A stretch of DNA of 64,000 nt. It comes from Cetorhinus maximus. Its lineage: Eukaryota. Under the pieces are notes generated by a model. It did not search any database. It worked only from the letters and a program-made list of their open reading frames with translations, and was not told the DNA's origin. Position 1 is the first letter of the stretch. The number at the start of each line of letters is the position of its first letter. The stretch spans positions 18,538,001 to 18,602,000 of the forward strand of contig NC_135910.1 in assembly GCF_964194155.1 (NCBI RefSeq), given 5' to 3'. Position numbers and translations under genes: made by a program. Positions 1-64,000 of this stretch are shown piece after piece.

Positions 1-1435
1 AGCCAAATATAGCATAATGCAGAGAGAGCATTCTTCTGGCTTGAACTGTAACATGTCAGATCCATACAACAGAGTAAACCCTCCTCATTTTTCTGCAGCA
101 GACCCCAGTGCCTCTTGTGTAGAAAGTCTAGATTCTTACATTACGGATTCAGTGATTCCCGGTAGACCCTCACAGCCTGCACAATATACTTTGGAGTCAT
201 CAAGACCGGCAAGTTGGCCACAAGCTGTGAGCACAAATCATACATTATCAAGAAATGAAACTGTTTCTACCAAGCAACAACCAAGTCAAGATCTTGTGTG
301 GACCAACAACTTGGCAACTTATAGTGGCAGCAAAGGAAGTTATTCTTATATTGTCCCCAATTCCCAGCCTCCTGAAGAGGTGTCTGCCACTTTTTCCAGT
401 GGTGCTTTGCATAAACTTGACTCATTTGCTCAGGCATTTACAAGACAGAATTTGGATATTCAGTCAAATTCCTCTGTTGCAAAGACCCAGGGTGAAAATT
501 CAGCAGTGTCTGAATTTGATGCTTGTGGAAATGTCTTCAGACAGCTTTTGAGTTACAAAGCTAATTTGAACCAGTGGCAAGCCTTTCCTGAACAGAAGCA
601 TCAAATACTGCAGGAACAGTACTCTCTGCACCAGCAACATCAACAGCAGATAGCAACTTCACTCTTTACACAGGTCTACATGGGAGATCAGGAGGCCTCC
701 CCAATGCAGAACCAAGACCAATTTCAAAACCATATGCTCCAGCTGATCTCTGACACTCAATACAATCTGTCTCAATCCCAGAATTCGGTAAGTCAATCAC
801 AAGTGCTAGTTACCCAGTCCCAGCATGTACTTGCCCAGAAAATTTCATCCCAGATCCAGAATAATGAATCCCAATTGCATCATCCCTCAGAATTAGCACA
901 AGATTTCCAGCATTCCTTAAGGCAGGAAACCACTTCTCCATTTTTACAATTTGAAACCACAAAACAGTGCCAACTCTCCAAGAACATTCTCCCTTGCTAT
1001 CCACAAGAGACAGAAAATACAGAGGAGCAGACAGGACCTGGTTTGCAGTCTGCGTTAAGAGGTATCTCAGAATGTCACAAGATATCCAAGAAGAGTCCAT
1101 TCAAGGCACAACATCCTCTTCAGTCAGTGTGTGAAGAAGAAGTTGTTCAGAATCAGCTTCAGTCACAGTCAGAGCAGCTGGAGGGTTGGTCACTTCCACC
1201 CTGTAGCAACAAGAGAGGCAGAATCTCTAATAAAGATGTGTGTATAAAGCATTACACTGTTGCAGGTAAATCCAGTAAGAGTGTGTCAGTTTCTCGAAAG
1301 GAGCGACAGAAGTTAGATCCCAATTGCACTGCTCCTCCTAGTCAGGTGGCTATGAACTCCTTTTCTGTTCAGAATTCTTTGACGAGGAGTATGGAAGACT
1401 GTCTTCAGGAAGCATCTTTTCATGCTAGTGTCCAG
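1..1435 (+). CDS. ZNF541: ZNF541-like ELM2-SANT zinc-finger protein, large Q/S-rich internal exon (5'-truncated by the window)
   Basis: Frame of ORF 17..1459 is open from the window start; phase-0 donor CAG|gtaat at 1435/1436 fits the next exon. Confidence 0.75.
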
Positions 1436-3264
1436 GTAATTAACTTAATTTCTCATTAGGTTTTCCTTTTAACCCGCTTTTCTTGCCTCCTCTCCTGAAG
1501 GCACTGACTCTTACTAGAGTGCAATTCTGCATGTGGCAGCAGCTCTCCAGTGCCTCTCCCAAGTATTCAGTTTTCCTTGGTAAGTCTAAATAGTGAATGT
1601 TGGCAGGCATTTTAACTGTGAGGACATTTGAGCCTGATCCTTCTTTCAACTGACATCTAAAGATTGCAGGAGGAACAGGAACTTCTTCCTAACCAAGAAC
1701 AATTGTGACGCTCCAACTGTAGCCCCAGATAAGATCAGTTAATGCACCACAGGGTGGAACTGGATCTAAGATCTTGCAGTTTATGTGGGTTAGTACCTAC
1801 CCCACAGAGCAATGCATGTTCCTTCATTTCCATAGGGGGGAGATTTCTTGAGTTTTCCAGCATTTATTGATATGCTAACTGTAATCCAGTGGAAAATATG
1901 GGCTGAAATTGAATATGAGCACAGTGCTAACATGAGTGGCACTGCACTGCTGGTGCCCTGAGAGACATTACATGCAATTTCCACTGGCCCCTCATCTACA
2001 CAGTGCTCATACACTCCTGGTGCAGTGTTTGTCCTCCTACAGAGGCCTGGGAGCTGTATATCCGGGGCGAGAGCAGAAATATACAGGTGGGGTAGGTACA
2101 AAGCCACTGTTGGTAATGCAGGTTGAAATAGGACATTTTCTGTTTTTTGTGCTGAAGGGCAAGTAGGGCAGCCTATATCTGGTGAATTCTCTTGAATGTC
2201 AGTAGTACAGTACACACAAAAAGGAGCAAATTGATTTGAACCAAAGAAACAAGCAATATGATATTGAAAAATACCTGCGCAAAAACTGATCTCCCCAGAA
2301 GCATAGGATGGGTATTTCGAAGACTATTACTGGTGGATGTGTGCTAGTAGGAGTGTGCTTTGTTCCAGCTTTTAAAAGTGCACAGCACTGACCTGCCAAT
2401 GGGGCAACACCTTGGAATTCTGGAGCAGGTGGGACACACGAATGGCGCAGAATAGAACAGCTCCAGCTCATGCCCATGAGAAAACACAGGACAAGCAAAG
2501 TTGAGCAGTTGGAGCCAAACCCGCTCTGTATCTGGACCACAAGAATAGAATTTCAGACCTTTTGTTCTTGTGTTTTTTTTTTAAATTTTGAAATATCTTC
2601 ATGGAACACAGTCTCCCAGGCCATCCTAATGGGACATGAGGTGACTGAGGTGATAACCTTTGATTTTCCGTTCCTTTGAGGCAAGCTGAACACCTTCCTA
2701 TATACGAGATCGGAAACTGATAACGGAGACACTGTCAGAGCAATGTTCTTGTTTAGCATAATGTTTTAGAATTTTTTTGACCACAAGCACTGTATTTGTT
2801 CTGTAACAGTTTTAAAACCTTTCTGTATAGCGAGCCCCTGGAAATATTGACATGTTCCTGGGGACTCCCTACAAATGTTGACACTCCCTCAGCCATCCAC
2901 TGCCCTAAATTCCAAAAGACTGTCAGCTGCCTGAAGGGAAACAATGCCACAAACTTAACAAATACAAAAGAGAGAAAATATAGAATTCTCAAGACACTGC
3001 CTGAAATGTATGGTACAGCTGGCTCCAGATATTCAGAAATTTGATCATCTCGGACCTCTTAGGAACACAAGTCCCAACTTGAATACTTATATTTTATATT
3101 ATAGAAATAAAAGTATAGAACAGCACTTTAGACTCAACAACATAAAGCACTTAAATGTTTTTTTGATTCTATTTCCCGTAAAAACCCTCGATCCAAAATA
3201 TCCCCACTTGCAAAGCTCTTTTAACCTTCTGTTATCCTGTATGTAATGAGCTTTGACTTTTCAG

Positions 3265-3329
3265 GGTGAAGATATTTACAGTCTTTCCAGCATGCCACAA
3301 GAGGGAGATGGATCGTCAACAGTGTTGTG
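3265..3329 (+). CDS. ZNF541: ZNF541-like exon (GEDIYSLSSMPQEGDGSSTVL)
   Basis: ttttcag acceptor, TG|gtatga donor; phase 0 in, phase 2 out, exactly bridging the flanking exons. Confidence 0.65.
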
Positions 3330-3938
3330 GTATGAGATTTTCCTTTGTAAAAATATATATGTAGAGAGGATGGATGACATCTGCTCATGGTTCCATTGAT
3401 TTGGGGGTGGGTGAGCGGAGATTTTAGTGCCATTGAGTAGTGGGATGCAAGTTTCTACCTGTGTCCCTGAACAGTGAGCTGTTGATTTTTGTGTGATCAC
3501 TTTGGTGTTTGAGTAAAAGACAGTTGATATCCTGAAGGGCACTCTATCAGATATCTAGTCAGAGGCCTGGAGCAGACCACCATCCTGTCCTCTAGTCAAA
3601 AATGGGATGTGGTGGGTATGAAACATAAGGGAAATCAGAGAAATATTTTAAGAATATGCTAGTAAAAAGATTAACGATGTGCTGTGCCAAATTTGCTTTG
3701 TTAGCCCTATCTGGGATAATTTTGGCAGAGTGCACCGCAAATGAGTACCACTGATACCAAAAGCTTAGCTCCTCAACCTCCTCTTGGGTCTAATGTAAGT
3801 AATCCCGCACGTGTGAGAATGCATTATACAGTGCAAGCTCACAGCTTGGCAGGTGCCTTGAAAGTACATTAAACAACAATGTTAAAGGGGCTGGAGCAGG
3901 AGGATCCCCAGCACTATTCCATTTTGTCCTAATTCTAA

Positions 3939-4557
3939 GGCCTGAATTTTTTAGTCGGCGTGCGGGCCTGACACGCCAGCGTGTAAAATGATGCGCGATG
4001 ACACCGACGTCGTCGCGATGTTTCGTTCAGTGGGCGCACACCGGAGTCAGTTACGCGCCCACCAATAACTGATAGGCCTATTAAGGCCTTTGACAAATTA
4101 ATTAATGTAATTGTTTACGTTGACCATCCAACATTAAGGTTGGCGGGCACTCGAAAAGGGAAGTGGCCTCCTCGATTTTTAGGAAACCTCATCCACAAGT
4201 GGGATGAGGTTTCCTAAAGCTTTTATTAATTAAATTTTAAAAATTCCTGAAATATAAAAACATCCCATGAGGGGACATGTTTAATTAAATTTTTAATCCA
4301 TTTATTTTTTTTTAGCAATCGCTTCAATCTCCCTGAGGCAGCTTGTGCCTCAGGGAGATTGAAGTACTCAGCGCTGGCCCTGACTCTCCCTCCCCCCCAC
4401 CCCCGCCCACATAGGTAGTTCTGAGCGCTACGGCTCACGTCTTATGCTGGGTGGGCCTTAATTGGCTTGCCTGCATAAAATGGCGGCGTGGAGCTGATCG
4501 CGGGCAGCAGTCGGCTCTGTGACCACCGAGCCCGTCTGCCAAATGAAAAATTCAGGC
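3939..4557. mobile_element. Non-autonomous PIF/Harbinger-like MITE
   Basis: TIRs GCCTGAATTTTT...AAAAATTCAGGC; internal palindrome GGAAACCTCATCC..GGATGAGGTTTCC shared with 20156-20713. Confidence 0.7.
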
Positions 4558-5026
4558 TGAAGAATTTGTACACGTGATTTTAGAAAATTATACGGTAACC
4601 AATTATAGATTTTTACTTTGTTACAGATGTGTTTTTAGAATACTGTTGTAACTATAATACAGCTAAGACCATTTTCCCCAGATACACTTTCCCAGAAGCT
4701 GCTGTGCAGTTCACCATTTTGTGTACACTGAAGTGATGAAGGCACCAAAACTTAGCTGAGGAAGCAGTACTGCTAGGTCTTATACGAGCATTTTGCCCTG
4801 ATCCGTACTTCATGACATTAAATAAAATCTGCGTGTAAACCCATATGACACCCATCTGCAGATAAATTATGTCGCTGCAGTCTCTTCAAACACACTCAGG
4901 TGTGACCACGAGAAAAACCAATAGAGCAAGGTCATAGCTAAGGTTATTTCAGATGCAGAACAGGGGAAAGAGATTAGTGCCCAATTTTCTTATCTTCCTT
5001 CCTTTTCTTGGTGCAATTTGGGAATT

Positions 5027-5110
5027 TGAGAAACATCTGCCCTCAGTTCTCCGTCTCATGACACTCCTGAGAAACATCTGCCCTCAGTTCTCCGTCTCAT
5101 GACACTCCTG
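5027..5110. repeat. 41-bp tandem duplication
   Basis: TGAGAAACATCTGCCCTCAGTTCTCCGTCTCATGACACTCC twice. Confidence 0.9.
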
Positions 5111-5439
5111 CAGTCTTCATGACCTCGCCCTCCATTACTTAACCTGTGGCCTGGGTGACTCCTGAGACTCTGGTGCATACTGGCAGCAGCCACAGCCCCC
5201 CCGGTGGCTCTGCTGTGCACAAGAGCTACCCAGGAGAAAGCCAGCTGGTGGCCTCACCACTGCCTGATTGACTTGTGGTTTAGCAGGTTTCCTGAAAAGT
5301 GGCAGCGCAGGTCTCTTGTCGGCTCTCCAGCCGGCAGGCAAGAGCCTTGATGCCTCAACAAGATTCCACCCTGTATTTGAGGCTTCCAGCACTAACCGTC
5401 TTCCTTTTTTCTTGATTTTACCTAACCTTCAATACACAG

Positions 5440-5614
5440 CAGGGACTTGGTGAGTAGCAGCACTTCCCAAAATTTGGATGAAAATGAAGAGAACTTCAGG
5501 TGCGAAAGATGTCAAGGTGTTTTCCATTTTCTAAAAGGACTAAACTGCCACACTTGTCCACGGGAAGGAATGGGAAAGCAGCATTTATTGGAAGATGGCA
5601 TTAAGTCACAGAAG
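5440..5614 (+). CDS. ZNF541: ZNF541-like exon with central zinc-finger-like motif FRCERCQGVFHFLKGLNCHTC
   Basis: Pyrimidine tract plus cagcag acceptor (start 5440 or 5443), AAG|gttagg donor; phase 2 to 0. Confidence 0.75.
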
Positions 5615-6244
5615 GTTAGGAAAATTATACACATTCGGAGTCATTTGGGAAGTCAGGATCAAGGGAATTACTCTCAGTGCATTAGTGATGCTGTAGGCAT
5701 AAGTAAAGGGATCTGCAACTACTGAAGTTTGTGAACTTACTTTTGGCTTTAGCAGAGTGCTAGTGCAGCTGCGATTGTGCCACAGAACCACTCTTGAGTA
5801 AGAAACGGCGTGGTTCAATTAGTTACAAGAAGCACAGCGGTTTAATATGATAGCTTAATAGATATGATGCTGAATGGCAGCCTAGATGATTGTGAGTTAT
5901 AATCTCACCATGGGTGAACTTGTTACCAAGGAAAATGCCGTTGAAAGCTGACCAGGTTGTCATAAAAAAATTTAACTGTTACCTCTGTTCCAAGGAACTA
6001 ATCTGGTTTCTGATGCTTTTTGTTCTGTTGCTGGGGCCCACAGCTCCCCGTCTGGAAGATAGTACAGCTCAACTCAGAATGTTCTGAACTTTACTGATTC
6101 ACAGGCTGAGGTTTCACCCCTTACAATGAACTCAGAACTGGCAAAGATCATCTGTAATTACCATTGGGTTTCACCAGTTTGGGGAACTGCTGAGAAATTT
6201 CAGCCTACCCAACCCCTTAGTATACTACTTTATCAAAATACATA

Positions 6245-6992
6245 CATACGATTATACAAATTAGGAGTTGGACTAGGCCATTAGGCCCCTCAAGCCTGCT
6301 CTGCCATTCAATAAGGTCATGGTTGATCTGATTGTGGCCTCAATTTCACATTCCGCCTGCTTCTGATAACCTTGTATAGCTACCTTTGCTTTAAAAATAT
6401 TCAATGATCCTGCCTCCACCGCTCTCTGGAGAAAAGTTCCAAAGATTCACGACCCTTTGAGAGAGAAAAAAATTCCTTCTCATCTCCATCTTAAATGGGA
6501 GACCCCTTATTTTTAAACTGTCCCATAGTTCTAGGTTCTCCCATAAAGGGAAACGTCCTTTCAGCATCCAACCTGTCAAGTCCCCTCAGGATCTTATATG
6601 TTTCAATAAGATCACCCCTCAATCTTCTAAACTCCAATGGATGCATTGGCCCAGCCATCCAACCTTTCGTCATAAGATAACACGCGCCCCCCCCCCCCCA
6701 TTCCAGGTATCAGTTGAGTGAACATTCTCTGAACTGCTTCTGACGCATTTATATCCTTTCTTAAATGAGGAGACCAAAACTATACTAAGTACTCCAGACG
6801 TGGTCTCACCAACGTTCTGTTGCTACAACTGTAGCAAAACTTAACAATTTTATATTCCATTTCCCTTGCAGTAAATACCAACATTCCATTTGCCTTCCTA
6901 TTCACTTGCTGCGCCTGCATGCTAACTTTTTATGATTCATGTACCAGGACACCCAAATCCCCCTGTACTTCAAGAGTTCTATAATCTCTCTC
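6245..6992 (-). mobile_element. CR1-type LINE 3' fragment
   Basis: LEFRRLRGDLIETYKILRGLDR and MRRNFF.QRVVNLWN, typical CR1 ORF2 C-terminus. Confidence 0.88.
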
Positions 6993-7161
6993 CATAGATA
7001 AATTAAGAATATACTAGTAGAGTGCTTATGTTATTAGCCTAGTAATCTAGGGGTCTGGGCTAATCTTGAATTCATGAAACATGGGTTCAAATCCAAACAT
7101 GGCAGCTGTGAAATTTAAAAAAAAATCTAGAATAAAAAGCTAGTATCAGTAATAGTGATCA

Positions 7162-7890
7162 AGTATCTTGAGTATTGCTGAAAAAAGAGACGTATCAAAG
7201 CTTTCTTGCATGCTTCGCAAGACTACCAATATAAAGGGAAAACAACAATTTGTACTGTTAGAAGAGAGTGCTGATTGGTTGGCAAGTGGACTCTAATTGG
7301 CAGAGGCATTGCCATGGAGAATGCACCAGTGATGGTGGCTGACAGTTAACTGCCAAACATTGTTTGAAATTTGAACCAGGCAGCTTGACCCTGATTGGTC
7401 AAGGCATTGTCCTGAGGAATGATTCAGTGAATGGCTGTCACTTACATTGATTAGCTGAAACAGGCGCAATGTATTTATGGAGTGGCATATTTGCGTGTAC
7501 TGGAATCTACATATGTTAATACTCAGGGCCTGTTCTTTTCAAACAGAAAGAAAATGTGCACATATTGTGCCTGTTTTAGCTAAACAAAATAAGTGACAGC
7601 CACTCATTGACTCATTCCTAAGGGCAATGCCTTGACCAATCAGGGTCAAGCTGCCTGGTTTAAATTTCAAACAATGTTTGGCAGTTAACTGTCAGTCACC
7701 ATGACTGGTGCATTCTCCATGGCAATGCCTCTACCAATCAGGGTCCACATGCCAATCAACCAGCACTCTCTTCATACTGTATAAATTGTTGTTTTCCCCT
7801 TACATTGGTATTCTTGCGGTGTCCTGATGAGTGCAAGATGAAAAGCTTCAACATGTCTTTTCTGCAATACTCAAGTTCTGTTCTATCAAA
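7162..7890. mobile_element. Fold-back (inverted) Penelope-like non-autonomous element
   Basis: About 300-bp arms (7167-7472 and 7560-7875) are reverse complements; hammerhead core in the right arm. Confidence 0.75.
7819..7854 (+). ncRNA. Minimal type I hammerhead ribozyme motif
   Basis: GTGTC-CTGATGA-GTGCAAGAT-GAAA-AGCT-TC-AACAT: intact core, palindromic AGCT stem III, imperfect stem I. Confidence 0.55.
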
Positions 7891-8316
7891 TGACCATGTA
7901 TCTACTGGATTATTGTAAAAAAAAAAAGACGTCTGGTTTACCAGCATCCCTTAAGGAAAGAAAGCTGCTGTCTTTACTGACCTGGCCTATATTTGACTGC
8001 AGACAAAGCAATGCCCTCTGAAATGGGTCCAGTTGTACCAAATCTGTACTAAAAAGCCAGTGAGTGTATGGTAGCGGTTCATAAAGGCAGCTCACCAGCA
8101 TCTCTCAAGGACAGTTGGGGATGGGCAGTGAGTGCTAGCCTTGCCAGCAGTGCCCACATCCTGCGAATGAATATTTTTTTAAATGCATATATGAGTATAT
8201 ATTATATATAGAGAGAAAGGATGATATCAGTAGGTTTTCTTTTATCAACTCGAACCATTATAATAGGCTATTTCTAAGTAATGTGACAAAATATTATTTT
8301 GTAATTCTAACTTTAG

Positions 8317-8586
8317 GTGACTGATAATGGAATTGAGAAAATGGAGCATGGTGGATTGTTCTTTCAGTACCTGGAGGATAAACTCAGTGCTCTTCTGCTC
8401 AAGAAGCCATTAGAGGAAAGTGTGACGATGCCTCTAGTGATTCCAGTCTCTGTACCTGTGAAATCTACTGGACCCAAGAAAGATGGCAAAACAGGGAAAT
8501 CTGAAAATTCACCGGTTACACCAAGGAAGTCGGTCACAACAAGGCTGACTGATTTAGTAGTGTCCTCAAATGACAGCTCTGCCCAG
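8317..8586 (+). CDS. ZNF541: ZNF541-like exon with MPLVIPVSVPV motif
   Basis: ctttag|GTG acceptor, CAG|gtgaga donor; motif typical of the TRERF1/ZNF541/MIDEAS family. Confidence 0.85.
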
Positions 8587-9065
8587 GTGAGAATGGTCTT
8601 GTAAAGTTTAACTATTCCGGTGTAGTCATCACGCAAACGGATTTGAGCGTCAACCCCAGCAGCATGTAACTGAAGTGAAAACAGAAGTAGCTGGAAACGA
8701 GCAGAGAGTCAGGCACTTGAAATAGGAAAATAGGACTATATTTCAGAAGGGATCTTTATTAGATCCAGTGAGGGAGGTTTTGGTTTGGTTTCAGATTTCC
8801 AGCATTTGTGGCTTTTCTTACCTCTGAGTGACTTGGGACTGTATGTATGAACAGTGTTGCATTCACTATAATAGCCACAGCCGCTTTTCTCTTATGAGTC
8901 AGCACATTATGTTATAAGGGATTAATATTTCTATGGTGACATCACACAGCATAAGACAGCACCTCCCAACAGTGCAGCACTCCCTCAGTGTTGCACTAAA
9001 ATGTATATTACTTTGGAGATTTATAGTTTGAAATGTGTGTTACTTTTGAGATTTATATGTTGTAG

Positions 9066-9411
9066 GTCACGGAAACTGGCAAACAAGCAAACGTAAATTG
9101 TAGAGGCCACTCCAAAAAGCAACGAAGGAAGCGATCTCGTCCAGAACCCCTATTTATCCCAACTCCAGCATCAAATCAAACTGGGGTGCTGCCAGGGATG
9201 GTGCTGTACCAGAGCCATATGCGTTCCCCCGTTTGCTTAGCTGATCATCTTCTAGAGAAAAATTTTCAACCTCCGCCATACACGCCTCCACCGATGTTAA
9301 GTCCCATCCGTCATGGCTCAGGGCTTTACTTTAACAGGATCTGTTCTTTGCCAGGGAGCAAGGGACCGCACAATACATACGCTCCTAAAGGAATCCTGGG
9401 CAGCGTTATAG
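9066..9411 (+). CDS. ZNF541: ZNF541-like exon (RPEPLFIP, LYQSHMRSP, PYTPPPMLSPIRHGSGLYF)
   Basis: Family-conserved motifs; tgtag acceptor, G|gtaaac donor; phase 0 to 1. Confidence 0.9.
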
Positions 9412-11315
9412 GTAAACTGTTTTTTAATGCTTTACTAATATTTGTCTTTACAACATTTTTGCTGCTATGTAGTACTTAAGATTTTTGTGTAAAATTAATC
9501 TATACAATTTTAATGCAGTTGTTAATTCATTTAAAATGAGTGAAGATCATGTTAAAAGGTTTAACGACCAAATTAAAATAAGGCATAACGGATTATTTGA
9601 ATATGTAAAGCAGTATCCCGTTAAAGGAAGTTAAATCGTTGGGTGGTTGTTACCGAAGTCTCACCAGATAATCTGTAAAACCATTTAGAAAAAAACAGTA
9701 GTTCAAAATAATGTCCATGCACATTTACGCTTTTTAAAGTGTATTTTAGAAATGTCTGAGATATCAGTATTGAGGAATAGAACGCTTCCATTTTAGGTAA
9801 CCACTGTCAGATTTAAGCATTTCAGGTTAAATTTGGCACAGGTTAAATACAGGGTATAGTGCCCTCTATGTTACCTCACAATTCCTATTGTAGTATCCTA
9901 ATATCCTAACGTAAAACTGTCACAGGTCAACATTAAATTGGCTGTTTCACTCCAAGAGGCTACATGATGGCTGATGTGGGAAATTTATTAGTATTGCGTT
10001 GGTGACAGTTGGGGGGCATCTAATGCGATCAAGGCTAAGGCACTTTTGGGGCAAGATGGAGAGAATTTTACTTTGCATCCATTAAATCTGACCTCCAGGA
10101 GCTTGATTCTGATGCAGGGTGGCTAAAGTGGAAATATGTACCATTCACCAGTGCTAATATCCATCAACCGAAGAAAACAAGTCATGGAGACTATGTGGAG
10201 CTTCTATTAATAGCGAGTGGGACCTGGATGTGGAAGTCCAGCCCCCACTTCCTTCATGAAATTTTTGCGGTAGGGGAAAGGGGGCGGGGCAGGCTTCACG
10301 CATGAGGGAAACTCGATCTCAGCAGGGCCACTTGAGCTCAGTGCTGAGTTCAAAGCACCCCATTTTTGCTGCTGCAAAGGACTTAACTTGCAGTGTGGGA
10401 TTCACATATTTATGGAGTAGATGTAAAGGCTCTTGATGGAGAAGATCTGTATGATGTAAAGTTATTAAGGTGTCAGTGAGAGTTAAATAAAAAACTGTTC
10501 TAGCAGTTTCACGAGTCAATGTTGACATTTCCCTAAGGGATCTTTATAAATGCTTGGTTAACTTCCAAAAGCTACAATTATCTCAACAGGGGATTCTGAG
10601 CTCACAGTTAGATTGGCAGATAAAGAGGCTATTAAAGGATTAGCTGTCTTTGATGTGGGGTATGAATAGAAGTTTGTTTTTAGAAGAGATTAAGCACTTA
10701 ACTTGAAAAAAAATGTTCGGGCTATTATGTATGGGATTTTTAAAATTTCAAGTGTGTATAGTGAAATCTATATTAGATTTTCAGAGCTTCATTTAATCTC
10801 CACATGGCTCCTGAGGTCTGCCCAGAATGGATACTGGGTGAGTTGACTTAAGTTGGTATGGGGTATAAGGAGCCTTGGGGGTTGTGTAGGGGGCATGTTG
10901 GCATGGGGGTATAATGAGTCTTTGAGGGGGGTGGGGGGCGATGCTAGAAGGCCTAAAATATTATAACACAACCGGGACATCCAAGTACCAGAAAACTCAG
11001 GCAAACTTTCAAACCAACCAGCCTTGGCATTTGCCTGTTCCTGTGGCCACCTATTCTCTATCTGGGATCAGTGGCCTGACTCTATCGCACATCTGTCCCC
11101 TGAGTGAAGATTGTGACATTCGGGGGCCTTTTTTCTTGGTTGGTGGGGCAAGCTGGGAAATTTCCCAACTCAAGCTATCTGCCTCTGTAGCAAAAATTCA
11201 GGCCCATAACTTGAGACACATTGTGAATATCAGGAACGAGTGTGCACTGGCCTGATATATTTTTTGTGTTGGACTAAGTTTTGTTTTATTCTTTATAAAA
11301 TTCTGTCCTTTCCAG

Positions 11316-11379
11316 ATGGTGTAGATGGAATTTGTGGCATCTCTGTGGTTAAAGATGACTCCATAGTTTCCATAGAACC
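11316..11379 (+). CDS. ZNF541: ZNF541-like exon (DGVDGICGISVVKDDSIVSIEP)
   Basis: tttccag acceptor, CC|gtaagt donor; phase 1 to 2; resembles the recalled ZNF541 pre-ELM2 segment. Confidence 0.85.
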
Positions 11380-11804
11380 GTAAGTTATTTATTAAATTTC
11401 AGTCCACTATATCAGCATTTATTGTCCAGAAGATAGAACAAAAACCCTTTTAATTTGTTCCTTTGGAGTGAGGACAATTTTTGCATTATGTTAAGAGTCA
11501 ACATTAGTAGGAATGTTGTAAAACATTGGTTTCCTTCTGCTGATTACAGTACGTTGAGCTTTGCTGGAAAATGTGCTCATGTGGATGATGAGTAAGGGAG
11601 TGGGGGAGATCAAGTGCAGGTGTGATTTCCTCCCACCCACCTGCCAGCTGAGTAGATCGCTAACGTGCATTATCCTTGTATACACGCCTAATTAGCAAAT
11701 TATTTTCTACATTTATGGAATGTGGGCATCACTGGGAATGTCAGCTTTTATTGTTTGTCCCCAATTGTCCTTGAGAAGGTGGTGCTAAGTCATCAGGCTA
11801 GGAC

Positions 11805-12965
11805 TTAAATGAAAACAAAAATACCTGGAAAAACTCAGCAGGTCTGGCAGCATCTGTGGAGAGGAGCACAGTTAACGTTTCGAGTCCGCATGACTCTGCA
11901 ACAGAACTAAGGAAAAATAGAAAAGGGGTGAAATATAAGCTGGTTTGGGGCGGGGGGGGCGGTGGGACAAGAAGAGCTGGATAGAGGGCCAGTGAAAAGT
12001 GGAGGTAACCAAAAGATGTCACAGACAAAAGGACAAAGAGGTGTTGAAGGTGGTGATATTATCTAAAGGAATGTGCTTATTAAGGGTAGAAAGCAGGACG
12101 AGCAAGGTACAGATAGCCCTAGTGGGGGTGGGGTGGGGTGAAGGAATCGAAAAAGGCTAAAAGGTAGAGATAAAACAATGGATGGAAATACATTTAAAAA
12201 TAATGGAAATAGGTGGGAAAAGAAAAATCTACATAAATTATTGGAAAAAATAAAAAGGGGGGAAAATTGGAAAGGGGGTGAGGATGGAGCAAAAGGGTTC
12301 ATGATCTAAAATTGTTGAACTCAATATTCAGTCCGGAAGGCTGTAAAGTGCCTAGTCGGAAGATGAGGTGCTGTTCCTCCAGTTTGCGTTGAGCTTCACT
12401 GGAACATTGCAGCAGGCCAAGGACGGACATGTGGGCATGAGAGCAGGGTGGAGTGTTGAAATAGCAAGCGACAGGGAGGTCTGGGTAATGCTTGCGGACA
12501 GACCGAAGGTGTTCTGCAAAGCGGTCACCCAGTCTGCATTTGGTGTCTCCAATGTGGAAGAAACCGCATTGGGAGCAACGAATGCAGTAGACTAAGTTGA
12601 GGGAAGTGCAAGTGGAATGCTGCTTCACTTGAAATGAGTGTTTGGGCCCTTGGACGGTGAGGAGAGGGGAAGTGAAGGGGCAGGTGTTGTATCTTCTGCG
12701 GTTGCATGGGAAGGTGCCGTGGGAGGGGGTTGAGGTGTAGGGGGTGATGGAGGAGTAGACCTGGGTGTCACGGAGGGAACGATCTCTACGGAATGCCGCT
12801 GGGGGGGTGAAGGGAAGATGTGTTTGGTGGTGGCATCATGCTGGAGTTGGCGGAAATGGCAGAGGATGATCCTTTGAATGCGGAGGCTGGTGGGGTGATA
12901 AGTGAGGACAAGGGGGACCCTATCATGTTTCTGGGAGGGAGAAGGAGGTGTGAGGGCGGATGCAT
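11805..12965 (-). mobile_element. Penelope-like retroelement 3' part with GIY-YIG endonuclease
   Basis: ORF 12299..12628: NLVYCIRCSQCG..HIGDT..RL.DRFAEH...GLNIEF; terminal repeat with hammerhead-like motif at about 11868-11910. Confidence 0.88.
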
Positions 12966-13289
12966 GATGTAGTTTAAAAATTAGAGCCAGACCTTTCAGG
13001 AGTGAAGTTAGGAAATGCTTCTACAGACAGAGTAGTTAAAGTTTGGCATTCTCTTCTGCAAATGGCAACTGATGCTGGATCAGTTGTTAATTTTAAATCT
13101 GGCATTGTAAGATTTTTGTTAACCAAAGGTATTAAGGGATAAAGGGCAAAACCGATTATATGAAGACAGTATGCAGACCAGCCGTGATCTCATTGAATAG
13201 CAGAACTGGCTTGAGGGGCCAAATGGCCTTCTCCTGTTCCTAGAACAGTTAGGTAGCTTGCAAGTCCATTTCAGAGGGTCAACCACAAT

Positions 13290-13535
13290 GCTGTGGTCTG
13301 GAATCACATTTAGGCCAGAGCAGATAAGGATAACAGATTTTCTTCCCAGTAGACATTAGTGGTGGATTTTTATGACCATCCAATTGTTTCATACTAACTT
13401 TTTCATTACAGATTTATTAACTGAATTTAAATTCCTCAGCAGCTGTGGTGGGAATTGAACTTGTTTCACCAGATCATTAGTCCAGGCTTCTGGATTACTA
13501 GTCCAATAACATAGCCACTATGCTACCATACCCCT
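13290..13535 (-). mobile_element. tRNA-derived SINE (HE1-like), degenerate
   Basis: Similar to the SINE copies at 39355-39700 and 47790-48090. Confidence 0.55.
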
Positions 13536-13750
13536 TAATTGATGATAGAGGAAAACAAAATACTGGTTTCCTAAACTTAGTAACATGTTCTGCGGATATT
13601 TTCTTCCTTTGGTGTCTCCTCACAGGCAAGCCAATTGAGATTAGGATCTTTGTGTATGAAGAATTCCGGGTTCTCCATTCTCAGAAAATGGGCATTTCAA
13701 TCTCCTGTGTTCCCGCATATTTGTCATAACTCCTGTGTAACTCACTTTAG

Positions 13751-13893
13751 GCACATTAACATTGGGACACGGTTCCAGGCAGAGATTCCGCTACTGCAAG
13801 ACAAGTCGTTGGTTGATGATAGTGTTCACCAAGCAGATCTAGTATGGAAACCATGGGAGGACATTGAAACCAATAAAGTCACTCAGGCGAGAG
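13751..13893 (+). CDS. ZNF541: ZNF541-like exon, ELM2 domain start (HINIGTRFQAEIP...LVWKPW)
   Basis: ELM2 signature; ctttag acceptor, G|gtgagt donor. Confidence 0.92.
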
Positions 13894-13939
13894 GTGAGTT
13901 TGCCTATAGGATTGTTCTTTTGGAAATTGGTTGTCTCAG

Positions 13940-15260
13940 TTGGCACAAATAGAGATAAATTATTTAGATTTAATCGCCTTTACAGAGACACGGGGTGGAA
14001 TTTTAAAACCCCTCCCATTGCGGACTTTTGAACAGTTCACCACATTTTCCGACCCCGCGCTCCACTGCGACAGAGGTGTAAAATTCCATCCATGGTCACA
14101 AGGTAATGGATGGGAAATAAATATTCCAGGGAACACAATATTTAGGAAAAACAGACAGAATGGCAAAGGAGGAGGGGTAGCCCTGATAGTAAAGGATGAA
14201 AAGGACATTAATGAGAAAGTATCTGGCTTCAGAAGATCATGAAGTAAAATCAGTATGGGTGAAAGTTAGGAATAGCAAGAGTCAGAAAACACCAGTGGGA
14301 ATAGTTTATAGGCCCCCTGACAGTAGTTATACCATTGGGAGAGCATTAAACAAGAAATGATTAGAGCTTGTAACAAAGGAAATGTAATGACTGTGGAGGA
14401 CTTTAATCTTCATATAGACTGGGACAATCAAATTAGCAAGAGTGGGCTAGAAGATGAGTTCGTGACAGTTTCTTGGAGTGATATGTTGTGAAACCGACTA
14501 GGGATAAAGTTATCTTGGATCTAGTATTGTGTAATGAAGCAGGGTTAATTAGTAATGTCATAGTAAAAGATCCACTGGGAAATAGTGATCATAACACCAT
14601 TGAATTCATGTTAAGTTTGAAAGTGACATTCTCCAATAGCAAACAAAAACCTTAAACTTAAAAAAATTGTCAATTACATAGGTATGAGGGGAGTACTGGC
14701 TAAGGTTAATTGGGTAAATAGACTAACAGGCAAGGGGGTGAATGAACAGTGGGAAACATTTTAAGAAACAATTCAAAATCTTCGACGAAAATACATTCCA
14801 TTGAAAAACAAAAACTCAGCAAGAAAGACCCATCCGTGGCTCACTCAGGAAGTTACGGCTAGTATTAGGTTAAGAGAAGAGGCTTACAATGTTGCCAAAA
14901 ACAGTAGCAAGTTTGAGGATTGGGAGTGTTTTAGAAACCAGCAGAGACACACCAAAAGGTTGATTAAAAAAGGAAAAAATAGAATGAGAGTAAACTAGCC
15001 AGGAATATAAACAGATTGTAAGAGAAGGAAGAGAGTAGCTAAAGTAAACATTGGTCCCTTAAAAACAGAGATAGGAGAAAGTATCATGAGGAAGTAGCAG
15101 AGGCATTGAACAAATATTTTACGTCTGTCTTCACAGTAGAAGACACAAGTTCCAGAAATATACGGTAACCTAGGGACTAAAAAGAGTGAGGAAATTAATA
15201 GCGGCAGAGCAAAACTGGAGGGACTGAAATATGCCAAAGCCCTGGGATCTGATGTAACTA
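13940..15260 (+). mobile_element. CR1-type LINE ORF2 fragment (APE endonuclease region)
   Basis: DLIAFTE, GGGVALIVK, GDFN/SDHN-like remnants, PWLT motif. Confidence 0.85.
13992..14091. mobile_element. About 100-bp MITE nested in the CR1 fragment
   Basis: TIRs GGGTGGAATTTTA...TAAAATTCCATCC interrupt the LINE TE(T)W codons. Confidence 0.65.
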
Positions 15261-15939
15261 GATTACTTGATGCAAATATGAAAACTCTTCCTATCCTGTA
15301 ATGCTCCAGTTCAGAGAGTTTTGATTTCTGATCATGAACTGCTATAAATTATTCTTTTGCAAATAAGTGTGCATTTAAAGAAGCTCTAATAGCTCACATG
15401 ATTTAACAAACTGAAAATTGGTTTATTTATGTTGAGGGAGATCTTAGTGAAATTTTCTTGTAATTTGTAATCTTTGGGAGAAATTTCCATCATCTAATCA
15501 TAATGAATAATAGAACTATGTTATTAAGAAATCTTGCTCCTGTTAGCTTTTCCCCCCATTATTTTTTACCTGTCTGGTTTACGACTGGAAGTCTTGTTTT
15601 TGAGTGGCTCCAAAGGTCTTTTTTTTTTACAACAGATTTTCATTTTCCTCACCTGTTTCTGGATCTGTGGTATTTTCTTGAAATCATGCCTTTTTTGTAC
15701 TAATTTCCATACAAAGGTAATCAGCCTTTGGATGAGGTATAGCATCAATTCTTGCTATGGGTCATTATTCAGTAGAGGGCGTATATACATCGGTGGATGT
15801 TGGAATTGGCACCGTTGATAGAAAATTGGAGTATTTCGGAGGTTGGAGAGCGAGGAAACAACAGACCATGCTACTGCATTTTACTGCTTAAAAAGTAGTT
15901 CCTTACGGTGACTATTTTCTGTAACTTACTTTTCTGCAG

Positions 15940-16043
15940 TGACGGACCTGCTGAACTTAGCTTGTTCAAGTGTGCTGCCTGGAGGAGGTACTAATCTGGA
16001 ACTAGCTCTGCATTGCCTGCATGACACTCAAGGAGACATTTTG
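15940..16043 (+). CDS. ZNF541: ZNF541-like exon, ELM2 ([27 protein letters not shown])
   Basis: ELM2 signature PGGGTNxELALHCL; ctgcag acceptor, TTG|gtaact donor. Confidence 0.92.
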
Positions 16044-16139
16044 GTAACTGGTTATGTTTTTTTTTGAAAGAGCATAGTGCTTGTTCTGAACTTTCATAAT
16101 TGGAGTTTCGTTGCATTTCTTACTCTGCATTAGCTACAC

Positions 16140-18125
16140 TGAGCACCATTTACCGCTACCCTCTGTCTTAAATGCGCAACCCCTTATTTTTAAACAGTGA
16201 CCTAGAGTCTTCGACAAGAGGAAACATCTTCTCCACATTATACCCCATTTGCCAGATCTTTGCCCACTCACTTAACCTATCTATGTCACTTTGTAGCTTC
16301 CTTATGTCCTCTTCACAATTTACTTTCCTACCTATCTTTGTGTCATCAGCAAATTTAGCAATCATTCCTCAGTCCCTTCATCCAAGTAATTTATATAATT
16401 GTAAAACATTGAGGCCCCAGCACTGATCCCTGTGACACACCACTTGTTATATCCTGCCAACCAGAAAAAGACCCATTTATGCTAACTCTCTGCTTCCTGT
16501 TATCTAACCAATCTTTTATCCATGCCAATATGTTACCCCCTACACCATGAGCATTTATTTTCTGCAGTAACCTTTGATGTGGCACGTTATCAAATGCCTT
16601 CTGGAAATCCAAGTACAGTATATCCACCAGTTCCCCTTTATCCACAACACGTGACTCCTTCAAAGAACTCCAATAAATTGGTTAAACATGATTTCCCTTT
16701 CACAAAACCATGTTGACTCTGTCTGATTGCCTTGAATTTTTTGAAGTGTCCTGCTATAACATCTTTAATAATAGCTTCTAACATGTTCCCAATAACAGAT
16801 GTTAGGCTAACTAGACTTTAGTTTCCTGCTTTCTGTCTCCCTCCCTTTTTGAATAAAGGATTTATATTTGCTATTTTCCAATATAATGGAACCTTCCCAG
16901 AATCTAGAGAATTTTGGAAAATTAAAACCAGTGCATCAACTATCTCACTAACCACTCCTTTCAAGACCTTAGTGTGAAGTCCAACTGGACCTGGGGATAA
17001 AAACAAAAAGCTAAAAGCTACTGCGGATGCTGGAAATCCAAAACAAAATAAAAACAGAATTACCTGGAAAAACTCAGCAAGTCTGGCAGCATCGGCGGAG
17101 AAGAAATCAGTCAACGTTTCGAGCCCTCATGGCCCTTCAGCAGAACTGAAGCATAGTTTCAACAAGGGAGAAATATAAATTGGTTTAAGGTGGGTGGGGG
17201 GGAAGAGACACATTGAGGGTGTGGTGTGAGCAGATAATCAAAAGATGTCAGAGACAAAAGGGTCAAAGAGGTGTTGAAGGTGGCGGTCTTTGTCTGAGAA
17301 AAGTGCTAATTAAGAATGCAAGACAGGATATTCAAAGTACAGCTCTAGTGGGGGTGGGGTGGAAGGACTAAAGGTTTTAGTTTTAGATTTAAAAATAATG
17401 GAAATAGGTGGGGAAAGAAGAATCTATATAAATTATTGAAAAAAAAGGCGGGTGGGGGGGGAAAAGAAACGGGGTGGGGATGGGGGGAGGGGGGTTTAAG
17501 ATCTAAAGTTGTTGAATTCAATATTCAGCCCAGAAGGCTGTAAAGTGCCTAGTCGGAAGATGAGGTGCTGTTCCTCCAGTTTGCGTTGGGCTTCACTGGA
17601 ACAATGCAGCAAGCCAAGGACAGACATGTGTCAGTCCACAGCCCCAACAATTTGCTCAATACCACTTCCCTGGTGATTGTAATTTTCCTGAGTTCCTCCC
17701 TCCCTTCCCTCCCTTCCATTCCCTGATTTACAGCTATCTCTGGGATGTTACTTGTGTCCACTAGTGAAGACTGAAGCAAAATACCTGTTTAATTCATCCG
17801 CTAATTCCTTACTTTCCATTATCAATTCCCCAGATGCATTCTCTATAGGACCAACGGTCACTTTATTAACTCTTTTCTTATTTAAATATCTATAGAAACT
17901 CTTATCTTTATATTGTCTTTATATTACTAGCTAGTTTTCTCTCATACTCTAATTTTTCCCTCCCGATTAATCTTTTTGTCATTATTTGCTGTTCTTTATA
18001 TTTTTTCCAATCTTCTGACCTGCCACCTGTCTTTGCGTAATTATATGCTTTTTCTTTAAGTTTGATACTGACTTTTTTAGTTAACCATGGATGGTGGGCT
18101 GTATCCTTGGAACTTTTCTTTCTCA
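16140..18125 (-). mobile_element. CR1-type LINE ORF2 fragment (RT) interrupted by a Penelope fragment
   Basis: YLDFQKAFD, GVSQGSVLGP, KFADDTK motifs. Confidence 0.9.
16998..17630 (-). mobile_element. Penelope-like 3' fragment nested in CR1
   Basis: Homologous to 11805-12430 (GIY-YIG C-terminus plus terminal repeat). Confidence 0.82.
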
Positions 18126-18763
18126 TTGAAATGAGGCCCGATGGAGATTTGAGGTTGAGTGTGAGAGAGTGAGTGGTGATGTCCCTTGAGCTGGCAGTGA
18201 GTGAGATGCCAGTGAAATGTGTGTTGACCTTGTCAGTGTGACTTTAGAGTGATGAGATGATTGCTTAACCCTGGTGGCATGGATGAGATCTATCATCCTT
18301 TTTCTGCACTGGATGGCCAACCTCTTCTGTGCAGCATTGGCACTGACCACCACTGCCACCGCCTCCCAAGCTGTAGGAGAGATTTCTGGACTTCCTGTGG
18401 CCAGAGCAGAGGTGGAGGACATCACGGCGGGCCTCCAAAAGGCATTCCAGTGACTGGTCATTGAATCTTCCTGGCTTTCAGGGCCATGTCTTCACTGGAG
18501 CAGTCCTGAGCTGCAAGCATTGAGAACTGTGCGCGCGTAGCTACAGTTTAGATATGGCACCTGGAATGAGGAAACTGACGTCTCGGCGTGGTGAGTGATT
18601 CAGAGGTTGCTCGCCAGTGAGACAGCATGTTTCCTGTGGCTGCATAATTAATAAGGCGGGAAGCGGACGATATGGCGCAAAATCTACCATTGCGACCGGC
18701 GGGTAAAACTACTTTTTTTCCGCCCGCTACCGCACTTTGTGCAAATCTGGGACGATTCTGCCC
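18125..18763 (-). mobile_element. PIF/Harbinger fragment with Myb/SANT-like ORF remnant
   Basis: AWEAVAVVVSA...RLAIQCRKRMIDL; terminal GATTCTGCCC at 18763. Confidence 0.7.
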
Positions 18764-19422
18764 AGAGTGTAATTAAAAAATACTTTCTTATAAGCACACT
18801 AATAGTATGAAATCAGTAAAGATAGAGGAAGGGCAACTAAGAGTTAAGAGGTTTGAAACAAGTATGTGTTAGGGAAAATAAATCTAGGTGGGTGCATTGG
18901 AATTAGACACAAATGTTATATGTTTATATTCTGTTGCTTGTGCCCTGGCAACACTGGGTATAAGGGATGCCTCTCTCTCCCTGTAGTGCTCCCCTGACTC
19001 CACAATAGTCACAACCCCCACCACCCCGTTGTCCCCTTCTGGCTTTGTTTTCTTGGTTGGGGTGTGTACAATTTGCACAACACTTGAGTTGGGACTGAAA
19101 ACTGGTCTAGACTAATTCCTACCTCAGTTTGCTTAAAATGGCAAGTCATAACTCCTATCCCTGTAAATAAAGCCCCTGCTTCAAGTGTTGCACAGCAAAA
19201 TGTGTGGATTTGGAAGAATTCAGTTGCATTTAGTAATTACAGCATGGAGATAGCACTTACTGTAAAAACGCTTTAGATATTTATATTAAATTTCTTCGTC
19301 TGATATTTAAGATGCATTAAGCTTCTCAAAGTAGCTTGAGAACAATTTGATTCAGATGTTAATACAGTACAACAGTTTCCAGATTTGTCTTACTTCCAGC
19401 TCTTTTTTTTTTGTTTTTCTAG

Positions 19423-19498
19423 GCTGCCCTGGATATGTTACTAATGAAAGGTGTGAGGCGAGACCCTTGTCACCCCCTGGGAGATTACCACTACACTG
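19423..19498 (+). CDS. ZNF541: ZNF541-like exon (AALDMLLMKG...HPLGDYHYT)
   Basis: Long T tract plus ctag acceptor, G|gtaaga donor; ELM2-SANT linker motif. Confidence 0.9.
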
Positions 19499-20155
19499 GT
19501 AAGAACAAAGCCACTTACATAGAAGATAGATTGAACATTCAGGTGGTTTAGTGGGTACAGCATTGAGCTCACAGCCATGGGGTCACACCATTAACTAGTA
19601 TCTAAACCACCCTGATCTTATTGGGCACGTTTAGTTTGCAGTCAGTTATAGTGCTGGATGGTAAGGGAAAGCCCTAAAACTTTGGCTTCAAAATGTCTGT
19701 GTCAATTAATAAATTAGATCAGTACCTGTCAGGAGGGGATGAATATGTAAAACTATCAGCCGGTCTTTTTGAACTGCTTGAGATAAGGAAGAGAGTCCAC
19801 GCGTGGGTAGGAGAGTGAGAAATAAACATTCTTATGTTCAGCACCACACCTCACCCCGCTCCTCCCTTACCTGTCTTCTCCATGTTGGAGTATGATTCAC
19901 AGGCACCATCTAGTATCTCACCTGAATGGTCATCCTTCATGCCTGTGCCTACTTGGTGTCAGCAGGCTGTTCAGCAATGATGGTCAAGGGGCTGAGTTCA
20001 ATCCTGTCCTCATTCGACATCCACATACACCTGTACTTTGCAGCTTGATAGCCAGAAGCTAGCTGATTTTTGTTTTCTCCCTCCCTTCAGCACAAATCAA
20101 GCATCAAACCTGCTGTTTACGGCTGGTTAATTTGCCACTGAGCGCTGAACTAACT

Positions 20156-20713
20156 GAGCAGGATTTTCCGGTTGTCGGGTGGGCCTGGGAGCAGCTGGGA
20201 AACGGCCTGCAGCCCATGGCTGCAAATTCACGTGAGAGGCGCGCTGAGAAGCTCAGTGGGGGCGGGAGGAGGGCGAGCGCAAAAGTCTGCGCATGTGCGG
20301 GGAGCGCATACTGAAAGCTCCCTGAAGGCAAGGGAGCTGAAGAATTTTAAAATCAAGAACAAAGATTTTGAAAACTGAAAAAAATGTCCCCACATAGGAC
20401 TCACTCACAGGAACAGAAATGTAATAAAAATTCTGCCCCAAAATTTTTATTTTTAAAAAATTTAATTGCAGAAACCTCATGCTGCCCGTGGATGAGGTTT
20501 CCTAAAAAATGCAAAGACCGCCTGCCCGATTCGCCCGCTCGCCAACCGTAATGTTGGATGGGCAGCAAAAAAAAAGTTAATTGATTAATGGCATAATAGG
20601 CGCCTTAATCGCCAGCAGGCGCGCTGCCGACTCTTGTGCGTGCCCACCGACCAAAATATCGCGTGCTATTTCACACTCGGGCACACCCGCACACCGAGCG
20701 GAAAATCCTGCCC
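20156..20713. mobile_element. Non-autonomous PIF/Harbinger-like MITE
   Basis: TIRs GAGCAGGATTTTCC...GGAAAATCCTGCCC; same family as 3939-4557 in opposite orientation. Confidence 0.75.
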
Positions 20714-21259
20714 TCTTCTGTATAGGAGAGGAAAAGAATGGGAAGTAAATAAGGTATTATGTGGTAGCAAGGCAGTAGCATCCTGTTTTATTTTAGGGAG
20801 GAGAACGTTTCAATCTGAACAGCCCTCCGCTCCCCCTCATTTTTTCTAAGCAGTTTTCTTCTCTCCTCATTTGAAATGTCACTTTGTGATTCACTATTTC
20901 CTGGTCAAAGTGGCAAACAGACAGTTCGTTCCCCAATTATTGCTAATGCCACTGTGCTGGAGTTCCATTGCGCTGCCAATCCATATCACTGTGTGCTGGA
21001 GCTAGAGTATCTGACCAATATTTATCCCTCAATCAACACAAAAACAGATGATCTGGCCATTAGCACATAGCTGTTTTTGGGAGCTTGCCGTGTGCATACT
21101 GGCTGCTGCGTTTCCTACAACAGTGACCACACTTTAATAGCTGTAACGTAATTTAAGACATCCTACATTCATAAAAGGCACTATAGAAATGCAAGTCTTT
21201 CTATCACTCCATGTCACTGTGTGCTGGTGCTCCATTCATCTACCACTCTATGGCACCTT

Positions 21260-22735
21260 GTGCAGGAGCTCCATTGTCCTGTCAGTCCATGGTGATGTGG
21301 TGCTCCATTGTCCTGTCAGTCCATGGTGATGCGCTGGAGCCCCATTGTCCTGTCAGTCCATGGTGATGCGCTGGAGCCCCATTGTCCTGTCAGTCCATGG
21401 TGATGTGCTGGAGCTCCACTGTCCTGTCAGTCCATGGTGATGCGCTGGAGCTCCATTGTCCTGTCAGTCCATGGTGATGTGCTGGAGCCCCATTGTCCTG
21501 TCAGTCCATGGTGATGTGCAGGAGCTCCATTGTCCTGTCAGTCCATGGTGATGTGCTGGAGCTCCATTGTCCTGTCAGTCCATGGTGATGCGCTGGAGCT
21601 CCATTGTCCTGTCAGTCCATGGTGATGTGCTGGAGCCCCATTGTCCTGTCAGTCCATGGTGATGTGCTGGAGCCCCATTGTCCTGTCAGTCCATGGTGAT
21701 GTGCTGGAGCCCCATTGTCCTGTCAGTCCATGGTGATGTGCTGGAGCTCCATTGTCCTGTCAGTCCATGGTGATGTGCTGGAGATCCATTGTCCTGTCAG
21801 TCCATGGTGATGTGCTGGAGCTCCATTGTCCTGTCAGTCCATGGTGATGTGCTGGAGCTCTATTCTCCTGTCAGTCCATAGAAATGTGCTGAAGCTCCAT
21901 TGTCCTGTCAGTCCATGGTGATGTGGAGCTCCATTGTCCTGTCAAGTCCATAGAAATGTGCTGAAGCTCCATTGTCCTGTCAGTCCATGATGATGTGCTG
22001 GAGCCCCATTGTCCTGTCAGTCCATGGTGATGTACTGGAGCTCCATTGTCCTGTCAGTCCATGGTGATGTGCTGGAGCTCCATTGTCCTGTCAGTCCATG
22101 GTGATGTGCTGGAACCCCATTGTTCTGTTAGTCCATAGAAATGTGCTGGAGCCCCATTGTCCTGTCAGTCCATGGTGATGTGCTGGAGCTCCATTGTCCT
22201 GTCAGTCCATGGTGATGTGCTGGAGCTCCATTGTCCTGTCAGTCCATGGTGATGTGCAGGAGCTCCATTGTCCTGTCAGTCCATGGTGATGTGCTGGAGC
22301 TCCATTGTCCTGTCAGTCCATGGTGATGTGCTGGAGCCCCATTGTCCTGTCAGTCCATGGTGATGTGCTGGAGCCCCATTGTCCTGTCAGTCCATGGTGA
22401 CGTCCTGTCAGTCCATGGTGATGTGCTGGAGCTCCATTGTCCTGTCAGTCCATGGTGATGTGCTGGAGCTCCATTCTCCTGTCAGTCCATAGAAATGTGC
22501 TAAAGCTCCATTGTCCTGTCAGTCCATAGAAATGTGCTGGAGTTCCATTGTCCTGTCAGTCCATGGTGATGTGCTGGTGCCCCATTGTCCTGTTAGTCCA
22601 TGGTGATGTGCTGGAGCCCCATTGTCCTGTCAGTCCATGGTAATGTGCTGGAGCCCCATTGTCCTGTCAGTCCATGGTGATGTGCTGGAGCTCCATTGTC
22701 CTGTCAGTCCATGGCGATGTGGAGCTCCATTGTAC
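21260..22735. repeat. 37-bp minisatellite, about 40 copies
   Basis: Unit GTGCTGGAGCTCCATTGTCCTGTCAGTCCATGGTGAT. Confidence 0.95.
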
Positions 22736-23205
22736 TTTGGTAATGTATGGCAGGCATCACGAAATGAATGAACCCGGAGACCATACACTTTTTTTTTATC
22801 AGGCAGGGTGAGTGGGACAGCTTACTTCTGTCCATTCCTTAAGGCAATCTTTGTCTCATTTCTAAGGGTGATATAGTTTGGTACTAATGTCATTAATAAT
22901 ACCCAATCTGTTACAATGATGATATATATGTATGCCATAAATAAACAGCTAAAAATGAAAAGATGACTTTCAGAAAATTACATGAATAACAGAGGTTAGT
23001 CAGCATCTGAACGAGACTCTTAATTGAACACTTCCTCAGAATGATGAAGAATCTTACTAAAATTTAATGACTTCTTGCCTTTCATATGCCAACTGGCTTG
23101 TAGTGTAGTTCCAGAACTTTCTGTCCCCTTTCCAGACTTTGGACATTAGCAGTTTTTCATTTTATCTACATTTTGAATTCTTCAATATGTATCTTTTGAA
23201 TTTAG

Positions 23206-23294
23206 GTACTGAGAAGTGGACTACTGCAGAGAAAAAGATGTTCAATAAAGCAATTTGCTTTCACAACAAGGATTTCTTTCTCATGCAGAAGATG
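23206..23294 (+). CDS. ZNF541: ZNF541-like exon, SANT domain (EKWTTAEKKMFNKAICFHNKDFFLMQKM)
   Basis: SANT signature; tttag acceptor, ATG|gtaaga donor. Confidence 0.92.
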
Positions 23295-24946
23295 GTAAGA
23301 GATAATCAAATAGCAAAGCCAGTGTATAAAAGGCAGTTAAATGCACAATTCTTCAACATGTCAAAATTGACTCTATATACAATATTGAATTTTTTGGGAG
23401 CAATTCCCACCTTCACTGTGGGCAGTAAACTGACAGAGCAGGGTACCTGTCTGTTGTGGAAGCCGCCCATTTTACTTTCCCCACACTGTCAACCTCCTAG
23501 TTTCCTAGGTTACACTGCTATCTTAATCTCAGTTCCTACTGAAAATTAGAGTCCTGTCCAAAGAAATTTCGATCTTTACAGTTCATAAATGGAGAGGGAG
23601 CTTTCATCCTATTGATCTTAATGAAACTCCAGGTCTCAGAAGAGAGAATCCCATTCTCACTGCATTCCATCGCATTGCCCAGCTCCTGGAAACATTTATC
23701 AGCCGGCACAAACACTGACACCTTATTACTGGTGTGTGATCTATTTATTGTTATATCGCACCATGGAATTGTAAGAGTTTAATGGCAGATGACGCAGTTA
23801 AAACAGCATATTTTGGTTAGCAGCCTGAAGTGGTATCATTGTAAAGTGCAATATTATTCTACCTATAAATGTTTTAAACCATACACCTGGGACACCCTTG
23901 GAAAAACAATCACATTATAGTTTAATCAAGTAATTCGGGCATTATAAAGTTCTATTTCTACAATTTTGGATTGTTGGTTCACTGTTAGAATTCCCTGCAG
24001 TACTCCAGTTTGCTGCTACCACCCAGTGATAAAAGAAAAAGACTGCTGCTGTTAGGATTTTAACTGAAACTGCAAGATGACCTTTAGCCAGTCAACATCC
24101 AAATAATTACTTCACATTTGTGGAACTTGGGTTTGAGTCCAATGCACAGAATGAAAGTGTCTGCACGAAAAACATTTGGATGAAGAAAGCCTTTCAGCTC
24201 ATCCTTCTAACACAAACACCTTCCTATTCCAAGATGTAACTATTCCTTAAATAAATCTTTCCTCCTGGTCTACTAGCTTGAATGAAACGAGTTGGGGACA
24301 GTCCCAGTCCCCTTCCTGTGAGCTCACAGCATACAGTACTATTTTCCACAAAGAGACCATTGCAAGGGCTGATGTCAGTGGAACTATTAGAGGCTGCTGT
24401 TTTTACAACAGAGATAGCTTAATTCTACATCTAAAGGTTTAAAACTGGGAATTTCTAGTTGGGACAGACTCACAGTGAATATCAGGACAGAATGGCTGGT
24501 GAATGTAGGACAGATAAGCCATTGAGGCACCATTACAGAATATTGTTCTTAAAAATTGTGTAATGAAAAGCCACCAGGCCAGAAATCAGACTGTCCAGTT
24601 TAAAATCCTGTATGTGTCCACGCTAATGATACCAGGAAGTGCAAGAACATCCCGCAACCTACTGAACTCAAAACATGTTTCTTTAAAGAGTAAAATATAG
24701 GAATGATTTAAAATTGAATAGGAGGCGGCGGCAGACTTGCTATAGATTATAGGGCTGATTTTACAAATTACTGCTACCATTGGGAACCACACACTCTGTA
24801 CATATTGAGAAATCGCAGGAGTTTTGGATCCAAAATATTGCACAAGTGCATTGCCCCAGGTGAGACTCCCCACTATTAGCACACACTTGGAAAATCATTC
24901 CTGATAGAAAAGGATTATTGCATTCATGGGACCTGCTGTTTTACAG

Positions 24947-25099
24947 ATAAAACACAAGACTGTGGCACAGTGTGTCGAATATTACTACACCTGGAAGAAA
25001 CAGCTAAAATTTGAGTGGAAAAGAACACACTTGCTTGAGGAAGAGGAGATAAAGCATGAGGCAGACAGTCCCGGTGATGGAAAAGAAATAAAAAAGCTG
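24947..25099 (+). CDS. ZNF541: ZNF541-like exon, SANT C-terminus (KTVAQCVEYYYTWKK)
   Basis: SANT signature; ttacag acceptor, CTG|gttaga donor. Confidence 0.92.
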
Positions 25100-25129
25100 G
25101 TTAGAAATGCTGCTGATTATGCTTAGGCC

Positions 25130-26490
25130 AGTGAGGTGATATGCAGGCAAGTAAGGGGAACTCAAGCCCAGCGCAGGGGGAGCCTTGGTCTTTGTCCTTA
25201 TCTGGCAGGTATGAGATTTTTGCTGCCTGTGTGGATGAGGGCAAACTCTGCAGGGTGAATAACAAACTGACCACGGCACTATGGTACAGGAGGCCACTGA
25301 AGTAGGGAAAGTGAAAAAGAATATGGTAGTGGGATAGTTTAGTGAGAGGGGATGGATACTGTTCACTAGTCACGACTAGAAGTTCTGAAGGTTATGTTGC
25401 CTGCCCAGTGTCAGGGTTTAGGACATCTTGACATGGCTGGAAAGGATTGGGGAGGATCCATTTGTCATGGTTCGTGTTGGCACATCAACATAGGGAAGGG
25501 CAGGCAAGTGACTACCAGGAACTAGGAGCTAAATTAAAGAACAGGACCTCAAGCATTTTAATCTCTGGATTACCCAAGCCACCTGTAAATTGGCACAGGG
25601 ATATGATGATTAGTGAGGTAAATGGCTAAAGGAGTGGAGTAGGAAAAAGAAGTTTCCATTTCATGGAATACTGGCACAAGTAGTGGGACAAGGAGGAACT
25701 ATACCATTTGGGCAGGCTCCACCTGAACTGGGCTGAGACTAGGGCCCTAGTCGCCTAGTTGAAAGGTTAAATAGGATGTCAGAAAGGCTTTGATCAAATT
25801 GATCAAAAGGGCGTTTGGAGGGGAGTGGGGCTCAATGGTAGTATAGATAATAGCTCAAAAACAAAAGAAAGGGAAGACAGTAGATTAATTGTCAGAAATT
25901 GAGCTTTAGACGCCACAGATATTGGGAAAAACCAAAAGATTTAAAGAAATTAAACAGGGGTAAAAGAATAAGCAAAGTGTCAGTAAAACATTAGAGCAGA
26001 AGGACAAGAAAGGTTGTGTGGCTCAAATAGGTGTTATTTATCCAAACCCATGGAGTATAAGGAACAAAATGAATGAATTGAGGACACAGATTCAATGTGG
26101 AGGGTATGACATGGTAGCCATTACTAAAGCATAGCTGTAAGACGATCAGGACTGGAAACTAAATTTTACCAGAAAACAGTAGAAGGGAGCAATAGTATTG
26201 AAGTGATTTCGTTCTAAATCACTAATGATATGAGAGGATATAGTGAGAGGTTAAGCAGACTATGGGAACTGCATGAATAGAATTGATAGAAAAGAATAAG
26301 ACTGTAATGGGATTTGTTTATAGACCCCCTGTAGCAAGTGTGAAGTTGTAGGTTGTATAAGTACAGAGATTAGACAAGCATGTAACAAATGCTGAATAGT
26401 TTTACTGGGAGATTTTAACTTTCATATAGATTGGGACAAGCAGACTAGCACCTGTCAGAAAGGTAGTGAATTTGCTGATTGTGTCAGGGA
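25130..26490 (+). mobile_element. Degenerate CR1-type LINE (ORF1 esterase-like end, ORF2 start)
   Basis: VVVGDS-like, CLPxxRV-like and GDFN-like remnants with many frameshifts. Confidence 0.6.
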
Positions 26491-26946
26491 TAGATCTCAG
26501 CTTAGCGCCATTGACCTCTGGATCTTCAAGCCCTACACCAGAGTTTGAGTTTATAAATCAGGCTGAGACTCCAGTGCAGTATTGATGGAGTGCTGCATTG
26601 TCAGAGCTACTGTCCCTTGAATGAGATGCTAAACCTGGGATGTTTTTAAGAGGGCATTAGAAAAGGGAAGATGCACCATCAGTTGAGGCAGAGCATGGTG
26701 AAAATGTGGTTGGGACTACTACCTATGGAGGCAGTGCAAGCAAGTAATGTGAGACCATTAAGAGAGAATTGTTTTGTTTCTAGCGCTGACCAGGTGGACT
26801 GCAGCATTCTTTTCCTGCACTGTCCTATGCTTCTACATAAGAAAGAAGTTCTAGTAACAGCAATAGTAAATATCATTAGTTGTAATATTTTATCAGAAAC
26901 AGTGGGTAAATAATTTCAACTCAGCTTTTTTCACCCCCCCCTCCAG

Positions 26947-27131
26947 TCGTTCTTAACCTCACAGGGTATGAGCATTCCTTCCCAGACAAGTGAGAGCCGA
27001 GAAAAACTAAAGAAGAAAATTACACGGGCTAAGCCGAGCCCTTCTCCATCAGTTCACTGTCAGACAGGAGTCCAGAACAAGAATGAGAAAAAATTTACCG
27101 TGGGAAATTTCCCATGTAAAGAATGCACAAA
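26947..27131 (+). CDS. ZNF541: ZNF541-like exon ending in the first half of the C-terminal C2H2 finger (FPCKECT)
   Basis: ctccag acceptor, AA|gtaggt donor; open frame, phase 0 to 2. Confidence 0.88.
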
Positions 27132-27220
27132 GTAGGTAGAGCTGTGAGTGGTGGGGTCTGGGTGAAAGTTGTGTGATACTGCAGTGTTTCTAACAGTTGT
27201 GATTTTCGTTTGATAGTACA

Positions 27221-27361
27221 GAACTTGAGTATTGCTGAAAGAGAGAGACTTTTTTGTCAAAACTTTTCATCATGCACTCATCAGGACAATTTGCAAGAAA
27301 ATACCAATGTCAGGGGATGAAAAGTTTTGATAATAAGTCTTTCTTCAGCAATACTCAAGTT
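27221..27361. mobile_element. 140-bp fold-back remnant of the same family as 7162-7890
   Basis: AACTTGAGTATTGCTGAA...TTCAGCAATACTCAAGTT inverted ends. Confidence 0.7.
27254..27289 (-). ncRNA. Minimal type I hammerhead ribozyme motif
   Basis: Minus strand TTGTC-CTGATGA-GTGCATGAT-GAAA-AGTT-TT-GACAA: perfect 5-bp stem I, intact core. Confidence 0.55.
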
Positions 27362-27558
27362 GTGATTTTCTGGTTAACTGCTATTAAGGTCCACAATTAA
27401 ATAACTTGCGTTTATATAGGACCTTTCACCACCTAAAGTCATCCCAAAGCACTTTATAGTACTTTTAAGTGCTTTTGAAGTACAGTCACTGTTGAAATAT
27501 AGTGAAATGGAGCACCCAAATTGTGCACAGCAAGCTCCCACAACTGTAACAGGATAAT

Positions 27559-27967
27559 AGCAAAAAATTGCGGATGCTGGAAATCCAAAACAAAAACAAA
27601 AATACCTGTAAAAACTCAGCAGGTCTGACAGCATCTGTGGAGAGGAACACAGTTAACATTTCAAGTCCGTATGACTCTTCAACAGAACTAAGGTAAAATA
27701 GAAAAGAGGTGAAATATAAGCTGGTTTAAGGCGGTGGGACAGGTAGAGCCTTTTGTCTATGACATCTTTTGGCAATCTCCACCTATCACTGGCCCTCTAT
27801 CCAGCTCTACCTGTCCCACCCCCCTTAAACCAGCTTATATTTCACCTCTTTTCTATTTTTCCTTAGTTCTGTTGAAGAGTCATACGGACTCGAAACGTTA
27901 ACTGTGTTCCTCTCCGCAGATGCTCTCAGACCTGCTGAGTTTTTACAGGTATTTTTGTTTTTGTTTA
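27559..27967. mobile_element. Inverted pair of Penelope terminal repeats with a 13-bp TSD
   Basis: GTAACAGGATAAT at 27546-27558 and 27968-27980; arms homologous to the 11805-12030 Penelope end. Confidence 0.85.
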
Positions 27968-29042
27968 GTAACAGGATAATGTTCCTCTACCATTCTTAGG
28001 TGAGTTTTGGGTTCCACTTCTGACTCCAAACCCAATGAGCAGCCTTCTCTTTAACCTTTGCTCAGGAAGGTTTATGACTTCACTCACTTCTCCACTCCCT
28101 CATGCTCTGTGAATCTTCCAGAGCCAGTTCCCACTTTATCTTCCTGTTGTGGTGAAACTGCAACAAGTACGAAAAGATAAACAGCTTGGTCCATCTAACC
28201 TGTTCCAAGACAGAAATCAACAACGACTTGCACTTGGATAGCACCTTTAACACAGTGAAACATTCCAAGGCACTTTACAGGGGAGTTATTGGACAAAAAT
28301 CAGTTGTGACACAACTAATCATGGCTCCCAGGTTTCCCTCCCATCAGCACTCAATCTCTTGCAAGAGGATAAAACATATGAAGAACCCGAGGCTAAATAA
28401 GGTGGTGGGGGGGGGGTGGGGGGATTGGGTGTTCAGTTATTAACATGGCCCTGAACTCACCATCTCCCACAGCTAGAGAACATGGCCTTAAGGCATGAGG
28501 AGTTTCAGGTTGGAGATACTCACTCTGATAACCTCACCGTTTTAAAATAAAGGATTAGTTTTAGGGTTGTACATGGAATCAATTGGTGTTGGGGGAGATA
28601 CATGGTGTGTGAAATTCTGAACTAGTTTTCCCCCTAAGCAGAGTGAATTGTGAAGAGTTAGTTGTACAACCGTTAGGGCACCGATGGTTCTTCACTGTCT
28701 GAAACCTTTCTGCTGCAGTTTTCAACCATGATCAACTCTTCAAAGCATTTTATTTTCAGAGCTGCATGTGGGTGTAAACCTTCATTCTCTGCGAAGGAGC
28801 ACTTTTGAGTATTACAGTGTAAACAGCAACTTGCAATGACAAGAGACCTCATACCGTCACACTTTTTTAAACTGTGCTTTGCACTACAGCATCACATAGT
28901 TGACAAAGAGCTGAGGTTTACTTCCTTCTGTTATCAGCAGAGCTTTCTTTGATTATTTTTGATGTCAAATAACCATAATTGACTTATAAACTAAGAACCC
29001 TTGTTACCACATATTAATCTTTATTATGCACGTATATTTCAG

Positions 29043-29226
29043 AGTGTTTGACAAAGTGAAAAGTCGAAATGCTCACATGAAATGCCACAGGCAGCAGGAG
29101 GAGCAAGAAAGACAGGCAGAGATGAAACGATCGAGGATACGTTTGAAAGTTGAGCCAAAGGAGGAACCAGAGGAGACCACTCTGGTCTTCACATCTAACA
29201 ATCTGTCAAACATTACGACACCATAA
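29043..29226 (+). CDS. ZNF541: ZNF541-like last coding exon ([18 protein letters not shown]...stop)
   Basis: tttcag acceptor; completes C2H2 finger [23 protein letters not shown]; TAA at 29224-29226. Confidence 0.9.
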
Positions 29227-32200
29227 AGACGTTTCCAGCATCTTGTGATTAGCAGAGGTAGAAAGAAGGCTATGGGGAGAGCATGGAGCAGTAGTCTGAG
29301 TTTTGGATTGTACAAAGAGCTAGCACAGAGACAGGGCCAGTTGGCCCTGTACTGTAAATATCTCTGGTTCTAGGTATTTTGATTTGGTTTATCTGGAGGC
29401 AGGGAGGGAGTGCACATTACCACTCATAACATCTTATAAGTCTAGACTGCCAGATGCACAAAAACACTCTGGAGTCTGCAGAAAAAAATGTTGAATTTTT
29501 ATTTTAATCTTACTTTGGACACTTTTCAAGGTGAAGACAGCTCCTGACCTATGTGCTTAGTGTAAGCCACAAGATTTACTAGTGGGATAGAGAAAACCTG
29601 GTTCAATAATGACGTGTTAAACCTGTACTCCCAACACTGAGGTGCTAAGCTTGCAGTAATCTATTGCCCAAAATGACCTTGGTCTAGTGTAGAGACATAG
29701 AAGCTCTCAAAAGGTAATAAACACCAGTACCATTGTATTTCAGTCATCGTTAGAGAATGTTCTATTGCTGCCCTACTAACCAGCCAGTGGACAGATAGAA
29801 ACTGGTGATGCCCTAGATTCTAAAGTAAAATCACTGATCAAGATCAGCAAAACAGTAGGGATGTGGAACATGAATAACAGGCAAAAAGGCAGAGGTTCAA
29901 GGAAAGAAATCCCTTCTCCCAAAATGGAAAACGTAGGATAGTGGAAAAGGGAAGATGATTAGACTAGGGGATGTGAGCACAGGGGTTCCATGCATCACAG
30001 CAGAAGCTAACTTCAGGAACAGTTTATAAACAGGCAATGATGATCAAACACCATCTCCAAGTTCTCATGGAAATGAGAGACAAGCGGGGAGGTTAGTGTT
30101 GTGAGTGGATAAACTGCATATTAGCTGCTACCTAGTGCAATGTCCAATCTGTAACTATGTGGTATAAAAAGGCTTTGGAGCTACTTTTGGTCTCTATGAG
30201 CTGAGATCTCCACAGGGCAGGTAAGCAGATAATGGTTGGTCGGCTTCTATCAGTGTCTTTTGTAACCAGCTGATTTGAGGGAGGAAACAGGTGACAACTT
30301 CAGATCTTTCCTTCTGTCCTGAGGAGTGAACTCCTTGCTTCTGGCAGGGCACATGGACAAGATCTTCCATAATCTAGCACTCTGCCTCCCAGGGAAGTTC
30401 TTCCTTTAAATTTGAGGATAACTTTCCTCTGTTTCTCCTTTATGGTCTCTACCAGGGTGTGTGCACTAAGGGCAACCAGAGGATGGGCTGGGGAAATGAC
30501 CTGTACAAGTCTTGTGCCCAATGTCACTAGGAGGTGCACAAGTTTGTTTCAGGAGCAAGTCTCCCTACGAGAACAGGGCATGGGTTTCAGTTGGTAGATG
30601 CCTGCTCAGCAATGCAGGGGATGGAAGCTGTACCACACTGCTTCTGAGACACCCACTTTGCTGCTCCAACCCAGTGTAATGTTCACACACGAATATCTTC
30701 CGGCAAGAGTGACTAGATAGTGAGCAGGAATTACGAACAATATTTCAACTCTACGTTTACAGGTGCTGAGGGTAACTAGCATTTCAATAGTTGTCCTGCC
30801 CTGAAAAAATGCTCAATGTTGTTTTTATCCTCTTGCTTTGCATTTTTAACAAGCATTTTTGACATTGGTGATTTTTTCACTGTCTGTGGCAATGCAAAGA
30901 TAATTGCTATAGTCTTATATTTTATGTACCATTTTAAGATAAAACTTTTGCAGTAAATTTTAGTGGTTTTAAACCAGAGGTAAAGCTGGGCCAGTGGGAG
31001 ACTGTGCCCTCTTATCTCCAAGAGTCTGGTCAACACACGAGTCACTTCAGGCAGGAGCAGGAAACTTTTTTAACTGAAGACAATCACCGAGATGTCTTTA
31101 TGCCAAATCTCTGGGTAGGATTTGCACAGACTATTTTTTATGGCGGCTGGACCTGAAAGGCATCAAACTTTGTACCCGAGCATTAGGTATACATCGAGGA
31201 GTGGGAAAGATTCAATGTTGAGCCAGCTGAAAACCAACCTGCCCTATTATTAATTTTCATTTAGGGAAGCTGTGGGGCAGTATTCAAATTATAAACTTTT
31301 TGCAATCATATTACATTATAAGAAATCTTTTATCAGAAAACAGAGGTCAGCATTTCCTCATTAAGGAGAATTTTTTTAATTTATGGGAGAGGAGCAAGTA
31401 TTTTAGATTGAAAGTAACCCCAAAGTATTTTAACTTCGAGGCCTCCTACTAAGTTTGTCTTGTTTCCTCATCCCTGTTCATGTAGTCTGTGAGACTACAG
31501 AATTCATGTCAAATTTATATAACGCTTTGCGCTACACACCGTCATCCTCTAAGAATTTGACTCTAGCTGTCCCAAAATCCATTCAAATTGGAATCCCTAA
31601 AAAGCCAGGCAACACCAAACACTGAAAAGCTGAAATAAAACCAGTATGTTTCAGAAATGCACAGCCGATCTATCAGCCTCTGTATAGAGGGATGGGTTAA
31701 ATATTGGGGTGTACACCTCTAGGATCTGGTAACGTTACGCAGCTTGACAAGACGTGCTATGCAGTCCCAGCATTATCTGTAAATTGAGCCTCCAACCAGC
31801 CAGTGTAGATCTGTCTCCTGTTAGTTTACACCAGACTAACTCTCAGTCTCACAGGTTGAATTATTGTCTTATACAAGAGAATGGGAATGCATTAAGCACC
31901 AGAGCAACTATTTCTGTAGTTCTGTTTCACATTTTTGATTAAAGTCATGGTTTATAATAATACATGAACAACTCTTTAAAAAATGCATGATAACATAATT
32001 GAGTTGGGCGCTAGAAAGTATCAGAGCTTTAACTATTTCTGTTTGACAGGTGAGATGAGGAATGTGGTCTAATAAGTTTCCTTCATAAATTCACCCAAAC
32101 TAAAGATTTTTTTAAAAAGTAAACCTAATCTCAGTTTTAGATTATTTCACAATCTGGAAAATCTAAAAATGAAACAGCTTTTGCTTTACATACGAGATTT

Positions 32201-34418
32201 ATCTCTTAATTTTCTATTGTACATTGCTGTATATTTTCCTTAAAAGTACAAATCCAAAAGGCAGTTCATAGATCACTAGAAAATTGCATTACGAGTGGAT
32301 GTATTTTTACTTTTTTTGCTGATAAGTGCAGTTTTTTTGTATATAAGAGAATTTTTACAAATGCTGCATACCTAAGTGTGTTTCTGCATTTCTGTTGAAG
32401 ATGGTAAAAGGAGGAAGGGAGTGGAGATTGCCCTCTCTGATCCAATTACCTCGATTCCTCCTTGAAGCCGTGTGCTGCCAGTGTTCAGCAGCACTGAAGT
32501 GTTTCAGATTCATCGAGTTGGGGTTTTGTTTGTGTGGAAAATAAAATCTGTTAAATAATTAGGTGAAAACCCACCAATGCTGTAAGCACATGGCCCTGTT
32601 GCTTTACAAGTGTGCAGGATTGTTTCAATAAATGTGATGTTGACTGTTGGAAGTATTATTTCAGCTTTGTAAGGAAAGCAGGGTATGCACAAACATTTGG
32701 GGCAGAGGAAAGAGCACAACTGGTTTTCCTTTTTCACTCCCTGAAAGAACACTAGTAAGTTACTCAACTTCAGGAAACACAACTAGCCAGGTATAAAAAC
32801 AGAAAATGCTGGAAATACTCAGTCAGGCAGTATTTTATATGTGACACTTCCTTACACCTGAAACCTCAGTAATGGTCTCATTCAGATGCTGACTGACCTT
32901 TTATGCAGTGCGATCAATTTGTTTAATCAGATACTTTTCTCCAGAGTTGGTCAGTTCTTCTAGCCCCAAAAACCTTTTACTGGGTCAAAAAAAAAAATCA
33001 GGAAAAATAACTGCTGTTGGAGACAATTAGTTACGCTCCACAATCCTGAGTTTACCACCACTCACACACCCCCACCCCCCCCAAAAGTAATGAGGGTGCC
33101 GGTTTGAGCAGAATTAAATGATAACTGTTCGATCACTGTTGCTGTGGAGATAACAGTGCTGAGATTGCTTCAGGTTAGTTGGGACCAGAGTTTTACAGTA
33201 TGGATTTTCTTAAGTGTGACCTCTGCCCCCCACCTTGCCCAGACAGTGATTGCAAGCAGCTATACAAACCAAGGAATCCGATCCTGCCCTTACCTGATGC
33301 CTAGACTATTAAACACGTGAATGGTATCAATCTTCAGGGTTATGAGTTTTAAGTCCCAATGCAGTACTGGGATTTTATTGAATGCTAGCCATGTAACCTA
33401 TACCAAAAATGAGCCAGCTTAACATTTAATGCTTTTCGTTCTCATTAACTTCCTTTAATTCCTCCACTCCAGCAATCATTGTATTTCCCAACACAAAGCA
33501 TTATTTTCATAACCAGGACTAACTACGCAGCCAGATTCCTCTCATTTCCAGTGAAGGTGAGTGTGTTTAACAGACTGACTGGCTGAAGTATACACAAGAC
33601 ATACCTAAAAGGACAACTTTTCCCAACCCCAAGACATGGTAGCCAGGAGTGAATCACCAGGCAATGTTCCCCTCTCTGAGGAAGCAGAATGGTGTTAGAT
33701 TTCGAGGCACCCTCCAGCCTACACTCTGTGTGACATCCCATTCTGATGGCAATGTATAAATGAAACTGATGAAATAACAGTTTTCATATTAAAACAAAAA
33801 CATTTAATCTGCAAAAACCATAACCTGAAGCAACAAAAAAAAACCAAATTACTGGGTAACCAGAACTTTGGTCCCACAGAAACAACTCTGCAGAAACAAC
33901 ACATCAGACAAGAAATTTCAACTTTCTAGAAAAATGTTTAACCCAAAAGAGCTTTTCTTCCAAGACAGTCTGTTCAGTCCTCAGTTCTATCAACAGGACA
34001 GGTTACAGAAAAAGTGTTTGTAAAACCACTCTCATCTATGATGATCTTGGTCTGAACACAAACAAGCCGAAGTGCCAGTATTATGTCAGAGTCCACCCAT
34101 GAATGACAAAAGCAGTCAGGTATGTTTTCGACATTGGTGTGTGAATGTAAGAGCAGGGCCCTTCATTCCATTCAATCACGGTTCCTGTTTTAAAACACCA
34201 ATGTATAATAAAAAGGAGCAAGCTTTCTAATGGGCTGGTTGTGGGGGGGTGTAGGGGGTGGTGAGAATAAATCAAATTATTTCTACAAAAATACTGAGAT
34301 CTACAAAGCAGCACAATGAGGTGCTCCCAAGATCTGAAGAGGAACATCTGAGCTAAAAAAAAAAATTGGTGCAATCACTCTCCTTGCAGAGCATTGATCC
34401 GCTGAGCCAGGACAGCAG

Positions 34419-34521
34419 CTACTTCCCTGCCTGCTGGGCTTGTCGGCGGAGCAGGATGTAGATCTTCTCCTTGAGCCAGTCCTTGTTGTAAGGTTGGTAA
34501 GTCTGCGTGTCTGCTCGATAT
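34419..34521 (-). CDS. ERH: ERH exon 4 ([33 protein letters not shown])
   Basis: Translation matches the ERH C-terminus; ctccag acceptor; TAG stop at 34421-34419. Confidence 0.96.
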
Positions 34522-35474
34522 CTGGAGAGCAAAAATCAAAGTGTTTTATCTAAAAGCTTCATTGTTCAATACCAGACTCCTGCAGCTTGTAAAACCGGAA
34601 GGCTCATGCATTCTGATGTTCAGCTTTCAATCTTCAGCACGCACCCCCACCCCTCCCACTACTCAGCCATTTTTAGAGGGTACAGTGATTTTGCAACCAA
34701 AGTGTCAGAAAGCACATTGCCTTGCCCTGCGTCTGTGCACACTGACTCTCAATTATTTGCAAAAGGAAAAACGGCAGAAGTGTGGAGCTACCTTTTATGC
34801 ACAGATTTAATTATTCCATCAAAAATCGTGAGGCATTTTTTCATTTAAAAACTGGTTTCCAGGCTGGGAGGTCAAAGATCATCAGATTCATGTACATCGG
34901 GATTTAGAGGCCATCCACAGGGCAAGTGTTGATTTACTAGAAAATCATTCCTGCTGCTGTACACTAAAGTAAAAGTGTTCTCTGCAATGATAATGCCATT
35001 ATTCTTTGGGTAGCTAACAACCTTTCAGGGTTGGACTAAACAGATAGCTAATTCAAAGAGCTGGAGCAGACACAATGGGCTTACTGGCTTCCTTGTGCAT
35101 TCTAAAATTCTCTGATAAGTTAACGACAGGATCCCCAGGCTAGTATCAATGCGGGCAAACATGCTGTGAGCTGTTAATATTGGCAGACGCACGTGAATTT
35201 TCTAGACCGTTCAGTGGTGATTTCAGGAAGCTCTTCACACAAAGGCTAGTGAAAATCTGGAACTCTCTCCCCCCATAAAACCTGTTGTGGCTGAGCTGGG
35301 GGTCAATTAAAAATTTCAAAACCAAGATTGATAAAATTTTTCTTGGAGTTTTAAGGGTTAAAGAACAAAGACAGGTCGATGGAATTAAGACAGATCAGGC
35401 GTATCTAACTGACTGGTGGACAGGCTCAAGGGGACAAATGGCGCAGGTGAAGAAGTAACAGCAACAGCACTTAC

Positions 35475-35595
35475 ACAAGGCAGCTGAGGTCAGCAAGGTC
35501 ATCAATGAAGTCAAAGAGTTGGCTAATGTCATACGTGATGGATGGACTGTTTGGGTTCATCCTCTTCAAATGCTCTTCAAACATTTTGCAGACAC
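35475..35595 (-). CDS. ERH: ERH exon 3 ([41 protein letters not shown])
   Basis: 121-nt exon, cccag acceptor and gtaagt donor; near-identical to vertebrate ERH. Confidence 0.96.
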
Positions 35596-36715
35596 CTGGG
35601 GAGGAACAAAAGCAAACTCTGGGTGAGTCTCAATATCTTTTAACTTTAGTTTGAAACCTCTAGCATGCTGGGAGCTGCTGAACTTGTATTTATTCCTTTG
35701 TGGGATGTGGGCTTTGCCGGCTAGACCAGCATTTATTGCCCATGCTTAATTGACCTTGAGGTGGTGGTGGTGGTGAGTTGACTTCTTGAACTGCTGCAGT
35801 CCATGTGTTGTAGGAACACAGGCAGTGCCGTTAGGGAGGGAGTTCCAGGATTTTGATCCAGTGACAGTGAAGGAACGGTGAATTCTCGCAAGGAAAACAA
35901 AACAAGAGTCCCTGCATGCACACCTTTTCCCCAAACTCTTCCCCCACCCCCCTCCCCACTCACCCCCTGCAATCACCGCTCCCAGAACTTTGTTGCATAT
36001 CAGGATTAGCAGATCTACCACAATGTACTGGCTAGTTTTCTTAGAAGGAAAGTAACTGGGGTGTCAAAGGGGAGACCACAAGAAAACAAGTGGTTGGGAG
36101 CTGCCACACAAAAAACAAGCCATGCAAATCTAGATAATCCAATATCACCTTGCAGTTATATAGCACCTCTAACAAAGTAAAACACCCCAAGGCAATACAC
36201 AGGAGGGTGAGAAAAATTTGACACCACACTACATGATATATTAGGACCAAAAGATTGGTCAAAGAGGTGGGTTTTAAGGAACGTCTTACAACCAGCATCA
36301 GTGGCTCCTGTCGGATCACATTCGAGAGGCAGAAATGGCATCAGGAACTGGCAGAAGAGAAACCACAATGTTTGCGGACATAGATTTTGGACAAAGGGTT
36401 TCCACAGCAGAATATCCTGACGACAAATATGTTGGTTGACTCACACGTTAGGAATGGTACCCTTGAAACGCAAAGCACAGCGAGAGCTGCCTTCAGCAGG
36501 ACGGGTAGGAAATAAGTTGCAAATACAAAGCAGGCTCCAGTAAACAAAAAGTCCAAGGTAGTTAAACCGTTTTCTCAAGACAGCAATTGACCCGACTCTA
36601 ATGTCCTGTTCCTGAATAGACAAATGGGTCAAGAGAGAAACCCTCCTACAGATTCATGTTAAAATACTGAAATTAAAACTGCAGAGGTATATAAAGACTG
36701 ATTCCTGTGCCATAC

Positions 36716-36803
36716 CTTCCATACATTCATTGACCGATTCATAATCTGCATAGGTCCTTCCCTCTGGTCGTTTTGTAGGCTGTACGAGGAGAATGGTGTG
36801 TGA
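36716..36803 (-). CDS. ERH: ERH exon 2 ([29 protein letters not shown])
   Basis: 88-nt exon, ttttag acceptor and gtatgg donor. Confidence 0.96.
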
Positions 36804-37454
36804 CTAAAATAAAATAAACGGGAAAGAGATTAATTAGAAGCTATAGGAACAGTACGAAGACACTCCTCTCATTCAAGCTATTTGGTCATCACCAACTACA
36901 ACAGTTTGATTGCTTCAATCCCAAACCTCAACCTTTCCTCCATTCCTTGTAACCCAAACTTTCTCCTAAACACTGCAGATGTCTTCCGGCGATAGTGTAT
37001 TCCACATTCTCCCAACGATTTGGGCAATTTCATCTGGTTTGACTTCACTTCTTAAGCTACTGTTATTCGTTCTGGGTTTCCCGTTTGAGGGATGGGTCCT
37101 TCACTGGTTACCCTGTGAATCCCCGTCACCATTTTCAATTCCTAAACTGTAACAACCTGCATTTATACAGCACCATCAATGTAATAAAACATCCCATGGT
37201 GCGACTATCCAACAAAACTTCAAACAGCAACATACTAGGTCAGGTGATCAAAAGCTTGGTCACAGAGGTAAAGTATTAAGGCGCGTCTTAAAGGGTCAGC
37301 GGAGAGGTTTAGGGAGGGAACTCCAGAGCTTGGGGCCCAGGCAGCTGAAGGCACGGATGCCAATAGTGGAGCGATGGAAATCAGGGGATGCGCGAGAGGC
37401 CGGAATTGGCGGAGCAGAGATTTTGGAGGGCTGTTGGAGATTACAGAGATAGGA

Positions 37455-38830
37455 TGGGGTGTTGGGGGATGGGGGGAGGTTTTTTTAGTTTTGTTGGGTT
37501 TTGAGGTTTTTTTGGGTGAGGTATTTTGGGGTTTTTCTTTGTTCTTGGTAGGGGGGATTTGTTGGATTTTAGGGGTTTTTGTTGGAGGATGGTCGGGCTT
37601 TGGGAGAGCGTTGGGTTTTTAATGGGGACTTTTGGAAGGTTGGGGGTTTTTGCTGGCTTTGGGTTTTTTATGGGGGATTGGGTTTTTAATAGGAGGGGAT
37701 TTATTGGCGCTGAGCCACCCTCCTGGGTTGTTGGGTTTGGAGTTTCTTTGGGGGGGGTTTAAACGGGTTTTGTTGGCTCTGAGCCACCCTCCCCGGGTTG
37801 GTATATCGGTTTGTTTGGGGGGTAATTTAATTGGGTTTTTTGGGGGGTTTAATCGGGTTCTTCGGGGGTTTAGGGGTGTTTATCGTGTTTTTTGGGGTTT
37901 GTGGGGGGTTTATCTGGTTTTTGGGGGGGTTTAATCGGGGCTTTTGAGGAGTTTATTGGGTTTCTGGGGGGTTTATCGGGGCTTTTGAGGAGTTTATCGG
38001 GTTTCGGGGGGGTTTATTGGGGTTTCTGGGGGGTTTATCAGGATTTATCTGGTTTTTGGGGGGTTTATCGGGGTTTTGGGGGGTTTCTGAGGGGATTATC
38101 GGGGGGTTTATCCAGGCTTTTGGTGGGTTTCTCGGGGTTTTTGGGGTGTTTATCGGGGTTTTTGGGGGGTTTATCGGGGTTTTTGGGGGGTTTATCTGGT
38201 TTTTGGGGGGTTTGTCGGGGTTTTGGGGGGTTTGTCTGGTTTTTGGGGTGTTTATCGGGTTTTTGGTGGGTTTAAGGGGGTTTATGAGGGGATTATCGGG
38301 GTTTTATCGGGTTTTTGGTGGGTTTAAGGGGGTTTATGAGGGGATTATCGGGGTTTCTGAGGGGTTTATCTGGTTTTTAGGGGGTTTATCGGGTTTTTGG
38401 GGGTTTTATCGGGTTTTTGGTGGGTTTAAGGGGGTTTATGAGGGGATTATCGGGGTTTCTGAGGGGGTTATCTGGTTTTTAGGGGGTTTATCTGGTTTCT
38501 GGGGGGCTTCTGAGGGGTTTATCTGGTTTTTAGGGGGTTTATCGGGGCTTCTGGGGGGGTTATCTGGTTTTTGGGGGGTTTATCGGGGTTTTTGGGGGGT
38601 TTAGGGGGGTTTATCGGGGTTTTTGGGGGGGTTTATCGGGGTTTTGGGGGGTTTATCGGGGTTTTTGGGGGGTTTATCGGGGTTTTTGGGGGGTTTATCG
38701 GGGTTTTGGGGGGTTTATCGGGGTTTTGGGGGGTTTGTCGGGGTTTTTGGGGGGTTTATCGGGGTTTTTGGGGGGTTTATCGGGGTTCTTGGGGGGTTTA
38801 TCGGGGTTTTGGGGGGTTATCGGGGTTTTG
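37455..38830. repeat. G/T-rich low-complexity tandem array in ERH intron 1
   Basis: Variants of GGGGGGTTTATCGGGGTTTTT. Confidence 0.93.
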
Positions 38831-39001
38831 TTGCCTCTGAGCCGCCCTCCCCGGGTCGGTGGGCTCCAGGCCCCGGGAAGGTTCCCGCTCCCTCCCCCTA
38901 ACCCCACCCGGGACCCCGGCGGGATCCACCGCCTCTCCCCCCGGGACCCCCCCGCCCTCTCCCCGCTCCCCCCCGCCCGGAGCCGGCCTGGGGTTTCTCA
39001 C

Positions 39002-39004
39002 CAT
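39002..39004 (-). CDS. ERH: ERH exon 1 coding part (ATG only)
   Basis: AAAATG|gtgaga in a CpG-rich patch; 3+88+121+103 = 315 nt = 104 aa plus stop, the canonical ERH length. Confidence 0.85.
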
Positions 39005-39039
39005 TTTTATTTTTCGCTGGTTTGATGCCTCACGAGAAA

Positions 39040-39102
39040 AAAAATGGAAGCCGGAAGCCTCGACCTTTAACCCGGAAACGCGCTGACGTCAGCCCCGCCC
39101 CA
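39040..39102 (-). promoter_or_regulatory. ERH core promoter: ETS (CCGGAA) x2, CRE TGACGTCA (39084-39091), GC box
   Basis: Motifs clustered just upstream of the ATG exon in CpG-rich sequence. Confidence 0.7.
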
Positions 39103-39284
39103 AAAAAAACTTCAACAAAAGTTCAGGAAAAGTTTTGCAAAATTTGCTGAAACTTCAGGAATAAACGTCTCACATTGGACACTGGGTTTACTGAACAAAG
39201 CCTGAAGCTTCTCACAAACTTTAACATCCTTTTATAACAAGTTTTTGGGGAAACTTTTAGAAACAATGATCCAGGAAAAATTAA

Positions 39285-39372
39285 ATTGATTTTTAAAATT
39301 TATTCTTTATGGGATGATTTTTAAAATTTATTCTTTATGGGATGATTTTTAAAATTTATTCTTTATGGGATG
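39285..39372. repeat. 28-bp unit x3 at a SINE tail
   Basis: GATTTTTAAAATTTATTCTTTATGGGAT repeated. Confidence 0.85.
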
Positions 39373-39705
39373 TGGGCGTCTCTGGCAAAGCCAGCGTTTG
39401 TTGTCCATCCCTAACTGCCCTTGAGCTGAGTATCTTGCTTGGCTATTTCACAGGGCAGTTAAGAGTCAACCCCATTGCTGTGGGTCTGGAGTCACATCTA
39501 GGTTAGACCAGGTAAGGACGGCAGATTTCCTTCCCTAAAGGGCTTAAACAACAATCGGTCGCCACTACTGAGACGAGCTTTCAATTCCAGATTTATTAAT
39601 TGAATTTATAAATTTCACCAGCTGCCGTGGCGGGATTTCAACCCACGTCCCCAGAGCATTAGCCCGGGGCCTCTGGATTCTTAGTCCAGTGGCATTACCG
39701 ATATC
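39355..39705 (-). mobile_element. tRNA-derived SINE (HE1-like)
   Basis: Minus strand: GTAATGCCACTGGACT head, GGGTTGAAATCC box, tail GGATGGACAACAAACGCTGGC..GCCCACATCCCA. Confidence 0.7.
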
Positions 39706-39709
39706 TCCG

Positions 39710-40735
39710 TTTGACCAATTTGATTTGAGTTCTTGGACGAAGTAAATGGAGAGTTCGGTGAGAAAAGTACAGTTGATGTTGTGGATCTGGCATTTGACAA
39801 GGTACCACTTAATAGCAAAATTAAAGCCCATGGGATTAAGGGACAGTGGCAGCATAGGTATGGAATTGGTTAAGGGACCGAAAGCAGAGCAGTGGTGAAC
39901 AGTTGTTCCTCAGACCAGCACAAACAGCGATGTTCCCCACCTGACGTGTTTTGACCACTGCTCTTATTGATGACCTGGACTTGGATATACAGAGCACAAT
40001 TTCAAAGTTTGCAAGTTTGTGGATACTAGCAGAGACTGCAGTATTAACTGGTGAAATGGGCAGACACATTGTAGCTGAAATTTAATACAGAAAGGTGATT
40101 TATTCTGGATGGAAGAATGAAGATTGGCATCATAAATTAAATGCTACAATTTTTGAGGGGGTGCAGGAAGGGACACATGGGGGTTCACAAATACAAATTT
40201 TTGAAGGTGACAGGACCAAGCTGAGAATCTTGGCCCAATTCTTGGCAAAGCACTTTAGGAAATGTGTTAATGAAGAGAGTGCCAACATTTAGTAGAATGC
40301 CAGGGATGAGAGATTTTAACCGTGTGAAAGGGACTAAAGAAGCTGGGATAGGTTTTCTTTGTGTAGGGAAGGTTAAGGGGAGATTTAAAAGGGGTGTTCA
40401 GTTTTGACAAGAGTACATAAGGAGAATCTGCTTCCACCTGAAGGAGGGTTGGTAACCAGAGATACAGATCAAAGATAATTGGCAAAATAATCAGACAGGA
40501 GATGACAAGGACAGTTGACATGATCTGGAATGCACTATTATACTCGAAAGCAGTTAGAAGCAGATATAATAGCAATTTTCAAAAAAGAAATCGGATATAG
40601 ACTTGAATAGGAAAATAAAAAATTGCACGACTTTAGGGAAAAAGCAGGAGAGAGCAGAATTGATTGGAAAACTGTTTCAGAGTGTTGGTGCAGGCACGAT
40701 GCGCTGAATGGCCACCTTCTGTGCTGTAAGAGTTT
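39710..40735 (+). mobile_element. Degenerate CR1-type LINE RT/3' fragment
   Basis: AFDKVP, RGDL and IWNAL-like remnants. Confidence 0.7.
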
Positions 40736-41194
40736 TGGAATGACTCAGGAATATTGAGTCACTCATCTCAGCTCCTCTTTGCTCTGCTCCAGGGTAGCTG
40801 ACTGCACCCGGAGGAGGAGGAGGGCAACAGTTAAATAACAACTCGCCATCCTGCTCATCCCTGAGGAGCTGCAGTGACTCCTGGCCAGGTGAAGGGAAGC
40901 AGGCTGGGAGATGTGTTCACGCCCATCCTGAGCAAGTGGCACTCTAACGGAGGCTTACTTAGGATCCGACAGTCTCACTGGCCGCAGTGCTTTTTATTCA
41001 GATCTGTGACACTCAGATAGGAGGACAGGCCTGAGTCTGGGATATCTTGTTGAACAAAATACTCAAACTATTTAATGCCTACAGACTGAGGCAATTACTC
41101 AGTCTGCGAACTGGTAGCTGGCGCAAGCACCAAACACATATTTACACAAACAGAAGCCACTGGTCTGCTCATATTTAATCAATGGCAGTGGCTA

Positions 41195-41600
41195 AGCGGG
41201 TGGCACTATAGTCAGAGGTTAATGGGTTTGAGTCCCACTCCAAACACTTGAGCATAAAATCCAGACTGACACTTTGACTGTAGGAGGCGCCATGTTTCAG
41301 CATGAGACATCAAACTGAGGCTCCATCTGCCCCCTCAGGTGAATGGAAACGATCCCATGGCCACTATTTTGAAGTAGAGCAGGGGAGTTCTCTCCACTGT
41401 CCTGGCCAATGTTTATCCCTCAACCACCAGTGAAGCAGATTATCCGGTCAATGTCACATTGCTGTTGGTGGGATCTTGCTGTGTACAATTACCTGCATTA
41501 GAACAGCGTTTGCACTTCAAAAAGACTTTGTTGGCTGTAAAGCGCTTTGGGATATCCTGCAGTTCTGAAAGTCGCTCTATAAATGCAAGTTCGTTCTTTC
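41195..41600 (+). mobile_element. SINE, DeuSINE/SacSINE1-like, with L2-type tail
   Basis: GGGTTTGAGTCCCACTCC box, GATCCCATGGCCACTATTTTGAAG core, tail AAGCGCTTTGGGAT..CTATAAATGCAAGT; family name from recall. Confidence 0.55.
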
Positions 41601-41619
41601 AACAGTCGCTTTTCTAGAT

Positions 41620-44600
41620 CAGCAATTTTCTTCTGAACCACTAATTTAATCAATAATTTCATTTGTAGAGAAGGCTTTAAACTAAATAGTGGGTGGGAGG
41701 GTTCATGTGAGAGGGAATTTGGAAGGTTGAGGAGGAAGGACAGGGCAATAGTGCAGGCTTGCAGTAGAGGTAACAATAACCAGAGTGTGACAGGGACAGA
41801 GCAGACACAAACATAAGATTACACCAGCAAATAAGGTCAGAGTAGGGAAAACTGTAAAAAGATAGAATTAAAGACTCATTATCTGAATGCTCACATCATT
41901 CCTAACAAGATGGATGAATTGATAGCAGAAATAGAAATATATGAGTATGATATGAAAGCCATAAAAGAGATGTGGTTGCAAAGTGACCACTGCTGGGACC
42001 TGAATATTGGAAGGACAGAAAGAAAGAAAAAGGAGGTGGGATGGCTCTGTTAATAAAGGATGGCATCAGTACAGTAGTGAGAAATGATCTTGGTTCAGAA
42101 GATCAAGATGTAGGCAATGACCATCTCCAACAAGAGAGAATCTAATCATCACCCCTTGACACTTAATGGCATTACCATCACTGAATCCCCCACTATCAAC
42201 ATCCTGGGGGTTACCATTGACCAGAATCTGAACTGGACTAGCCATTTAAATACTGGGGTTACAAGAGCAGGTCAGAGGCTAAGAATCCTGCAGCGAGTAA
42301 CTCACCTCCTGACTCCCCAAAGCCTGTCCACCATCTACGAGGCACAAGTCAGGAGTGTGATGGAATATTCCCCACTTGCCTGGATAAGTGCAGCTCCCAC
42401 AACACTCAAGAAGCTTGACACCATCCAGGACAAAGCAGCCTGCTTGATTGGCATCCCATCCACAAACATTCACTCCCTCCACTACCAGAGAACTGTGGCA
42501 GCAGGGTGTACCATCTACACGATGCACTGCAGAAACTCACCAAGGCTCCTTAGACAGCACCTTCCAAACCCACAACCACTACCATCTAGAAGGACAAGGG
42601 CAGCAGATAGATGGGAACACCATCACCTGAAAGTTGCCCTCCAAGTCACTCACCATCCTGACTTGGAAATATATTGCCGTTCCTTCACTGTCTCTGGGTC
42701 AAATTCCTGGAACTCCCTTCCTAGTAGCACTGTGGGTGTACCTACACCACATGGACTGCAGCGGTTCAAGAAGGCTCACCACCACCATCTCAAGGACAAT
42801 TAGGGATGGGCAATACATGCTGGTCTAGCCAGTACTGCCCACATCTGTAAATGAATATAAAAAAATAGTTTGGGTAGAGATAAGAAATAAGAAAAGGGAA
42901 GTCACTTGTGGGGGTAGTTTATTGGCCCCCTAACAGTAGCTATACTGCATGACAGAGTATAAATCAAGAAATAATGGAGGCTTGTCAGAAAGGTACTGCA
43001 ATAATTGTGGGAGATTTTAATCTTCATATAGATTGGGTGAATCAAATTGACAAAGGTAGCCTGGAGGACGAGTTCATAGAATTTATTCAGGACAGTTTCT
43101 TAGAATAAATTCTGGAACCAACCAGGGAACAGGCTATTTTAAACTAGGTAATATGCAATGAGGATTAATTAATGACCTCATAGTAAAGGATCCTCTTGGT
43201 AAGAGTGATCACAACATAATAGAATTTCACATTAAGTTTGAAGGTGAGCAATGTTGGTCTGAAACCAGAGTTTTTAACTTAATTAAAGGCAATTACAAGT
43301 GTATGAAGACAGAGTTGGCTAAGCTGGAATGGGAAAACAGGTTAAGAGGTAAGACAGCAGAGAAGCAGTGGCAGACATTTAAGCAGATGTTTCATAACTC
43401 AATAAAGATATATTCCATTGAGAAAGAAAGACTCTGAGAAGGATGCACCGCCTGTGGCTAACTAAGGAAGTTCAGAATTGTATCATTTGAAAGAAAAGAT
43501 GTACAAAGCTGCAAAGATTATTGGCAGGCTGGAAGATTGGGAAAATTTTAAAAACCAGCAAAGGGTGACTAAAAAATTAATAAATAGCGAGCGTATGGAA
43601 TATGAGAGATAACTAGCAAGAAATATAAAAACAAGACAGCAGAAGCTTCTACGAGTATATAAAAAGGAAAAGAGCTAAAGTGAGCATTGGTCCCTTAAGA
43701 GGGTGAGACTGGGGGATCAATAAACAAGGAAATGGCAGAGACTTTGAACAAGTATTTTGTATTTGTCTTCACAATAAGAGACACAAAAAGCATCCCAAGA
43801 ATCGTAGAAAAGCAGGAGGTAAAAAGGGAGAAAGGAACAATCACAATCACTAAAGAAAAGCGTACTAGGAAAACTAATGGTTTCAAAGACGGACAAGTCC
43901 CCTGAACCTGATGGCCTGTATCCTCGCATCTTAAAAGAAGTAGCTGCAGAGATAATGCTTTATTCTTCCAAAATTCCCTGGATTCTGGAAAGGTCCTGGA
44001 GGATCAGAAAACCACAAATGTAACATTTCTGTTCAAGAAAGGAGGAAGACAGAAAGCAGGAAACTATAGGCCGGTTAGTCTAACATCTATCACTGGGAAA
44101 ATGCTAGAATCGATTCTTAAGGAAGTGGCAGCAGGGCATTTAGAAAATCACATTACAATCAAGCAGAGTCAACATGGCTTTGTGAAAGGGAAACTGTGTT
44201 TGACAAATTTATTAGAGTTCTTTGAGGATGTAACAAGTAAGGTGGATAAAGGGGAACCAGTAGATGTAGTGTATTTGGATTTCCAAAAAGGCATTCATAA
44301 GGTTGCACAGAAAAGGTGACTGCACAAGGTAAGAGTTCATGGTGTTGGGGGTGATATCTTAGCAAGGGTAGTGGATCAGCTATCTAACAGGAAACTGAGG
44401 GTCAGGATAAATGGGCCATTTTCAGGCTGGCAAACTGTACCTAGTGGAGTGCCACAAGGATTAGTGCTGAGACCACAATCATTTTATGGTTTATATTAAT
44501 GACTCGGATGAAGGGACTGACTGTATTGTAGCCAATTTTGCTGATGATGTAAAGGTAGCTAGGAAAGCAAGTTGTGAGGAGGCTACAAAGCGTCCAAATA

Positions 44601-45460
44601 GGTTAAGTGAATGGGCAAAAAAATTGGCAGATGGAGTATAATGTGGGAAAATGTGAGGTTGTTCACTTTGGCAGGAAGAATAGAAAAGCAGAATGTTATT
44701 TAAATGGAGAGAGACTGCAGAATACTGCAGTACGGAGGGATCTGGGTGTCCTGGTACATGAATCACAAAAAGTTAGCATGCAGGTACAGCAAGTAATTCG
44801 GAAGGCAAATGGAATGTTGGCCTTTCCTGTGAGGGGGGTGGAATATAAAAGTAGGGAAGTCTTGCTACAACTGTACAGAGCATTGAGAGAACACCTAGAG
44901 TACTACATACAGTTTTGGTCTCCTTACTTAAGGAGGGATATATTTGCGTGGGAGTCAGTTCAAAGAAGGTTCACAAGGCTGACTTGAAGGATGACAGGGT
45001 TGTCTTATAAGGAAAGGTTGAGCAGGTTGGGCCTATACTCATTGGAGATTAGAATGAGGTGTGATGTTATTGAAACATATAAGATTTTGAGAGGGTTTGA
45101 CAGGGTAGATGCTGAGAGAACGTTTCCCCTCATGGGGGAATTTAGAACTAGGGGGGCACAGTTTAAAAATAAAGGGTCTCCCACTTTAGACGAGATGAGG
45201 AGGAATTTCTTCTCTCAAGAGGGTCATTAGTGTTTGGAATTCTCTTCCCCAGAGAGCAGTGGAGGCTCAATAATTGAATATATCCAAGACTGAGTTAGAT
45301 AGATTTTTGATCAACAAGGGAGTCAAGGGTTATGGGGGAACAGACAGGAAAGTGGAGTTGAGACCACAATCAAATCAGCCATGATCTTACTGAATGGCAA
45401 AGCAGGCTCAAGGCCTGAATGGCCTACTCCTGCTCCTGTTTCTTTTGATCTTATGTTCTT
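41620..45460 (+). mobile_element. Long degenerate CR1-type LINE (APE plus RT) containing a nested LINE
   Basis: NYRPVSLTS, QHGFVKG, YLDFQK, FADD, QRRFTRL, ETYKIL motifs; stops and frameshifts. Confidence 0.92.
42112..42865 (+). mobile_element. 5'-truncated second LINE family (HER1-like) nested in CR1
   Basis: ORF 42117..42803 (ILGVTIDQNLNW, RSVMEY, NSWNSLP); tail plus A-run; host LINE resumes afterwards. Confidence 0.85.
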
Positions 45461-47789
45461 ATGGTACAGAAATTTCAGTGTAAACTCGCTTTGTAATTTC
45501 CTTTTCTTGAGAACATTCGAGGCTGCCTGAGCAGCTATGTTTGCGGAGCGGTTGCTCAATGCATTGTCCACAGTTAATCAGGTTCCAAGTTCATTCCCAG
45601 CCCTGTGCTGTGTTAGGTCATTAACTGGTTTGGCAGTAGGTTACTACTTTGTGAACACCCTGAATTTCCCCCATTCCCAGTCATTATCCTTACAAAAGGA
45701 AAGAATGGGATACAGCACTTTTGGATAATACGCCTGCAGATTGCGCCAATGCTTTGTGGTTTTGGTACTATTCCAGGTTGATGAACTATCGCGTGCTACT
45801 CCCTGACCTCAACCTCTGAGCTAAATTTAACAACTAATCTAACATCAGCTGCCGTATGACAAAGAGAGTTCCAAACTTCTACCATCCTTTGTGTGTGGAA
45901 GTGTTTCCTAATCCTGTGGTGGATTCGAGCACTTTTAGACAAAGTAATATTTTATCCTGGTAGGAACTGTCAATTCAGCACATTGAGGCTGCTCCATCAT
46001 TTTCTAAAATGTGGCAGCTCTTTACTTTTGAATCTCAATCCCCCAAGTCACCCATTAACCTCAACAATTTACACCTCCCCTCGCTTGGAAATACATCTCC
46101 CGATTCTGGTGCCTTGATGGGCAATGACTCAACTTGGAATAAATGGTTGTTCAGAACTTGTACCCTGTGATATCTGGTGAGGAGGATCTTTGTTTGTTTG
46201 TTAGGACAGAGCCGGGAGGTGCAGTTTCGGTGCTGGGCTGTGTGGGGGAAGTGGGGGTGGGGGAACATTCCCAGATACCACATACACACCTCCTAATGAC
46301 TGAGTAAAGAGGAAGAGCTAGCACAGGCATGATGAGCCAAATGGCCTCCTCCTGTGACATATCTCTGCTGGTTCGTTCCTGGCCTTTCTGCTGGTCTGTG
46401 GTTGGGCTGGTGGAGTGGAGAATGGAGAATTGAGAACACAGACCTCGTTCAGCTGAATCACTGACACCAGGATAATATGGAGATGCTGAGCCTTCCTGTG
46501 AACAGTGCACAGAACCACAGTATACAGGACAGGCTGAGATCCATTGCTGCACCACTTTGTTTCTGAACTGAAGCTGCAGCACCTCCCTGCCTGGATGAAC
46601 ATAAGAGCAGGAGGCCATTCAGCCCATAGAACCTTTCTGCCATTCAATGAGATCATGGCTAATCAGTGATCTAACTCCATATATCGGCTTTTGCCCCATT
46701 CCCCTTAATACCTTTGGATAACAGAGATCTATCAATCGGAGTTAAATTTAACAACTAATCTAACAGCAGCTGCTGTTTGACAAAGAGAGTTCCAAACTTC
46801 TATCACCCTTTGTGTGTGGAAGTGTTTCCTAATTTCACTCCTGAAAGGACCGCCTCTAATTTTTAGGCTCTACCCTTAGTCCTAGGCTCCCAAACAGTGG
46901 GGAGATAATTCAGAAGTTACACCCAGGTAGTGCCTGGATCCTCCTGATCACTGGCTCAGTCCAAGAGAGAGTCTGCACACCTCTTCACAGCAGCACAAGG
47001 TTCAAAGCAGGTGGATCCTCAAAAGAGGAACATTACACAAGACAACAGGTCACTTGTTGGTCCCCACCGGTTTAAAGGGAGCAAGGTTAATCCACACTTT
47101 GCCCATCAGAATTTCACTGCTGCTCCTGCACACATTAAAACATCGATCCCAAAAAATCATACATTTCACTGAATCACAAGGGATGTAAGCATTGAAGATA
47201 ATGTATCGGTTCTATATTCATCTCATAAACAGAAAATAACTGACATGACTCTGCGGAAGCACACTGACTGAGATTCCTTTCTATCGTTTTGCCAGTAATG
47301 TTATTCTCCTGTTCTCCGAAACACAAGGTTTGGGGAGTGAGCTGACAGTTCATTTAGTTTGTGACATCAGGAAACATGTCCAGCTCCTGAGAAGCTCTTT
47401 TATGTTTCAAGCTTTGTACATCTTGCACCTGCCTCTCCCAGGTGCACTCTCCGAGTCAGTCTGGGAATGACCATTCAGCTCATCTGATCCTATTCTTTCC
47501 ATTGCCCCATTCAACTGTTCCTTTAATGGCCTCAGCCACCTCCTGGGCTACAGGCTCCAGTTGTTATGGTTCTGGGTGAAGGCAAACCCCCAGAAACCCA
47601 ACCCCCACACCCCCGAAACTTGCCTTTTGTAACCCATGGCAGCAGAAACCCGCTTGCCAGGTCTGACCCACCATGGGATGTTACAGGAAGGCCAGCATGT
47701 GTCATGTTCCTGAACACCGAGTGAGTTAAAGCGGATCAGGTTAGGTTATACACTGGATCCGAGGCTTTTGAATACTGTTTTTTTTTTAT

Positions 47790-48092
47790 TTGTTCGCCAG
47801 CATTTATTGCCCATCCCTAACTGCCCTCATTCAGAGCGCATGTTTAAGAGTCAACCACGTTGGGTCTGGAGTCATGTCAGCGAGACTGGGTAAGGACGGC
47901 AGATTTCCTTCCCTAAAGTGCATTAGTGAACCAGATGGGTTTTTATGACAATCGACAATGTTTTCATTAGACTTTTAATTGAATTCAAATGCCACCATCG
48001 CGGTGGGATTTGAACCTGGGTCCCCAGAGTATTACCCTGGGTCTCTGGGTTACCAGTCCAGTGACAATACCACTGTGCCACCGCCTCCCAGG
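47790..48092 (-). mobile_element. tRNA-derived SINE (HE1-like)
   Basis: Minus strand head GGGAGGCGGTGGCACAGTGGT (A box) and GGTTCAAATCC (B box). Confidence 0.75.
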
Positions 48093-48754
48093 CGTTGGTC
48101 TGACAGGTGCTCATCTCAAAGCAGCCTGGGGGATCTTGTCGTGCATGACCAGCCAGATTACACTGATGTCGTACATTACAACAGTGACTGCACTTCAGAA
48201 GCTTTCAATGGCCCTAAAGTGTTTTGTGACATCCTGAGGAGGTAGAAGGAGCTCCAGAAATGAAAGTGCTTTCAGCTGCTTTGCTGAGGGCTGTGGAGAA
48301 ACAACTTGTCAAATCTAATGGACTGACATTAAGAGTTTCTCTTGGGTGAGATATTTCTTCCTGGAGTCCTGGTCATTGCCGAGTTATCTGAACACACCCT
48401 GTGTGAGGCTGTGAGGCTCCCCCAAGGGGAGCTTGAATTCCACTTTTACCGGGGAGGAGAGATATGCCAGTTTTCCGGCACCCTACGGCAGGATTGGCCT
48501 CAGCTGGGATGCCAACCTTAGTCGATCTACCTGCCAAAACTCACAGCTTTGGCTGTTACGGGTGTACAATTGGAAACCTGATGGAACCCGTGGGTGTGGA
48601 GGGGAAATTGGAGGTCATCAACAGTTGCAGAGGTGGGGGGGACAAAATACTATTGGCCAGAGATTCAAATAAACCCCCAATTAATGAACAAGTTGAGAAA
48701 GAAACAAATTAAATCTGTCCCTGCAAATCTGTAGAAACCGAGTGTCCATGGGCC

Positions 48755-50754
48755 TCACTGTCTGTATCTCTTTAGTGATTCGATATAATCAAAGTTTTTG
48801 TGCAAGAACAGGATCTGGTCGATGTCGTCTGGTAGCAGAGCTGATCTGGTCTGGTCTGGAATGTTACTGGAACAGAAGAAAGCTGTGGCGGCGGAGACAG
48901 AGGTGGCGGGAATGGCCAGGTACTGTTTGGCCAGGCTGGCCACAGCGGGGAAGCGATGCTCATTGTTTCTCCACCACTCGAAGGGGTTGGTGTTGCGTTT
49001 ACGCAGGGGCTCGGCAAGGTAACTCTCCAGCTGCTGGTGAATCTCTGGCATCCGTTCAGTGGGATCTTCACCGAACAGGAGGTCGTACTCGCATTGGCTG
49101 GGCTTGTGGCTGCCCTTGCGATCTCGGTGCTTGCTGCCTAGCTCGTGTACCGTGGCGTTGTGCTCGTCTGAGGAGGAGCTGGAGGAGTGGGACTGGGGAC
49201 TGGGCACGGCACTGGACAGCATGTTCTTCACCTTGTTGTGGACCTTGTCCCGTGTGTCGGCGCTCAGGAAGCGAAGGTCCTTGAATCGAGGGTCTAAAAA
49301 GGATGCCACTATTGCGGGACTCTCCATCATCTCATCATCGTCAGGGAGGTGCCAGCGTTTGGCAATCTCTGACCTGATCTTTGCACTCACTGTTCTGACG
49401 ATACAGCCTTGGTCACTGTGGTGATGCATGAGGGCTGTTATCACTCCATGGAGACAGGGGACCAAGGAGGACACGGAGGCATTTTGCTCTTCACTTAAGA
49501 AAGATGAGGCCACTTTAAGAGTCTTGAGGATGGGCAGTAGATCCTGCAGAAGTTTCCACTGGTGATCAGACAGGTTTGGAACAGTCAGGTGCCCAGTTCG
49601 ATCCTCTTCCAGCACCATGCTCACTGTCCAACGCAACTCCAGCAGTCTCTCGCACATGTCCAAGGTGCTGCTCCAGTGAGTAGCAGCGTCCATGACCAGC
49701 GTCAGCCGCTCTTTGTTCATCTCTGCCAGCTTGGCATTGAGCTCGGCATTTGCCCGGGTGCTGTGAATGAAGTGGTTGACGACGCGGCGAGCGACGCTCA
49801 GCGTGTGCTGCACCTGCTCCACCTGCAGCCCCAGCCTGATGCACAGCTGCAGCATGCGGCCGGCGCAGCACAGACTGGACCAGCCAAACTGCTCCTGCAG
49901 CAGGCGCGAGCTGCTCAGCAGGCTGCCCGCACTGTCGTGCACCACGCAGCTCACCGCCTTGCTGGAGATGCCAAACTCGCCGATGACCGAGAAGAGCAGC
50001 TCACCGATATAATCCGGTGCTGGGTTGTACTGGGGGGTGGTCTTGAGTACGCAGCGCGCCAGGCGCCAGCGACAGTCAATGAAATGCCCCACGATGGTGA
50101 GGTAGGTCTGTTTGCCCTGTGAAGTCCAGGTATCAGTGGAGAGAGTCAGAGATGGGACCGAGTGTAGATAGTGCTCCAACTGTAACTTGGCAAGGGTGAA
50201 TTTGTGTCTCAGGCTAGTGGCTAAAAGTGTGCTTGAGGGTATTTTATAACTCGAGTCCAGAAAGCCAAGCAGCCTCCTAAAGCCCTCGTTGTTGATGAGA
50301 GAGAGGGGCTGAAGGTCTCGGAAAACCATTCCCAGGATCAGGTCGCTGATCACCTCCTCTCTTTTCTCCGAGCAGGGCCTGACGTCGTGCAGGACAAGTT
50401 CGGAGATGCTCACTGGCTTGTTCTTCTTCACTTCAGGCTCCTGCCCCATGGACTCAGAGGACGAGGAGCCCTCGTCCTGGGACTGGCGAAGATCGAGCTC
50501 ACTCAGGTTGTGTTTGCGTCTCAGGTGCTCGCGGAGGCTGGTCATGCTGTTGTGGTAGCACAGCTGCTTCCGGCAGAGACTGCACTCCACACAGCGCTCG
50601 TTCAGCTTCTTGAAGAATTCCCAGGTTTGGGTCTTTTCTTGGCAGCTCACGGGTGAGGCTCGATTGAAGTTCAGCTCGCCTCCCTTCCTCCTCCTGGACC
50701 CCGCACTCCCCTCCCTGGCCAAGTGGTAAGATCGCAGCACCATGGAGAGCTCGT
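48755..50754 (-). CDS. ZBED-type hAT-transposase-derived protein, main exon: BED finger, RNase H-like core, hAT dimerization domain
   Basis: ORF 48755..50791; motifs WEFF..CSLC..HLRRKH, STDTWTS, FLDPRFK, PFEWW..FPAVASLAKQYLAIPATS; gtgcag acceptor, phase 1. Confidence 0.92.
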
Positions 50755-51825
50755 CTGCACATGAACACACAAAAACATTCAGGACAGCCAAACGTCCAGT
50801 TCACAGAATCAGAACATAACACAGAATGTGCGGCACAGAAACAGGCCATTCAGCCCAACAGATCTGTGCTGTTCATGGTACAAGCCTCCTCCCTCTTATC
50901 TTTATCTCACTTTATCTACATATCCTTCTGTTTCTTTCTCCCTCATGTATTTATCCATCTTCGCCTTAAATGTATCTATACTGCTCCCTGTGGGAGTGAG
51001 TTCCACATTCTCCCCACTCTCTGGATAAAGACGTTTCTCCTGAATGCCCCATTGGATTTATTAGTGACTGTCTTAGATTGATGACCCCGAGTTCTGGTCT
51101 TCCCCGCCCCCGACAAGTGGGAACATTTTCTGTACACCTACTGATCAAATCCTTTCATGATATTAAAGACCCCAAGAGGTTGCCCCTCAGCCTTCTCTTT
51201 TCCAGAGAAAAGAGCCCTCATCTTGTTCAGCATTTCCAGAATGAAAGAGCACACATACAAACATATTAATTAGGAGCAGGAGTAGGCCACAACATGTCAC
51301 ACAGCAATACCATTCAGCCCATTGTGCCTCTGCCAGCTCCTTGAAAGAGCTATCCAATTAATCCCACTCTCCTGCTCTCTCTACATTGTCCTGTAGATAT
51401 TTCCCCTTCAGATATTTATCCAAATCTCTTTTGAAAGTTATTATGAAGTTTACTTCCACCAGTCTCTCACGCACTGCATTCCAGATCAGCACAGTAATAT
51501 TGTGGAACTGACTGCAAATGATCAGAGAGATCTGGTGACTTCAGTCCTGTACCATTTGCCATGCTCCCCACTTTGCAAATCCTCAGCAGCTTCTGCCCAA
51601 GTCAGTCTGAGCCTTCGTCCAGCCTGGTTATACAATAACGACTGCACTGGGATTTGCTGCTGTTCCCTCTCCTCCTCTCACAGATCCCCCAGCTTCCTGA
51701 CAACCGCCTGTCCTATTTAAAACATCTGCTCTTTCTTTAGTTTCCTATCTCCATTCAGAAGCGCAGACCCTTCCTCATTATCCTGACACCAACACCTGCA
51801 AACTTAATAATAGCAGATCACTGAC

Positions 51826-52290
51826 CAGTGGGTATGGACACCAGGCAGTGGGGTTCAGGCAGTGGGGTTCAGGCACTGGGCACCACTCACATTCCCTCTC
51901 ACCCTCTCTCCATCCTCCCTAGTGTAGTACTGGGCAGCACGGTATGGGCACTGGGTTACAAGCACCAGGCAGTGATGGCACTGGGCAGTGGGGTACAGGC
52001 ACCGGGCAGTGGGGTACAGGCACCGGGCAGTGGTGACACCAGGCAGTAGGGTACAGGCAACGGGCAGTGGTGGCACTGGGCAGTGGGGTACAAGCAGTGG
52101 GGTACAGGCACCAGGCAGTGGGGTACAGGCATCGGGCAGTGGTGGCACCGGGGCACAGGCACCAGGGTACAGGCACCGGACAGTGGGGTACAGGCACCGG
52201 ACAGTGGGGTACAGGCACCGGACAGTGGTGGCATCGGGCAGCGGGGTACAGGCACCGGACAGTGGGGTACAGGCACGGGGCAGTGGGGTT
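51826..52290. repeat. About 21-bp G-rich minisatellite in a ZBED intron
   Basis: GGGCAGTGGGGTACAGGCACC variants. Confidence 0.9.
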
Positions 52291-52361
52291 GAATTTACTG
52301 ACAGAGTTAGTGAGCACTGGCTAAATTTAAACTAACATTCCACCCTAGGCTGTGACTGTAC

Positions 52362-52497
52362 CTTCAGCTAATGCAGTACAGGATTCACTAACTCCAGCAA
52401 AGGGGTTGATTTCCTGGTCCTCGTCAGCCTCTAATCGAGCTGCACACTCTCGCAGCATATCCGATATCCTCTTACTGCTGTATGTCGTGAAGGTTAC
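52362..52497 (-). CDS. ZBED-type gene, middle exon (VTFTTYSSKRISDMLRECAARLEADEDQE...)
   Basis: Pyrimidine tract plus aag acceptor, G|gtacag donor; phase 0 to 1 links the two BED exons in frame. Confidence 0.65.
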
Positions 52498-52878
52498 CTT
52501 GACGGAATAAAGGAACAACATTAATAGTTTCTTCAAAGCCTGCCCTGCGATGGGAAGAAATTGGCTACAGAATCTACACATTCTCATCTCAGTGTTTGAC
52601 TGAAACGGGGAGGGGGAAGTTGTGGGGAGGTGGGGTTGTGAGGAGAGAGGGTGTGGGTGTGGACAGGGAGATTCGGGGGTGGGAGGTGGGGCGCATTGTA
52701 ACTTTATTATTTGTTAAGCTACACAGACCAAAGGGTCACAGATTCAACGCCCATCCCGAGCTCGCTGAACTGAGTCAGAAACCAGCGGAGCTGCTACTCG
52801 CAATCTGCGGCAGGAGAGGAGGAGAAACCAGTCTCACAATTTCATGTTCGGATATTGAAGTTGGGAACAATAACTCAC

Positions 52879-53148
52879 AGGACTATCTATCCCAAGAAGC
52901 TGTGTGATTTTTGGAGTTCTGGCCTTGCTGGCCAGGATGCGAGGGATTCGCTCAGCTCTGCTGTTTCCCTGCAGCTTATTGTGGTCAACAGCCTCCTCTG
53001 TAAAGTGGATGCGATGATTCCTCTCCAGGTGTAGCCGGAGGACAGTGGCACTGCCCGAAGTGACCAGCTCCTTGCTGCAGATGTTGCACACGGTGGTTTT
53101 CTCATCTCTCCTGGTTACATATTTCCAGATGTCACTGGCACGGGGCAT
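52879..53148 (-). CDS. ZBED-type gene, first coding exon with N-terminal BED finger (MPRASDIWKYV...CNIC...HLERNH)
   Basis: BED consensus W..CxxC..HxxxH; exon acceptor tttcag at 53187, in-frame stop upstream of ATG 53148, CCT|gtgagt donor. Confidence 0.75.
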
Positions 53149-53289
53149 CTCGCTACAGACCGGACTCCTCACCAGCACTGGTCAGACTGAAATAAAACAG
53201 GGACACTTGTGACACCTCCTCCTTGCAAACACCTGCTCTCCATCTTACCTTCATCAACTCCATCGCTCACTCCCGCACCTCCCATCACA

Positions 53290-54460
53290 TTCCCCTCTCA
53301 CACTCCCTCCATCCACCCTCACACTCCCTCCATCCTCCCTCCCACACTCCCTCCATCCTCCCTCCCACACTCCCTCCATCCTCCCTCCCACACTCCCTCC
53401 ATCCTCCCTCACACTTCCTCCATCCTCCCTCCCACACTCCCTCCATCCTCCCTCCCACACTCCCTCCATCCTCCCTCCCACACTCCATCCATCCTCCCTC
53501 CCACACTCCCTCCATCCTCCCTCCCACACTCCCTCCATCCTCCCTCCCACACTCCCTCCATCCTCCCTCCCACACTCCCTCCATCCACCCTCCCACACTC
53601 CCTCCATCCTCCCTCCCACACTCCCTCCATCCTCCCTCTCACACTCCCTCCATCCTCCCTCCCACACTCCCTCCATCCTCCCTCCCACACTCCATCCTCC
53701 CTCTCACACTCCCTCCATCCTCCCTCCCACACTCCATCCATCCTCCCTCCCACATTCCCTCCATCCTCCCTCCCACACTCCCTCCATCCTCCCTCCCACA
53801 CTCCCTCCATCCTCCCTCCCACACTCCCTCCATCCTCCCTCCCACACTCCATCCATCCTCCCTCCCACACTCCATCCATCCTCCCTCCCACACTCCCTCC
53901 ATCCTCCCTCTCACACTCCCTCCATCCTCCCTCCCACACTCCCTCCATCCTCCCTCCCACACTCCATCCATCCTCCCTCCCACACTCCCTCCATCCTCCC
54001 TCTCACACTCCCTCCATCCTCCCTCTCACACTCCCTCCATCCTCCCTCCCACACTCCCTCCATCCTCCCTCCCACACTCCATCCTCCCTCTCACACTCCC
54101 TCCATCCTCCCTCCCACACTCCATCCATCCTCCCTCCCACATTCCCTCCATCCTCCCTCCCACACTCCCTCCATCCTCCCTCCCACACTCCCTCCATCCT
54201 CCCTCCCACACTCCCTCCATCCTCCCTCCCACACTCCATCCATCCTCCCTCCCACACTCCATCCATCCTCCCTCCCACACTCCCTCCATCCTCCCTCTCA
54301 CACTCCCTCCATCCTCCCTCCCACACTCCCTCCATCCTCCCTCCCACACTCCATCCATCCTCCCTCCCACACTCCCTCCATCCTCCCTCTCACACTCCCT
54401 CCATCCTCCCTCTCACACTCCCTCCATCCTCCCTCCCACACTCCCTCCATCCTTCCTCCA
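53290..54460. repeat. 23-bp C/T-rich minisatellite
   Basis: CTCCCTCCCACACTCCCTCCATC; includes a higher-order duplicated block. Confidence 0.95.
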
Positions 54461-54472
54461 TTCCATTCTCAC

Positions 54473-54560
54473 CCTCCCTCTCTCTCTCACATTCTCTCCA
54501 TCCTTTTGTTGCCACGGAAACGAACCGGAAGCGCTTCCGGTAGAGACCCGGAAGTCGCCG
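54473..54560 (-). promoter_or_regulatory. Putative promoter and non-coding first exon of the ZBED-type gene: palindromic double ETS site ACCGGAAGCGCTTCCGGT, third CCGGAAGT, X-box-like GTTGCCACGGAAAC
   Basis: Only unique CpG-rich island between two repeat arrays; candidate gtgaga donors at 54490 and 54472. Confidence 0.6.
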
Positions 54561-54574
54561 AAAGACAGAGAAAA

Positions 54575-55800
54575 AACCCCCACCCCCAGAGAGAGAGAGA
54601 GAGAGAGAGACCCCCACCCCCAGGGACAGAGAGAGAGAGACCCCCACCCCCCAGGGACAGAGAGAGAGAGACCCCCACCCCCCAGGGACAGAGAGAGAGG
54701 GAGAGACCCCCACCCCCAGGGACAGAGAGAGAGACCCCACCCCCAGGGACAGAGAGAGAGACCCCACCCCCAGGGACAGAGAGAGAGACCCCACCCCCAG
54801 GGACAGAGAGAGAGACCCCACCCCCCAGGGACTGAGAGAGAGGGAGAGACCCCCACCCCCAGGGACAGAGAGAGAGAGAGACCCCACCCCCAGGGACAGA
54901 GAGAGAGAGAGATCCCCACCCCCAGGGACAGAGAGAGAGAGAGACCCCACCCCCAGAGAGAGAGACCCCACCCCCAGGGACAGAGAGAGAGAGAGACCCC
55001 ACCCCCAGAGAGAGAGACCCCACCCCCAGGGACAGAGAGAGAGAGAGAGACCCCACCCCCAGAGAGAGAGACCCCACCCCCAGAGAGAGAGACCCCCAGG
55101 GACAGAGAGAGAGAGACCCTCACCCACTGGGACAGAGAGAGAGAGAGAGACCCCACCCCCAGGGACAGAGAGAGAGACCCCACCCCCCAGGGACTGAGAG
55201 AGAGGGAGAGATCCCCACCCCCAGGGACAGAGAGAGAGAGAGACCCCACCCCCAGGGACAGAGAGAGAGAGAGAGACCCCCACCCCCAGGGACAGAGAGA
55301 GAGAGAGACCCCACCCCCAGGGACAGAGAGAGAGACCCCACCCCCAGAGAGAGAGACCCCCAGGGACTGAGAGAGAGGGAGAGACCCCCACCCCCAGGGA
55401 CAGAGAGAGAGAGAGACCCCACCCCCAGAGAGAGAGACCCCCAGGGATTGAGAGAGAGGGAGAGACCCCCACCCCCAGGGACAGAGAGAGAGAGAGACCC
55501 CACCCCCAGGGACAGAGAGAGAGAGAGATCCCCACCCCCAGGGACAGAGAGAGAGAGAGACCCCACCCCCAGAGAGAGAGACCCCACCCCCAGGGACAGA
55601 GAGAGAGAGAGACCCCACCCCCAGAGAGAGAGACCCCCAGGGACAGAGAGAGAGAGACCCTCACCCACTGGGACAGAGAGAGAGAGAGAGATCCCACCCC
55701 CTGGGACAGAGAGAGAGAGAGACCCCCAGCCCCAGGGACAGAAAGAGAGAGAGAGAGAGACCCCCACCCCCAGGGACAGAAAGAGAGAGAACCCCGCCCC
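54575..55800. repeat. (GA)n-CCCCACCCCCAGGGACA compound minisatellite
   Basis: Seen directly. Confidence 0.95.
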
Positions 55801-55804
55801 CAGG

Positions 55805-56870
55805 TTTATGAAAGTTGGGTTTATTTATTAGTTTATTAAAGTTGGATTTATTTATTAGAGTTGGGTTTATTTATTAAGGTTTATTGGAGTTGGGTTTATT
55901 TATTGTTTATTAGAGTTGGGTTTATTTATTAGAGTTGGGTTTATTTATTAAGGTTTATTAGAGTTGGGTTTACTTATTAAGGTTTATTGGAGTTGGGTTT
56001 ACTTATTAATGTTTATTAGAGTTGGGTTTATTTATTAGACTTGGGTTTATTTATTAAGGTTTATTAGAATTGGGTTTATTTATTAGAGTTGGGTTTATTT
56101 ATTAAGGTTTATTAGAGTTAGGTTATTTATTAGAGTTGGGTTTATTTATTGTTTATTAGAGTTGGGTTTATTTATTGTTTAATAGAGTTGGATTTATTTA
56201 TTAGAGTTGGGTTTATTTATTAAGGTTTATTGGAGTTGGGTTTATTTATTAGAGTTGGGTTTATTTATTAAGGTTTATTAGAGTTGGGTTATTTATTAGA
56301 GTTGGGTTTATTTATTAAGGTTTATTAGAGTTGGGTTTATTTATTAAGGTTCATTAGAGTTGGGTTTATTTATTGGACTTGGGTTTATTTATTAAGGTTT
56401 ATTAGAGTTGGGTTTATTTATTAAGGTTCATTAGAGTTGGGTTTATTTATTGGAGTTGGGTTTATTTATTAGAGTTGGGTTTATTTATTAAGGTTCATTA
56501 GAGTTGGTTTTATTTATTGGAGTTGGGTTTATTTATTAAGGTTTATTAGAGTTGGTTTTATTTATTGGAGTTGGGTTTATTTATTAAGGTTTATTAGAAT
56601 TGGGTTTATTTATTAAGGTTTATTGGAGTTGGGTTTATTTATTAAGGTTTACTAAGGCTCGGTTTATTTATTGGAGTTCGGTTTATTTATTAAGGTTTAT
56701 TAGAGTTGGATTTATTGATTAAGGTTTATTAAAGTTGGATTTATTGATTAAGGTTTATTAGAGTTGGGTTTATTTATTAAGGTTGGGTTTATTTATTAGA
56801 GTTGGATTTATTGATTAAGGTTTATTAGAGTTGGATTTATTGATTAAGGTTTATTAAAGTTGGAATTATT
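55805..56870. repeat. AT-rich minisatellite GAGTTGGGTTTATTTATTA(AGGTTTATTA)
   Basis: Seen directly. Confidence 0.95.
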
Positions 56871-57725
56871 GGGGTCGGGTTGATTTATTGGGGTCGGGTT
56901 GATTTATTGGGGTTTATTGGGGTCGGGTTTATTTATTGGGGTCGGGTTGATTTATTGGGGTTTATTGGGGTCGGGTTGATTTATTGGGGTTTATTGGGGT
57001 CGGGGTGATTTATTGGGGTCGGGTTGATTTATTGGGGTTTATTGGGGTCGGGGTGATTTATTGGGGTCGGGTTGATTTATTGGGGTTTATTGGGGTCGGG
57101 TTTATTTATTGGGGTCGGGTTGATTTATTGGGGTTTATTGGGGTCGGGTTGATGTATTAGGGTTTATTGGGGTTGATTTATTGGGGTCGGGTTGATTTAT
57201 TGGGGTTTATTGGGGTCGGGTTGATGTATTAGGGTTTATTGGGGTTGATTTATTGGGGTCGGGTTGATTTATTGGGGTTTATTGGGGTCGGGGTGATTTA
57301 TTGGGGTTTATTGGGGTCGGGTTGATGTATTAGGGTTTATTGGGGATGATTTATTGGGGTCGGGTTGATGTATTGGGGTTTATTGGGGTCGGGTTGATGT
57401 ATTAGGGTTTATTGGGGTTGATTTATTGGGGTCGGGTTGATTTATTGGGGTTTATTGGGGTCGGGTTGATTTATTGGGGTTTATTGGGGTCGGGTTGATG
57501 TATTAGGGTTTATTGGGGTTGATTTATTGGGGTCGGGTTTATTTATTGGGGTTTATTGGGGTCGGGTTGATGTATTAGGGTTTATTGGGGTTTATTGGGG
57601 TCGGGTTGATGTATTAGGGTTTATTGGGGTTGATTTATTGGGGTCGGGTTGATTTATTGGGGTTTATTGGGGTCGGGTTGATGTATTAGGGTTTATTGGG
57701 GTTGATTTATTGGGGTCGGGTTGAT
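56870..57725. repeat. GGGGTCGGGTTGATTTATT(GGGGTTTATT) minisatellite
   Basis: Seen directly. Confidence 0.95.
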
Positions 57726-57856
57726 TTCTCTCTCGCTGACTCCCAGCTCCCGGGATCATTTCGAGTTCTCGCTCCGCCCCGGCCGCCGTCCGCCGCTCCC
57801 ATGGCAACGCGGCCTAGATCCGCTCCCCAAGCCTGAATCGAGTGCCGGCTCCGCGG
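57725..57856 (+). promoter_or_regulatory. MRPS12: Putative MRPS12 promoter and non-coding exon 1
   Basis: CpG-rich, GC box, X-box-like GCTCCCATGGCAAC, strong donor CGG|gtgagt at 57856/57857. Confidence 0.6.
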
Positions 57857-58024
57857 GTGAGTTTCTGCCGAATTTCGGCCCCGGCGGGGCTGCGATCACC
57901 CACAGGGAGGAGGGTAGGCCCCGAGCCACGGGCTCCATTATTCGGTCCATATCCTCCCTCCCCACGGTTTCCGGACCCCAGGCTCCTTCCTCGCCCTGTG
58001 CTGCTCCCACCTGGGGCCGGGAAT

Positions 58025-58460
58025 TGGCCTCAGTACCTCTGGGGTCGGGTTGGAGTGGTCAGATGGCCTCAGTACCTCTGGGGTCGGATTGGAGTGGTCA
58101 GTTGGCCTCAGTACATTTGGGGTCGGGTTAGAGTGGTTAGTTGGCCTCAGTACCCCTGGGGTCGGGTTAGAGTGGTCAGTTGGCCTCAGTACCCCTGGGG
58201 TCGGGTTAGAGTGGTCAGTTGGCCTCAGTACATCTGGGGTCGAGTTGGAGTGGTCAGTTGTCCTCAGTACCCCTGGGGTCGGGTTAGAGTGGTTAGTTGG
58301 CCTCAGTACCCCTGGGGTCGGGTTGGAGTGGTCAGTTGGCCTCAGTACCCCTGGGGTCGGGTTAGAGTGGTCAGTTGGCCTCAGTACATCTGGGGTCGAG
58401 TTGGAGTGGTCAGTTGTCCTCAGTACCCCTGGGATCGGGTTGGAGTGGTCAGTTGGCCAA
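58025..58460. repeat. 39-bp minisatellite, about 11 copies, in MRPS12 intron 1
   Basis: GGCCTCAGTACCCCTGGGGTCGGGTTAGAGTGGTCAGTT. Confidence 0.93.
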
Positions 58461-58857
58461 TCGTTTACCAATGACTCTTGCTAGACAGAATTGGGCATGA
58501 TGCACCACCCAGTCAAATATCATGCTCACCCTCATTGCCCTGCTTGTTCATTGGCGACTGTGATCAAGGTGCCTGCATGGGGGGTGCTGAATACCTGTTG
58601 GTTGGGGGTGGAGCGGCTGGGTGGGGGTAAACACTGGCTGTCAACTGTGGTCCCTGCACCCAAAATCTCAGGGAGGAAGTTGATCTTAGATTTCCAGTAA
58701 ACAAACCCCTCTGTTCCCTGCAAAAGGGGAACCATAAATACCCTGGACTTGGCATCCGAGTGAAACTGATTTCCCGAGTTCCTCTCATTCACTTCAGATG
58801 AAAGGTTTCCCAAATACAAGTTCATCTGGAATATCAGTTAAAATTGTCACCAGGCTC

Positions 58858-59250
58858 AATATTCACTCCCTCCACCACCGACGCACAGTAGTAGCAGTGT
58901 GTGTACCATCTACAAGATGCACTGCAGGAATTCACCAAGGCTCCTTAGACAGCACCTTCCAAATCTCTGAGCTCTACCATCTAGAAGGACAAGGGCAGCA
59001 GATAGATGGGAACACCACCACCTGGAAGTTCCCCTCCAAACCACTCACCATCCTGACTTGGAAATATATCACCGCTCCTTCACTGTCGCTGGGTCAAAAT
59101 CCTTGAACTCCCTTCCTAACAGCACTGTGGGTGTACCTACACCTCATGGACTGCAGCGGTTCAAAAAGCAGCTCACCACCACCTTCTCAAGGGCAATTAG
59201 GGATGGGCAATAAATGCTGACCCAGCCAGCGATGCTCATATCTAATGAAT
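58858..59250 (+). mobile_element. LINE 3' fragment, same family as 42112-42865
   Basis: Colinear with 42466-42855. Confidence 0.85.
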
Positions 59251-59601
59251 AGTTTAAGTTATTATTGAATCTACTTCCACTGCCCTTTCAAGCAGCACAT
59301 TCCAGATCACAAGTACTTACTGCATAAAAGATATTCACCTCATCTCCCCCTCTGGTTCTTTTGCTTTTGTACCTTAATCGGTGTCCTTCTGGTTACTTAC
59401 CCTCTTACCAAAGTAAAGTGTCTCCTTATTTATTCTTGAACGCTTCTATCAAATCTCCCCTTAATATTCTCTGCTCTAAGGAGAACAGTCCCAGTTTCTC
59501 CAATCTCTCCACATAACTGAAGTGCCTCACCACGCTTATTTGTTTTCATTGTGTAGGACTGAAAGCTGCTTAGCTCCCTTGGTGTGGACACACCTGAAGA
59601 G

Positions 59602-59650
59602 ATGTTCTCCACAGGTGTGATGAGGACCTGGATATCATCGGTGACTTTGG
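59602..59650 (+). CDS. MRPS12: MRPS12 first coding exon (MFSTGVMRTWISSVTL, presumed presequence start)
   Basis: gtgtag acceptor at 59556, G|gtgaga donor; 49 coding nt, phase 1 matches the next exon. Confidence 0.7.
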
Positions 59651-61194
59651 GTGAGAGTTTTATTCATGTCAGAATTTGTTTTCTTTCGATTGGCTTTGAA
59701 TTCTAGAGGACAGTGCCCCTCCCCTGGCCCCTGATCGTTTTTTAGCAAGTGGGTGTCAGGAAGGAATAGGATCAAACTCAGGCATTGTGCCTTTTGGACA
59801 AATAGCTTGTTGAATAGAGAGCTGGTGCCTGTGGAACGCAGGAATCAGGAGAAATGTAATTCGCAGGGAGGATAATATTGTTCTTATGAAAAGTTTGTGA
59901 TGTGTAGATTGTTTTAGGAATGAGACATTTGGCAGAAGAAGCAATGATGACATGAGGAAAATCATTTTCACACAGCGTGTTGTTAGGATCTGGAATGCGC
60001 TGCCCGAGGTTGTGGTGGAGAAAGGGAACTGGATCATTATCCAAAAAGGAAAGGTGTGCAGGGCTAAGGGGGAAAGGCATTGGTTGAATTCAGAGGGTGG
60101 CTCGTTTTTTGGCTGGTGCAGACACGATGGGCCAAGTGGCTTCTTCCTGTGCTGTAAACCATGATTCTATGACATGATGGGCGAGTGGCCTCCATTGCTG
60201 TAACCATTCGAGAATTTAGCACTGGTTGGTTAATTTTACTGTGTTTCCTCCATTTTTCAGCAAATATGCTGACTTGCTGCCTCTACCCCCTTTCTGCACC
60301 CCTGGGGGGGCAAAAGATCCCTGGACACTCTCACCCAGTCCTCCTGGCAGGCTCATGCCCCAGACATTAGACCAGCCTGTCTGTCCAGTGCTAGATCAGC
60401 CAGACCAGCTCAAACTGTTGTGCCTCTCCACCAATTAATCTCCCATTTATTGCAGAACCATCCTGCAGGACAAGGACAACCCCAATCTCTGCTACGACCA
60501 AAACCCCTCCCCTGACCCTCCTCACCTCTGTAGATATAAAAGCTCCACCAAGAGCCTCAAAACCCACTGCCAACCAGCGTTCTGCACCTCCCAGCCCTAA
60601 CTCTCCATCACATTCTCGATTCATCTCCAGATCCTGACTGCATAATCTTTACCTCATTAGCTTTCTGTTCCACACTCGCGTTGATAAACCTGGCCTGTTC
60701 CCCAGGGACCGCGAAAGCTACTTTGTTAGTTGTAAAGCACTTTTCTATGTCCTGAGGTGGTGAAAGGAGCAAAGTTCTCCAAGATCGTCGTCATCCAACG
60801 CCATTTATAGAGTTCCAACCTGTTGAAGAATGGAGGAGAGAGCCTGGGACGAGAGAGGAATCGCAGTAGTTATGGTGATGGAGGAGACATGGTGATCCAT
60901 TCCTGATCAATGGAGATCATGATCATAAATAGATCAATTCCTAATCTAATTCCTTTCTCCTGTCAGCATGAATTCCACTGATCAATGTGACAAATAGAAT
61001 AAGATCATAACTTGAGAACACTGGCTAATTAGGATAGTGAAAAGCTATTAAAAAGTGAAACTATTTCTTTCTTGTTTCCTCTTTAGTGCCCCCCTGCTGT
61101 GGTCGAGGTGCAGTATGGGCAGGAGGCGGTTAGTGTGGAGTGTAAACTTTGGCAGGGAACTGTTGGGAAAATGGCCTGTTTCTGTATTTTTTTT

Positions 61195-61550
61195 ATATTC
61201 ATTCATGAGATTTCAATGTTGCTGGCTAGGCCAGCATTTGTTGCCCATCCCTAATTGCCCGTGAGAAGGTGGTGGTGAGCTGCCTTCTTGAACCGCTGCA
61301 GTCCATGTGGTGTAGGTGCTGTTAGGGAGGGAGTTGTAGGATTTTGACCCAGAGACGGTGAAGGAACGGCGATATATTTCCAAGTCAGGATGGTGTGTGG
61401 CTTGGAGAAGAACTTCCAGGTGGTGGTGTTCCCATGTGTCTTTGTCCTTCTAGATGGTAGTGGTTGTGGGTTTGGGAAAGTGCTGTCGAAGGAGGCTTGG
61501 TGAATTCCTGCAGTTTATCTTGTAGATGGTGCACACACTGCTGCTACTGT
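61195..61550 (-). mobile_element. LINE 3' fragment, same family as 42112-42865
   Basis: Reverse complement of the same 3' region and tail. Confidence 0.8.
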
Positions 61551-61611
61551 TTCTCTGCTGTAGTTACAATATTATTTGTTCTCATTAAAGAAATTGTTAA
61601 TGTTCCTTTAG

Positions 61612-62048
61612 GAGCCACGAGACTGATCAGCTCCTCGCCAGCTTCCCATCTCCAGCGAGCTTTCCCGTCCGGGGTCACGCTGCCTCCCTCCGTTTGCCAG
61701 CAGAGCAGCCGCACCATGGCCACCCTCCACCAGATGCACAAGATGGGCAAGCCTAAGCGGCCGCCCCCCAGGGTGGGCCCCACCTTCAGCCGGCCCCAGC
61801 TGAAAGGGGTGGTGCTGAAGACCATGATCCGCAAACCCAAGAAGCCCAACTCAGCCAACCGCAAGTGTGCCCGCGTCCGGCTGAGCAACGGCAAGGAGGT
61901 GATCGTCTTCATCCCCGGAGAGGGCCACAATCTCCAGGAGCACAACATCGTGCTGGTGGAGGGGGGCCGCACGCAAGACCTCCCGGGCGTCAAGCTAAAA
62001 GTCGTGCGCGGGAAGTACGACTGTGCTCACGTTCAAAAGAAAAAGTAA
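61612..62048 (+). CDS. MRPS12: Mitochondrial ribosomal protein uS12m, main exon
   Basis: [41 protein letters not shown] motifs; ctttag acceptor; ATTAAA signals near 62082 and 62094. Confidence 0.97.
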
Positions 62049-62334
62049 AAGGCCGCGTGTTATTAAACTCGTGCCCGGGACTGAGCCTCAATAATTAAAG
62101 CTGTTTGCATCCACGCCTGGCAGCATTGCTTTCGTTCACAGTTTCTCCCACTCCGCTCACCCAGATACCGAAAGACAGTCTGTCTGTGGGCTGATGGGGA
62201 CTCTCAGGTGTGGATCACCAGCCTGTTAATAACATGGTACACACACTGTAATAGTGCACACCAGTAGGAGTTTATCACTTTCTCTCTGTTCATTCGACTG
62301 TGAAACACCCAAAACTACAGGTCTACCCCTCTTT

Positions 62335-64000
62335 AACACTGGTACAGTACTAATGGGTACAGGTCTATCACTATAACACTGGGGTACAGTACTGTTGGGT
62401 ACAGGTCTATCACTATAACACTGGGGTACAGTACTGTTGGGTACAGGTCTATCACTATAACACTGGGGTACAGTACTGTTGGGTACAGGTCTGTCACTGT
62501 ATATACTGGGGTACAGTACTGTTGGGTACAGGTCTGTCACTATAACACTGGGGTACAGTACTGTTGGGTACAGGTCTGTCACTGTATAACACTGGGGTAC
62601 AGTACTGTTGGGTACAGGTCTGTCACTGTATAACACTGGGGTACAGTACTGTTGGGTACTGGTCTGTCACTATAACACTGGGGTACAGTACTGTTGGGTA
62701 CTGGTCTGTCACTATAACACTGGGGTACAGTACTGTTGGGTACAGGTCTGTCACTGTATAACACTGGGGTACAGTACTGTTGGGTACTGGTCTGTCACTA
62801 TAACACTGGGGTACAGTACTAATGGGTACAGGTCTATCACTATAACACTGGGGTACAGTACTGTTGGGTACAGGTCTATCACTATAACACTGGGGTACAG
62901 TACTGTTGGGTACTGGTCTGTCACTATAACACGGGTACAGTACTAATGGGTACAGGTCTGTCACTGTATATACTGGGGTACAGTACTGTTGGGTACAGGT
63001 CTGTCACTGTATAACACGGGTACAGTACTGTTGGGTACAGGTCTGTCACTGTATAACACTGGGGTACAGTACTGTTGGGTACAGGTCTGTCACTGTATAA
63101 CACTGGGGTACAGTACTGTTGGGTACAGGTCTGTCACTGTATATACTGGGGTACAGTACTGTTGGGTACAGGTCTGTCACTGTATAACACTGGGGTACAG
63201 TACTGTTGGGTACAGGTCTGTCACTGTATAACACTGGGGTACAGTACTGTTGGGTACAGGTCTGTCACTGTATATACTGGGGTACAGTACTGTTGGGGAC
63301 AGGTCTGTCACTGTATAACACTGGGGTACAGTACTGTTGGGTACAGGTCTGTCACTGTATAACACGGGTACAGTACTGTTGGGTACAGGTCTGTCACTGT
63401 ATAACACTGGGGTACAGTACTGTTGGGTACAGGTCTGTCACTGTAACACTGGGATACAGTACTGTTGGGTACAGGTCTGTCACTGTATAACACTGGGGTA
63501 CAGTACTGTTGGGTACAGGTCTGTCACTGTATATACTGGGGTACAGTACTAATGGGTACAGGTCTGTCACTGTATATACTGGGGTACAGTACTAATGGGG
63601 ACAGGTCTGTCACTGTATAACACTGGGGTACAGTACTGTTGGGTACAGGTCTGTCACTGTATAACACTGGGGTACAGTACTGTTGGGTACAGGTCTGTCA
63701 CTGTATAACACTGGGGTACAGTACTGTTGGGTACAGGTCTGTCACTGTATATACTGGGGTACAGTACTAATGGGTACAGGTCTGTCACTGTATATACTGG
63801 GGTACAGTACTAATGGGGACAGGTCTGTCACTGTATAACACTGGGGTACAGTACTGTTGGGTACAGGTCTGTCACTATAACACTGGGGTACAGTACTGTT
63901 GGGTACAGGTCAGTCACTGTATAACACTGGGGTACAGTACTGTTGGGTACAGGTCAGTCACTGTATAACACTGGGGTACAGTACTGTTGGGTACAGGTCA
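62335..64000. repeat. 42/44-bp minisatellite running off the window end
   Basis: TATAACACTGGGGTACAGTACTGTTGGGTACAGGTCTGTCACTG. Confidence 0.97.

Follow-up and report, generated by a model that had tools for sequence, protein, structure and literature searches.

A single-copy gene derived from a hAT transposase in Cetorhinus maximus, with an upstream BED finger on its own exon

Structure of the gene and its surroundings

The window, a stretch of 64,000 nucleotides of Cetorhinus maximus contig NC_135910.1, carries on its minus strand a gene predicted to have three coding exons (Table 1). The coding parts, 53148-52879 (270 nt), 52497-52362 (136 nt) and 50754-48755, have AG/GT ends and splice in phases 0 and 1; joined, they translate into 801 amino acids and a single stop, as the earlier note had proposed. 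Of the 801 residues, 768 are identical in a white-shark RefSeq protein, and in all seven gene models compared from sharks and rays the alignment runs through both junctions with no more than a single gap and a single inserted residue. The predicted splicing rests on these shark and ray models and is supported at gene-model level; exon structures in all other species are annotated gene models. At the locus, comparison contigs X1, X2, X3 and X5 retain the introns, and X6 is without exon coverage.

Table 1. Features of the gene and its upstream region (positions within the window)
Feature	Position	Strand	Description
Exon 1	52879..53186	minus	AG acceptor before 53186, ATG 53148, phase-0 donor GTGAGT; BED1 and disordered linker, found only in chondrichthyan orthologues
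BED1	53011..53136	minus	W-x12-C-x2-C-x15-H-x4-H; zf-BED Pfam E 1.1e-8 (exon 1)
Exon 2	52362..52497	minus	136 nt; predicted short helix and acidic stretch; phase-1 donor
Exon 3	48755..50754	minus	2000 nt; domesticated hAT transposase ORF; in-frame ATG 50743; stop 48757-48755
BED2	50507..50626	minus	the gene's own finger; zf-BED Pfam E 3.2e-6 (exon 3)
hAT C-terminal dimerisation domain	48794..49030	minus	Pfam E 6.9e-16; Trp-Trp pair W729, W730
23-bp tandem array	53258..54459		52.7 copies; within inferred first intron
Putative promoter and non-coding first exon	54490..54575	minus	86 bp, 8 CpG; inferred from sequence
CCGGAAG motifs	54525, 54534, 54548		in putative promoter; taken to be ETS-type
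Half site	54508		in putative promoter; presumably RFX-like
Candidate donors of inferred first exon	54490 and 54472	minus	predicted
MRPS12	61461..62048	plus	frame with ribosomal S12 coding exon; head to head with the gene

The CpG-rich, promoter-like island described earlier was overstated. The putative promoter is no genuine CpG island but an 86-bp element wedged between simple repeats, and it holds three of the nine CCGGAAG motifs in the window. The larger CpG-rich stretch, at 57700-58000 (o/e 0.92), belongs to the MRPS12 side and faces that gene. The flanking genes in Cetorhinus are MRPS12 and an ELM2-SANT gene; no further gene could be named by search in the flanking stretches L011-L020, and the left neighbour gave no usable match in the ESM Atlas.

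Copy number, constraint and protein architecture

Exon 1 has one match in the whole genome, and the core finds itself and three paralogues (23-28% identity). Searches for terminal inverted repeats (TIRs) with an 8-bp target site duplication (TSD), at 10-12 nt and with at most one mismatch, gave 0 matches, and at two mismatches four matches, none forming a credible element. The TIRs, 8-bp TSD and dispersed copies that mark an active hAT transposon were thus not found for this gene. Against a second species, exons 1 and 2 show 6 synonymous and 5 non-synonymous changes (over 92.3 and 312.7 sites, a ratio of about 0.25), the BED1 codons 3 and 0, and the 39 listed changes in exon 3 divide into 30 and 9; every indel lies within intron 1. 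By these substitutions the gene is under purifying selection, and being single-copy, immobile and constrained among orthologues it fits the description of a ZBED gene.

The constraint on BED1 bears on a reading in which exon 1 is minor or unspliced and the real protein, with one finger, starts at the ATG of exon 2 or exon 3. Models without BED1, starting from the in-frame ATG 52458 inside exon 2, are those of Scyliorhinus, Mustelus, Hypanus and Mobula (4 of 19 chondrichthyan species, Mobula being annotated with both one- and two-finger isoforms). The segment is nevertheless modelled in 15 of the 19, its frame and donor are conserved and its finger has accumulated synonymous changes only, making such a reading very improbable.

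The gene is the shark orthologue of a gene labelled zbed4l2 / si:dkeyp-117b8.4 in databases, with orthologues in cartilaginous fish, ray-finned fish, coelacanth, amphibians, reptiles and birds. None of the 115 named representatives is mammalian, in agreement with the suggestion that mammals may not have it. A tree of the core places the 29 family rows in a single clade (SH-aLRT 100), apart from 24 other hAT proteins, and their branching largely tracks the species tree; the nearest outgroup is an intact-looking transposase, P0240 (SH-aLRT 86). Sequence comparison places the domestication before the split of sharks and bony vertebrates. The earlier view of a domesticated host gene holds on copy number, absence of TIR and TSD, dN/dS and family clade; database labels for the gene already exist across jawed vertebrates. 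The gene is labelled yet undescribed: none of the papers searched carries either label, and the one mention of its zebrafish accession, in PMC9859435, uses it for comparison. The supplement of PMC10416458 gives opossum and devil orthologues for a Xenopus BED gene, LOC100486384; no tie between that gene and the shark gene was found, and absence from marsupials is accordingly tentative.

The domains named earlier were all recovered. Both fingers score above the Pfam cut-off and carry the BED signature Cx2CxnHx3-5[H/C], and, together with the hAT-derived core and the dimerisation domain, they give the gene the composition of a ZBED protein. For the core, the structure that AlphaFold predicts for the white-shark orthologue matched Hermes transposase in Foldseek (E 8.5e-16; PDB 4d1q, 8edg). 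BED2 is the gene's most conserved finger, with 81-95% identity among chondrichthyans and about 50% to bony vertebrates. BED1 has Val and Leu at the two base-reading positions of Hermes (N67, R70). An ESM Atlas search returned generic BED clusters only. For exon 2 neither Pfam nor the PDB gave a match; a likeness of its helix to Sin3-interaction helices was dropped for lack of a PDB match and because the tetrapod copies do not fit it. SUMO-consensus motifs occur in bird, turtle, snake and coelacanth N-termini, and none in the protein of the window.

Of the catalytic residues, D343 and D409 are kept and the Glu is replaced by A758; the His of CxxH is R435 and RW has become HW, with H495 at the Arg position. 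The shark protein thus lacks the DDE triad with CxxH and RW of an active hAT transposon. The column of Hermes E572 holds Glu in just 10 of 46 orthologues, and the coelacanth and caecilian proteins retain D, D, E, CxxH and RW. Across the family the cutting residues are unconstrained, in contrast to BED2, the core fold and the Trp pair for dimerisation, which are conserved. Continued activity as a transposase or nuclease would suit the intact ORF, the modelled Hermes-like fold, the two aspartates and the complete sets in coelacanth and caecilian; set against the three substitutions in shark, a single copy and absent TIR and TSD, it is hardly credible.

Origin of the upstream fingers

Exon 2 aligns with the tetrapod N-terminus in hhalign (76.7%, E 2e-5) and scores 9.3 bits, equalled by 1 of 1000 shuffles; four teleost upstream pieces reach at most 1.7 bits. 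At sequence level, exon 2 and the first coding exon in the coelacanth and tetrapod orthologues are homologous, and the BED1 exon alone is therefore chondrichthyan-specific. A chimera made by exon shuffling had been suspected, with an added second BED module. The finger does lie on its own exon, BED1 in exon 1 and BED2 in exon 3, and this part of the suggestion stands; the linker exon 2, ancestral and common to coelacanth and tetrapods, is no part of such a module.

Four other upstream BED fingers are found in cypriniforms, suckers, salmonids/pikes and Denticeps. In the gene models the chondrichthyan BED exon sits before exon 2, whereas those of teleosts, which come without exon 2, sit before exon 3 and are often annotated as one-finger and two-finger isoforms (Danio, Myxocyprinus, Coregonus and Esox, as well as Mobula). 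These structures rest on annotation, and where other fish show no upstream finger it may simply be unannotated. On a shark BED1 profile the extra fingers score 23 bits (cypriniform), 14 bits (sucker) and 17 bits (salmonid), values reached by 258, 566 and 485 of 838 background fingers; the cross-scores are at background level, and within each group the teleost fingers are well conserved. For the sucker piece, an alignment of 115 columns running up to the first helix links it to an unrelated hAT ORF (E 7e-13), and the finger of salmonids groups with a different hAT class (54% identity; 95/89). Judged by sequence, two of the four teleost fingers clearly resemble other hAT classes, and repeated independent gain is likely.

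Trees of the BED fingers, with 34 of 75 inner branches open, bear on the alternatives through AU tests on 43 columns, from which a degenerate chimaera finger was left out as a long branch. None of the groupings was rejected: a common origin of every upstream finger (p 0.33), a union of the shark and cypriniform fingers (p 0.75, with the constrained topology scoring better than the free quick tree) and one of shark BED1 with BED2 (p 0.62). The first two fit a two-finger form ancestral to jawed vertebrates, its upstream finger lost in lobe-finned and many ray-finned lines and diverged in the teleosts keeping it, and BED1 does evolve faster than BED2 (37% against 81% identity in chimaera). Such an ancestor is nonetheless decidedly improbable given four spacing classes of the fingers, the background-level scores between groups that are conserved within, the likeness of sucker and salmonid pieces to other hAT classes, the teleost pieces without exon 2 and the many parallel losses required.

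The third grouping fits an internal duplication of the gene's own finger, as described for ZBED4 and ZBED6, with later divergence on a separate exon; internal duplication is the mode given in the accessible text of PMC3606216 and PMC2780926. BED1 and BED2 share 12/15/4 spacing, and the BED1 profile scores BED2 at 40-41 bits, outdone by just 7-8 of 838 background fingers, a result that fits duplication equally. The same spacing, however, occurs in 87 of the 838, and several foreign fingers score higher than BED2. The best background match of BED1 is P0240, which starts with Met-Pro-Arg right before its finger, as BED1 does. The idea that exons 1-2 arose by duplicating the N-terminal part of the gene itself, as far as the first helix, was rejected, the post-finger parts reaching 2.6% in hhalign; no background protein matched the post-finger part of exons 1-2 below E 0.67, and the segment after BED1 had no transposase match. 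With flanks bare of any sign of duplication and the ancestral exon 2 separating both fingers, duplication appears less likely than capture.

The reading favoured here is that of a single-copy three-exon gene from a hAT transposase without its catalytic Glu, likely a self-associating, sequence-specific transcription or chromatin regulator, with BED1 probably gained in the cartilaginous-fish lineage when the 5' end of another, related hAT element was spliced in; we hold it with somewhat better than even confidence. Before the shark/bony vertebrate split a hAT transposase was fixed as exon 3, preceded by the short exon 2, and its cutting residues are unconstrained in the family. By analogy with ZBED1 and ZBED6 the protein would oligomerise through the hATC domain and read DNA with BED2. 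As far as gene models indicate, BED exons were then added, before exon 2 in chondrichthyans and before exon 3, often optionally, in four teleost groups. Independent gains could lengthen or alter the target site, and BED1, hydrophobic at its base-reading positions, would add a different DNA or protein contact and not duplicate the BED2 site. More tentatively, the gene may be a platform for swapping fingers, the splice acceptor before its transposase exon having captured BED exons of different invading hAT elements at least five times (cartilaginous fish, cypriniforms, the sucker duplicate, salmonids and pikes, and Denticeps); that two-finger isoforms then re-aim a catalytically dead transposase, possibly at the ends of the donor transposon family, is part of the same conjecture, which we consider possible but rather doubtful.

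Comparison with known systems

With the shark gene, a domestication not described before is added, one that goes back as far as jawed vertebrates do and was not found in mammals. A published ZBED survey of human and frog genes attributes extra fingers to internal duplication and, in its accessible text, reports no recombination evidence (PMC3606216). From the fish orthologues a second way of making multi-finger ZBEDs suggests itself, in which splicing repeatedly captures fingers of other hAT elements. If capture is true, optional two-finger isoforms might direct the inactive transposase to new DNA sites; zebrafish has both isoforms, so that what a captured finger does to the choice of targets is directly testable.

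ZBED6 and ZBEDX likewise combine two BED fingers, a transposase core and a hATC domain in a single copy, as far as their descriptions go (PMC2780926, PMC3606216). Unlike the shark gene, ZBED6 is described there as intronless, placental-only, located in ZC3H11A and with internally duplicated fingers. Identity with ZBEDX / C7ORF29 appears improbable by description: in the available account ZBEDX sits upstream of LRRC61 and has two fingers in frog (PMC3606216), whereas the shark gene lies beside MRPS12 and its frog orthologues are one-fingered. Compared by description, the shark gene differs from both in that each finger has its own exon and an ancestral exon lies between the two. ZBED4 has four fingers, lies beside ALG12 and occurs in mammals, and is set apart in the same way from a gene with one or two fingers and MRPS12 and ELM2-SANT neighbours.

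ZBED1/hDREF also joins a BED finger to a hAT core and the hATC Trp pair, a pair that it requires for self-association and DNA binding according to the portion of PMC7471704 available. Databases have transferred the label 'E3 SUMO-protein ligase ZBED1-like' to the shark gene, and SUMO-ligase activity is part of that transferred label. Orthology with ZBED1 was rejected: the true shark ZBED1 is locus L005 (E 1e-34 to PDB 2ct5, where the protein of the present gene reaches E 0.095), which has 23% core identity to the gene and falls outside the family clade.

Host-transposase fusion genes likewise acquire transposase exons via alternative splicing, and isoforms with and without the fusion occur side by side (bioRxiv 10.1101/2020.05.07.082677). 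That survey, in the part available, covers tetrapods and host domains such as KRAB, whereas here a transposase finger appears to be spliced onto another transposase that was domesticated already, apparently several times on this one gene; no exon of the gene is spliced to a recognised host domain, exon 2 being without Pfam or PDB match and exon 1 transposase-like. Hermes, with the same fold, is active and gathers its fingers as an octamer; the shark protein, without E572 and the CxxH His, has two fingers per chain (PMC10368747, as far as available). Hermes BED domains are described there as binding DNA cooperatively in pairs, which offers a rationale for a second finger.

Structure of the gene and its surroundings

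The three exons proposed by the earlier note were upheld, with AG/GT ends and phases 0 and 1 giving 801 amino acids and one terminal stop. Pfam places one BED finger in exon 1 (BED1), another in exon 3 (BED2) and a hAT dimerisation domain, in agreement with the domains claimed there. In the white-shark RefSeq protein, 768 residues are identical to the 801 of the window, and the AlphaFold model of this orthologue (mean pLDDT 73; core and both fingers ordered, linkers disordered) structurally matches the Hermes transposase (E 8.5e-16). Both exon junctions are aligned across in 7/7 shark and ray gene models compared; contigs read over the gene retain introns, and exon joining rests on these gene models of other sharks and rays. 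In several shark and ray models the start codon lies 8 codons farther upstream. The window has GTG at that position, and neither it nor the white-shark model retains this start.

The CpG-rich, promoter-like island is weaker than had been claimed, an 86-bp element with 8 CpG being present, small and set among simple repeats. It carries three ETS-type motifs and two candidate donors. Exon 1 is preceded by an acceptor of its own at 53186, which points to a putative non-coding first exon at this element. Three different simple-repeat arrays (~3.1 kb) separate the promoter-like elements of the gene and of its head-to-head neighbour, MRPS12. A gene of the MIDEAS/TRERF1/ZNF541 family, which we take to be ZNF541, is convergent with the gene. 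A decayed fragment without a Pfam match presumably resembles a Penelope-type GIY-YIG element.

Coordinates of the gene, its surroundings and other hAT-derived frames (G000, shark genome; L018, another stretch of it)
Feature	Location	Strand	Details
Exon 1	window 53148-52879	-	BED1
Exon 2	window 52497-52362	-
Exon 3	window 50754-48755	-	BED2
Upstream start	window 53172-53148	-	8 codons
Simple-repeat arrays	window 54580-57727		~3.1 kb
ELM2-SANT gene exons	window 231-551, 9066-9479, 23109-23549; L018:8362-8727	+ (window exons)	SANT match E 3e-7
Decayed fragment	window 12299-13020	-	Pfam: no match
BED-hAT ORF, L003	G000:C6:72995322-72999239		intact single frame, 687 aa
BED-hAT ORF, L004	G000:C30:18024418-18028305		intact single frame, 698 aa
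Long open frame, L047	G000:C10:1213184-1216417		527 aa, hAT dimerisation match
Long open frame	G000:C9:73118603-73118767		739 aa, hAT dimerisation match

Host gene and family

The gene is a real, ancient, ZBED-type gene, undescribed in the literature searched. The host-gene reading holds on a single genome match of exon 1 (15 candidates scored), on the selection ratio and on the search of the window, which found no TIR with 8-bp TSD bracketing the gene. Against a second species, synonymous and non-synonymous changes number 6 and 5 in exons 1-2 (ratio ~0.25 after site counts) and 3 and 0 in the BED1 codons, and exon 3 has 30 synonymous changes among the 39 differences listed (at least 39 in total); all indels are within intron 1. 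A genome search with the core returned, apart from the core itself, three paralogues that are 23-28% identical to it, one of which (L005) is the shark's ZBED1. Besides ZBED1, the two BED-hAT ORFs are candidates for other undescribed domesticated genes, and the two long open frames are possibly further hAT-derived genes.

Of the catalytic positions D343 and D409 are kept, Ala occupies that of Hermes E572, Arg replaces the His of CxxH, and HW stands in place of RW. Of 46 orthologues, 10 have E in the Glu column and 11 have D at the first Asp; by contrast, 55 further positions never vary among them. Unlike the shark protein, P0012 (coelacanth) and P0009 (caecilian) keep both Asp, Glu, CxxH and RW, and may, judged by these residues, retain catalytic potential.

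Two protein searches, each scoring only the ~7,990 candidates with most shared words, gave 125 representatives. The 115 named ones represent chimaera, sharks, rays, bichir, paddlefish, gar, eels, bonytongues, otophysans, salmonids, pikes and smelts, as well as coelacanth, amphibians, reptiles and birds; the 10 unnamed are nearest to bird, frog, lizard or catfish proteins. Mammals, spiny-rayed fish and jawless fish are absent from the 115 (0/115), in line with the suggested absence from mammals, a result that concerns the protein collection, not genomes. Source labels are zbed4l2 or si:dkeyp-117b8.4, elsewhere a transferred ZBED1 or ZBED4 name. In a core tree built without ZBED4, ZBED6 and ZBEDX sequences, the 29 rows of the family group as a single clade (SH-aLRT 100), whose branching mostly agrees with the species tree apart from misplaced Denticeps and gar.

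In literature mostly outside subscription journals, no paper naming either label was found, and no description of the gene appeared in broader searches or in the accessible part of PMC10027918. Six accessions of the gene led to one paper, PMC9859435, where the text available has the zebrafish protein as comparator only. The accessible part of the PMC10416458 supplement holds a Xenopus BED gene with marsupial orthologues, for which no link to the present gene was found.

Origins of the second fingers

Coelacanth and tetrapod orthologues carry an N-terminal segment homologous to exon 2 (hhalign 76.7%, E 2e-5); the score of exon 2 against the tetrapod N-terminus was reached by 1/1000 shuffles. 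The segment stops at the very motif with which exon 3 opens, so the ancestral gene likely comprised exon 2 plus exon 3. BED1 is present in models of 15/19 chondrichthyan species, is degenerate in chimaera, and is missing from models of Scyliorhinus, Mustelus, Hypanus and Mobula birostris. Two of these, P0002 (Scyliorhinus) and P0071 (Mustelus), are carcharhiniform, in which lineage-specific loss or an annotation gap is possible. In a scan for the finger pattern, models from lobe-finned, bichir, paddlefish, gar, eel, bonytongue, characin, catfish and smelt species showed none upstream. Upstream fingers of another kind, with exon 2 absent, occur in four teleost groups: cypriniforms, a second sucker gene copy, salmonids together with pikes, and Denticeps. 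Annotations for Mobula, Danio, Myxocyprinus, Coregonus and Esox include both one-finger and two-finger isoforms. A 974-aa two-finger protein, with an N-terminus identical to that of the zebrafish model, is encoded on a Logan contig of 4 kb, possibly a transcript.

Several findings favour independent gains. The upstream fingers fall into four spacing classes. With a shark BED1 profile, cypriniform, sucker and salmonid fingers score at background level (838 BED1-like fingers, the Denticeps finger being counted among these and not as a scored group). The sucker piece aligns with an unrelated hAT ORF over 115 columns, up to its first helix, and the salmonid extra finger pairs with another hAT class. 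Among other teleost multi-BED proteins, P0183 (Paramormyrops) is a five-finger hAT-derived ORF of that class; P0236 (Engraulis) has two fingers and no transposase core.

Internal duplication is the main rival origin for shark BED1. The profile ranks BED2 above all but 7-8/838 background fingers, as a duplicate would suggest, and an AU test does not reject the grouping of BED1 with BED2 (p 0.62); yet the best score goes to P0240, a transposase whose start resembles exon 1 and which is the nearest outgroup of the family. Downstream of BED1, the sequence has no match in the N-terminus of the gene itself or among the background proteins. Both the closeness of BED2 and the P0240 match are compatible with a second insertion, by an element of the same hAT lineage as the founder. 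Separate trees for the two fingers had been proposed; AU tests on 43 columns rejected no origin tried, including one origin of all upstream fingers (p 0.33) and shark with cypriniform fingers (p 0.75). Of the proposed chimera, the second BED on its own exon stands, and exon 2 is ancestral rather than part of an added module; origin from another hAT element and internal duplication are not separated by these tests. The same gene likely, though not provenly, gained a second finger several times, and it is this repetition within one family, more than the shark gene, that is unexpected.

Proposed function and known systems

ZBED1 depends on its hATC Trp pair to self-associate, accumulate in the nucleus and bind DNA (PMC7471704, in part). 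By analogy, the shark protein would oligomerise via W729-W730 and bind DNA via BED2. In Hermes, the BED domains bind as cooperative pairs, with N67 and R70 reading the bases (PMC10368747, in part). Shark BED1 has Val and Leu at these positions, both of which are hydrophobic in 11/13 chondrichthyan fingers vs 30/836 background fingers; with such residues, BED1 would contact DNA or a partner protein differently from BED2.

ZBED1-6, ZBEDX and C7ORF29 lie at other loci, their extra fingers being described in the accessible text of PMC3606216 as internal duplicates, with no recombination. The intronless ZBED6 likewise has an internal finger duplication (PMC2780926, in part). Transposase capture by alternative splicing is described for tetrapods in the available portion of bioRxiv 10.1101/2020.05.07.082677, and the gene table of that preprint may be relevant to this gene as it occurs in tetrapods.
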